Source: Okamejei kenojei
Lineage: Eukaryota
DNA: 64,000 bases
Direction: 5' to 3'
Assembly: GCA_035221665.1 (NCBI GenBank)
Contig: CM069145.1
Location: 7,688,001-7,752,000 of the forward strand
The position numbers and the translations under genes are program-made. The number at the start of each line of letters is the position of its first letter. The stretch's first letter is position 1. Positions 1 through 64,000 of the stretch are shown here, in pieces. Below the pieces are notes generated by a model. The model was not told the DNA's origin, did not search any database, and worked only from the letters and a program-made list of their open reading frames with translations.

Positions 1-1796
1 GTCCCTTGCAGTCAGAAACAGGTGAGTTGATAATGGGGAACAAGGATATGGCGGACCAATTGAATAACTACTTTGGTTCCGTCTTCACTAAGGAAGACAT
101 AAATAATCTGCCTGAAATAGCAGGGGACTGTGGGTCAAAGGAGGAATTGAGTGAAATCCAGGTCAGTCGGGAAGTGGTGTTGGGTAAATTGAATAGATTA
201 AAGGCCGATAAATCCCCAGGGCCAGATAGGCTGCATCCCAGAGTACTTAAGGAAGTAGCTCAGGAAATAGTGGATGCATTAGTGATAATCTTTCAAAACT
301 CTTTAGATTCTGGAGTAGTTCCTGAGGATTGGCGGGTAGCAAATGTAACCCCTCTTTTTAAGAAGGGAGGGAGAGAGAAAACGGGGAATTACAGACCAGT
401 TAGTCTAACATCGGTAGTGGGGAAACTGCTAGAGTCAGTTATTAAAGATGGGATAGCAGCACATTTGGAAAGTGGTGAAATCATTGGACAAAGTCAGCAT
501 GGATTTACAAAAGGTAAATCATGTCTGACGAATCTTGTGGAATTTTTCGAGGATGTAACTAGTAGCGTGGATAAGGGAGAACCAGTGGATGTGGTTTATC
601 TGGACTTCCAGAAGGCTTTCGACAAGGTCCCACATAAGAGATTAGTATACAAACTTAAAGCATACGGTATTAGGGGTTCAGTATTGGTGTGGATAGAGAA
701 CTGGCTGGCAAACAGGAAGCAAAGAGTAGGAGTAAACGGGTCCTTTTCACAATGGCAGGCAGTAACTAGTGGGGTACCGCAGGGCTCAGTGCTGGGACCC
801 CAGCTATTTATAATATATATTAATGATCTGGATGAGGGAATTGAAGGCAATATCTCCAAGTTTGCGGATGACACTAAGCTGGGGGGCAGTGTTCGCTGTG
901 AGGAGGATGCTAGGAGACTGCAAGGTGACTTGGATAGGCTGGGTGAGTGGGCAAATGTTTGGCAGATGCAGTATAATGTGGATAAATGTGAGGTTATCCA
1001 CTTTGGTGGCAAAAACAGGAAAGCAGACTATTATTTAAATGGTGGCCAATTAGGAAAAGGGGAGATGCAGCGAGACCTGGGTGTCATGGTACACCAGTCA
1101 TTGAAAGTAGGCATGCAGGTGCAGCAGGCAGTGAAAAAAGCGAATGGTATGTTAGCTTTCATAGCAAAAGGATTTGAGTACAGGAGCAGGGAGGTTCTAC
1201 TTCAGTTGTACAGGGTCTTGGTGAGACCACACCTGGAGTATTGCGTGCAGTTTTGGTCTCCAAATCTGAGGAAGGACATTATTGCCATAGAGGGAGTGCA
1301 GAGAAGGTTCACCAGACTGATTCCTGGGATGTCAGGACTGTCTTATGAAGAAAGACTGGATAGACTTGGTTTATACTCTCTGGAATTTAGGAGATTAAGA
1401 GGGGATCATAGAAACTTACAAAATTCTTAAGGGGTTGGACAGGCTAGATGCAGGAAGATTGTTCCCGATGTTGGGGAAGTCCAGGACAAGGGGTCACAGC
1501 TTAAGGATAAGGGGGAAATCCTTTAAGACCGAGATGAGAAAGACCTTTTTCACACAGAGAGTGGTGAGTCTCTGGAACTCTCTGCCACAGAGGGTAGTTG
1601 AGGCCAGTTCATTGGCTATATTTAAGAGTGAGTTGGATGTGGCCCTTGTGGCTAAGGGGATCAGAGGGTATGGAGAGAAGGAAGGTACGGGATACTGAGT
1701 TGGATGATCAGCCATGATCATATTGAATGGCGGTGCAGGCTCGAAGGGCTGAATGGCCTACTCCTGCACCTAATTTCTATGTTTCTATGTTTCTAT
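1..1796 (+). mobile_element. CR1-clade LINE, 3' part of ORF2 (reverse transcriptase) plus 3' UTR; young copy
   Basis: ORF 6..1430 has KSPGPD, NYRPVSLTS, YLDFQKAFDKVPH, GVPQGSVLGP, KFADD and RPHLEYCVQFWSP. One frameshift near 1407 continues into ORF 1435..1698 (WNSLP..VV). Ends in a (TTTCTATG)n tail. Confidence 0.95.
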
Positions 1797-2012
1797 TCCA
1801 CTGGGGTATAAGCTGCCCAAGCGCTATATGAGCTGTTGATCCTCCAATTTGTGCTGGGCCTCACTCAGACAATGGAGGAGGCCCAGGACAGAAAGGTCAG
1901 ATTGAGAATGGGAGGGGAAGTTAAAGTGTTTAGCAACCGGGAGATCAGGTAGGTTTAAGCAGACTGAGCGGTGGTGTTCAGCGAAACGGCCGCCAAGCCC
2001 GCGCTTGGTCAA
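1797..2012 (-). mobile_element. Penelope-like element fragment (GIY-YIG C-terminal part)
   Basis: Translation TKRGLGGRFAEHHRSV..DLPVAKHFN..H..SDLSVLGL matches the longer copy at 51577-51837. Confidence 0.85.
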
Positions 2013-2454
2013 GTTATTTCAAGCCGTATGGAATTTAATGCTGTTTGTTGCAAATAGGCTAATTTGCTGTTGCCAATGCGATAGAGTTGTTTTTCACAGC
2101 AATGCTATCAACTAAAAGGTAGCAAGTAACAACACATTCTAAACTATCTTTTCTGGTGTATTCGATCAGTCTGCATCCATTGGATTATTTGGTTTGATTG
2201 TAGCACCTTGCACTGAAACATTATTTCAAGACGTATGGAATTGAATGCTGTTTACTGACAATAGGATAATTAGCTGTTTCCAATGTGGTAGTTGTTTTTC
2301 ATAGCATGGCTATCAACTACAAGGTAGCAAGCAACAACATGTTCTAAACTATCTTTTCTGATGTATTTGATCATCGTACATCCATTGGAGTATTTGGTTT
2401 GATTGTAATACCTTGCACTTAAAGTTATTTCAAGACGTATGGAATTGAATGCTG
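2011..2454. repeat. Tandem repeat, ~206-bp unit, ~2.2 copies
   Basis: TTATTTCAAG(C/A)CGTATGGAATT(T/G)AATGCTG recurs at ~2014, ~2221 and ~2425, and the intervening sequences are similar. Confidence 0.85.
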
Positions 2455-3780
2455 GAGTAACTCAGTGGGACAGGCAGCATTTCTGGAGAGAAGGAATGGG
2501 TGACGTTTCAGGTCAAGACTAGAGCTGCCAAGTTTTGTCAGAACATTACAGTACTCTAGTACCTGAAAATCAATATTTTGCCGAGAAAATCAGTATTTTT
2601 ACGCAGTGCAATTTTGCTGAAAAAAGTTATGTTTTATGTGCAGTTATACCCATGTTAGAGTACAAGAATGCATAACTTTGCTACCAATTAACATGTCTTC
2701 TATGAACCTTACTGGACAGTGCATTCATTATCATCTTTGTATACTGCTGTTTGAAAGGGTGCTTCCTGCTTTTAGCACCAGATGTAGAAGCCATTTTGGA
2801 AGCCACCCTCTCCCTCACTCGCTCTCCCTCCTTCCACTTTTTCCCCTCCCTCTCTCTCCCCCCCTCCTTCCTTTTTTTCTCCCTCCCTCCTTCTTCCTCT
2901 CTCCCTCCCCTAACAGTCGGTAACCTACAGCGCTACGTGTAAAGCCCATAGCGCTATGTGTAAAGGCAATAACGCTCCAGGTGGGAGCGCAGTTTTTAGA
3001 ACCCATAGCGCTGTTAAGTTTAAATTCCCACGCATTAAACTGACAGCACTGTTTAAACCTGGAGCTGAACAGGGAGATCAAAGCGTACAAAAATAATTAT
3101 CCAAATCTTGAAATGTTAAATGCTAATAGATTTAATCTGCTATAAATTTTAGAGGTACAGTATGACTTTTTATATCCATGCATTTAAGCAGCAAGATGAA
3201 ACAGTAAGTCGGGTTAATTTTTTTAAAATCCGTATCTTACAAAGCAAATCCATACTTCCGTATTCTGATCGCATTTCCGTACAAAATACGGAAAATCCGT
3301 ACTACTTGGCAGCTCTGCAAGACCCTTCTTCAGACAGATGTCAGGGAGAGGGAGATACACAGATAAGGAAGTGTAAGATGTGAAAATAGGACACAGGGAA
3401 TGGAGGTGAAGGAAAATGTAGAATGAAGAAGGTAACAACAAAGCAAACAGATAAAATTCAGCCGGAGGCAGCAAGACTGGGGAACTAGGAAAGGGGGAGG
3501 GATGGAGAGAGAGGGAAAGAAAGGGTTACTTGAAGTTAGAGAAGTCAATGTTCATACCACTGGGGTGTAAGCTGCCCAAGCGAAATATGAGGTGCTGCTC
3601 CTCCAATTTGCACGGAGCCTCACTCTGACAATGGAGGAGGCCCAGAACAGAACGATCAGTGTGGGAATGGGAGGGGGAGTTACAGCGTTTAGCAACCGGG
3701 AGATCAGGTTGGTTTAGGTGGACTGAGCAGAGGTGTTGAGCGAAATGCTCTCCGAGCTGTCCGGCGAGACCAAGTGCAGG
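2450..3780 (-). mobile_element. Penelope 3' end (GIY-YIG tail plus hammerhead-bearing terminal repeat), split by a DNA transposon
   Basis: 2450-2519 joins seamlessly to 3324 onward (GGTCAAGAC/CCTTCTTCAGAC). ORF 3526..3804 has DLPVAKRCNSPSHSHTD..LEEQHLIFRLGSLHPSGMN. Confidence 0.85.
2520..3317. mobile_element. Non-autonomous TIR DNA transposon (hAT-like)
   Basis: TIRs TAGAGCTGCCAAG and CTTGGCAGCTCTG. 6-bp TSD CAAGAC at 2514-2519 and 3318-3323. Confidence 0.75.
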
Positions 3781-3799
3781 CTCGGTGGTCGTTTCTCTG

Positions 3800-4082
3800 A
3801 ACACCTACTTGAACAAAAGGAATAAATTTCAGTGCAAGATAAAATCCAGTAAAGTTCGATCAAAGGGTCTTCAATGAGGTACATAGTACTCAGGACCGCT
3901 CTCTAGTTGTTGGAAGGATGGTTCAGTTGTATACTGGGAAGAAACTGTCTCTGAATCTGGAGGTATGCGTTTACACACTTGTGTGCTTCCTGCCTGATGG
4001 GAGAGGGCAGAAGAGGGAGTGCCCTGGGTGAGACTCATCCTTGATTATGCTGGTGATCTTGCCGAGACAGCGTGGTGTAGAT
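3800..4082 (-). mobile_element. Rex/Babar-type LINE 3' fragment
   Basis: Reverse complement encodes a degenerate LPSGR...RFRDSFFP segment, similar to 20345-20730. Confidence 0.55.
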
Positions 4083-4489
4083 CAACTGTCCTCCACTCAG
4101 TATTCAACGTCCCCAATGATGCAGGATTACCAAATGGACATACTCCTCTTCAACAATCATCGAGATATTTCACTATGGCATATCCAGAAAAGAGGCCAAC
4201 TTTGGTGGTATTAGGCCGGAATTTGCTCGTTAATTGCAGTATGTTGTTTGCAGGTTAAGGAACGTCCATAATGTGGGATGTTTCTAAAAGTGTGATGACA
4301 GGATTTCAGGGCATGCATGTTCTTGTCAGAGTGATGGACAAGGAAGGTGGGGGGGTACGGAAATGTGTATATCAAAAGAAATTGATGCTCTGGCCAGGAA
4401 ATAGTAGGCATGGGACAGGTATAGGCAGTTGGGATCAAGTGTATCCCTGGTTGAATTTTGAGAACTGAGGAGCATACTTAAGGAAATCA

Positions 4490-6560
4490 GAGGGCAAAAG
4501 GGTGACACACAAAATAGCCCTGGCAGATAGTATTAACAGAAATCTTTTTTTTTAATTTTTTTAAGGGAAAGAAGTTGAAAGAGAAAATAGAGCCTCCCAG
4601 AATCCAAAGCAGTCATTACTGTGTGGAGCCACAGGAGATGGGCAAAGTTCTCAATGAGCATTTTTTCTTTTTTTTTTTTAACCATGGCAAAAGACATGAA
4701 GACTGAGGAATTTGGGACAGTTAATGGAAGTGTCCTGAGTAGAGACAGTATTACGGTCAAGGAGGTGCTGGGCGTCTGAAGCCGTGCAAAGATAGACAAA
4801 GCTCCCGGCCTGATCAGATATATAAGAGGACACTGTGGGAAGCGGGAAAATAAATTGCAGGCGCCCCAGCTGGGATATACAAATCATCATTAGATACGGG
4901 TGAGGTGCTGGAAGACCAGTGGCTAATGTTGTGTCTCTATTTAAGAAAGGTTGCAAGAAAAATCCTGGGAACTATACACCAGTGAGCCTAATATTTGTGG
5001 TAGGCAGGAGAGTATTCCGAGGGATAAGATATATATGTATGTGGATACAGCGACTGTTTAGGGATAGTTTTATATGCGGGACATCGTGTTTCAGGAATGA
5101 GTTTTTTGAAGATGTAACCAAAAATGTCAATGAGGGCAAAGCCTTATGTTGATTTTTTTGGATTTCAGCAAGGCATTTGATAAGGTTCCACATTGCAGGC
5201 TACTCTGGAATGTTAGATTGCATAAGAACCAGGGAGAGCTAGCCAAATGGGTAGAAAATTGGCTTCATGGAAAGAAGCAGAGTGATGGTGGAAGGTTGTT
5301 TTTCAGACCAGAGGCCTGTGACTTGTGATGCACTTCAGGGATCAGTGCTGGGCTCATTGATCTTTGCAGTTAATACCAATGATTTGGACGAGAATGTATG
5401 AGGCAAGATTAGTAGATCTGCAGATGGCACTATAGTGGATAGTATTGTAGATAGCAAAGATGGTTATCAAAATATTACGACAGGGTTTTCATCAGTTGGG
5501 CAAGTGGCTGAGGAATGGTCAATAGTTTACTGCGGATAAGAGAGGTGTTGCATTTTGGGAAGTCGAACCAGAGCAGGAACTTCACAGTGAATGGGGAGTG
5601 CGGTAGAGCAGAGGAATCTCGGAATGCAGGTACATAGTTCCTTGAAAGTAACATCACAGGTAGATAGGGTGGTTAAAAAGGCTCATCACAGGTAGATAGG
5701 GTGGTTAAAAAGGCTCTCGGCACATTGGCCTTCATCAGTCAGGGTGTTGAGTATAGAAGTTGGGGTGTTCTGTTACAGTGTACAAGACATTGATGAGGCA
5801 CCATTTGGAGTATTGTTGTCATTTTGGTCAGCCTGCTGTAGGAAAGGTGTTGTTAAGCTGAAATGTGCAGAGAAGATTTAAGAGGATGTTACCGGGACTT
5901 GCGTGCCTGAGCCACAGGGTGGTTGGAAGACTCGCCAACCACCCTGTAGCTCAGGCACGCAAGTCCCGGTAACATCCTCTTATTCTTTGAAGAGCAGGAA
6001 GATAAGGGGTGATCTTATTGAAGTGCGCAAGATCATGAGGGGAATACATTGGGTAGATGTACAGATTGTTTTACCCAGGGAATCAAAAACCAGAAGTCAT
6101 AGGTTTACGATGAGAGGGGGAAGATTTAATAGGAATCCGGGAAGAAACTTTTTCACATAGGGTGGTGGATATATGGAACAAGTTGCCAAAGAAGGGTACA
6201 CAAAATGCTGGAGAAACTCAGCGGGTGCACCAGCATCTATGGAGCGAAGTAAATGGAAGAAGGGTTTCGGCCCAAAACGTTGCCCATCTCCTTCGCTCCA
6301 TAGATGCTGCTGCACCTGCTGAGTTTCTCCAGCATTTTGTGTACCCTCGATTTTCCAGCATCTGCAGTTCCTTCTTTAACAAGTTGCCAGAGGAGGTGGT
6401 TGAGGCAGGAACTATAACAACATTCAGAAGACATTTGCACAGCAACATGGATATGAAAGGTTTAGAGGGATGGGCCACATGCAGGACAGTGTAGAATTCG
6501 TCTTGATCAGAGTGGGCGAGTTGGGCTGAAGGGCATGTTTTCATACTGTATTACTCTATT
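4490..6560 (+). mobile_element. Degraded CR1 LINE ORF2 and 3' end
   Basis: Fragments ANVVSLFKKG..NPGNY.PVSL, LDFSKAFDKVPH and WNKLPEEVVEAG, with many stops and frameshifts. 32-bp internal tandem duplication at ~5652-5715. Confidence 0.9.
6189..6377. mobile_element. Palindromic Penelope-derived short element nested in CR1
   Basis: Inverted arms (GGGTACACAAAATGCTGGAGAAACTCAGC... and ...GCTGAGTTTCTCCAGCATTTTGTGTACCC). 12-bp TSD AACAAGTTGCCA at 6177-6188 and 6378-6389. Confidence 0.85.
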
Positions 6561-8379
6561 GCATAGTTTTATCACAATGACTCATGTATACAATTTCATT
6601 TCATTAAACTTGTTCTTAAAATACTTTGCATTACTTCCTTTCTAAGTGTTTCAGCAACATTAAGTTTCAATTTCAATTTCTAAACCAGTTCAGAATCTTT
6701 GTCCAAACAAATCAATCATAAAGTCATTCAAGAATCTTTCATTGTTTTAATAATTATTTAAATTGAGAGATCAAGATCACAGTAAGAAAGGAGGTAATTT
6801 TATCCTAGGACATATGCCAACTCTCTGAAAGAGAAATCCATCTTTTGGTTTTACCTCTTCTCAAATATGCATCTTTACATGAGTCTTCCACTACACCTCT
6901 AGCCAAACTACATAAATTCCCCATTTTGTACAGAATCATAAAATGGAAAGGCTATGGTTGACAAACTGGTGGTTAACAAATTGAAAAAAAATCTCTTAAT
7001 ATGTTGCATATACAAACATACATGTTCCCCATCTTAACAACCCCTTTCCCATGTAAACAATTATATAATGGAAGGTACTATAAACCCTTGGGGGATACCC
7101 TCTGCCAAATATGCCTGAAGCTATTCAATCTCCTCCCTACAACATCCTGAAGCCGCGGTCTGGTAGGAAAGTGCCAATTTGGGCACTCCAAGACGCGGAG
7201 TGTGTTCGACCATCCCAACATCGGAGTTTGGAGCATCCCGACGAGAGGGCCTCTACATCGGGCCGTCCGTAGCAGCGGCTACGGAGGATTCATGGCCCAG
7301 ACCACGGGTGAACAAAGGAGGAGGACTGACTGAACTTTGTGCCTTCCACCTCAGTGAAGAATGTGGTGGATGTTTGTGTTAAATCTTATTGTGTATTGTG
7401 TATTCTTTTTAAGTGCATGTGACAAATAACATTGACTTTGGATGCAGTAAATCAAAAGCAAAATAGGCTGGTTTTAACAAACTGAAACTTCCAAGTCATT
7501 CATTTAATCACCAGTGTTGCCAGATGGAGTGTGCAGGTGCTCAAGAGAATTCCCTAACTTTCCCATACCCCATTTTAAATAACGTTAGTGGCACAGATTC
7601 TTTCCCACTAATCTGATCAAAAAACACTCCACTTAAATATTACTGTATCCAGCAGTTGAAAGACATGTTACCAAAAGTGTTCCTTATTATTCACTGTAGT
7701 AGCAAACAAAATCTTTGTTAAATGACAAATTAAATTAAACTTTGCAGCAGTGAAGATTCCTCTTCTATTTCCATTTTGACCATTTTGTTAACCACAGGGG
7801 AGTCTTTTATTGAATGAGGGTATCAAGCGATACACCTACATTGCAACAATAACAAGAAAGGACAGTTAGTCTACAGTGGGAGTTTGTATAAGCAGTGTGT
7901 TAAGTTTTCAGTTTTCTTAATAACTAATTATTCTTTGTTGATATCCATTATGTCTTGTATGAATCAGCTCTGCATACTGAAGACATTACTTGCCATAAAT
8001 AGCTTTGGGTTGCAGATCTTTCTGACTAAAGGATGATGCATTGATTTTCTAGATCACCACATGAACCAGAGAAAAATAAAAACATTAAATTATATTTACA
8101 ATGCAAAGCACTTTTCTTAAAATGTGTCCCAATGCATTTCACAACCTATTAGTTCTGAAAATTCTCTGCTCTCGTTGAGTAGGAAACACTGCAGCCAACT
8201 CGCAAACAAAATTTTCATGAACAACATGGTCAACCAAATATTGGATTTTTTCCTGTTTAGTTTCTAACCGATATACAAGAAAGATTTATTTGCCCCAAGT
8301 CCTGAACATATGCAATTCATTATTCACTGTCCAAAAGTCTTAAAAATAAAACCCATACACATTTAGTATTAAACCAAAG

Positions 8380-8525
8380 TGATTGGATTTGAATGGGTGT
8401 CAGTGGTTACAGGGAGAAGGCAGATGAATTAAGTTAGGAGGGAGAGATAGATCAGCCATGACTGAATGGCAGAGATTTGATGGGCCGAATGGCCTAATCC
8501 TGCTCCCATCATTAATTACATTATG
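8380..8525 (+). mobile_element. CR1 3' terminal fragment
   Basis: GATCAGCCATGA..GAATGGC..TGATGGGCCGAATGGCCTAATCCTGCTCC matches the CR1 3' UTRs at ~1705-1770 and ~33070. Confidence 0.75.
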
Positions 8526-9000
8526 AACAACAAAGTTCCCATGTCCAAGCAAAAATTGTAGATGGAAATCTACAAGAAATTGCTAGAAATGGTTAGCAAT
8601 GCTTTTTCTACAAAATCTACTTTTTGAATGCTTTATTTTGATTTGCTCAATAATCTATACTCAATGAAATCAGAATGAACAAAATAATTAATTGACATTT
8701 CTCAGTTTTAAAAAAAGTACTATAATTTCATAATAAAAACAGATAAAACTGAGGATCAGATGTTTTCATTTAAATATATACATTTCCTTGATTCAAACTG
8801 ATGAGAAATGCAGTTCTTCCTATTTTTAAAAAAATATCACCTCTATTGTACTTTAAAATGTATAATTACTATTCCAAGTATTGAACAATAAAAAGGTTAT
8901 CAATGGAATTGGAATGAGAATTACTGAAATTTAAGGTATCAAAATTCCTCATTTTAATTTTTTCCAACAATTATATTGCCCATTACAAAAAAACAATAAA

Positions 9001-9340
9001 AAGACACAAAGTGCTGTAGTATCGTCAGGCAGCATTTCTAGAGTACATGGACAGGTGACGTTTCGGGTCGGGACCCGTCTTCAGACTGATGTCACAAAAT
9101 GTTGGGAGTAATTCAGCAGGACAGGCAGCATCTATGGATAGAAGGAATGGGTGACCCTCGGTTTGAGATCTTTCTTCAGAAGAAGCAGCCTGTCTCGCTG
9201 AGTTACTCCAGCATTTTGTGTCTATCTTCGGTGCAAACCAGCATCTGCAGTTCCTTCTTTTACATTCAGACTGATTGCGGTGGGCTGCAAGAGCGGTGAA
9301 GGCAGGACAAAGCCCGGCAAGTGATAGGCAGATTGTTGAA
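9001..9340 (-). mobile_element. Two nested Penelope-derived hammerhead elements
   Basis: The inner copy is flanked by an 11-bp TSD TTCAGACTGAT (9080-9090, 9265-9275). The outer copy retains an intact core. Confidence 0.75.
9057..9084 (-). ncRNA. Minimal type I hammerhead ribozyme core (Penelope type), sense in MARCHF5 intron 1
   Basis: - strand reads CUGAAGA-C-GGGUCCCGACCC-GAAAC-GUC. Confidence 0.7.
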
Positions 9341-9708
9341 CAGACAATATTCCCTACCGTTAAATTAAAATGATGTTAATGTTTATAAATACTTAAAATA
9401 TTATAAATTCCCCAGGTTTAACTTGTATCATACCACACGGATAAGCAGTGGGTATTGAACTGATTATATAATAGGTAGAAAAATCTAATCTAACAGTAAA
9501 ATCAGAAATAAGAAATCAACATGTACGTCTTTCTAGGGATATATTTTGCTCATGCCCGGGACCAAAACCACAAGCGATAAGATCACTTCCAACCAAGATC
9601 TGTTCACACAATCCTATTCCAATACAAGAGAGCGTTTATGGGCCAGGATCGCAGGGAATGAAACGTTTTGTGAGCAGAGCGAGAGTAAATGAGCACTCGG
9701 ACACTCAC

Positions 9709-9758
9709 CTATCGAGCGGCTGGGACGGGGCAGGCACCAGCTCCGCGCCGTCCGACAT
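9709..9758 (-). CDS. MARCHF5: MARCHF5 (mitochondrial RING-CH E3 ligase MITOL), coding exon 1
   Basis: aagATG start, encodes MSDGAELVPAPSQPLD-R, phase-2 donor AG|GTGAGT. Matches the ...LDR| end of vertebrate MARCHF5 exon 1 and the head-to-head CPEB3/MARCHF5 arrangement known from human. Exon 2 is not in the window. Confidence 0.8.
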
Positions 9759-10245
9759 CTTCCAGCGATCCGCTCCCGCCGCTCGTCTATGTCAGGAGAT
9801 GCATGTGAAGGTTCGCGCTGGGCCTGGCGTGTGGCTTTAACCCCCCACCCACCCACAGCGATACGCCGGGGACGGTTCAGCAAAGAAAACAAAACGCCTC
9901 GGCGCGGACAAGCCCGCAGCGAGGGAGGGAGGGAGCGAGGGAGGGAAGGCGGCGGCGGCGGCGGCTGAACGCCCCGGCCCCGGCCCCGGCCCCGGCCTCA
10001 GCCTCTAGGCCCAAACACGCACCAACCTCCCTCGTGGGTGGGGTGGGGTGGGTGAAGGCGCCGATTGTTTGTATTTTACAACCGCCCGCTGTTTCCAGAC
10101 AGAAAGCACGACTCGCAGGCCCAGGCCGCGGCCTCCACTCGCTCGCTCGCTCGCTCACTGTGAGGGAATAATAGCGCCGAGACAACCGGAAGTGCGCGGC
10201 CGCCACTCATCAAGCGGGGCGGGCGGTCCGTGCCCCTGCCGCCGT

Positions 10246-10264
10246 GCATGCTGGGAGATGTAGT
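10246..10264 (-). promoter_or_regulatory. ZNF143/THAP11 SBS motif
   Basis: Reverse complement is ACTACATCTCCCAGCATGC, near consensus. A weaker copy in the opposite orientation (ACTGCATTTGCCGCAATGCA) lies at 10316-10335. Confidence 0.8.
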
Positions 10265-10269
10265 TCCAC

Positions 10270-10492
10270 ACCGCCGCGACGCCGCGCGGGGCCGCCCGAG
10301 CCCGACCCAGCCGGGACTGCATTTGCCGCAATGCACTGCTTCGCCCATCCAGGAGCACGAATGGGATCCTTCAGTCTAGGGTTTGCTTGGTCCTTGGTTA
10401 GATGGGTAAACCATTTGGAAGTTTGCGCTACCACCAGAACAGAATTGGCACATTTTTCTTACTTACAAACTAATTCAAAGGTTCATACTAAG
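10270..10492 (+). other. CPEB3: Candidate non-coding first exon of CPEB3 (start uncertain)
   Basis: Downstream edge of the CpG island followed by donor-like AAG|GTAACT at 10492/10493. Inferred only. Confidence 0.3.
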
Positions 10493-12211
10493 GTAACTCG
10501 TATTGGTTGTCAAGAGAAGAAGGGGCATCTGCAAGTAATCAGCTGCTAAATCCAGAATTACTTTTAAGGATGCATACAAAATATAAGCATGTTCTGACTA
10601 AATGTTAATTCTAGTACATGATTTGAAGACTGCGATAACGTTTGTTAATTCTCCATTGTCCAAACAATAAAACAATCATGTATTTTAATGATAAGATACG
10701 TTTCTTGTGACCTTAACTATTACAATATTCCAATTTGGCCTTTCTATCATAAAACAATGCTGCATAACAGGCTATGAATCTGGTTTTTAAAAAAGGGAGT
10801 ATGTGTCTATTAATGTCATATTCTTCTAATAACGATACTGTTTTGCTTAGTCCGGTTAACTCCGATTAATATTTTATTTGTAAAGCAGACCGTTTCTTGT
10901 TAGAATCGAAACATTGCCTACGTTTAAAAGAACAATTTATTTAGAAGAGCGTGTGTCGTTTACGCCCTGCTTGAGATAACTCATTTTTATTCTTCTCGCG
11001 TTTGGTATAGAACAATGAATGTGTCTTTTGCTGTATTTTGGGATTGCAGTCTCTTGCGTTTTTTTACTCTATACATTCCTAATCAAATTGAAACTGGCAA
11101 TATTTGACATGAATGTGGATGCGTGTTGACAATGACCTTGAGGGCCTGGTGTTGCTAACGATAAATAATTATTCTGTTTAAAATCCACGTGTATTTAAAC
11201 ACATGTTAATCTAGCGACGTTTTGATTTGATTGCTGACATGCATAGTTGTCAGATTTAAATTTCGATCTAATAGATGCCATTATAAAACATGGAAGACTT
11301 CTTTGCACATCGTCACTTTTTAATATATAATTTGTCCTTCAGAAAGTAGAATCAGGAGTTGTCCAATCGTCGTTTGCGTGCAATAACATGCACAAGGAGC
11401 CATTTTATATTAAAAAAAAACATAAATGGCGTAAATATACTGCACGAGAGACGACAATACGCAGGAGATTGTAGGAAATAGTAAAATGTCATAGTGCTCG
11501 GTCCTGGAAATCTAATTTGTGCCAGTAATATACAGACATGAATAAAACGGACAAGGTCATAAGTTACGTGTCAAATACGCCTTTGCTTCTATAAGGGCTG
11601 GTTGCTCCTTGATACCATTTATTTTGTATCGATGTGGTATTTTCAACAAATCGCTTGTTCGCTTAACAGTGGAGGTTAATTTTGGTGCAAAACTGGCTGT
11701 TGACTCGAATTGGGCAGGTTTCTGTTTCTGCACCTCTTCCTCGCCACCCCCCTTCCAGTTGGTCAGTGAGTTTAAATAAAATGCTGTATGGTGCCAGCAG
11801 CTGTAACACCAGATATTTATTTTAGATTGACTATGCGCCAGTGACAAAAAATATATCCCTTGGGCTTCGCTGGGCTGTAAATCTAACGTTAGATCTCGAA
11901 AATGATCGGGCGATTTAAAATTTAAAATGCATTTTAACCTTCTGAAGGACGCTGCACTATTTATTGACGTATGTAAATTAGCAAAGGGCTTTGAAAGCTC
12001 TTGAACAGGAACAAGAATCAGTTTCACATTGCGGGTGAGAGCTGAAGTTCCGGTGTAAAGAAAGACGTGGCGAAATTGGTGAATATCTGTGCCCGCATCC
12101 CAAATCTCTCATTCCGAGGGCAAACCAGAACACGAAAGGGTGAAGCTGCTCCTCCTTCTTTCAAAAGAGAACTATTAATATTGCCCCCACCCTCAACCAT
12201 CCCAAGGCTAA

Positions 12212-12736
12212 ATGGGGGATTACAGATTTGCTTTACAGTCATCTAGCAATAATACTGGATTTTCGCCGGCGCTGGAGTACCAGAACACAGCTAATAATAA
12301 CGCGTCTTTGTTTTTTCCCCTTTCAGCTCCGCAAACCATGCAGGATGATTTACTGATGGACAAAAGCAAACCCCAGCAGCTTTCACCAAGGTCAGAGCAA
12401 AGCACCGAAGCCGCAGAAACCCCCAAGTCAGAAGAGAGCTCTGTGAGTATAAACGCCCCGGTTTCTGCCCAGAATAAAGAGAAGACGCAGATGGAATCGC
12501 CAATTTTGCCCGGCTTGAGCTTTCAACCTCAGGAGCCTGGTACCTCCTTGTCCCCTTCGTTCAGTACGTGGTCCACCGGCACGACCAACACCGTAGATGA
12601 TAGCTTTTTCCAAGGGATCCCGCCAGTGAATGGGACAATGCTGTTCCAGAATTTCACTCACGTCAACCCGGTTTTCGGTGGCACTTTCTCGCCGCAGATC
12701 GGTCTGGCTCAGCAGACGCAGCACCACCAAGCCGCC

Positions 12737-12770
<34 letters not shown>

Positions 12771-13111
12771 GGAGGTCGCCGGTCAGCCCGCAGGCTCCCT
12801 TCGCCCAACGCAGCGCCTACAGCCACCAGCCCATCATGACAAGCAAGCCCTCCTCGGCTTGGAACAACCACCAGAACACGACCTGGAGCACTGCTCCCAA
12901 CCCTTGGAGCGGGCTACAAGCCAGGGATCCCCGGCGAGCTGTCGGGGTGCCATCCCCTCTCAACCCCATCTCTCCGCTAAAGAAACCCTTTTCCAGCAAC
13001 GTGATCGCCCCTCCTAAGTTTCCTCGAACTGCACCCACATTAAATCCCAAGTCTTGGATGGACGACAACGCCTTTAGGACAGACAACAACAACGGCATGT
13101 TGCAATTTCAG
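12212..13111 (+). CDS. CPEB3: CPEB3 first coding exon (disordered/prion-like N-terminus). Canonical start ATG 12338; in-frame upstream ATG 12212
   Basis: MQDDLLMDKSK, QMESPILPGLSF, DSFFQGI.PVNGTMLFQNF, VFGGTFSPQIGLAQ, PSPLNPISPLKKPFSSNVIAPPKFPR and KSWMDDNAFRTDN match CPEB3. Acceptor tttcag| at 12326/12327; phase-0 donor CAG|GTACAG. Confidence 0.96.
12737..12769 (+). repeat. CAA(CAG)10 polyglutamine tract (Q11)
   Basis: Directly visible and in frame. Confidence 0.95.
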
Positions 13112-16100
13112 GTACAGTAATGCGTCCTCGGATATTTTCTTCATAAACAGATGTACAAAAGACGTGATAGGACATGACCTTCACAGCCATATTGTAATGC
13201 CATCTTTATTGGGACATGACATTGCAGTGAAAATACCGCATCTGGTCTTTTCAGCAAGTCACTTCTAAAGATCAGCCCAAATGCATCCTCGATTCATATG
13301 ACCATGTCCTTGTCACTGTCTCACACCAAGATTCTTTGCGACCCCACCCCCACTACCAAGAGGAAAAACTGGCTGAAGAACAGTGGTCCCAGCTGTCTTT
13401 AACACTTGTTTAATTTATGCAACGTTTACAGTATGTTGCCAAGCATTTTTGGTTTTTTTTCTAAAATTGCCATTTTACGTGCCACTGTTCACCGGTTGAC
13501 TAAAGTATAATTAACGTAAACTGTCACATTGTTAAATATATGTTAATTTAGGACATTTCAGCGGCCGGCCTGTATTCAGAGCATTAGCTGTCGACAAGAC
13601 TGCCATCGGCTAGGCCCCCACTGCAGTCAGTGACATTACATTTATTGCAAAACCCTGTTAAAACCGCCTTTAATTTTCTCTAATTCATTTTGTCATTATG
13701 GCGACAGCTGACCCCCCCCCCCCCCCCCTTTTTTTTTAAGGCCGCTTTGTTTGGGCAATTGTTTTGACGTCAAACATTTAGAGGTGGAGCAAAATCGTGG
13801 ACCGTAAAGTACTGTATTCCAATTGTTATAAAGCAAAGGAACACTCATTTCTGTGTGCTTCTCACGTATTTGCTCTAGTTTATGCAGCATGGAACCAGGA
13901 TGTTGAGCAATAGACGTACCCATTCTATCCTCTATTAGTGGGCTTGGGCTTTTATCACTGATGTCCTTCCCTATATATTATATCATTATGCGTATTTCCA
14001 TACTATTTAAAAAACAAGACAGGCACACTTGGGTCAGAAGTTTTAAAGGTTGCTGGGATAATATCCTTTACTGTAAGAAGATACTTTGTAGCACAGAAAT
14101 TAATTGCAAAGTGGAGAGAGATTGGCACTGTGCACTATTGCGCAGGTGCTGAACAGATAATTCAAATTCTGCATTGCATTTACTTGTTAATGATGCATGC
14201 AAAAGCAAACAAAGTACTTAGGTGGCCTGAAGAATATAATGTTCTATACCTGGGTAATGTCAGCTATTGTTATGATGCTTTGTTATTGTGGTAAAGTATA
14301 ATCTGTTGACACGACACATTAAGATCCTAGATGCTGGTGTGTGTTTCATGGTCTGCATATGAACTTTGTTGGCCGACAATGTCAACCCCATAATTTCCAT
14401 AGATTTCAAGTTTCAATATTATTCCTGTTTAAAATGAACTCAAAATCATTCACAGAGGTTTGAGAATGGTTCCGTTTTGGAATAGTGAATTGACTCTAAC
14501 AAATAATTCTACAGCTCATTTTGGTTGTAGCAATTGATTTTGCTACATCTGACCTTGCTAAATGATATTGACTGTTATCATCACATTCACTATATTCTGT
14601 CAGCAAAATCTTCAATAATATTTTACTTTTACTGAGAGTAATACATCAGTAAGTTGCGTTAAATTGTATGTGTTGATATACAAAGCCAGTACTGCTCTGT
14701 GATGTGAAATGGAGGATGAGGAAATGGAGACCATGTATCAGTATTACATTTGCGTAGAAGTCTACCAGATGCTGATTAATTTTTGTAATTAAATGCGGTG
14801 CACCGTCTGGTTTACCTTTTTTAATTCACCTGTGGTAACCTATGCACCATTTCAAGGCTAAGGAAATTGTGTGTTTAGAAATACATATGTAATGTGCAAA
14901 ATTATGGTTGTTTCCAGGCAGATTATTGTCAAATTAATTCATTAACCGGGCAAACTAAAGTGACCATTTATTAAGTTATACAACTTGATTCATTTAATAC
15001 TCTAGATGTAGAAATCATTGTGAGATAGTTTTACTCAGATAATTGTACAATTCAGGGTTTTGACTGCAATCTTGGAACAGGACTAGTATAGCCAGATTAA
15101 ATGCGGTGTTTTGCTCTTGTCTCTGATCCAACTTAACTCTGCCCTGGGTTTGGTAGACTCAGTATTTGAATTAGTCCAGCAAAACACTGTTTGCTGATGC
15201 AGTAATTCAATAAGCTATGAAAATTGAGGTTAACAATCAGTCACAAGTCATGAATACTTACCTCTGTAGTGATGTGCTGGTGCTTCCAATGAAAAAAGTA
15301 AATGTTTTGAAAAAAATCAAGAAACATACACTGAGAGCTTGAGTATCTCTAGTGAGGATGTATAAATGTCAGTTGAGTAGATGGTAAGTTCTACATGCAT
15401 GAGATTGCTCGATTTAAAAAGGCCTTTAATAAGTAAGATGGTGGCTACTAGATGCAAAAACATGTTCTCTGTTAATCCAACACACAATTATAAACTGGAG
15501 CAACATTAGGGCAGATGACAATAAAATTGAATGTAAATTGTAATGTTAAAATTTCCCAATGTAAAGCCATTGATGTGGAATTATGTCAAAAACTGCTGAT
15601 TCCAATTAGAAGTTGTGAAGTGCATGCCCTGGGCATCAGGCCAAAAACTCAATCTTGCTGCTGCATCAATGGCTTCTGGACATCCATGTATCAGCAGTTA
15701 GTTGCCTTTGGTGTAGCAAATGTGTAGCAAATTTGTGATTTATTATGAATACAGGGAGCAATAACATACATTGGCTGCAAAGCCAGGCAAGAGTGCGAGG
15801 ATTAGAAAGAAATGGGTTACAGACTGAGGTGGATTCATTTGCTGCATCTCATTGTACCAAATAGAGGCTGTTGAAATATTGCTGATTCTGGGATTTTTTT
15901 ATATCTGAAATATCCAAGGAAATCTTGTGATAGAGGGCAGATCTCAGAAGGAGGGATCGTGGGATCATGCAGGGGAATTGTGAAGTTGGCAGGGAAAATT
16001 AAACTGGCTCAATTGAATCTTCATAGGATTTGGTAAGTGTGGGGTTGCAGAATCAATTATCATGTATGTGGTGGATTTGTAATGCAAAGGAAAACTGAGC

Positions 16101-18689
16101 GCTGGAAATCTGAAATAAAACCAAATGCTGGTGATGCTCAATGTCTGTGGGAAAGAAACAGAATTGATATTACAGGTCATTGATAATTAATCTGGACTGC
16201 AAAAGTGGGAGAGTTAAGTTGCAGAGAGGAGGGAGGGTGGAGAGAACAAAAGGAGGGTCAGTGGCAGGGTGGAACCACAGTTTGCCTGGTGACAAAAATT
16301 GCATTTGGTGCCATATAGTCGAGCTGGAAACATTTGCCTGGGAAAAGAGATGTGGCTGTGGAAGTAATATTGGTCACATTTTATCAATAAGAAGAAGGGA
16401 ATCAACCCATTGAGGGAGAGCAAGCTAAAAGAGTCAGATAGAAATAATTGAAGGGAGGAGCAGAACTGCTTCAAGGTCTAGGTAAAGGAGAGAGGGATGA
16501 ATGGTGCAAAATGGAAGGACGAGAGGAAAAGGGGCTCATTCAAGCAACTACATTTAGTTCAGAAATAGTTGCTATCAATGATAAGTGGATTACATTTAGA
16601 AGTTTGAATGCTACTAGAGCTGAGGAAATGGGATACAAAAAACATCAGCTTCTTTTGCTTATTAAGTTCCTATATTGAAAAGTTCATAATCCATTCACAG
16701 CCGCCTTTTAACACCAACAAATCTCTTACCAAAGCATTCCTATGCTCTTTCTGCACACTTAATGTGTGTCTGTTCATATAGGATAACACAGAAAGAAAAT
16801 GGGAAATGTTGTTTGTTGGATTATAATGCCTTAAGGCAGGCTATCAAAGAAGCAAGTAATGAATATCATAAAAATAGTACACGCTGAAATATATATTTTT
16901 AATTCTCTTCAATACCATGAAGGAAAACTCGAAGCTAGGTTCCTCAATGCGTCTTTTTACATTGTTTTTGACCATCAATTTAAAAACATCTCAGACACTC
17001 CTTTCATGTTTTTAAATTTCTCGTGCGGTACAGAACATGAACCATCATTTGTGACTCCATCAGTAATTCATTGACTCCTTTCTAATCTTTCCTAATGTTA
17101 CTCCTCTTGGTCCTTTCCTTTTTCTGTCCACATTCCTAAATTCTAGGCTCCTGGTTTCGCTGCCACACCCCTTCCTTCATCTCTGCATGATCCATTCTGT
17201 TGACACTTCCTTTTCCCCTCAATGTAAACCCCTCTACTCTATTTCCTCGTCTGTTGGCAGCTGTTCTCAGACATTGTTGTCTGCTCTTGCTTTCACAATG
17301 TGTGCTCTCCACCCCACCATGCTGGCACCTGCTTCTTGCCCATGCTCTTCCATTTTGTCCCCTTTCCACTCTTGCTGTCTTTTCAACATTTTCTGTGCTT
17401 CTCGTCTTACTTGTGCAGTCTCTTGTGCACTGCAAAACCTACACTCTTCCAGTGCATTTGCTTCCAACTCCCTTTTCTCCTTGTGACTGCTTGCTGTCTT
17501 CCTGAACTGTTCTCACCCACCCTGCAGGCTCCGTTCATGTCGTATAGATGTGCTTATGGCCTTTTCCTTTTTTTTTTGCACATTTCCTTTATTTCCTGCA
17601 CTCCACATCTCCTTTGTTTTCCCCCTTTAATGAATAAAAAGGTGCTTTTCCTCTGGTTGTGAAATTCTAATTTCCATATTTTTTACTCTCTGTTATCAAT
17701 TTTTCATCTTTAATCCTGAAGCTTTTATCTGTGTTCTTTTACTTGCTCGTATATATCACATATATATATCATTTCCCGTTCTAATCTAATGCTGCACGCC
17801 CATACCCCTCGGCATATATACCCTTTTACTTAGAGAAGATGTACTAGCAAAAGTACAAAGAAAACTATCACACCTCTCTCTGACACAATGTATGCATGAT
17901 CCCTGGGGATTACATTGGGTAATACAGAAAAATGGGCATGAAAATTGCAATGCGGGTGGAGTGCAAACCTGCATTGCCTGCTGATTGGCACGATCAAATC
18001 ATTGGATCAATATTAATCATGCTCTTTAGTTAATTAATGGCCCAGCAAGCAGCATAATTTGTGAATGGGTATTACAAATTTAGAAAGTTGCCTGTACATG
18101 CACAAACTTCACCTGGTCTGGATCTTCAATAGAACGGATGCATTGTATCCTTTAAGATCATTAGAAGGTTGTATCGGCAACTTTGTCAGATCGGCATGGT
18201 GAAAATGAGAACATCGGCTCCACAATTAATGGTGCATTGGAGGCCTTGGTGAAGGAGAGAGAAAGACAAATAATATGAATGAACCGCAGGGCATCTCCTG
18301 CATTGGAATTGCAAAGTCAAGGGGCGGAAGTAGTTTAGAATATAATTGGCTGGAGCCAAGCATTGAGGATCTACATATCATACCACAACAATCTCAATGA
18401 CTTTGCACATTAGTTCATCTGAGAATGTGATATTCTACCCAGTCTCTCTAGTTTCAGACAATGCTCTATGCACCACACCCCATCATTTACATACCACCAA
18501 CCTGTATCAATAATGCTTCAAACCTATGTTCATGTAGTGCACCACACCTTATCGCAAATAGTAAAGCTGAAAACCTTGCATCCACTTTTCCCTGTGGTTC
18601 CCAGTTACGTAACAATGACTGTCACATATCCAAACATATTGTGCGATGTTCACCAACATGCTTCCCTCTTTTGCAGAGCAAAATCTTTG

Positions 18690-19120
18690 AGGCTGTTGCC
18701 AGGACTAGTCTAAGCTACAGGGAGAGGTTGAGTAGGCTGGGACCATATTCCTTGCAATACAGGAGGATGAGGGGTGATCTTATAGAGGTGTATAAAATCA
18801 TCAGAGGAGTAGATTGGGTAGATGCACAGAGTCCCTTGCCCGGAGCAGGTGAATCGAGACATAAGTTTGTGAAGGGGAAAACATTTAATAGGAGTCTGAG
18901 GGGTAACTTTTTCACACAAAGTGTGGTAGGTGTATGGAACAAGCTGCCAGAAGAGGTAGTTGAAGCTGGGATTTCCCTAACATTTAAGAAACAGTTAGAC
19001 AGGTACATGGATAGGACAGGTTTGGAGGGATATGGACCAAACACAGGCAGGTGTGACTAGTATAGATGGGACATTGTTAGCCAGTGTTGGAAAGTTCCAC
19101 GCTGTATCACTCTATGACTC
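18690..19120 (+). mobile_element. CR1 3' fragment
   Basis: LSYRERLSRLG..RRMRGDLIEVYKI..WNKLPEEVVEAG..LDRYMD. Confidence 0.9.
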
Positions 19121-20344
19121 CAAGTGGTGTATAGTCACTGGCAGGAGTAGCCCATCCGCAGGGAACAGATGTGGCTAAATCACCTCGATGAGATAATGCT
19201 GCTCAACATTGGAGTTGTTGTAATTAGAGCGATGGACAGTGAGCAATTAAAACCTCTGCTCCATCTCATGTTCTACCATCCCCCTTGTCCCACAATCACA
19301 ACCTTTCTAGATGGTCCTGATGTAAACATGCTCGTCCTTTTGTGGTAATCTCACACCCTTCACCTTTCAGAAAGCCAGGTAAAAGCTAGTGTGTGGTGAT
19401 TCAGCAGCAAGAAGAGAGTAAAAATGGAGAAATACCATTACTGGCACTCTCAAAACAGCCTCAAAAAACGACATTCGAAAACTTTGATCTACTGTGATGT
19501 ACTGCTGTATGGACAGCAAATGTCCTGCAGTGTGGACACAAGAAAGAATGTAGCACCATCATGGATGTTCTGCAGCAAAGGACTCCATTGAGGATTTCAA
19601 TGGGACAGATATAGTAAAAAGACTAATGAGCATCCACATTGAAATACTTGGTTCATCGGCTAGGTGGCCTGAAAGCATTGTTGATAAGCCTGGCACCAAC
19701 CTGGCATGGAGCTTGGCAGGGAGCTTTGATCTCATTTCTGGAATGGGAGCAGTGAGTAAATTTAGAAGTGTACTTGTGAAGAAACCCATAAAACAACTGT
19801 GGAAGCCGAGAAATCTCCAATTACATTAGCAGCCTTGTGATGCATTTGCTGCAGAAAAAGGTCTGGCAAAGTCCAAAGGGCTTTGAAGGTCTAACCTGGC
19901 ATCGTAGTTGTACAACCTTTGTTGCAACCTATTACAAGGATTGCTGATGTGCTGCCTAATGAATGATGTTGGCTCAGGGCCAGGGGTCAAATTGGCTATT
20001 CTCCTTCGGTATGACATAATTTCCCTTTGTTGGAGATTAAACGTAATCAGCATTAGTCATTCCGACACCAGTGCTCATTCTGTTTGCAGCTAACCCAGCT
20101 TTTACCATTCATGTACTGTAAACAAGGCTCCACATGAAGCCGAGTCTTTCATGTGTCAATAGCTGCTCCACATCATCCCACAGTCATCTGCAGTCGCCAC
20201 TGCATCAGCATCCTTCTAGCTGTACTGCGGTTACTGAGGTAGCACTGGTTGGGAACACTAGACAAGGAAACGTGCAGAGAAGGCAGGCTTTGAGTTTGCG
20301 CAAGGCCGGTTAGTTGAAGCTGTTATGCAATTTCACAAGAATTA

Positions 20345-20730
20345 ATAGATACGGTTCTGACCTCCCCACCATCGAAGGGATCTATCGCAGTCGCTGCCTC
20401 AAAAAGGCAGCCAACATCATCAAGGACCCACACCATCCTGGCCACGCACTCATCTCTGCTACCATCGGGCAGAAGGTACAGGAGCCTAAAATCTGTTACA
20501 TCCAGGTTCAGGAACAGCTTCTTCCCCACAGCCATCAGGCTATTAAACTTGCAAACAAACAGACTCTGAACTGTAACAGCCTATTGCACTTTATCTGCTT
20601 ATTTATGTGTATATTGAACTGAACTGTTCTGTATTTTTGCTTAAAATATTCTGTTGTGTTGCAGCAAGCAAGAATGTCATTGTCCTATCTGGGACACATG
20701 ACAATAAACTCTCTTGACTTGACTTGAGAC
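20345..20730 (+). mobile_element. Rex/Babar LINE 3' end
   Basis: DLPTIEGIYRSRCLKKAANIIKDPHHPGH, then frameshifted PSGRRYRSL..RFRNSFFPTAIRLLN. AATAAA followed by a (CTTGA)n tail. Confidence 0.8.
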
Positions 20731-20854
20731 TTTTAGTTGAAATGCTTAATTTTGTTTTGGTGTTTGTTTCTGAACTCTGGACAGTATATTACTGAAATGG
20801 TGAGCAACAGAAAGAAACAAACATGGGAAAGTGGGTTAACGTTTATCATAACTC

Positions 20855-21882
20855 GCACAGGGAGAAATTGCTGAATGGATAGAAAATTGGCTTCAGGGAA
20901 GGAAGTAGTGATGGGGGAAGGTTGCTTCTCAGACTGGAGGCCTGTGACTAGTGGTATGCCTTGGGGTTCGGTGTTGGGCCCATTATTCTTTGTCATCTAT
21001 ATCAATGATTTGGATGAAAATGTACAGGGCAAGATGAGCAAGTTTGCAGATTTTACAAAAATGGGTGATTTTGCAGATAGTGAAGATGGTTGTCAAAAAT
21101 GACAGCAGGATCTTGATCAGTGGGCCAGGTGAGCTGAGGAATGAATTGAACACAGGGAAATGTGAGGTGTTGTATTTTGGAAAGTCTTACATGGACAGGG
21201 CCTTCACATTGAATGGTAGGGCTCTGGATCTGGGAGTGTAAGTACATAGTTCCTTGAAGGTGGTATCACAGGTAGATGGGATGGTCAAAAAGGCGCTGAG
21301 CATAGCATCTGTCACAGTATTGAGTATAGACTTTGGGAGGTCATGTTGCAATTATATAAGACATTGGCGAGGCCGCATATAGAGTATATGTTCATTTCTG
21401 TGCACCATGTTATAGGAAAGATGTTGGTAAGGGTGAGATAAAATTTAAAAGGATGTTGCCAGTACTCGAGAGTCTGTGCTATAGGGAGAGGTTGAACAGG
21501 CTAGGACTCTATTTTTTGGAGCACAGGAGGACGAGGGGTAATCTTATAGAAGTGTATAACATCATGAGGAGAATAGATCAGGTGGACGCACAGTCTCTTG
21601 CCCAGAGTTGAGCAATGGAGAACCAGAGGACATAGGTTTAAGGTGAAGGGGGAATGTTTTATAAGAATTTGAAGGGTAACTTTTTCATGCCAAGGGTGGT
21701 GGGTGTATGAAATGAGCTGCTGGAGGAGATAGTTGAGGCAGGGGCTATTGCGATGTTTAAGAAGCAATTAGACAGGTACATGGATAGGACAGGTTTAGAG
21801 GGATACAGGCCAAATGCAGGCGTGGGACTGGTATAGATGAGCCATGTTGACCGGTGTTGGGTCAATGGCCCTGTTTCCACGC
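20855..21882 (+). mobile_element. Degraded CR1 ORF2 3' half
   Basis: WRPVTSGMPWGSVLGPLFFVIYINDLD..SKFAD, followed by a CR1 3' UTR. Confidence 0.9.
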
Positions 21883-21947
21883 TAGAACTAACCGGTAGCA
21901 GACTACTGGTTAGTTCTATTGACTACAAAGCAATCCGGGAAGCAAAT

Positions 21948-22150
21948 TAGTTTAGTTTAGAGATACAGCACGGAAACAGGCCCTTTGGCCCACCAAGTTC
22001 ACGCCGACCAGTGATCCCTGCACACTAACACTATCCTACACGCATTCGGGACAATTTACTATCTTACCAAGCCAATTAACCTACAAACCTGTACGTCTTT
22101 GGAGTGTCGGAGGAAACGGGAGCTCCCGGAGAAAACCCACCCGGGTCTCG
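21948..22150 (-). mobile_element. V-SINE (HE1-like) fragment
   Basis: V-domain-like GTGGGTTTTCTCCGGGAGCTCCCGTTTCCTCC, CR1-like tail and (CTAAA)n end. Confidence 0.75.
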
Positions 22151-25100
22151 GGGAGCACTGGTTAGTCAGGTTCAAATACGATTTCTATAGTGGATTACCT
22201 GAAAATGAATGGATTTTGACTGTTGGCTGGATACCTGCCATTGACTCGCATTTTGTGTTGGGTATAGTTGTGAACCAGTTGAGGCTTTTTGTGGTTGTAC
22301 TGAACACAGTGCATTTCTGAGCTAAAGTGCAGCATCCACAAACTAATTAGCTTTCAGTCAATGGCATCATGCTGTGTCAGGATGTCCACAATTCTAGCTG
22401 CTCACTACCTGATTGGTACTTTGCAAGGAAGAATAAAGTGCACTCAACTACATTAGGCTCGCCTGATGCTACCGCCTACAGAAAACTGCAATGCTGCAGA
22501 CATTTCCAGCTCCAGTAGGGAAGGAGCAGGAGGTGAAGAAGTTCAGGGCAAAGCAATGTTCACATCAATGCAGTTTGAGTTGCTGTTGCACCATGTGGCA
22601 GACCTATGGGGTATTCTCCTTACCGAATAAAATGTTCCTAGCTAGAGTGCACATGGTGATTATTTTCTTCTTTAAAGGATCCTCTCTCTCTCTCTCTCTC
22701 TCCAAGAAGATTTCACAATACTCACCTACTTTTGTATTCTCGATGCTACATTATGGGAGGCATGGTCATGAATGTACCGAAGTTCAAGCTCGAGTGGATA
22801 TTATAAAACCCAAGAAATGAGAACTCAGCACATACTCTGAGCTCCTGATGGACTAGCTGCAATCTGAAAATACATTTCGGAGCAGCGAGATATAATTGAA
22901 AACACCATTAAAGAAACACCATAAAAATCAATGGCCGCAACAATGATCCCTTACAATAGCACAATTAGAATTCTTTCCACTGAAAGCTTGATCTTGAGCG
23001 GGTGTACTACATGTGGTGTTAGTTCCATTGTTGAGGTCCATTTTGCCATTGCCAGCTGTGTTATTGTGGCTTGCTAATTGCTGTTACAATCTATGCTGCA
23101 CATTTTCAGCAGACCAGCGCTGCTTGCAATGTCCTGTGCTTCCAAAGATGGCAGATGGTATAATTCATGCTAGAAACATTTGCATGTGCATTGCATGTTG
23201 AATAGGACACATCTGCAGTTGTAGCACCCATGGGCATATGCATGCAAATTTTCCCATTTACTCATTCTCCCTCTTTTATCTCCAGATATGCGTTTGCCCT
23301 GCTCCTTTGCAGTTTTCCTTTGAATGCTCCTCTTGCTTCAATATTCATTCATTGTTGTTATGGTGCAAATGAATATAATGCAAGATGTTCGATAAATATT
23401 GTACAGTTTGTTCTGTTGACAGTGTAGGGGATGGGTGATATTATCCATATCTTATCCAAAGATGTTGATTCATGCAATTTGGCAGGCATATTTTAATTGT
23501 AGACTGAAATTTAATTGAGTCTTCCACTTTCTCTAAAATGGGCTTGGGAGAATGAATAGCCATGAAGTGATTACATGGGAAAACAACATCATCAGCAGTT
23601 AGAGGAGCAAAGCAAAGTTTTATATTGATCATTAGGGCTTGAAAGGATTTTTTTATTATTTGCTTTATTGTTAAAGTTTAATGTTTTATGTATCATTCTT
23701 AACTGTCACTGTGTGTCATGTTGTCACTTGTGGGTGGAGCAACACGGCAAATTCCTTGCATGTGAATACATGGCCAATAAACACATTCATTCATTCAATT
23801 CTTTAATACCTTGCGCTTAATGATGACTGATGACTAGGGTCTGATTCTAGGTCTAATTCTAGAAGGAATTGGCTCTAAATAGTTTAATTGCATATATTAT
23901 GCATTGCAGAACGAGCAACGATAGCTTCTGAAATCTCCTTTTAACAATTTAGAATCGTTTTTTGTGTTACTGTTGTATACGTGAAGGTCGTTCACAGTGA
24001 GTGACTTGCATAATAGCTGTGCAGCAGTTTTTAAATCTTTTAGAATCCTTTGCACCTTTGTCTGGAATTGTTCGGCCATTCTCCATTGCTGTGAATCATT
24101 TAGAGGACAGCGTTCAATTATTAAATCTGAATATGCATTATCATCCTGTAATTCTATTAACATTTACTTATTTTTGTTTTATTTTCTGCATTGCACATAT
24201 GAATTTTGGACTGTACATCACTAGTTAATATTCCCTTGAGTATCGGGGTGGGGAGAAATTCTCCAATTGCAAAGTAATGTGTAGAAAAATGGTAGTTATT
24301 CTGACTTCAGTATGTTTTTACTGAATCTACCAATGTAATTGTTTGTTAGTACAAATGACAGCCTTGGTATGGCTTCAGTGCAAATCCCCAAATTAAAATG
24401 CAACTATTTTAATTGTTTGCGCATTTCTATCCGTGCTTTATTTTCTTAGAACAAGAACACATTTTTTTTTTTAACACATAATTTCATATTTTGGGATGTG
24501 TTCCGGATTTCCAGTTCTGAACAAATATGATCCAAGAGCAATCCTTGCAGCAAGTCATATTACTTACTTTCAAACATCTTTCCCATGTTCTCTCCCTCAC
24601 TGTAGTGATGCTGTGATTAGCGTTGTGAGAAATTATTTTTGCTGTGTGTTAGTGGATCCCTTGTGCTGACACCCGAGAAGATAATGTTTGGGATGTTTGA
24701 TGTCCAAACGGACCTTTTTCTAAATTGACAAACACATGAAATTTTGTTCCTTAAACTGCTGAGGCCAATCAAACTTCAGACCCCAGATCAGGACTGGTTC
24801 TGCACGATATATTGTTTTGCATCTTATCTTTGGGATAGATGTGAGAGCCAAGTGTTTGTTGAACATGTAAGAGGAAGAGCAGGTCATTGTACTTTATTAA
24901 TGCTCTGTTTCTCCCTCTTTAGTTATTGTTGGTCTCTTCCATCCTCGGGGCCTAACACCAGAGTTTGTAGTTTATTTGCATTCCCCATATTATTTTAAGT
25001 CACAATTTCATACATTGATAAGTTTTCCTGTGATGGCGAACATATTTGGTGTAAATTATAAACACAAAATGTACAGAAGGGGATAAGTGTAGTCTCATTT

Positions 25101-26242
25101 ATTTAATAGTGATTTGTTTGGTGGATCATGCTTTAAAAGGGTACTACATTACCAAAGCAATGCTTTAAAAGGGTATTACATTACCAAAGCAAATGTAAAG
25201 AGTGCCATTTATGCATTTTTACCAATGTTTTATGTATCACATTTTGTAGTGCAGTCAAAATCAGGCTGGTATACCATATTTAAAAAATCTAAGGATACAT
25301 TTTGCACAAAATGCACAAGGTTGGAATTGTTATTGCTGAATGGAGTTATGCAAAAATAATGAGAGGTTAGGCTTTTGTCTTTTGAATGATGAAGGGCATG
25401 AACCATTGTCATGGTGAACCACTATGAAAACTTTGAAAGCCTAAGTAAAAGTTGGACACTTGTGCTTTTAGTTTATTTCCATCGGCGGTCACAAGATGAG
25501 AGGGTCATAATATGGTGGCAAAGAAGGAAGAGTTTTAAATTGCAACACTGCATAAGAGGATTAGTGATTTGGCAGAGGGGGCAGGATGTGGCTTGACTGC
25601 TGAAAGATTCCTAAGATCTGTCAGCAGAGGGAAGTCGGTCTGGATGCTGAACTTTGTGAATGCACAAGATCACCTTCTGAGATAATAAATTCAATGATTT
25701 TGGGTTCAGGAAAGTGTAATCATCATTTTCCTGGATCCTTATAAATCCCACCCTTTTCCATTGTTTCTTCAGAATGGTATAAGAGAAACAGGTATTTTAT
25801 TGACAAATTGAATAACTATGAAATGTGTTAGACAACGTTTAAAAGTTACACCAGAGTTTACGAAGTTCCCGATTTTTACTCTAAGTTAGAAAACTACTTT
25901 CACCAATTTTTGCAGCTGGTGTGATTGGGCAATAGTACTCTGTACAAATGTTAGCATTGCCATGAAAAATAAACCCAATGTATTCACCTCTTGATAACAT
26001 TGACCTTGATTAAAAGTTCCACTCATTCACTCTTGGATAAAAATCCTCAGATAAGCTAGATTTAGATCAACTTATTTTTATTCAAGTACATTCAGTTTTC
26101 AAATATTTTTTAGAGGATTTTATTGAACACTGAGGTGAATGGTTTCAACAGCAACTTGGCAACATAGGAATTGGAAAAGCAAAGTCACCCATTTGATCGA
26201 TACTGGCTTCAAGAGTAAGGAAGTCGCCTACTTTCTCTGAGT

Positions 26243-26548
26243 AGGGCCTGCGCCACGATGCGAGTTCACCCAAGAGCTCTCCCGAGTTTAAAAAAAAATC
26301 AAACTCGGGGTACCTCATCACGGGTATTTTATTACTCTTGGAAATTTTTCACACTGTTGAAAAACTTCACGAGTTTCCGCGCTTCCCGAGAACCTGCCGT
26401 TAGCATTACGAGCCGCTACGAGACATCCACGAGCTCCAACGTACCCGCTACGTACCTTCTACTTACTTACCACGAGTCTGATTTTTTTAATTTTTTAAAA
26501 AAAACTCGGGAGAGCTCTTGGGTGAACTTGCATCGTGGGACAGGCTCT
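26243..26548. mobile_element. Harbinger-like MITE with long TIRs
   Basis: ~55-bp inverted ends AGGGCCTGCGCCACGATGCGAGTTCACCCAAGAGCTCTCCCGAGTTT and its complement. Termini resemble those at 31505 and 45912. Confidence 0.75.
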
Positions 26549-27089
26549 GCAAACACGGTTAAGGATCTCCATCTGATTCTACTATTTTATCCCCTCATTT
26601 AAAATATCACAAGTCCTAGCGATGTTTCAGCTGGTAATGCCTGATCATAACCTGGTATATTGGCTCTGAACTCACAGCACATGTGACCTGCAGCCAAAAA
26701 TGCGAGTGCTGTACCACATTAATTTTAAATACATTTCCACATTTTGCCTTGGAAGAGAAGCCTTAGATATCAAGCCCAAAATTAATATTGAATATAGCAT
26801 CCAATTATGTCAACATTTCGATGTTGAGATTAATCTTCATTTGTTTCTCACTTGGGTAGAACCCATATTATATAACCCATATTTTATCTTTTAGTTTCAA
26901 ACAGCTATGCATTATTCATAAAAGAGTTGTGCTCTCGTCTAAGTCTCTTTATGGAAGCAAATAACAGTAAACTCTTTATGTTAAAAGAAAATATAAAGAG
27001 TACAGAAATTAATGTATGAAGGAAAAGAGACTTGCATTTGCATATACTCGGGACAATATACACATGAGCAACGTGCGTATAGTCAGACC

Positions 27090-27370
27090 AGGTTTACTTT
27101 ACTTTAGACGTGCAAACAGGCCCTCCAGCCCACGAAGTCCATGCCAGCCAACGATCACCCTGTACACTACACACTAGGGACAAATTACAATTTGCAGAAG
27201 CCAATTAACCTACAAACTGCACGCCTTTGGAGTGTGGGGGGAAACCGGAGCACCTGGAGAAAACCCATGTGGTCGCAGGGAGAGCATACCAACTCCAGGC
27301 AGACGGCACCCACAGCCAGGATCAAACCCAGGTCTCTGGCGCTGTAAAGCAGCAACTCTACCACTGTACC
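27090..27370 (-). mobile_element. tRNA-derived V-SINE
   Basis: B-box-like GGTTTGATCC and V-domain on the - strand. Confidence 0.8.
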
Positions 27371-28454
27371 AGTACCGACCCAAGTTGTCACCCTTCAGCT
27401 GATAAAATACTGACTCTGGAATTATGTAATAAAATTCAGGAAAATGGGGACAATTTTAGCCTGAAGTTGAAAACCTCCATTAAGGTAGGTTAGTCCAAAA
27501 TATTTGAAGAACGTCTATTGTGAAATACACATTTTTTCAAAGGTTAAGCCTGCAGTTAATGGACAATATCTTCAACAAATAATTAAGCTACTTGTGCTAT
27601 TCACTTGATGTGGATATCGATGAATAATTGCTAATTTGATTTTCAGATCATTTGGATTGAAGAATAATTGGAAGAAGTATTGAAGAATAATTGGAAGAAG
27701 TATAGGCTGTCATGGTTAATAATCAGAATTCCTTCTAGTATTGCTCAGTTAATGAGAAGGTGCACAAGGGTTAAAGAAGGAACTGAGAAGGTGCACTGTT
27801 TTGCAACAATGCAATATTTGATAAAGCATTGCTGAACACACTTTCAGGATTGAGACACATCATGCTTTGCTTGGAGTTAGTTTGTGTTAGAGAAAGGAAC
27901 ATTGAGGAAATGTTAACATTTAGTGGGTGGGCTGGATTTTGGGTTTGTAGGTAGCAAAGGGTTTCTGTTGTTTTATTTTGTCAATCAATTATCCCAATGT
28001 TCTACATAATGTTGTTGCTTAGAAATAAAGGAGGAAAATTGAGCTTGTGTCCGATGACACGATTTGTGAACTGTTTGGAATGGCACCATGAACTCTGGTT
28101 TAGCAACACCAGGATGGACATCTTGGCATTTGGATGCCCATGATTTGGGTCCAAACGCTGCAAGATGGGGGATTGCTGAACCTTTGGGGCACCGTAATGA
28201 GTAATTATCCAATGAGAAGGAATCTTTTCCATCTCCGTCATGGGAGGAATTCCTCAGGACCAGCAGCATGTAAATGAAATTTTTGGGATTTCAAAATTCC
28301 TAGAAAGTGGCTAAGTTATGCAGCAGATCAGTGCTGAGAGGGGGCTGGCAGCACTAGTGTCAATGTTGCATGTGGTGGAATGGCAAGGGGAATAGACGTC
28401 ATATGAGACCTCCCCTGAGATAACTTTGTGTTTTTCAAATTCAATTCTTACAGA

Positions 28455-28960
28455 AAGAGGTGGCGCAGCAGTAGAGCTGCTGCTTCACAGCACCAGAGAT
28501 CTGGGTTTGATCCCGACCTCTGGTGCTTTCTGTGTGGAGATTGTGACCACGTGGGTTTCCTCCAGATGCTCTGGTTTCCTCCCACATTACAAAGACGTGC
28601 ATGTTTGTCGGTTAATTAGCCTCTGTCAATTGTCCATAGTGTGTAGGATGTGAAAATGGGATAACATAAAACTAGAGTACGGGTGATTGATGGCCAGCAT
28701 GTAAAAAAGATCTGCAGATGCTGGTTTAAATCAGTAGACACAAAATGCTGGAGTAACTCAGCGGGTGAGATAGCATCTCTGGAGAGAGGGAATGGGTGAC
28801 GATTCGGGTCGAGACCCTGAAGATGGAACTCGATCCGAAACGTCGCCCATTCCTTCTATCCAGAGATGCTGCCTCACCCGCTGAGTTCCTCCAGCATTCT
28901 GATTGATGGCCAGTGTGGACTCTGTGGGCCGAAGGGCCTGTTTCCATGCTGTATCTCTAA
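28455..28960 (+). mobile_element. tRNA-derived V-SINE with a nested palindromic hammerhead element (28698-28899)
   Basis: A box TGGCGCAGCAGT, B box GGTTTGATCC, V-domain. The nested insert has a 14-bp TSD TGATTGATGGCCAG (28684-28697, 28900-28913). Confidence 0.85.
28817..28844 (+). ncRNA. Minimal hammerhead core in the large CPEB3 intron (sense)
   Basis: CUGAAGA-U-GGA(acucga)UCC-GAAAC-GUC. Stem II is weak and local stem I pairing is poor. Confidence 0.45.
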
Positions 28961-31039
28961 GCTAAGAAAGAGGATCCATGAGCAAAGAAAACCTGCAATT
29001 AATGTTTTCCTTAGCAACACGTGAATGAACAGTTGTTAATTGAACAATAATTCCAAGACTTAAAACAACAGCTGCTCTAATTATATTTTCTTGTTTGTCA
29101 CTGTCTCTTTCTGCCTTACATTTTCCATTAGATTCTATTTTCAATTGAAGTAAAAAATTATTTTGCAGCTTTTTTTTGGTGCAACAGCAGCTTGGAAAGT
29201 AATATCTGAGAAGGAATTGCTGGCAACAACAATTGCCCATGTTTGCTGCTCCTCTGGCAAGAAGAATGAATGTGACCTTTTCTGGATCTGCCAGTGTTGA
29301 CCTGCGCTCCAGAACCATCCTGTTCTGGGTGTCGAGTCCATGTGCAATGGATGACCCAGCAGAATATAAGGCAGTTATTTGAGCAGGTCAGGACAACGTC
29401 TTCTCCATGAAATGGCCGAAGAACACCTGGCACCCAATTAATCCATATTCCTTGTCACAGTTGTCAAGGACTTCAAATTATGTTGAATCCACCCAATTGC
29501 AGAAGCGTTTAAAACAAAAGGGATAAACTGAACTAATTATGTGTCTCCTAATTTTTTTTAAAAGCACAACTTGTTATCGATGTTCAACCAAACACATTTA
29601 ACAAAATGTGTATGATTTACTAATATTTCACCCAGCTTTTAGTGGAGTGGACGTTTTGTTTCTGTGCTGATCTCATTGGAGATGGGTCCAATGGACAGCT
29701 TCCCCAGCACGGCTTGTGGGGAATTAAAATAAATTAATGCTATGTTGCTAGATCTCATGAGGAATGTAGATCTGGAGCTCTTGTCAGGAAATCCCCGATT
29801 TAGAATAGCCAGGAAGCTGCATTTTATCAGGGATTATGATTGTCCCTAGCATTAATGGGCATATATTCTTCCATTTTATCAAATAATTCCTAGCATCTCC
29901 CTGCAAGTTCCAGTCCTTGTTTTCACATAATATGGAAAAACTAGTAATTGCATGCTGAGTAAAGATGCCGTTTAACAATACATTGGATAAACAATAACTG
30001 TTTGGCTTAGAAACACAAAATCTACCGGGTTCAATTACATCCATGTTCCATTATAAATAAACATTCGAAATGTGTTTCGCAACCTGTTTCCACCATGTTC
30101 ACAGTAGTAAATCTTGGTATCGGACGTGAAGTTTATTGCTTTATCGGATTATTTTTAAAGGGTGATCCTTTTTATAGTTTATTCTTTATCTGTAAACTGT
30201 GGATGGCTTTATTGTAATTGCGAATTATCTTTTCTTTGACTGCATAGCGCACATCCCAAAAGCTTTTCACTTTACCTCGGTACATGTGAAATTAATAAGC
30301 TGTTATAAACTAATAAGAGCTCTCTTAATTTATATGCCGTTCCAATTTACATGCCATACCAAAAGATAGCAGCAAGCATGGTTCATGGTTTCTGGCAGCT
30401 ACTTGTTTGAGATTAACATCTGCATTGTTATTTCACATAGAAGCAGCAACATTATTTTTGAATATCAATGTGAAACGATCCAGAAGAAAAAAGATAATGC
30501 CGATTTCTAATATAATCGAAAGGTACAGAGGATTATTAGGCATCTTAGTTACATTGAGAAATGCAACTGATGAAAGGGATGGTATGTCTTTTTGTAAAAA
30601 GATTTCATCAGTTTTGAATGGATTGCATGTGGATTTAAATTTTAACCTATTTAAATCTTGACTGCAACTGTACATTTGGAGAGCATTGAATTGTCAAAGA
30701 TGCCGGCCATCAGTATGCCTGCTAAAAGATCCTGTGATAGACACTAAATGCTGGAGTAACTCAGCGGGACAGGCAACATCTCTGGAGAGAAGGAATGGGT
30801 GATGTGATCCTGATCCTGTGATACGGTTTCAATAAATGGGATGCCCTCTCCAACGTTTCTAATTGCAAATGAGACGACCACATTCGGATTTAATTGATCT
30901 TTTGTTCTTTTGCTTCTGTGATTGTTCATGTGCAGTTTGAATGCCACATTTGCTAACATAAAGGTGATCACGGCATTTAAAACAAATGTATTAATTTAAA
31001 AAAGATTTTGACATCCATGCCTATGCCAAGATACTACTT

Positions 31040-31395
31040 GGAGTCATACAGTGTGGAAACAGAACTTGCCCACACCGGCCAACATGTCCCAGCTACACTA
31101 GTCTCACCTGCCTGTGTTTGGTCCATATCCCTCCAAACCTGATCTCTCCATGTACCTGTCTAATTGTCTCTTAAATGTTGGGATAGTCATTGCCTCAACT
31201 ACCTCCTCTGGCAGCTTGTTCCATACACCCACCATCCTTTGTGTGAAAAAATTACCCTTCAGATTCCTATTAAATCTATTCCCCTTCACCTTAAACCTAT
31301 GTCCTCTGATCCTCGATTCACCTATGGGCAAGAGACTCTATCTGATCTATTCCTCTCATGATTTTATACACCTCTATAAGATCATCCCTCATCCT
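31040..31395 (-). mobile_element. CR1 3' fragment
   Basis: GESRIRGHRFKVKG..FFTQRMVGVWNKLPEEVVEA. Confidence 0.9.
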
Positions 31396-31504
31396 CTTAA
31401 ACACTGCTGCTCCTTTCTTTCCTTCCAGCTTGCTGTTTATGCTAATTATTGAACCAAATATCAGGCTTTGCTTGGTGGTTCCAAACAGAAATGTATGCGT
31501 CTAA

Positions 31505-32109
31505 AGGGCCTGTCCCACTTACGCGACCTTCTAGCGTGTGGGTAGCGCGTGGGTAGTGCGGACGGGTGCATGGAGCGGCGTGTAGGAGTGTGGACTTCGT
31601 CCTGCACGAAAATCTTTGCACGCCATCGGCCTGTCGTGTAACTGACGGCCAAAGTGGGACAGGCCCAAGGCCCTGGCGCGTCACAACGTCTCACCTCCAT
31701 CAGCAGCAGAAGCAGACAAAACGATCGGCGAGCTAGGCCTGGGGTTCACGGCCGTTGCGGATCCGCCCCTACTCCTACTCCCAGAGCGGGTCCAAGACGA
31801 TTGGAGATAGACACAAAATGCAGGAGTAACTCAGCGGGACTGGCAGCATCTCTGGAGAGAAGCAATGGGTGAAGTTTTGGGTTGAGATCCTTCTTCAGAC
31901 TGAAAAAGAGTCTCGACCCGAAACATCATCCATTCCTTTTCTCCAGAGATGCTGCCAGTCCCGCTGAGTTACTCTTGCATTTTGTGTCTATCTTCAAATG
32001 ACGTCACGTGCTCCAGACGGCTGTGCGGACGCATGATGACGTGCGCGACCGCTGTGCGTCAGTCACTACTGGCCTGTCGCGTAAATGACGGCCAAGTGGG
32101 ACAGGCCCT
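31505..32109. mobile_element. PIF/Harbinger MITE with a nested palindromic hammerhead element (~31803-31997)
   Basis: TIRs AGGGCCTGTCCCACTT and AAGTGGGACAGGCCCT, TAA TSD on both sides. Extra internal TIR copy at ~31652-31666. Confidence 0.85.
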
Positions 32110-32741
32110 TAACTCTTCAAACAGCCGTCGATCCCAGATTCAGTAAAAACACTAACAAATAGGGTTATCTGGGAATAAACCACTGACCTTGGTCTTCTTG
32201 GGATTACCCAGCTCACTTGGATCCTGCTTGCTATTGGATCAAAGCATTCATTTCTATGGAAACTGCGGTGAATTAGGAAGCTAATTCTTCTTGCATACTT
32301 TTAATTTAATATTTTAAAATGTTTGTAAGTTAACTTCATCTTTTCTAATTCCAAAGATGCAGAGCCTTTGTATTTAATTAGATTTCGATTAGCTTTTAAA
32401 TGTCCCTGGATGTCTGATGTGAAGGACCAGTGTGATTGCTTCTCCACTTCCAGGCAAAGGAAGGATGAGGTGGTGATGAGGGCTGCCAGCAAGATCAGGC
32501 CATGTCAATTTGCATGTCACATAATCACTGGAGGAAGTTTATTTGGTTATTTTATTTCCACTGCTACATACTTGTGGCATAGATTTGTGACCATGAGGGA
32601 TTCTTAAATAAATATGTGTAAAAAATGAAGAAATTGTAAGTAAGGAATCTAACTGTGCCCTCGCAGCCGTTAGTTTCCTTGGCATTCACAGTGGGTAGAG
32701 AAGGATGAATTCCTCGTCATATCTTTAAATTGTTTCTGTGA

Positions 32742-33150
32742 TGAGTTTAGAAGAATGAGAAGGGACTTCATTGAAATGTACAGAATAGTGAAAGGCTTGG
32801 ATAGAGTAGATGTGGAGATGATGTTTTCACTAGTGGGAGAGTCTAGGACTAGAGGTCATCACCTCAGAATTGAAGGACGTTTTTTTAGGGAGATGAAGAG
32901 AAATGTCTTTAGTCAGTGGGTGGTGAATCGGTGGAATTCTTTGCCACAGAAGGCTGTGGAGGCCAAGTCAGTGGATATTTTTAAGGCAGAGGTAGATCGA
33001 TTCTTGGTTAGTGCAGGTGTCAGAGGATTTGGGGAGAAGGCAGGAGAATGAGGTTAGGTGGAAGAGGTAGATCAGCCATGATTGAATGGCGGAGTAGACT
33101 TGATGGGCCAAATAGCCTAATCCTACTTTTATCCCTAATTACCTTATGAG
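32742..33150 (+). mobile_element. CR1 3' fragment
   Basis: RRMRRDFIEMYRIVKGLDRVD..WNSLPQKAVEA, followed by a 3' UTR. Confidence 0.9.
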
Positions 33151-34412
33151 TGCATTTATATTCACTTACCATTAAAATAGAACTGCACTCGTATTGCAAT
33201 TGAACATTTTGATTATATGGGAACACAAAAGAAATCTGCTCTAACAAAGCTACATTCATGGCAATAATTTGGAAATAATCAGAGAAAGATGTTTGCAAAT
33301 TGTTTGAATAATATATTAAAGCCAATTGATACTTCATTACATGTGCCCACGTTTTAAGACTATATTTCTTATGCAAAATATCTTTAGCCAAGCAAATTCG
33401 GAACAAAGTCCAAGTTGGACTGAGTTAGTTAATGTAGAAATTAATTCAAGCATGAAGCTATTAAATCCATATTTTTCCCCAAATTAGCCATTTAGGTTAA
33501 ATTGATTGGATGAGATTTTAAATTCTGAATACTAAAATCCACCATATCCATTTGAGAAGATAGCTCAATTGGAGTAAAGTGGGACAAACCACAGTATAAC
33601 CATTAGCAAGGCAATTTTCTTGAAATATTCTAGCATTTATCTTTCCAAGCACTATGTTTAGAGAGAGTTTATGCAATATGCTGTTTTATAATGAACAGTA
33701 TTATGTTTTAGATCCTTGAGTCATTCATTTCCCCAATCAATCCCAGCGTTTAATGTGTGTGTAACTAACAAATGTCCATTGATATAGAAGAGTGGATGGT
33801 CCTTTCCTGCAGACCTGATTATAAATGGGAAATAATTAAATTAATATATCCTAAATATGAGTATAACAATAAATGATGATAAGAATAAAGATAATAGTCT
33901 CGGGCTGTTTCCTGGTGGAAATCGTAAAGCTAGAAAACAGGAAAATTGCAAGAGTGTGCTCTTTCACTTCCATGGCAACATCTAAAATTAATGTTCATTT
34001 TCTTCCAGTCCTTTCCATATATTGTGCATAGTGAATTAAAAAGCCAATGGGGAATTAAGGATTAATTCATACAATGATATCTAACTTGATTTGCTGAGCT
34101 CATTCCTTCAAATCTGCTCAACTGCAGCAACTGATTTGGAAGCATTGGAATTATGCTAGTTGATAAATGACTTCTGAATTGTGATAATTATAGAGCTTGT
34201 GCTTGGCTACCTCTTAAAGGTAAGAAAGCAATTTTGTCATTGGGAAGTTCGCAAGTTATCCAACATTAAAACCCTAAAACAACCATTGCCCATTGAAGTT
34301 TTTGCAGCTTTTCAGAAATAACTTATAGGTTTCCATGGTTTTCATAATTCAGTGATGTATTGAAAAGTATTTGATACCAAGTGCCTCCAATACCCTCTCT
34401 TTTCAATTACAG

Positions 34413-34572
34413 GACCGGAATCGGCCCTATGATGCATTTAACTTGCACTCTTTGGAGAATTCCTTAATGGATATTATGAGGAGTGACCATGAACCTATGA
34501 AAGGTAAACACTATCCCCCCAGTGGCCCACCAATGACTATTGCCGACATAATGTGGAGGAATCACTTTGCAG
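34413..34572 (+). CDS. CPEB3: CPEB3 second coding exon (alternative donors at 34503 and 34572)
   Basis: ttacag| acceptor. Encodes DRNRPYDAFNLHSLENSLMDIMRSDHEPMKGKHYPPSGPPMTIADIMWRNHFA-G. Donors AAG|GTAAAC and CAG|GTTAGC, both phase 1. Confidence 0.95.
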
Positions 34573-36879
34573 GTTAGCAATTTTCTTTTTTTTGATGTGG
34601 ACAGTATTAAGTTTAAGTAATGCTTTGGTTTTTACATGCTATATGTGAGTTGCTGATCAATTCTCCAAATGATATGCAGTTGTTTCAGGTTCCACATCTT
34701 TCTTGCTTATGAATGTAAAATTACTTTGCAAATATATTTCGAGACTTTAAAAAAAAACGATTTCATAACTGCTATTCTAAATTAATCCATGAATTGAGTT
34801 AAATATTTTATTGTCACATGTGACAAATTGCTGTGATATTCTTTGCTTTCATACCCAAGATATACAAATAGTCGCCCATAAAGGGCGTTTCCAAAGTAAC
34901 AAATCCTCCCCCCTTGCACCAGGTTCTCCTTTGTTCTCCCCCCTCCCACCCTCACAGTAGTTCCCCCTACGCTGGGTCCTTTTTTCCTTCCCTCGGCAAT
35001 AGCATCCTCACTTCCGTGTGTCCGCTCCATACACTCATTCTTTGATTTCTCTTTGAGTAGACCAATGAGTGAGTAGGATCCCAAATGGTACTAAGTTTTC
35101 AGTTGAAAATTATTTTTCAGGAATAAGATCATTTTATCTCCAAATATTTCCGGCGTGCATTTTGCCATTTATCTTTTTTACAATCCTATTAGTTATAGGT
35201 TAGCCTTGGTTGTTGATTGCAGGAATATTTTTCCATTATTTCACGTCATTACACTATAACATATCTGAGTTCATGAAAGCCAATGATTAAATGTAAGCAC
35301 TTATTTTCCAAGTGGTTTCTTGCCAAGTTTTGATGATGTGGACCACCATTTTTGTACAGTTATTGTGGCAGGCAAAAAGAATACATTTTGCAGAAGAACT
35401 CGGACCATAATTGATACTAAAGGAAACTCTTGTCCGAAGGATTAATAACTACATAAAAGTAAAATATATGTATTATAGATGATGAGCATTAGAATTTTCA
35501 CTGAATTTTCACTTGAGACATGCTGTTTGCATTCAGTTCACAGGAAATGATAATTAATTTCACTTGGTAAAGCGTACACTAATTGTTGTTAAAACTTGGT
35601 TAACAAACAAATAACCCTCCTGTCTAATCTACTGATGAAATTGATTACATGCTCAAGCTGCAATTTGTTACCAGTCAAATTGTATTTGCTTTTAAAAAAA
35701 AAAGATAGTGTCAGAGTACTAGCATAAATATTGCTAACACGGTTAAATGGTATTTTAAGCAGTACCAAAGGTACAATTATATAAAAGATATGACAGTGAA
35801 GTGTCATCAGATATTGAAAGCATAAAGCTGGAATAGTTCAATTCTTCAAGATTTACTTGATTTAAGTATGCTATCATAAACCTAGCCCCAATAACTTTTA
35901 CTTTTGAAAGTTTTTTTGTACGTTTAAACACTGCAGTTTATTGTGTAAATTACTGAATGGAGTAGTATAAAAGTGTTGCGGGTTTTGGGAGCTGTCATTA
36001 ATTCCATTGTAGTATTAAAGATATGTGTCAATTTTAGTGGATTAAAAGTGACCACCAACCTTTAGTCTCTGAAATTGGAGAATGTACAGTAAATGTACAG
36101 TAGCTACTTACGACAGGATTAGGAATTCTGATTAATTTCAATGAGAGAAAGTGAATCCATATGTTAGAGGCCCGCCCTTGAAACCATATAATTACTTGTG
36201 CAGCAAGAAATATTTAGATGGATATTGTCACTGAATTAACATGGGAATGTGGGTAATGTGTTTTTTCTCAAGAAAGCATTTTGCAACAATAAAAAGGAAT
36301 TGAAGATTTATATAAATACAGCTGGAAGTTCAATCCATTCATTCGTCATTTCTAGCTGAGACGTAAAATCTATAGCAGAATAAGGGTCTTTGACCTAACC
36401 AGTCCTTGCTAACATTTGTGCTCCCCTTGAACCGTCTCATCTTTCCTCCTTTTCCGCATGACAGCGTAGCTCTCCAAAGCGCTCCCCTCCTCCTGTCCCT
36501 CCCCCCCTTTCTCTCATATGATTGTCGAATCTCCCCTATACTGGTCACTTCAGAAAGCCTCTGGTGGTTCCAACATTGTTCTGGGTGATCACTGGAAATC
36601 CAGTGTTGGTTCAGTTGATGGTTTTCATTGATCTGTTAAAAATTCTCCCCCCCCCCCCCCACCGGAATACCCTTCCCTTCTGGTGGCCACCTATCATACA
36701 AAATGCTCATTTCAAACTTGTAGCCTTATTGGCATATCACAGGCTCACCATATGGACACAGTGTGACAATCTCTCACTCTGACTAAATTTGGAGCATCAA
36801 CATTACGGATTGGCCTGTGGTGTATTTAATTCCTTCACCCCCAACGCTACATGGCTTGATCAAACCCTTTATACTGTAG

Positions 36880-37282
36880 AAAGACTTCCCCAACATCGGG
36901 AACAATCTTCCTGCAACTAGCCTGTCCAACCCCTTAAGAATTTTGTAAGTTTCTATAAGATCCCCCCCTCAATCTTCTAAATTCTAGCGAGTACAAGCCA
37001 AGTCTATCCAGTCTTTCTTCATATGAATGTCCTGCCATCCCAGGAATCAGTCTGGTGAACCTTCTCTGTACTCCCTCTATGACTAGAATGTCTTTCCTCA
37101 GATTAGGAGAACAAAACTGTACATAATACTCCAGGTGTGGCCTCATCAAGGCCCTGTACAACTGCAGCAGAACCTCCCTGCTCCTATACTCAAATCATTT
37201 TGCTATGAATGCTAACATGCCATTTGCTTGCTTCACTGCCTGCTGCACCTGCATGCCTACTTTGAATGACTGGTGTACCATG
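36880..37282 (-). mobile_element. CR1 fragment, same subfamily as 1-1796
   Basis: [37 protein letters not shown]. Confidence 0.9.
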
Positions 37283-39961
37283 ACTGTAAAGTTAAGTACT
37301 CTTGAAGGACACTCGTTGTTGGGAAGTATGAAACACAATTTGCATACTGCAAGGTCCCACAAATGGAAATATTATAATGCGCTGCTAAGTATTGGCTGAG
37401 GGATTATTATTAACCAGGTGATGAGTTTCTAAATAGTATCATGAAATTTTCTATCTCACTTGAGAGGACCCGAGTAAACTAAACTAAACCAACACTAAAC
37501 ATGAAACTTTCGTCCATGTGGCAACCAAATAATATTACTCTGAGACATCAGCCTGGATGATGTGCTCAAGTCTACCGAGTGAGTCCTGAACTGGCAATCT
37601 TCTGATTTGGAAGATGCCCCAAAGCTTTGACCATTTATGGTCCTCTTCTACAGTATGTCTATTTTCTTCATAACATAACTGATAGCCAGAGGGTGAGCTT
37701 TGAGTTTATTCTTTCTGTCAAAAAGAAGGAACTTAATCTCTTCATTAAATTAGCACTTAGCTAGACCATAAATCAAGAACAGTCATACAATGATAATGCT
37801 GTGGTAATTATATTGTTCTGCCGATTACAATGGATGTGTAAAGTCCTTTCCATGTTACAGTTGTCAAATAGTACATGTTCTATAAAATGTCCACTTCTGT
37901 AACTTAAACTGAAATCTTCATGGATTTATGTACTTCTGTAAATGCAAGGAAGCAGATCAGAAAAATTGTTATTTTACACAGTTCAAAAAATAGTGCTGGA
38001 GGAACTCAGCAGGCCAGGCAGTATCGGTGGAGGCAGATGACGTATTTGGTCAGGACCCATCTTCATGGTCTGAAGAAATTTTCCAACCAGAAACATCGAT
38101 CGACCATTTCCTTCCACGGATGTTGCCTGACCTGCTGAGATCCTCTAGGGTTTTGTTTTTTGCTCGAAATGCCAGCATCTACAGATTTTTGTATCTCTGT
38201 TTTATATGGTTTACTGTTTTGCATTTATGTTCACTGCTGATGTAGGTGAGTTGGATCAATAGAAATGAGCCATGTAGAGTTTTATACCAATAGAAAGAGC
38301 ATGAAAGAGGCATTGGGTTAACATTCCAGAAAGTGGAGTAGAGATTGCAAATAAAATTGCATAATATATAATTTTAATTGACTCGTTTTGAAGATACTTG
38401 AATAGAAACATTGAAACATAAACCAGCATAACTTGGGCATCTTGGATGTCATTTTGTTCTAACATGATGTTGTGAAGAAGGAGACTTTTGCAAAGGTATT
38501 AAAGCAGTCTGCCATTTTGTCTCCTGAGTTCGGGTGTAACATTTTAGTTTGGGTGCAAACTGTAATGCTTTAGACAAAATTGGAAATGCAAGCGGTTCTG
38601 TGTATGATGAAACCAATGCAAGTTGACCAAGTAGCTCCCATTCCTATATTTCAAATACTCACTGCATATAGAATAGAGGGTGGATGCTTTAGCTAATGAC
38701 AGTTGTTGTCTATAATTTTGGTATGCAGATGTTTTGTTTGTTTGCCCTAAACAGAATATCTGCATCCCAAAACCATCGAAAAGTTGGTGTAGATTTTAGG
38801 TTGGCGTTCTGTCAGAATGTTTGTATGTTATTCTTGTATCGCCTGAACTAGTTTTTAATTTGGTACACTTGAGAGAGCAATTCTATTTCTTATCAAAGTT
38901 GTTCAAGTCACTTTGTATTAGCTGATCGAAAGTGGCTGTATTCAAGAGTTAGTGCATGCAGTGCGCAAACATTAAACAAAGATGTGAAAATGAAAATCAT
39001 CGAAGTTTGTAGGCCAGCCTTAAATGGAAAATATTAAACCTGAATATTTTGAAAGGGTGGACTCCCATATCATTGTTTTTTGGCTTCTATTCCTATATAT
39101 TTTTAAAATTATGCAATTGAATAAATTCCATTGAATAAGTTGTATCTTTATATCTGAATTCCACATTTTTTTTGGGGGTGATTGGCAAATAATACCATTA
39201 TTGATAAAACCTTAAATTGGGAGATTACATGGGACACTTTATTTGCAAATCAAAATGAATAAAGTCAGGAAATAATTTATTTATATCAGTTTTTTATATT
39301 AATATCATAAAGTGTTTCTGTAGTTCAAATAAATGTCAAGTATCTTGTTGGCATAAATACACTGTAAAATTGGCCTTTGTGCACTATTATGTAACATCAG
39401 TCGATCATTCGTTTCAAATGATACATTTGCACAACATATTATTGTGCTGCTGTGGACTAAAGGGGGTATTCTTTAATGTACTGCGATTGGAATTGGCTGC
39501 AATTATGGCAACGTGTACAGGCGACCACGTGGCACACCTGCCACAGTCTTCTGCCCACTAAAATTCTAAGTATCGTATGAAGCCCCTCCATTTCCTTAGA
39601 TATTATCCAAGATGAATTATGGACAGAAGCAGAAATGCACAGCAAAAAGTTCAAATCTTGTTTGTTGGAAGGATTTTTGTGTTTGGAAAGACATCCAAAA
39701 TATTCGCATAGATTTGTAGTTCTAATTGTAGTTCAGAATACTGCAAAGAAATGGCCTGGAAATGTAAAAAAAATCCTGCAGATACTGCAAATCTGAAATA
39801 AAACCAGCAAATGATGGTGAACCTCTGGGTTGGTTGGCATCTGTAGAAACAGAAACAGGTACAGGTTAACATTTAATCCTTCATCAGAAATGGGGGGGAA
39901 AAAAAGTTTGTTTTTCACTCTTCCTGGTTGTGATCATGGTTCATTGATCTGAAATGTTAAC

Positions 39962-41135
39962 ATCAAGTCAAGTCAAGTCAATTTTATTTCTATAGCACAT
40001 TTAAAAACAGCTCTCTATGATAACGGTGAAAAAACTAATACTTAAATTTTGGTAACACACATCAGTCCCTACTCTTAAGATGTGGATTATAAACATGTCC
40101 GAGACACTACATCTTGAAAATATTAGACTTGTCTTGGCAGAAAACCAGATCATTTTTCCAAGACATGGACACCCTTCACTGATTTTTTACAAGGATAGTA
40201 TGGCGCAACGCAACATTGGATCTAAATCTAACTATGGGTTGGGTGAGGTGGGGGGGGGGGGGGGGGGGGGATGGGGATGAGAGGCAGGTATACCATCACT
40301 TTTTCTCTTTCTTTTTGTCCTTTTTTTCTATTCCTCTCTTTCTTTCTTTTATTCACTCTTTGGCTACACTACTTTGGTAGTCTAAGGGTCCTATCTTTTC
40401 ACATCTCACTTTCTCTTTCTTGCTTTTTCTCCTTTCTTTTCTTCTAATTCAAAGCTAAAAAGTTAATATTGAAGCTGTACAATAACTATATAATTTTATA
40501 AGCCGTTGGTTCTACTCTTGTACATTTGCTTCTAATAAATAAATAAATAAATATATTTTTCAACCAAAAAAAACCCAGCTCTCGTTGACAAAAGTGCTTT
40601 ACAATAGTGCAGGTACTAACGTGCTACAAACAGTGGTACATAGATCAACAATACATACATAAATACATGCAGCGCTCCCTCAGAGGACCTCAAGAAAGGC
40701 TTGAGAGTAGAAATAAGTTTGAAGTCCAGACTTAAAAGAGTTGATGGAGGGGGCAGTTCTGATGGGAAGAGGGATGCTGTTCCATAGTCTAGGTGCTACA
40801 ACCACAAAAGCGCGGTCGCCCCTGAGCTTATGCCTAGACCGCGGGATGGTCAGTAACCCCAAGTCAGCCGATCTGAGGGACCTGGAGGTGGTATGGTGGG
40901 AAAGCAGATTTTTGATGTAGGTGGGGGCGAGCCCGTTAAGGGCATTGTAAACAAAAAGAAGGAGCTTGAAATTGATTCGGAACCACTCGGGAGCCAGTGG
41001 AGAGAGGCCAGAATCGGGGTGATGTGGTCCCTTTTTCGGGTGCCCGTCAGGAGTCAGCAAAACGCTGTGGCATTTTGGACCAATTGCAGGCGGGACAGGG
41101 ATGATTGGCTGATGCCAGTGTAAAGGGAGTTGCAG
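39962..41135 (-). mobile_element. L2-clade LINE 3' end, interrupted by an L1 fragment
   Basis: FKLLLFVYNALNGLAPTYI..RSLRSAD..GDRAFVVVAPRLWNSIP. (TTGAC)n tail at 39963-39981. Confidence 0.8.
40016..40575 (+). mobile_element. L1-like LINE 3' end
   Basis: KKLILKFW..PTLKMWIINMSETLHLENIRL resembles the fish L1 ORF2 C-terminus. AATAAA and A-rich tail, TSD CAGCTCTC (40008-40015, 40576-40583), TT/AAAA target site. Confidence 0.65.
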
Positions 41136-42808
41136 TAATGAAGACGGGTGGAGATTTTGAGTGGATAAATGAGTGGAGAAACAGTTTCTCTTTCCACAGA
41201 TGCTCCCTGACCTGTTCAGCATTCCATCATTTCTATTTTTATTAAATGAATGACTCTGGATTGCTTTTGATAGCCACAGTTTGAAAGAAATAGTTTAAAG
41301 AAAAATGCCAATTTATAACTTTGAAAGTATAGCCAATAACCCTTTGTTTATGAGCATTTCACACAAAATAACAATAACTAATTTTACCAGTTCACTCATG
41401 GTACACATTTTTACACAACACTCCAAATGATTTACCAGAATAAATCATGCTGAACAGGCTGTCTATTAAATACAATACATTTTGTCTACCTCTGTCAGTG
41501 CCCAAGCACTCTTTGTCCTGACTAGTTCTGAATATTCTCTCAGTCCTGTTGCAGAACAAGGAGCATGTTTAGTTTAGTAATCTAAAGTTTAATTATAAAT
41601 GATACTTGCTGTCCCAGAGTGTACCTAGAACATTGTCTGATTAGTGCAGACCAAAGTTCAGATGTTACTTTCTGTATTACCAGAATAGAAATCATCCATT
41701 TATTGTGAACTTAAACCAATTATCTACTATTTTTTTTTCTACAAAAAAAACATGGACATGGTTGTCTTGATCAATTCAAGCATTTGCAAGCATATTAATT
41801 TGCATCCACTGCTGAACAACTGCATCTGCCCTGCAAACGTAATTTGTGTGTGTGTGTGTGTCCTCATCCCATTAGATAATGTTTTATAAACTACAGATAA
41901 TAAAATGTAATACTTGTGTTTTGATATTTAAAGTTCCCCCTCAATCCTGTTCTGTTGTCCCATTTTTAATCAAACTTTATTAAAGGGATGTAAATCATGT
42001 TGAAAGGATGTTGTTTTTATTTTCAGGTTGACCCTATGAATTCTTTAGTATAATTGGCAGAAGAATCTGACTGCTCTATACCCAATTCCCCATAGATCCC
42101 CAAATGGGAAGCATTGAATCCAGACTGACATTGAAATGGAAGTTTGATCTGTAGAGCCTAATATAACTTTGTGGAAAGTTTTTATTTAAATTGGAGTTGA
42201 AGGTCATTCCTTCACAGTTGTTAACAAAATCAGAACAAATAAAATTTCATTTGCAGATCTTTCCACCTTGCTTTGCCAATAGACTTCGAACGGATCATTT
42301 TGTAAATCAGACATTGATAAATGTTATAATATTTCTTGTTTGTGCATTACGATTTGCAATGTTATTTTTGACTGTTTAATTGCTGGAAACATCTTTAATT
42401 TTGAGTTTGTATTTTTTGCAATTCTAATTGGTTTTAAAATGAAAAGACTAGAACATGATAAATCAATATTTTGCATTGTATGTCAAGCGAAGATGTGACT
42501 TATCTAAACATATTATCCTATCAATGTTGAGGTGCAGTAATATCTCTCGTTACCACCTAACTATATTTAATATGGGACTAAAGTTTTTCCAAGCAGATTA
42601 TCTTTTTCATGCGGATTTTTGGATTGTGATATTGATTGAATAAGGGAACGAGTCATCTTTGTCTCTGAATTAACATAAAATATCAATTTTTAGTTCAACT
42701 TGAATTTGATTGAATGCCATCAGGATTACTGACTTGTTGCTTAACCTTGAAATACCATCTTTTAATTGCTTAAAAAGAAGAAATTGAAGTACCTATTTTA
42801 TTTTACAG

Positions 42809-42868
42809 GACGCTTGGGCCTTAATTTTCCGCACCCTGGTACAGATAATCTTGTGGCATTAAATAACA
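42809..42868 (+). CDS. CPEB3: CPEB3 third coding exon (60 nt)
   Basis: ttttacag| acceptor. Encodes (G)RLGLNFPHPGTDNLVALNN, compare human GRMGINFHHPGTDNIMALN. Donor A|GTAAGT, phase 1-1. Confidence 0.93.
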
Positions 42869-43337
42869 GTAAGTATTATTCTTTCATGTGGTAATTTCTT
42901 ATGTTGTGGGAATGTGGAGCATTTATCTTTATTCAGAAGGCTTTGAATAATATAATTGGTAAAGGAAGCAAACCTCTTGGCTGATTTATTGTAAGCAAAG
43001 GTATTAATCCACAGATCAATTTTACTTTGTGGACATATTGTATCATAACGTATATGATAAATTAAGCCTGTCTAATACTAAATGACCCATGTTGTTAATT
43101 TTGGCAAGGAATTAATGCAATGCCTCTGTATTGTGTGTACAGTCCATTTTAGTTGAACAATTTTGTACAGCAAGTTATGGATATGAATAAAAAACTTTAG
43201 ATCTTTTTAATTTCTTGTCACTGGGAGACTCCGAAATCACTGATGCACTGTATACAGCATTTTATTTATGTCATTAGTTTTCTTGATTAGTAGCTATTGT
43301 ATTTTTTTTCTACACGAGTATTTCCCTGTAATAGCAA

Positions 43338-44151
43338 CTAGACTAAGTGGGACCCGTTGGAGGGCTTCACACGGGAGGGCTGGTCCCCCAACGCAATATT
43401 CCACCTCTCCACCAATTCCAATATTGCTGGCCAGTGGGGGGGATTTCTGGCGCGTTAGCATGGAGTTGTGGGCCGAAGGGACTGGTTTCCAGATGGCTAG
43501 TATGGACATTGTGGACTGAATGGATTCTTGGGCTGGCAGCTCAGTCACTGAGCACACTCACACTCACACAGGCACTCACACAGACACACGCGCGCACTCA
43601 CACACCATATATATGGCAGTAAACTCTCTTGAATACTCACACGGCTGAGCGCGGCTTCTCCACTTTGGGGCTTCCGCAGTCAGCGACACTTCCGCAATCA
43701 GCGTGACCTCTGCACTTACCGGACCTGTCCACTAAACGGAAGTCACAAAATGAACGGGACTTTTGAACCAAACACAGTCGGACCTAATAAAGCATTTATT
43801 CCTTCCAAACACAGTTGGACCTAATAAAGCATTTATTCCTTCCAAACACAGTTGGACCTAATAAAGCATTGCAGTTTCAAGCACAGGCAGGGCAGCATCT
43901 TCTCCCCCCCCCCCCCCCCCCGGAAGGGGCCTTACCTTAATCGCTGTGATTGACAGGCGAGAGGGTCTCTTTTTTTAAACCCTCATAACTTTTTTATTTT
44001 CCATCGATGGGGAAAAATCCTCGAGGCCTGCTCAGCAGAGGGGGCTGAGTAAGATGGCCAAAAATCATAGCAATATATGGTAGCGTTTTTTCTAAAATCA
44101 ATATACAGCGCAGACAGGAAGTGGTCAAGATGAGACTTTTAATTATATAGA
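43338..44151 (-). mobile_element. Non-autonomous Helitron-like element
   Basis: - strand begins TCTATATAATTAAAAG and ends ...AGTCTAG|T, with no TIR or TSD. Internal 36-bp tandem repeat at ~43769-43870. The 3' hairpin is only partial. Confidence 0.55.
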
Positions 44152-45844
44152 AATGTAAACGCGTAGCTTGTCGTCCAAATCAAGGATAATAGTTGGGGGA
44201 AGAGGGTTTAGGAAAATAACTTGGATATTATGCCCATGTTCTTGCAGTGGTCTTTGTGTGGGTGTGTACTTTATGAAAGCATATATACTTTTTCATAACT
44301 AAATGGTAGAAATGTATTAATACATATGTAAAGGCAATGCAAAATTGTTATAATAATAAGAGCTTACATTAATGTTTTAAACATGAGAAATAATTTGTCA
44401 TTTTCTGTCCCATGATGACACTGCTAAAATGTAATCATTTTTATCAATTCATCAAAGCAGCACCGTGTGTCTCTGCCCTCTCTTACAGTGCTGTTGGAGG
44501 TCCCGTGTATTATCTCTTATGATTCTTATTATTTTGGAGGAAACTGCAACAGAGCAATGGTTGCTAAAATTATTTAATACGCAAGCTAATGCAGTCTGTC
44601 ATTAGAGAAAATACCCATCTCGGTGTCTACAACATCAGGCAGGAATTGTGATTAATTTGTTGTAACAGTCCTATTTAACTAGCTTTTATTCCACAAATGT
44701 CTGAGGGGTAACCAGGACCCACGTAAATTCTGATTGATATCTATTATACTCATCCCCCAACTAATGCCGTTTTGGGTTTGGATTTGCTAGCAGCAGAACC
44801 CATCTGGCACTATGAGGGTATTAGGGCAAGAGGAAGCTACAATATCCCTCCGTCTGCTGCGCCATTCAATAAGATAATATCTAGTACTCAGCCTCCTATC
44901 CATTTTCCAGTTCTGTTTTCCTTCATTGCATGAGTTATTTTAAGTCCAAAGATATTTTTTCTCTCTGAATATAATGAGTCCTTTTGGAGAATTCCAAAGC
45001 CTGAAGCAATTTCCTCTCATCACTTTATCTTGAGACTATATTTGAGATTTCAATCGGAGGAAAGAATCTCTTATCATCCTTTTGGAATAATCCTTTATAT
45101 TTTCGATGATTTGTACTTCTGGTTCTGATGGCGTAAGGGCAATCCCTTCTCTATTCCGGCCTAATTCATTGCATTCTTCTTTCTTGCTGTGATCTCTGGA
45201 ATGACTTTGAATATCCCAATGAACACAGTTACTGAGCTACTTGCATTTTAATTCTTCCGGTTTTCCTGAAAATATAATTGTTCTTTCAAATTACTTTGGG
45301 GAAAATATAATTATTTTGACATCACATTTTTTTTCTTGCTTTTGCCTGGTTTAAAATTGCAATCTCTCACTCTAGCCTGCACTAGGATCCTATTATCTTC
45401 AGAAGAATCTCTTGAAAGAATGATTAGAAACACGCTGAGGAACTTAAATTAAAAATGCAACTAGCAATTTCTGGTGTGTCCCAAGGGATTGTATTTGGAC
45501 TTGTATTCCACTTTCTTTATGATAGAAATTAATTTCCTCTAAACGTAATGGGACATCATCTTTCACTTCAAATGAACATTAAGTTGACTGCAATTGCTCA
45601 AAAAGAAAACTAATCACCTGCCGTGTTTAATGGGGTTTATGCCCTTTATTGGCGAAAGAATTGTTCAGCGAAGAAAACTGTTCACACAGGCTCTTTGTTC
45701 CACAGAGATGAGACTTGAGAGAATTTTTTTTTTTCTTGGATAATTTGCGACGAATTCACAAGGAGTATGTATTTTGTAGAAGAAGGGAACATTTTCAGTC
45801 CATCTTGTATCTCTGCGAGTGATGAGAAATGGTAAAATAGTAAT

Positions 45845-46486
45845 ATGTGTCGGAAGGAGCTGCAGTTGCTGATATACACTGAAGGTAGACACAAAATGCT
45901 GGAGAAACTAAAGGGGCTGTCCCACTGCGGCAACCTAATCTGCGAGTTCTGGCGAGTTTGCCCTCGACTCGTACTTGCAGCATGGTTGACAAGAGGTCCT
46001 AGGAGGTCTTTGTAAGTTTCCTTCATGCTCGAGAGAAGTCCCCGCACACTTGAGGCCTCAGCTAGGTCGCGGCGTATTTTTCAACATTTTGAAAAATGCA
46101 TGTGAGTAAAAAAAAAGGTCGCCATTGGAAAAAATCCATACTTTTTTTACTCGTAGGATTAACTGAGGTAGGTCGGCATGTCATTCGTAGGTAATCGAGG
46201 GTAATCGAAGGTAGTCTTCAACATAGTCGAAGGGAGATCGAAGGTGGTTGTCTTCACTCTCCACTATCGGTGTCCAATTTTCCCGAAGCTGGTCTTCAAC
46301 ATAGTCGAAGGAGGTCTTCTACATAGTCGAAGGAGGTCTTCAACATGACATTTTTTCAAACTCTCCTAAACTCTTCTAAACTCGCCAATTAGGTCACTGC
46401 AGTGGGACAGCCCCTTAAGCGGGACCGGCAGCACCTCTGGATAGAATGAATGGGTGATGTTTTGGGTCAAGACCCCTTCTTCAGAA
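45845..46486 (-). mobile_element. Penelope-derived hammerhead element split by a Harbinger MITE
   Basis: ...GGAGAAAC(TAA) [MITE] (TAA)GCGGG... rejoins the element consensus. The core is degenerate (GAAA to AAAA). Confidence 0.75.
45912..46415. mobile_element. PIF/Harbinger MITE
   Basis: TIRs AGGGGCTGTCCCACTGC and GCAGTGGGACAGCCCCT, TAA TSD. Confidence 0.85.
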
Positions 46487-46902
46487 ATTAGTAATACTTC
46501 CACTGATAGTTCAAATTATCTTCTTTGAAGTCTGGGAATTACAAAACTTGGAAAAGCAATATTCCCCGGAGAATATGCTTGTTCCATGATGAGCCCCATG
46601 GTTTGTTTTCCCATTTGGCAGGGGCTTGAAACCGGTCGTAAATTCCTGACTCATCATGCCATTCTTCCCATGGTGTCTTCACTCTCCAGTTGGTAGTTGT
46701 ATCTTAGTCTAATCTAATCTGTCCTCCTAGTAACCATCTCCCTGGTTGATTGTGTATGTTTCTTCAAATATGATTCTATGATGTGCTTTACTTTATTGCA
46801 ATTCAAGTTGTCAGTCCATTTCAGAATATAGTTTTTTAAGTGTTCTCCAAAATATGTTTATAACTGCTGACGATATTTACAGACTTGGAGTCTGTACAGA
46901 GT

Positions 46903-46930
46903 CTGAAGAAGGGTCTCGACCCGAAACGTC
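46903..46930 (+). ncRNA. Minimal type I hammerhead ribozyme core, sense in CPEB3 intron (element ~46898-47030)
   Basis: CUGAAGA-A-GGGU(cucg)ACCC-GAAAC-GUC. Flanks ACAGAGU and ACCUGU can form a 6-bp stem I with one bulge. Confidence 0.75.
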
Positions 46931-48714
46931 ACCTGTTCCTTCTCTCCAAAGATGCCGCCCCACCCGCTGAGTTCCTCCAGCATTTTTGTATACCTTCGAT
47001 TATTGCAGCATCTGCAGTTCTTTCTTAAACAGTTAAACATAACCATCACATGTGGCTTATTTCACTTCAAAACAATTTAAACGTAATTTCCTTCCCAAAT
47101 CCAGGAGTCAGACTATACTTGCAAGCTTGGGTTTGAAATCAGAACTTGTACTACCAGAATTGGATCCTTCATGGAACTGCTTGAACCATTGATTGAGTGT
47201 CCTTTGACATGAAACCTGTATCCAAGCCATCTTTTGATTTTGTTTAGCTCCAATATTTTGCTTGGCTCCAATATTGCTCAATAAAAGGGGAAATGGTGTA
47301 ATGCAAACCATCGATTAGCATCATCAATTTGGCAATGATTTATTAATTAGTCATGTGTAGCAATTGTACTTGGAGCAATGTGGGCATGTCCCCATTTTAG
47401 CATACAGATATATTCCTGACTTTCAAGAAATATAGCTAATCAGACTGAGCAGCAAATTAGTAAACACAATTTGGATCCTACTCTGTCATAAAATCTTGTT
47501 GCTATGATTCAACATGTACTATTTTGCTTGTACACTACCTCAGTTATGTTAAATAGTTTGAGCATAGGCTGGATCCAGTCATATTGGCATATTTCATTTA
47601 CCAGATACCATATCTCTTATCGAAATGTTGCTTTTGTGCTTAAAAATAAAACTAAATTTTATAGTCCATAGCAATAGTGAGCACTGCCTTAAATTAGATT
47701 TTTGTTTTAAATTCTGTTTAAATCCAGTGAAAGACAAATGCCAATCATGATGTTTTAATTCAGGAACAATGATTTTAAAAAAAACTGTAAGCTAGACCAT
47801 AGACTAACAAGCTATTCTTGAGATACTGGTGACTTAGTTGATTCAATTTGTATTGTGGCTCTATCTGAGCTGATTTGCTCAAGATAATATGGAAACCATT
47901 GTGAATTGTGCGATCATCAATAACTTTAAGGTCAATATTTAGGTCTCTGGTGACACATGGAACTGCAGATGCTTGAATCAAGCAAAACGCAAAGTGCTGG
48001 AGGAACTCAGCGGATCAAGCAGCATCTGTGTATTGCTTCTGGGTCTCTGGTTTTGCATTCTACCTACATGTTAAAACAGAAGGAAAAAAAAGTTTTTCTC
48101 TTTCTGTCTATTAATACAGAATCTTGGATATTTAGCTTCTCGATGGGTGAATATTTCACATTCCCCATAACCATTTTAAACTTTTTGCTTTCTTGAGTAT
48201 TCTCAGTTTTCACTTTATTTGTATGTTTGAGGTTTTCTGCTATTCGCATCTTCAGAATGACTGAATTTCTTCTACACAGCCAAACTGAGTGACCATCTTG
48301 ATCCTTATATTGTGGTTATCAATGGTTCTGTTATTCATGCGTGTTTTTACCATCTGGCCTGAACTTAGTTTCTTGCATTTAGTTTTTGTTTGTGCACTTG
48401 CTTAGTTTTCTCCTGTTACAACCTTGAATAAGATGTCATTTCTTTATGTAGTTTGAAATTTCTGAGAAAGAGGATGACACATTTTATTAAGATAAAACAC
48501 AATTTATAACCTTTGTAATATTGTTGTACTGTTGTGTCACCATGACTGTCTTCGAATGTTGGAGTTGACTAATTTTATAGAAGTCTATAACAATTGCATT
48601 GGTATTGATTTATTATAACACATGTCCTGAGATCCATTGTGTTGTGAAGACCATCTTCTATAGTATTTTATGTAGCAATGAGTTGCAAGCATTTGTGAGT
48701 TTAGGATAGACATC

Positions 48715-51045
48715 AAATACATAAATATATAGATACATAGACAATAGGTGCACGAGTGGGCCATTCGGCCCTTCGAGCCAGCACCATCATTCCATGTGAT
48801 TATGGCTGATCATCCAAATCGGTACTCCATTCCTGCTTTCTCCCCATACCCCTTGATTCCGCTAGCCCTAAGAGCTACATCTAACTCTCTTTTGAATGCA
48901 TCCAGGGAATTGGCTTCCACTGCCTTCTGAGGCAGAGAATTCCACACATTCACAACTATCTGGATGAAAATGTTTTTCTCATCTCAGTTCTAAATGGCCT
49001 ACCCCTTATTCTTAAACTGTGGCCCCTGGTTCTGGACTCCTCCAACATTGGGAACATATTTCCTGCACCTAGCGTGTCCAATCCATTAATAATTTTATAT
49101 GTTTCTATAAGATCACCTCTCATCCTTCTAGGTTCCAGTGAATATAAGCCCAGTCACTCCATTCTCTCAGCATTTGACAGACCAGCCATCCCTGGAATTA
49201 ACCTCGTGAACCTACGGTGCACTCCCTCAATAGCAAAAATGTCTTTCCTCAAATTAGGAGACCAAAACTGCACACAATACTCCAGGTGTGGTCTCACCAG
49301 GGTCCTGTATAACTACAGAAGGACCTATTTGCTCCTATACTCAACTCCTCTCGTTATGAAGGCCAACATGCCATTCGCTTTCTTCACTAAATGCTAGTAC
49401 ATGCATGCTTACTTTCAATGACTGATATACAAGGACATCCAGGTCTCGTTGTACTCCCCCTTTTCTTAACCTGACACCATTCAGATAATAATCTGCCTTC
49501 CTTGCCATCAAAGTGGATAACCTCACATTTATCCACATCATACTGCATCTGCCATGCATCTGCCCACTCACCCAACATGACCAAGTTGCCCTGCATCCTC
49601 ATAGCATCCTTCTCACACTTCACACTGCCATGCAGCTGTGTGTCATCTGCAAATTTGCTAGTGTTACTTTTAATTCCTTCATCTAAATCATTAATGTATA
49701 TTGTAAATAGCTGAGTTCCCAGCACCGAGCCTTGCGGCACCCCACTAGTCACTGCCTGCCATTCTGAAAGGGACCCGTTAATCCCTAGTCTTTGTTTCCT
49801 GTCTGCCAACCAATTTTCTATCCATGTCACTACACTACCCCCAATACCATGTGCTCTAAGTTTGCACATTACTCTCCTGTGTGGGACCTTATTAAAGGCT
49901 TTCTGAAAGTCCAGGTACACTACATCCACTGACTCTCCCTTGTCCATTTTACTTGTTACATCCTCAAAAATTCCAGAAGATTAGTCAAACATGATTTCCC
50001 CTTCGTAAATCCATGCTGACTTGGTCCGATCCTGTTACTGCTATCCAAATGTGCCACTATTACATCTTTAATAATCAACTCCAGCATCTTCCCCACCACC
50101 AAAGTCAGGCTAACTGGTCTATAAATCCCTGCTTTCTCTCTCCCTCCTTTCTTAATAAGTGGGATAACATTAACTACCCTCCAATCCACAGGAACTGATC
50201 CTGAATCTATGGAATATTAGAAAATGATCACCAATGCGTCCATGAGTTCTAGAGCCACCTCCTAAAACACCCTGGGATGCAGACCATCAGGCCCTGTGGA
50301 TTTATCAGCCTTCAGTCCCATCAGTCTACCCAACACCATTTCCTGATTAATGTGGATTTCCTTCAGTTCCTCCATTACCCTAGGTCCTCTGTTTCCTAGT
50401 ACACCTGGAAAATTGATTGTGCCTTCCTTAGAGAAGACAAAACCAAAATACCTGTTCAACTCGTTTGCCATTGCTTGTTCCCCATAATAAATTCATCTGT
50501 TTGTCTTCAAGGGACCCACATTTGTCTCAACTATTTTTTTTTTTCTTCTTCACATACTGAACCTGAAGAAGCTTTTACTATCCTCCTTTATATTCTTGGC
50601 TAGCTTACCTTCGTACCTCATCTTTTCTCCCCGTATTGCCTATTTGGTTACCTTCTGTTGATCTTTAAAAGTTTCCCAATCCTCTGGCTTCCCGCTCATC
50701 TTTTCTATGTTATATTTCTTCTCTTATTTATTTTTATACTGCTCTTGACTTTCCTTGTCAGCCACGTTCGCGTATTAGAATCTTTCTTCCTCTTTGGAAT
50801 GAAATGGTCCTGCATCTTCTGGAATATTCCCAGAAATACCTGTTATTGCTGTTCCACCTTCATGCCTGCTAGGGTCCCTTTCCAGTCAACTTTGGCCAGA
50901 TCCTCCCTCTTGCCTCCATAGTCACCTTTGTACACCTGCAATACTGACACTTCCAATTTGACCTTCTCCCTCTCAAATTGCAGGTTAAAATTTATCATAT
51001 TATGATCACTACCTCCTAAAGGTTACTTTACCTTAAGTTCCCTTA
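48715..51045 (-). mobile_element. CR1 LINE ORF2, ~2.3 kb, degraded
   Basis: KADKSTGPDGLHPRV, YRPVSLT, YLDFQKAFNKVPH, GVPQGSVLG and SKFADD. (TCTATG)-like tail. Confidence 0.92.
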
Positions 51046-51049
51046 TCAA

Positions 51050-53140
51050 AATGCTGGAATAACTCAGCTGGACAGGCGGCATCTCTGGGTAGAAGGAATG
51101 GGTGGCGTTTTGGGCCGAGACCCTTATTCAGACTGAATCAGGGGAGAGGGAGGTACAGAGATAAGGAAATGTGAGGTGTGAAAATTAGACAAAGGGGGTG
51201 GAGATCAAGGAAAATGTAGAATAGATCATTGTTAGCTCGGAGGTACACAAAAGGCTGGAGAAACTCAGCGGGTGACAAGAATCTAAGGAGCAAAGGAGAT
51301 AGGCGACGTTTCGGGTCGAGACCCTTCTTCGGGTCGAGACCCTGGTCAGGGATCAGGGAAACGAGAGATATAGACGGTGATGTGGAGAGATAAAGAACAA
51401 TGAATGAAAGATATGCAAAAAAGTATCAATGATGAAGGGAACAAGCCATTGTAAGCTCTTTGTAGTGTGAAAATGAGAAGCTAGTGCGACTAGGGTGGGG
51501 GAGAGAGATAGGGAGAGAGGGAATGCCAGGGCCCGAGGGCTGAGGGAGAGGTGGGGAAGGGAGGAGACAGCAAGGGTTAACAGAATTGAGAAAATTCAAT
51601 GTTCAAGCCCAGAGGATGCAGACTCCCCAAGTGGAATATGAGGTGCTGTTCCTCCAACTTGCGGTGTTGCTCACTCTGGCCGTGGAGGAGGCCCAGCACC
51701 GAGAGGTCGGATACAGAATCGGAGGGGGAGTTGAAGTGCTGAGCCACCGGGAGGTCGGGTTGGTTATTGCGGACCGAGCGGAGGTGTTCGGCGAAACGAT
51801 CGCTAAGCCTCCGCTTGGTCTCACCGATATAGATCATCTGTCATCTGGAGCAGCGGATGCAGTAGATGAGGTTGGAGGAGGTGCAGGTGAACCTCTGTCG
51901 GACCTGGAAGGACTGCTTGGGTCCCTGAAAGGAGTGGAGGGGGGAGGTGAAGGGACAAGTGTAGCATTTCTTGCGGTTGCAAGGGAAAGTGCCCGGGGAA
52001 GGGGTAGAGCGGGAGGGAAGGGAAGAATTGACAAGGGAGTTGCGGAGGGAGCGGTCTTTGCGGAAGGCAGACGGGGGGAGATGGGAAGATGTGGCGAGTG
52101 GAGGGGTCACGCTGGAGGTGGCGAAACTGGCGGAGGACTATGTGTTGTATTTGCCGGCTGGTGGGGTGAAAGGTGAGGACCAGGGGGACTCTGCCCTTGT
52201 TGCGAGTGGGGAATGGGGAGAGAAGGCAGTGTTGCAGGATATGGAGGAGACCCTGGTGTGAGCCTCATCTATAGTAGGGGAGGGGAATCCCCGTGCTCTG
52301 AAGAATGAGGCCATTTGTGATGACCTGGTGTGGAACACCTCATCCTGGGAGCAGATGCGGCGTAGACGGCGGAATTGGGAATAGATCCCTGAATAGGGTC
52401 CTTGCAGGAAGCAGGGTGGGAGGAAGAGTAGTCCAGGTAGCTGTGGGAGTCAGTTGGCTTTGTAGTGGATGTCGGTCAGGAGTGTATCACCTGCAATAGA
52501 GATGGTGAGGTCAAGGAATGGTAGGGAAATGTCGGAAATGGTCCAAGTGTATTTGAGTGCCGGATGGAAGTTGGTGGTGAAATGGATGAAGTCAGTCAGT
52601 TGTGTGTGGGTGCAGGAGGTGACACCAAAGCAGTGGTCGATGTAATGGATGTAGAGGTCGGGGATGGGGCCCTGGTACGCCGAGAACAAGGATTGTTCGA
52701 CGTACCCGACAAAGAGGCAAGCGTAGCTGGGGCCCATGCGTGTGCCCATAGCTCGCCTTGTGTTTGGAGGAAATGGAAGGAGTCAAAAGAGAAGTTATTG
52801 AGGGTAAGGACCAACTCCGCTAGGCGGAGGAGGGTGTCAGTGGACGGGTATGGGTTGCTCCTCTGGTCGAGGAAGAACCGGAGGGCTTTGAGACCGTCCT
52901 GGTGGGGGATGGAGGTGTAGAGTGACTGGACGTCCATGGTAAAGATGAGAGGATGGGGGCCTGGAGAATGAAATGCGCGGAGCCGACGGAGAGTGTCTGA
53001 GGTGACTTGAACATGGGTGGGGAGGGATTTAACAAAGGGGGATAGGATGGACTTGAACATAGGTGGGGAGGGATTTAACAAAGGGGGATAGGATGGTCTT
53101 GAACATAGGTGGGGAGGGATTTAACTTGAACATAGGTGTT
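51050..53140 (-). mobile_element. Penelope-like retroelement, 5'-truncated: RT, GIY-YIG endonuclease and tandem terminal repeats with decayed hammerheads
   Basis: FTMDVQSLYTSIPH, MGTRMGPSYACLF, YIDH (degenerate YIDD), LPFLDL, C..CYTC..NLIYCIRC and IYIGETKRRLSDRFAEH. 46-bp tandem repeats at the 5' junction (~53005-53137). Confidence 0.92.
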
Positions 53141-53539
53141 AGCTCAGAGTTTGGCTTGTTATCACTGAACCTATTTTGTGTTTGTTTTTAAAAAAGACAT
53201 GATTTTGAAAAAGAGCAATACTGAATGCTAAAACTAAGCATTAGCTGATATCCAATGAATTGAAAAAACCTTGAATTCAACTCAGCATGACTTCAGACAC
53301 AATGAAATGCTCGAGTAGATAAAGCTGGGAATTGGATGTCGATATGTGTGTGATCCTTGAATCATAATTAATGAAGGAGGAAATTATTATAAATAATTCA
53401 GCAACTTCTCATTAATGAGTTACTGTTTGCCAGGCCTGATTATTGAATGCTGCTGATGAAATCCTTTCAATTCCATTGGTTTAAAAAAAAACATCTTTTA
53501 AATAATTGAAGGTTAACGTTTTGACGGCACTGCCCTGTA

Positions 53540-53940
53540 CTTGCAGGAGTTTAGAAGGACCAGGGTGGATCTCATTAAAACTTACTGAATAGTGAAAGGC
53601 TTGGATAGAGTGGATGTGGAGAGAGAGGATGTTTCCACTAGTGGCAGAGTCTGGGGCTAGAGGTCTTAAGCTCAGAATTAAAGGACGTTCCTTGCGAAAG
53701 GAGATGAGGAGAAATGTATTTAGTCATAGGGTATTGAATCTGTGGAATTCTTTGCCACAGAAGACTGGAGGCCAAGTCAATGGATATTTTTAAGGCAGAG
53801 ATAGATAGATGTTTGATTAGTACAGGTGTTAGGGGTTATGGGTTGAATGGGGTTAGACGGGAGAGATAGATCAACCAGAGTAGACTTGATGGGCCGAATG
53901 GCCTAATTCTGCACCTATCACTTATGGCCCTATGACCATA
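53540..53940 (+). mobile_element. CR1 3' fragment
   Basis: Close similarity to 32742-33150. Confidence 0.85.
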
Positions 53941-55827
53941 AAAAAGCTTAAACATTTGGCAGCTATTCAGTGTGATTGGAAAATAAAGCTGTAAAGATGA
54001 CAATCCTTAAATTTTATTGAGCCTAATTTTCAACAGTAATGAAGCAAATGTCGTGTTTTCTACATTTTTTTCAAAAATAGATTTGAGATATTTTCGCCAC
54101 CATTATGTCTCTACCCCTGTCTCCATTCCCACTCCAGCACTGAGATAGCATGACACTGAGCCAAGTGGAATAGAAATGACCCAGTTGAATCTGACACTAA
54201 GCTATATCAGTACTGCTGGAATGGCGAGCATTAATTAACTTGTTGGCCAAGTTCCTGTGACAAGTTATCTTTGTGCTATCTCAGCGCAGGTTACATGGAT
54301 TCTCACTGAAATTAATTGGTGCGATGTCCAGCTTCTTCTCCAGCCCTCTATTCGTTAAAATAAAAACCTAGCTTTGCATGGTATCAAAAGAAAATGCTTC
54401 AAACCAATACGCCTCAGAAATAGAGGATGCAAAGAATAAATTAATGAATTAACAATAATCTTATTTGTATTATTAGGTTAGGATTATTACATATGATGTA
54501 CAAATGTATTTATGCAATTATCTGGACATGTAGTGATATGTACTTATTTTTAGACAAAAACTGGCAGACAGTGTATTCATGTTCTGTAGATAAAGATTTG
54601 CTAGTTTATTTAGTATGTACCATGCTAATGCGAACATTTATTTAGCCCCACTTTGGTATTCACACTGCGTTCTGAAAATGGATGCCCTATGTTTTGCATA
54701 TATATATTTCAGATACTTTTTACTTATGCTTTCAGTTGCTTGATATATACAATCCTTTTTTGAAAATAGATTTCTGGGCTTTATTGGAATGAGAATTAAG
54801 TATCAAAACATTTGCTGATGATACAAAACCTGTGAAACTGAGGAGACTGCAAAGGACGCATTCAGGCAATGAAACAGATAAAAGTTGCAATTTACAGTGA
54901 AGAAGTGAGAAATAGTCATCGTGGGAGGAAAACCTGTAATGCAAAAAAGGATACCAGCGGTAAGATAGGATAGAATGCAGATAAATCCTGGGTTCTAAAT
55001 TTCATTGAATGCATGAGCAAGTAGTTTAAATAGAAAATGCAAGCTTATTTTTATTTTTATTAATTTTATGGCCATGGAGAAAATAAAGTAGCAGTGATAA
55101 ATTATGATATATTCCTTTGTCGAATGAACATTGAGTTGCTCTTGCTGGCGACTGCAGATGGTTCTGAATGGAATTGCTCTTATATAGCATGTACCCTGTC
55201 AAACATGAAACCTGCTGACAGATTTGGATCTCCAAATTTGACTCTGATGCTGTCTGAATGTAATGCGCATTTAGAAGTTGTTAAAAACCGGTTACTGCTT
55301 TTGAGGCTGGTAAGGGTCTGGTCCCATCAAAATGGCAATACCAAGGATGGATATGTTTATGTACAGTGTCTCTTAAAGCATATTTAATGTACTCAAAAAT
55401 AATTCTGGTTGATTATATGGGCCATTTATTTCTGTAGTCTGGATGTCCTTACGAAGAGACCGGCAGTTTAATTTTTCTGCATGTAAATCAAGAGGTTTGG
55501 AAAAGTAGTGCACAGAGGATTTTGCTGTGCAGAATGCTTCACAACATAATGCTGGTACAGTAAGATTTGTTCAGTATTGCTAACGGAAGGAGCAATGAGG
55601 GCTGATTGCACATCTTATACACTGCAGAATGCATTGTTCTGTGGTTGTTTACTGGAGTCACGTGGGGCCAGAAACCTCCCCCATTTTTACATTTAACCCA
55701 GAGATAATTATGTACTCACTATGCTTTGAGTTGTGGAATTTATTGGGCTCCTGGAATTTTGCTTTTTAATTTATGTCTTCATTTCTTCCTTATTCCAAGT
55801 GTTGTTTCCATCAGTGATGGAACAGTG

Positions 55828-56195
55828 TTTAAGAAGGAACTGCAGATGTTGGAAAATCGAAGGTAGACAAAAATGCTGGAGAAACTCAGCGGGTGAGGCA
55901 GCATCTATGGAGCGAAGGAAATAGACAACATGGGGGGGGGGGGAGAGTGGGAAGAAGAAAGGAAGAGGAGGAGCTAGAGGGAGAGCTGAGAAGGGGAGGA
56001 GACAGTAAGGACTACCTGAAATTAGAGAAGTCAATGTTCATACTGCTGGGGTACAAACTGCCCAAGCGAAATATGAGGTGCTTCTCCAATTTCCGGTGGT
56101 CTTCACTCCGACCATGGAGGAGGCCCAGGACCGAAAGGTCGGATTCGGAATGGGAGGGGGAGTTGAAGTGCTGAGCCACCGGGAGATCAGGTTGG
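55828..56195 (-). mobile_element. Penelope 3' fragment
   Basis: GIY-YIG tail (DLPVAQHFNSPSHSESDLSVLGL) plus terminal repeat. Confidence 0.85.
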
Positions 56196-56752
56196 TGTGT
56201 TCTATTGATGCATTATATACAAATATAGTTTCTTAGTTAGGTTTTGATTTTATCAGGAAGCATTACCACTTATGCCTACAGAAACCTTAACAGCAAATGT
56301 AATATTCTTATTATGTATGTTGCACATAATTCAATCGGCCAAATTGTACATATGCAAGGTGAATGCTATGGAGCTGCTTCCCCTTCCTTTCTTGACAGAG
56401 CCCTGCTGAGATGTAGTGTGCATTCTCCGCAACTTCAGCCTCTCTGCTGCATTACCTAATCATTGACCTTGGAGAAACTGTAATTGTGGCATGACTGCTG
56501 CCATGCACAAATTAATCATTATTGTTTCACTTTTTAGATCTGTCCCTCAAAACTGAGAAAATACCATTATCTCTTTTCCCTCCCAAGGGCTTGCACTTAT
56601 GGATGATGTACTTTACCCTGAACTCAATTTTCCCAAATCCTGTAGAGCCACTAAAATTCTTTTTTTTTTTTAAATCGCTTTTAAGTGTTTGTGAACACAT
56701 AATTATCTCTGCCACCTTTCTAACCATTCATTTAACTCAAATCTCTTACACT

Positions 56753-56879
56753 GACCAGTTAGACCACAATCTTTTTCCCTGACCAGTCTGAAGAAGGGTC
56801 TCGACCCGAAACGTCGCCTATCTCCTTCGCTCCTTAGATGCTGCTGCACCCGCTGAGTTTCTCCAGCCTTTTGTGTACC
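56753..56879 (+). mobile_element. Short Penelope-derived insertion with an intact hammerhead core (56788-56815)
   Basis: CUGAAGA-A-GGGU(cucg)ACCC-GAAAC-GUC. 10-bp TSD CTCTTACACT (56743-56752, 56880-56889). Confidence 0.8.
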
Positions 56880-59800
56880 CTCTTACACTCCATGTTTGTC
56901 AATTTTTTTGCTTTGGCGATATCAGCAAATTTCACGTTTATGTGGAAATGGATACAGTGGAAGTCAATAGTTGGCTGCACTTTTGCAGAAGAAAGTTAGA
57001 CCCAGCACCGAGCCCAGAATAACCAACCTCTGACCCGGCTTTCCTGCTCTAACTCTGCTCAATTACCGTAACTCACTCCTGATCTTCTCTGTCAACCAAC
57101 TTTTTGTCCATCTGCAATATATACTGATTGTTCCAATATTTGTAACAAATCTCTTGGGTATTGTCGTCTTAACATTTATGAAAATTTGTATGAATTATAT
57201 TCCATGGCAGCCCCCTTTTTTTTGTTTGAGCCAATTTTTATTCATCTTTTTGGGGCCAGATCTTCCAGTGAGTCACCAAATCTAACTAGTGGTCTGACCC
57301 TGATATCAGCACTGTCCCATTTACCATCTTACTTTAAGGAACCAGTTTCCAGTCAGTCAGTGCAGCACAGCACAAATTGTCACTCAATCTCCCTAATAAT
57401 TTTGAGTGTCAGATAATGTCCACTATCAATCCCATGACTTCTAAATTTGAAAACATATGGTTGTGCACACTTAAAAACAATGAATAGAATTAAATGAGAC
57501 GATCTGGAACTTGCTCTGTGACGAGCTGTTTCTTCACATGGATTTCAATGGTCTTGCTACACTTGTGTCAGCCTGAGCCAAGATATTTTCCATTGGAGTC
57601 CAATGGTACAGCCGACACCTGTGGCAAATACTTAACTGGAGAGCAAGGCTGGATGTCAGTCAGTGTATTCATGTGTTATGGGTTGCTGCCCAGTTAAATG
57701 ACTAAAGGTCAGCAGATCTGAGCAGATTTCTTCATGTGATGTTTAACTTGAATGTTAGATTGATTTTGTCCACAACTCATGTTATGTATCTAACCTAAAA
57801 TTGGGCCATCCATCTACTTTCTCAAGCGACGGTGTTACATTTGCCTATGTATCCAAAAATTCTAACCTCCACATATGTTGAGACCATAATTTGCTTTCTC
57901 CATAACTTCCAAATAGTCTTCAGGAGTGCTAATTCCTTTGGTTCAGAAAATGTCTCTTTGAAATGTAAATGGAATAATATTGAATAATGAGGATCATCGC
58001 CGTGCCTTTAATGTCTTCCTGCACCTGTCCGTCACTCTTTTCAATTGTTGTACAAAACTATAGAATGTTGTCACATTCCCCGCTCCCCCAATTCTACATC
58101 CAAATCTGTTCCCACACTAGAGACTGCACACGGTGAGATCTGGAGCAAAATGCAAACTGCCGGAGAAACACAGCGGGTTAGGCAGTACCTGGGGAGGTGA
58201 AAGGACAGTCTACATACAGCCCTGCATGAGGACTCATTAGGATCTGACGCAGGGTCACAAACTGAAATGTTGCTTTCCCTTTATCTCCATAGAGCATTCT
58301 CCTCTATAACCATCAATATCTTTAAACCCTTCCAATATTTTGAAGGCATTGGACCTGACCCTTCATACATCTTGTCGTATGTGTGCCTTTGTTGGAAAGG
58401 GCTATTGCTCTATTCTTTCGCAATCTCTTCCTAACTCCCTTTGCATGCTTTCATTGCTTCTGATGTCATGCTTTTACAGCCTCTGCAAATCTACCCACGA
58501 GATACAGGGCTCTGGTCTTTTTCTTTGTTTAAGCTTTTTAGGATGGTTTGCTGAATTGATGATCTGGTCACTCAATGTATTCTTGTCTGTTCCCTACGGA
58601 TAATCCTACCAGAGATAGCATCTCATCACAGGCAGAGATTTGCTTAAATAGAACATTTTAATCTGAAAGAAGTTAAGGTTTGTTTTGAATGTTATTAATG
58701 CAAATAAAAGTTGTTTTGGCAATATTCATGCATACAGGCATAGTGAACAAAGGTCAATACACAATCAATTCGGATAGATCTACAGAAACAGCAATTTCTA
58801 CCTTTAAGTGTCTGTGTTGGCTGGGGTTTGGGATTATATGACAAAGCGGATATTGGTGTAAAGTGAACTAGCCTGACGATGGAACAGGCAAAGATAAATT
58901 AGTGGGATCCCGAGGAAGGGTTAATGGAGATTTATGAATCATTTCCTTTTTCTACTTAACAACTTGAGATGGTTCCATTATCCCCATTTAGACTGCAGCA
59001 AAATGAAATTATGTAAATTAACTTTAAAGTAATGAATTCCTCTCTAACTTGTATGTTTGTGAACTACCGACGTTGATCTCTGATGATCTTGCAATAATTT
59101 GTATTACTTCATGTAGCAGCCAAGTGGTCAAGGCTGATAAACAGTTTATGGGTGAACTACAGCTCTGCTTCTCTGAGTATGGAGTTAAATCAATGCAAAA
59201 TTTATAACCCAAGGAAGTCCAAAGTAAAGAACAGGAGATTGAATTGCATAGTTTTCCAATGGTGCAGAAGCCTGCAAAGGAAGAATCCGGTTTATGAGCT
59301 GACCTTTTCCACAGATCAGTGTTAATTGTATTTAAAATATTCTATAATGTGGTAAGTTTATCTTTGAAAGCACACCCTGCTCAAGAATAATCCAAAAGAA
59401 CATTGGTTTACTTTTTATCACAAGACCCATGTTTGATTTGAGTTAAATTGATTATTGTGATGGATCACGTTCAAATGTGTGAAATCAAATGATGCAGGGC
59501 TCTCATTTAGTAAATTGTTTGTGGAATACCCAAATGAATTATAAGATTATAATTCCTTTCTATACGTTAGAATACATTTGTCTCATTGTTGAAACCCTTT
59601 CTGGATTACCTTAAAAATCTGGCCAAAGTTCACAGAATTAAAATTTCTCATTTAAATAAGTAAAATCTTGTGTACTTAAAACGTCTGAGATGGAAAGGTA
59701 ACCAGCAAGGGTGGTGCTTTGTACAGGTACCAATAACACTGTTATCTTATAAACAAATATCAATTTAAGGGCCAAATGTACTTGCAAAGATTATAACCCA

Positions 59801-60678
59801 AGGAAGTCCAAAGTAAAGAACAGGAGATTGAATTACATTAAGGCATAAAGATTAGAGCTAGATCTTAAAGATTGCAAAGTCCAGGTTCCTTGCATTGAGA
59901 CAGCAAAGGGAGGAGTGAGCTGCTGAATACATACCTTGAATGATGAGGCAAGAACCATTGCTTTAGGTTGATAGGGATGTGGGACCTGTACACACCTGCA
60001 CAAGCAACTTTGATTAATACCATCACAAGAAGATATTAGTGACATTCAGGAGTATTTAAACTAATTTTTAAATGTGTCTTTGCCCAATTTTAACATAGTG
60101 CTATTCTGAATAATTATAAAATTGATTGAATCAAAATAAGTCTATGTTGTGTATGTGTGTAAAACTAAGTCTATGTTGTTTTAGGTCTTATTTTCAAGCA
60201 TAAAGTTTTTTAATTCTGTAGTAAGATTTAAAGTCAATTCCACAGAAATTATGATGGCACAAGAGATGGAGGACAGGGTTTCTCTAATATAACTTATTTG
60301 TTTAGTTGCACACTTGATCATTTTTAGGTTCGCTGGAAGAAGCACACGTGAATATTTGAGAAATGTCTTTAATAGAGGAAAACAATTGTAGCCGTGCTAA
60401 CAGCCTCTTCTAACACAGTTTGCTTGTTGCATTTGACAAAGCAAGGCGTGGTAATGAGCAGCTCCAACACTATTTTGATGAGGGCGGTTAAAACGTATGG
60501 GGGGGAAAATATTTTTCCTGTATTTCTGTGACAGTTCCAAAAAGTACTTGAGCTGATCCCCAGGTAGTTTTGACAATTAACAGCCTCGTGTCACTTGAAG
60601 TTTGTGCACATTTCATAAAAAGATTTGCAATGTTTAATACGTGACAGGACTACCCATTTTTTCTTTGTTTACATGCAG

Positions 60679-60702
60679 CAAGGACATTTGGGCGAAGAAG
60701 AG
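60679..60702 (+). CDS. CPEB3: CPEB3 24-nt microexon (8 aa, (T)RTFGRRR(G))
   Basis: Polypyrimidine tract plus catgcag| acceptor, CAAGGACATTTGGGCGAAGAAGAG, donor |GTAAAG. Phase 1-1. Homologous to the CPEB2-4 'B region' / CPEB4 microexon ARTYGRRR. Confidence 0.9.
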
Positions 60703-60886
60703 GTAAAGTAATTTTTAATACTCAAGTGTTTGCTTTTCCAATCAAATAACATTTCAGTGCTATACTGGAGTGATTAACAGTTTCCAGTTGCTTTTATTAA
60801 CTTTTGGTGAATTGGTGCAATTTTAATTTACTTTCTTGACCTCTCGGAATTACCTTAAAAGCTAAAGGGAGCATCAAATGGTTTGA

Positions 60887-61077
60887 AGGTAGACAAAAGT
60901 ACTGGAGAAACTCAGCGGGTGAGGCAGCATCTATGGAGCGAAAGAAATAGGCAACGTTTCGGGTCGATACCCTTCTTCAAACCCTTCTTTCGCTCCATAG
61001 AATCTGCCTCACCTGCTGGGTTTTTCCAGCATTTTTGTCTACCTTTGATTTTCCAGCATCTGCAGCTCCTTCTTAAA
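60887..61077. mobile_element. Palindromic Penelope-derived short element
   Basis: Inverted arms. 15-bp TSD CATCAAATGGTTTGA (60872-60886, 61078-61092). Confidence 0.85.
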
Positions 61078-62924
61078 CATCAAATGGTTTGATGTCAGTT
61101 GGCTCCATTTTTGTTTTCATTATTTTGAAAATTCTTTCATAAATTCAGGTAGAATTATTATTCTTTTTTTAAGATTGCAGAATCTAATGGGTTTTTAATT
61201 GGGTCAAGGAATATTATTCATTAATAGTTTGTTTGAGGCTGGATCTCCTTTGAGTCTAGTATTTTTGTTTGACGTAGATGCACTTAATTTTATTGTTTTA
61301 AGTTTTTTTTTAAAGATTCCAGTCATGGTGTCCAGGGGAGGTGTTGAGTGCAAATCAAGAGCTTCCTTGCAGAGGAGAGACCGGATCCATTATAGAATAT
61401 CCCATGTCTCCTGTGTATCTTTTAAAAGCTTTATTGCCTGCTCGCCTTTCCTACTGGACAGTGCGAGTGGCAGAGGGGAAACCAGAAACAAAATTCGGGA
61501 AGAGACACAATACTACACATGTTGGAATCTGCAGCATCATAAAATTCTGCTGGAGGAACTCAGCAAGTCGGGCAGCATCTGCAGGGGGAAATGGACAACA
61601 CAAAATGCCCAACTGGTCATTTCCCATGACAGATGCTGCCTTGACCTGCTGTGCACCTCCAGCACCTTGTTTATTGCAAAGTAATTTTGAACGTGGAGAG
61701 GAATTAATAAAAAAAATGTTCCCTGTATTTTTCCCCTGAATTCTCTCATTTGCATTCAGCTGGGAGGGCATAATAGTTTGCAAGATGTGCGTAGGTCACC
61801 ATATTTACTGCTGCTTAGGGATACATTCCATCTCTCCTACAGTAATATGTGTGTCTGTACATACAGTAGTTGCCTTGTTGGTTATTCACTACAAGTTACC
61901 TAATTGACTACCCTGATATGCTGCTGCTTTAATGCACTTGCCAAAATTATTTAATCGAGTTACTGCTGTGTCTTCAGTAATCTTGATTGAACTTGTATAT
62001 AAAGGTTACATTAAAATATATACGATATTATCTAATCTTTAAAAGTCACTCTTTACTGTAGAAAGCATTAAGGCAGATAGCTTGGATCAAGAATCTGTGC
62101 TTGATGCTCTATTTATAAAAGGATAAAAATATCCTTTCCAGTGATCATGCGTTCAAGTGGGATTTTTTGCTTAGTTATGTTGAATATAATGGTTTGTGTT
62201 ACATTTATTTTTTCTGGTTTAGAGTTGGGACAAGGAGGCATAAAGATTAGAGCTAGACCTTTCAGAAGTTAAGAGACACTTCCAAACACACATGGTAGTA
62301 GAAGTTTAGAAAGCTGAACTGCCAGCAACAACCAATCCTGGATCAATTATTACATTTATATCTGCGAGGAATAAAGTCATAGGAATATAGTAAGTGGTCA
62401 CAGAACTCTGGAGATCTTAACGATCCGAAAAAACTGACATGAATGGCTGAATAACAAACACCTGTTCACATTTGTAGGTCAATAAATAACCAGCATTTTA
62501 GAACCTTGTACATTTGTCAAGTTTTATTCTATTGTTAAAAATAATTAAGAATTTTTTGCTTGGATTTGGCTCTTAAAAAACCCCTCCCCCACCTCACTGG
62601 AGATCTTGGTTCTCTAATCCGTAGAATATGTTAACTGCCAACTTGATTTACTGCATCTCTGCCATTGGGCAGTAGCATATTCAAACCCTCTTGCTGGGTA
62701 TCTATCTGGAACAAGATGCTACTTTGGTGATCAATGGAAGCCTAGCTAAGATCCATCTTGTTGACCTTGTGAAAGTAGATGAAATTTGAGACTTGGAAGG
62801 ATATTCATCTATTTTTAAGCTCTTTTCTAAAATTATCTATTTTTCAATGGAGAAAACAAGATGTATATCTTGTGGATAAAGTATCAATTTGAATTGATTA
62901 ATTTTAATAATTGTTTGTGAAAGC

Positions 62925-63210
62925 GTTTACTTCAGGGATGCAGCTTGGAACAGGCACTTTAGGCCACTGCGTCCATGCCAACTACAATCACCTGCATACA
63001 AGTTCTATCCTACACACTAGGAAGAGTTTACAGAAGCCAATTAACCTGCATGTCTTTGGAATGTGGAAGGAAACCGGAGCATCCGGAGAAAACCCACGCA
63101 GTCACAGGGAGAACATGCAAACTCTATACTGACAACACCCGTAGTCAGGATCGAACCTGGGTCTCTGGCGCTGTGAGGCTGCAACTCGACCTCTGCGCCA
63201 CCGTGCTGCC
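62925..63210 (-). mobile_element. tRNA-derived V-SINE
   Basis: - strand GGCAGCACGGTGGCGCAG..CCAGGTTCGATCC gives A and B boxes, followed by a V-domain. Confidence 0.85.
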
Positions 63211-64000
63211 CGTACGTCCACCAATTGTCCAACAGAATTTTCATATCTCTCTAGTTTCTCACTTAAAATGGTGCTGGGGGTAAATACTTTAAATCTTAAA
63301 GCTCAGAATAAATTTGGAAATGGCTGTGAGGGCCTGATACATTTCCGTAATGTTCCAAATGCTTGTCAGTAAAATTTGCCTTTGGTAGCTTGATTGAAAT
63401 ACTGAAAACTACTGCAACAAACTACTGTTTATGGAACCTGACACTGCAGTGAATGTGACTATTAAAACTGGTGCAAAGGAAAGTAAAACTGGTGCAGTGG
63501 AAAGGAAAGGAGCAGCATTTTTTTCCTCTCTTAATTAATTGTTAACTCATCAATTTTACCCAAGTGTCTGCAATAAATGTAGGAGCGAGTTTTTAAATAG
63601 CTTCTAATATTACATGTAGTGGGTGGACTTAAAAGCGAGGAATTTTGATGTGGAAATGTCAATAGTTTATTGCATTTTTCACATGAAAGGGGAAACAGTT
63701 TGCTTAACATTGTAAAGTTGAGTTTCTATTTTATAATTTTCGAACAGATTTACAAGCACACATGCTGTCTGTGCTTTTTTGTCTGCAGTTCTTTATTATT
63801 TTGGTGTAAATATTATGCCATTAAGCTTCCAAAGGCCATATTAATTAATTAACATGTTTTGATATTAATATTTATCTAACAGTTAGTTGGATTTGAGAGC
63901 TTCATAAAGTGTGCATAAATGTCATGAAAGATGAATATATTATTTTTCCTTTCAAGAAGTTTGTTACAAAGGTCCCTTCCTTGAATATCATCTTCAGATC

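Follow-up and report, generated by a model that had tools for sequence, protein, structure and literature searches.

CPEB3 is a leading candidate for a prion-like memory protein. Its residues are numbered from MQDD, the M1 of the short form, in the available text of PMC9166367 and PMC2807433. The closest described N-termini are those of CPEB4 and CPEB2: human nCPEB4, in the accessible part of its preprint (bioRxiv 10.1101/2023.03.19.532587), and the proteins P0125, P0126, P0127 and P0281 begin with MG[D/E][Y/F]xF, pass through a variable middle to (S/W)LF and reach [M/I]QD[D/E], as does the extension that we describe here for CPEB3. Ray CPEB2 shares ASLFFP with this extension. The two cases differ in that the motif is the annotated start of CPEB4 and CPEB2, whereas for canonical CPEB3 it is intronic.

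A second comparison is the Drosophila pair Orb2A/Orb2B, which, according to the portion of PMC12415542 available, belongs to the same subfamily and has two N-terminal forms, one of them controlled by 5' intron retention, a likeness to the arrangement proposed here for CPEB3. However, the short start is peculiar to Orb2A, whose unspliced RNA does not code for protein; short CPEB3, by comparison, is nested within the long form, and in its case the RNA left unspliced would encode a longer protein. Its first residue is a Met within the putative long protein, so it has no N-terminal peptide of its own, unlike one member of an Orb2A/Orb2B-type pair. The same 2025 review, in its available text, contrasts vertebrate CPEB3, which 'appears to work in isolation', with Orb2A/Orb2B (PMC12415542).

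For mouse Cpeb3, the accessible text of PMC2807433 reports three alternative first exons spliced to the first coding exon, which resembles the arrangement found here, and the residues before the Met in one cDNA record (QQAAQT) mark the same acceptor. That text describes no upstream in-frame start and calls the extra residues a prediction artefact. RefSeq and UniProt do hold predicted long CPEB3 proteins with the same extension and the same MQDDLL junction (P0005 from lungfish, P0018 from lynx, P0034 from macaque and P0068 from spiny mouse). These are automated models that carry no comment, and we saw none for cartilaginous fish. Hence, a long CPEB3 is already present, unremarked, in the automated annotations of many species. 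In the mostly open-access literature searched, we found no account of this form, and the string 'mgdygf' occurred in the CPEB4 preprint only; supplementary alignments of PMC9166367, PMC9465852 and PMC11965684 may be relevant here. A second, longer CPEB3 protein is likely made and has apparently been missed by CPEB3 studies.

The first coding exon of CPEB3 in the window

The window, by which we mean the whole 64,000-nucleotide stretch of DNA analysed, contains a gene that by its sequence is the CPEB3 of a cartilaginous fish. Its first coding exon is 94% identical over 258 residues to Scyliorhinus CPEB3 and 98% identical over 98 residues to that of Heptranchias, vs 46-49% for named CPEB2 and CPEB4. 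Two further CPEB3 exons fall in the window downstream, and the orthologues carry the domains RRM_7, RRM_1 and CEBP_ZZ. Among the names attached to related proteins, those of P0008, P0124 and P0284 are likely wrong: a bichir 'CPEB4' has CPEB3 sequence, and a whale-shark 'CPEB3-like' protein is near ray CPEB2. The features of the coding part are as follows.

12209-12211, + strand: in-frame TAA immediately 5' of ATG 12212
12212-12337, + strand: ancestral N-terminal extension of 42 codons (MGDY...SLFF...QT), from frame and homology
12291-12295, + strand: CTAAT, a candidate branch point by its likeness, overlapping the Asn codons of the extension
12305-12326, + strand: pyrimidine tract and acceptor AG, which also encode SLFFPLS of the extension
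12327-13111, + strand: first coding exon of canonical short CPEB3, with the second ATG at 12338 and donor GT at 13112 (94% identity to residues 1-252 of Scyliorhinus CPEB3)
34404-34574, + strand: next CPEB3 coding exon (approximate, tblastn)
42799-42867, + strand: 23-codon CPEB3 exon (approximate, tblastn)

The original prediction had claimed that ATG 12212 begins a 42-codon frame without stops that is in phase with MQDDLL, and that the same bases hold CTAAT at 12291, a pyrimidine tract and an AG at 12325-12326. We found all of these, and the frame extends on through ATG 12338 to the donor GT at 13112. The start of human CPEB4 given there is the same as the sequence printed in the accessible part of the preprint (bioRxiv 10.1101/2023.03.19.532587). 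Sixteen of the 17 bases before AG 12325-12326 are pyrimidines, which ranks it top among all AGs in 10400-12330. ATG 12212 is the first ATG past 11971 (none in 11972-12211), and the extension has no internal ATG. Its context is weak, with T at -3 and G at +4. Hence, given the TAA at 12209-12211, the frame starts exactly at the conserved Met.

Open frames this long occur commonly: 13.4% (2471/18474) of the window's intronic 42-codon frames lack a stop. Hence, the frame alone is weak evidence and the case depends on homology. No Pfam family covered the motif region in any of the six proteins scanned, and Rfam gave no match within the window. A CAG-encoded run of 12 glutamines lies mid-exon at 12735-12770. 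The Q-rich position is described as shifted in lower vertebrates in the available text of PMC9166367.

The N-terminal extension across vertebrates and the CPEB2/3/4-Orb2 family

We compared the 42 residues with the extensions of lungfish, coelacanth, lynx, macaque and electric-eel CPEB3 and found z scores of 12-15, with 0 of 1000 shuffles as high. Outside CPEB3, the scores were 7.0-7.9 for vulture and turtle CPEB4, ray CPEB2, acorn worm, tick and pseudoscorpion (0/1000 each). A wider set that adds five unnamed proteins gave z of about 6-9, most of it significant without the first four residues; caecilian CPEB2 scored 4.2 and lost significance without these residues (179/1000). The matches came from a phmmer search of cluster representatives (45 matches) and from an invertebrate profile search limited to proteins of 715-2040 residues (4 matches), which supplied ray CPEB2. 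Querying the ESM Atlas with tick residues 1-60 returned no usable match.

By phmmer and name look-ups, the same layout occurs in bird and turtle CPEB4, caecilian CPEB2, Saccoglossus, pseudoscorpion and tick Orb2, and the five unnamed proteins. The extension fits a CPEB2/3/4-Orb2 pattern of an MG[DE][YF]xF start, an SLF motif and then MQD[DE], and the entire first exon is homologous across the family up to its end near 'FQ'. Invertebrates, CPEB2 and fish CPEB4 share the second Met, which amniote CPEB4 replaces with Ile. Hence, this Met predates the CPEB3 acceptor. Together the comparisons support the 42 residues as the ancestral CPEB2-4 N-terminus. The accessible part of PMC10284499 states that there is no recognisable conservation between phyla outside the RNA-binding domain; contrary to this, the motif is recognisable from ticks and acorn worm to mammals. 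Hence, it may be a conserved site of interaction or regulation throughout the CPEB2 subfamily.

Among the 120 CPEB3 proteins listed from 245 matches, 54 have the long MGDY...SLFF...QT start, 30 start at MQDD and 36 have other leaders, with the reservation that annotation by its nature yields in-frame proteins and that a predicted model does not prove a transcript. The 54 represent 41 species among the matches listed: lungfish, coelacanth, bichir, 19 teleosts and 19 mammals, the last including gibbon, macaque, marmoset, cat, pig, cattle, bats and spiny mouse. Neither human nor house mouse was represented by a named CPEB3 among these matches. P0205, an ORF closest to gibbon, is identical over the exon to P0179 and has an open frame; the rodent-like gene calls P0218 and P0220 begin part-way in and are uninformative.

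The 35 distinct extensions are 50-63 residues long, and all preserve the frame. Their first nine and last 14 residues are mostly conserved, whereas residues 21-27 share 0-3%. Conservation reaches 94-100% at M1, D3, F6, A7 and Q9, which lie at least 55 nt 5' of the branch point. In seven mammals the extension is 72-98% identical vs 84-100% over the following 100 residues; cattle and spiny mouse extensions diverge faster. An open in-frame extension occurs in eight of 15 hand-grouped jawed-vertebrate lineages, where a freely drifting middle would stay open and in frame about 9-12% of the time (rough binomial p of 3e-5 to 4e-3, against a chance set at 10-20%). The extension in the window is shorter, at 42 residues, than those of the predicted long models, and its middle is closer to the invertebrate one (FSPxxEY vs LSPxEF).

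The long start is absent from all 22 named shark and ray CPEB3 models, with 15 of the 53 members of the main cluster listed. P0198, the one shark-type long ORF, carries the identical 42 residues; its sole difference from the window is a glutamine run shorter by two residues. It is a gene call that extends into intronic sequence and matches the window almost completely, and so is not independent. Among the matches listed, a long model was likewise not seen for frogs, caecilians, birds, sturgeons or salmonids. In two elephant species (P0103, P0104 and P0107) and in pika (P0112) the region is in another frame, as judged from the peptides; the leader of boa P0025 is altered, and newt P0099 has an open frame without the motif. 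These appear to be independent losses or decay of the long frame, and as such would be natural knock-outs for comparative work.

Upstream exons and the age of the acceptor

Leader peptides of annotated isoforms from relatives place several exons 5' of the acceptor.

10272-10396, + strand: distal first exon in a CpG island, likely donor GT 10397 (Narcine and Mustelus leaders, 10272-10376)
10701-10769, + strand: alternative 5' exon, given by the extent of the match (Rhincodon isoform leader)
11394-11451, + strand: alternative 5' exon, given by the extent of the matches (Cetorhinus isoform leaders)
11994-12139, + strand: proximal 5' exon, given from the first matched base, likely donor GT 12140, alternative 12079 (homology to python and teleost first exons)
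12064-12072, + strand: the 9-mer GACGTGGCG, 148 nt 5' of ATG 12212
12140-12326, + strand: predicted 187-nt intron containing ATG 12212 and 38 extension codons

All mapped leaders, from annotated shark, ray, teleost, python and mammal isoforms, join right before the last 3-4 residues of the extension. Hence, their common junction marks the position of the acceptor. At least four distinct leaders are joined there in the annotated isoforms of relatives. The proximal exon is supported by python and teleost leaders (P0265, P0115, P0090 and P0094) that map to 11994-12095. Its donor positions come from homology of short leader peptides: 12140 fits the leader ends of python and several teleosts and 12079 those of two teleosts, and both are, in our judgement, weak matches to the consensus. 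Three short upstream ORFs of 7, 25 and 1 codons lie at 11902-12004, 5' of the proximal exon; they are relevant only if transcripts begin that far upstream.

Exitrons are intronised coding sequence and, strictly, have both splice sites within one coding exon. CPEB3 would resemble them in that old coding sequence was turned into a conditionally spliced intron. It falls outside the strict definition, since the donors (predicted at 12140, 12079 and 10397) lie 5' of the first ATG and only the acceptor is within coding sequence. Hence, with donors in 5' UTR exons, splicing removes the start codon itself.

A metagenome scan yielded seven invertebrate-type loci, of which two without the N-terminus were dropped; in the five informative loci, which are related to each other, the extension is coding. 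From the SLF codons to the second ATG, all five lack an AG. Hence, the pyrimidine-rich codons predate the acceptor, which likely arose inside coding sequence. At the level of sequence, the ancestral coding region certainly overlaps the acceptor used in the annotated isoforms of relatives. The locus would also serve as a well-defined case, one that can be dated, of pyrimidine-rich codons co-opted as a splice acceptor. We rejected a pan-bilaterian acceptor suggested by the recurring [STP]-[ADE] pair after LF, as the AG occurs in 0/5 informative loci.

These results bear on the original prediction as follows. That the acceptor serves short forms holds, with other first exons joined before the last 3-4 residues in relatives' isoforms. 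The idea that this lineage retains the ancestral CPEB2-4 N-terminus is right about ancestry, but the lineage is not special, as the extension occurs in 41 species, 19 of them mammals, and predates vertebrates. A short start created by an acceptor inside coding sequence stands for the acceptor, given the five invertebrate loci, but not for the second Met, which is older. Two promoters was too simple a scheme for at least four alternative first exons upstream, the proximal one with its own donor.

Selection was measured by dN/dS in the invertebrate loci only, and for vertebrate CPEB3 was judged from protein and frame. Five of the six pairs among L002-L005 had dN/dS of 0.09-0.11, and the sixth differs by one synonymous change. 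The invertebrate extension is more conserved than the remaining exon (0.69-0.94 vs 0.50-0.89), and synonymous change within it is below that downstream in 6/6 pairs (0.16-0.50 vs 0.32-0.59). Similarity of the window (12212-12320) to L002-L006 is also high in the DNA, third positions included. The low synonymous change and the third-position likeness hint at overlapping nucleotide constraint. A hairpin that RNAalifold proposed between the MGDY and SLF codons was rejected, with z from -0.7 to +1.6 in 5/5 sequences and 0/10 pairs changed on both sides.

Possible routes to a long CPEB3

We are fairly confident that the extension is still translated, whichever route leads to it. The specific reading that we favour, with some confidence, is that the 42 codons are the original CPEB2/3/4-Orb2 N-terminus and are translated from proximal-promoter transcripts that retain the predicted 187-nt intron. 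The lack of any ATG in 11972-12211 and a CpG o/e of 0.65-1.4 across 10801-12300 speak for it. The ancestral gene would have had one large first exon comprising the 5' UTR, the MGDY start, the second Met and the whole disordered domain to the 'FQ' end. In the CPEB3 line, an AG arising right after the pyrimidine-rich SLFF codons would have become an acceptor, upstream exons would have come to skip the first ATG and join ahead of the old second Met, and the short form would have become canonical. When the weak donor at about 12140 is unused, the intron would be kept and the long form made; when the intron is spliced, the short form would result. Since ATG 12212 has a weak context, some ribosomes would move past it to ATG 12338. 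Distal exons would yield the short form only, unless the weaker AGs at 12166-12169 or 12205-12206 were used. Hence, given that the proximal exon has its own donor, the long form likely hinges on a splicing choice.

It is unlikely, in our view, that the extension is an untranslated relic whose bases were kept as branch point, pyrimidine tract and intronic or promoter elements, with long models derived from unspliced pre-mRNA or ab initio extension. The 22 named chondrichthyan models that all lack the extension, the apparent frame breaks in elephants, pika and boa, and the MQDD start as the only one used in the available text of PMC2807433 and PMC9166367 fit a relic, and the slower synonymous sites of the invertebrate extension hint at the DNA-level constraint that it invokes. 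However, splice signals account for just the last ~15 codons, and the unconserved middle varies by whole codons and is stop-free in 41 species. A real long form might also arise otherwise, by splicing of distal exons into AG 12166-12169 or 12205-12206 or by a start site within the small intron, as the two promoters of the original prediction would imply. These AGs are preceded by 13-14 pyrimidines in 17 bases, and the region is CpG-rich. We saw no annotated leader that joins either AG, however, and the conserved proximal exon continues ATG-free directly into the intron, which makes such a route quite improbable.

An acceptor as old as the motif would mean a long/short switch in the bilaterian ancestor, with paralogues differing only in its use. 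Starts are annotated at either Met in tick (P0160/P0169) and pseudoscorpion (P0148/P0166) Orb2, and MQD starts are listed for a whale-shark CPEB2-type protein and fish CPEB4a. We nonetheless hold this to be very improbable, given the lack of an AG in the five invertebrate loci and a sole tick model with a different leader that joins before SALFF, not after. On the chelicerate Orb2 annotation, both Mets may have been in use before the vertebrate acceptor existed.

On the favoured reading of intron retention, the extension would place an aromatic motif (Y, F, F, F) before the prion-like domain, and our guess is that it alters partner binding, N-terminal processing or condensation. If the long form is real, it adds ~50 residues before the mammalian aggregation region, so constructs and N-terminal tags may miss a native isoform. 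That CPEB3 forms an Orb2A/Orb2B-like pair, in which regulated retention of the small 5' intron sets the ratio of a long form with the bilaterian-wide N-terminal motif to the canonical short form, and this ratio tunes neuronal condensation or amyloid in sharks and primates, is a long shot.

The 9-mer GACGTGGCG, which resembles an ATF/CREB/XBP1-type site, also lies ~80 nt 5' of the homologous ATG in three of the five invertebrate loci (L002, L004 and L006; absent from L003 and L005). It is the sole 9-mer common to the 250-nt upstream regions of L002 and L006. In the window it occurs in 1/255 tiles, that preceding ATG 12212, and it was found post hoc.

Farther upstream, a short minus-strand coding exon at 9711-9760 (MSDGAELVPAPSQPLDR, then a GT donor) is directed away from CPEB3. 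We take it to resemble MARCHF5 exon 1; a RING exon of this candidate was not found in 1-9700 of the window. A CpG island spans 9600-10500, and what we assume to be a ZNF143-like site lies near 10251. Together, the minus-strand exon, the CpG island and this site look like a bidirectional promoter.
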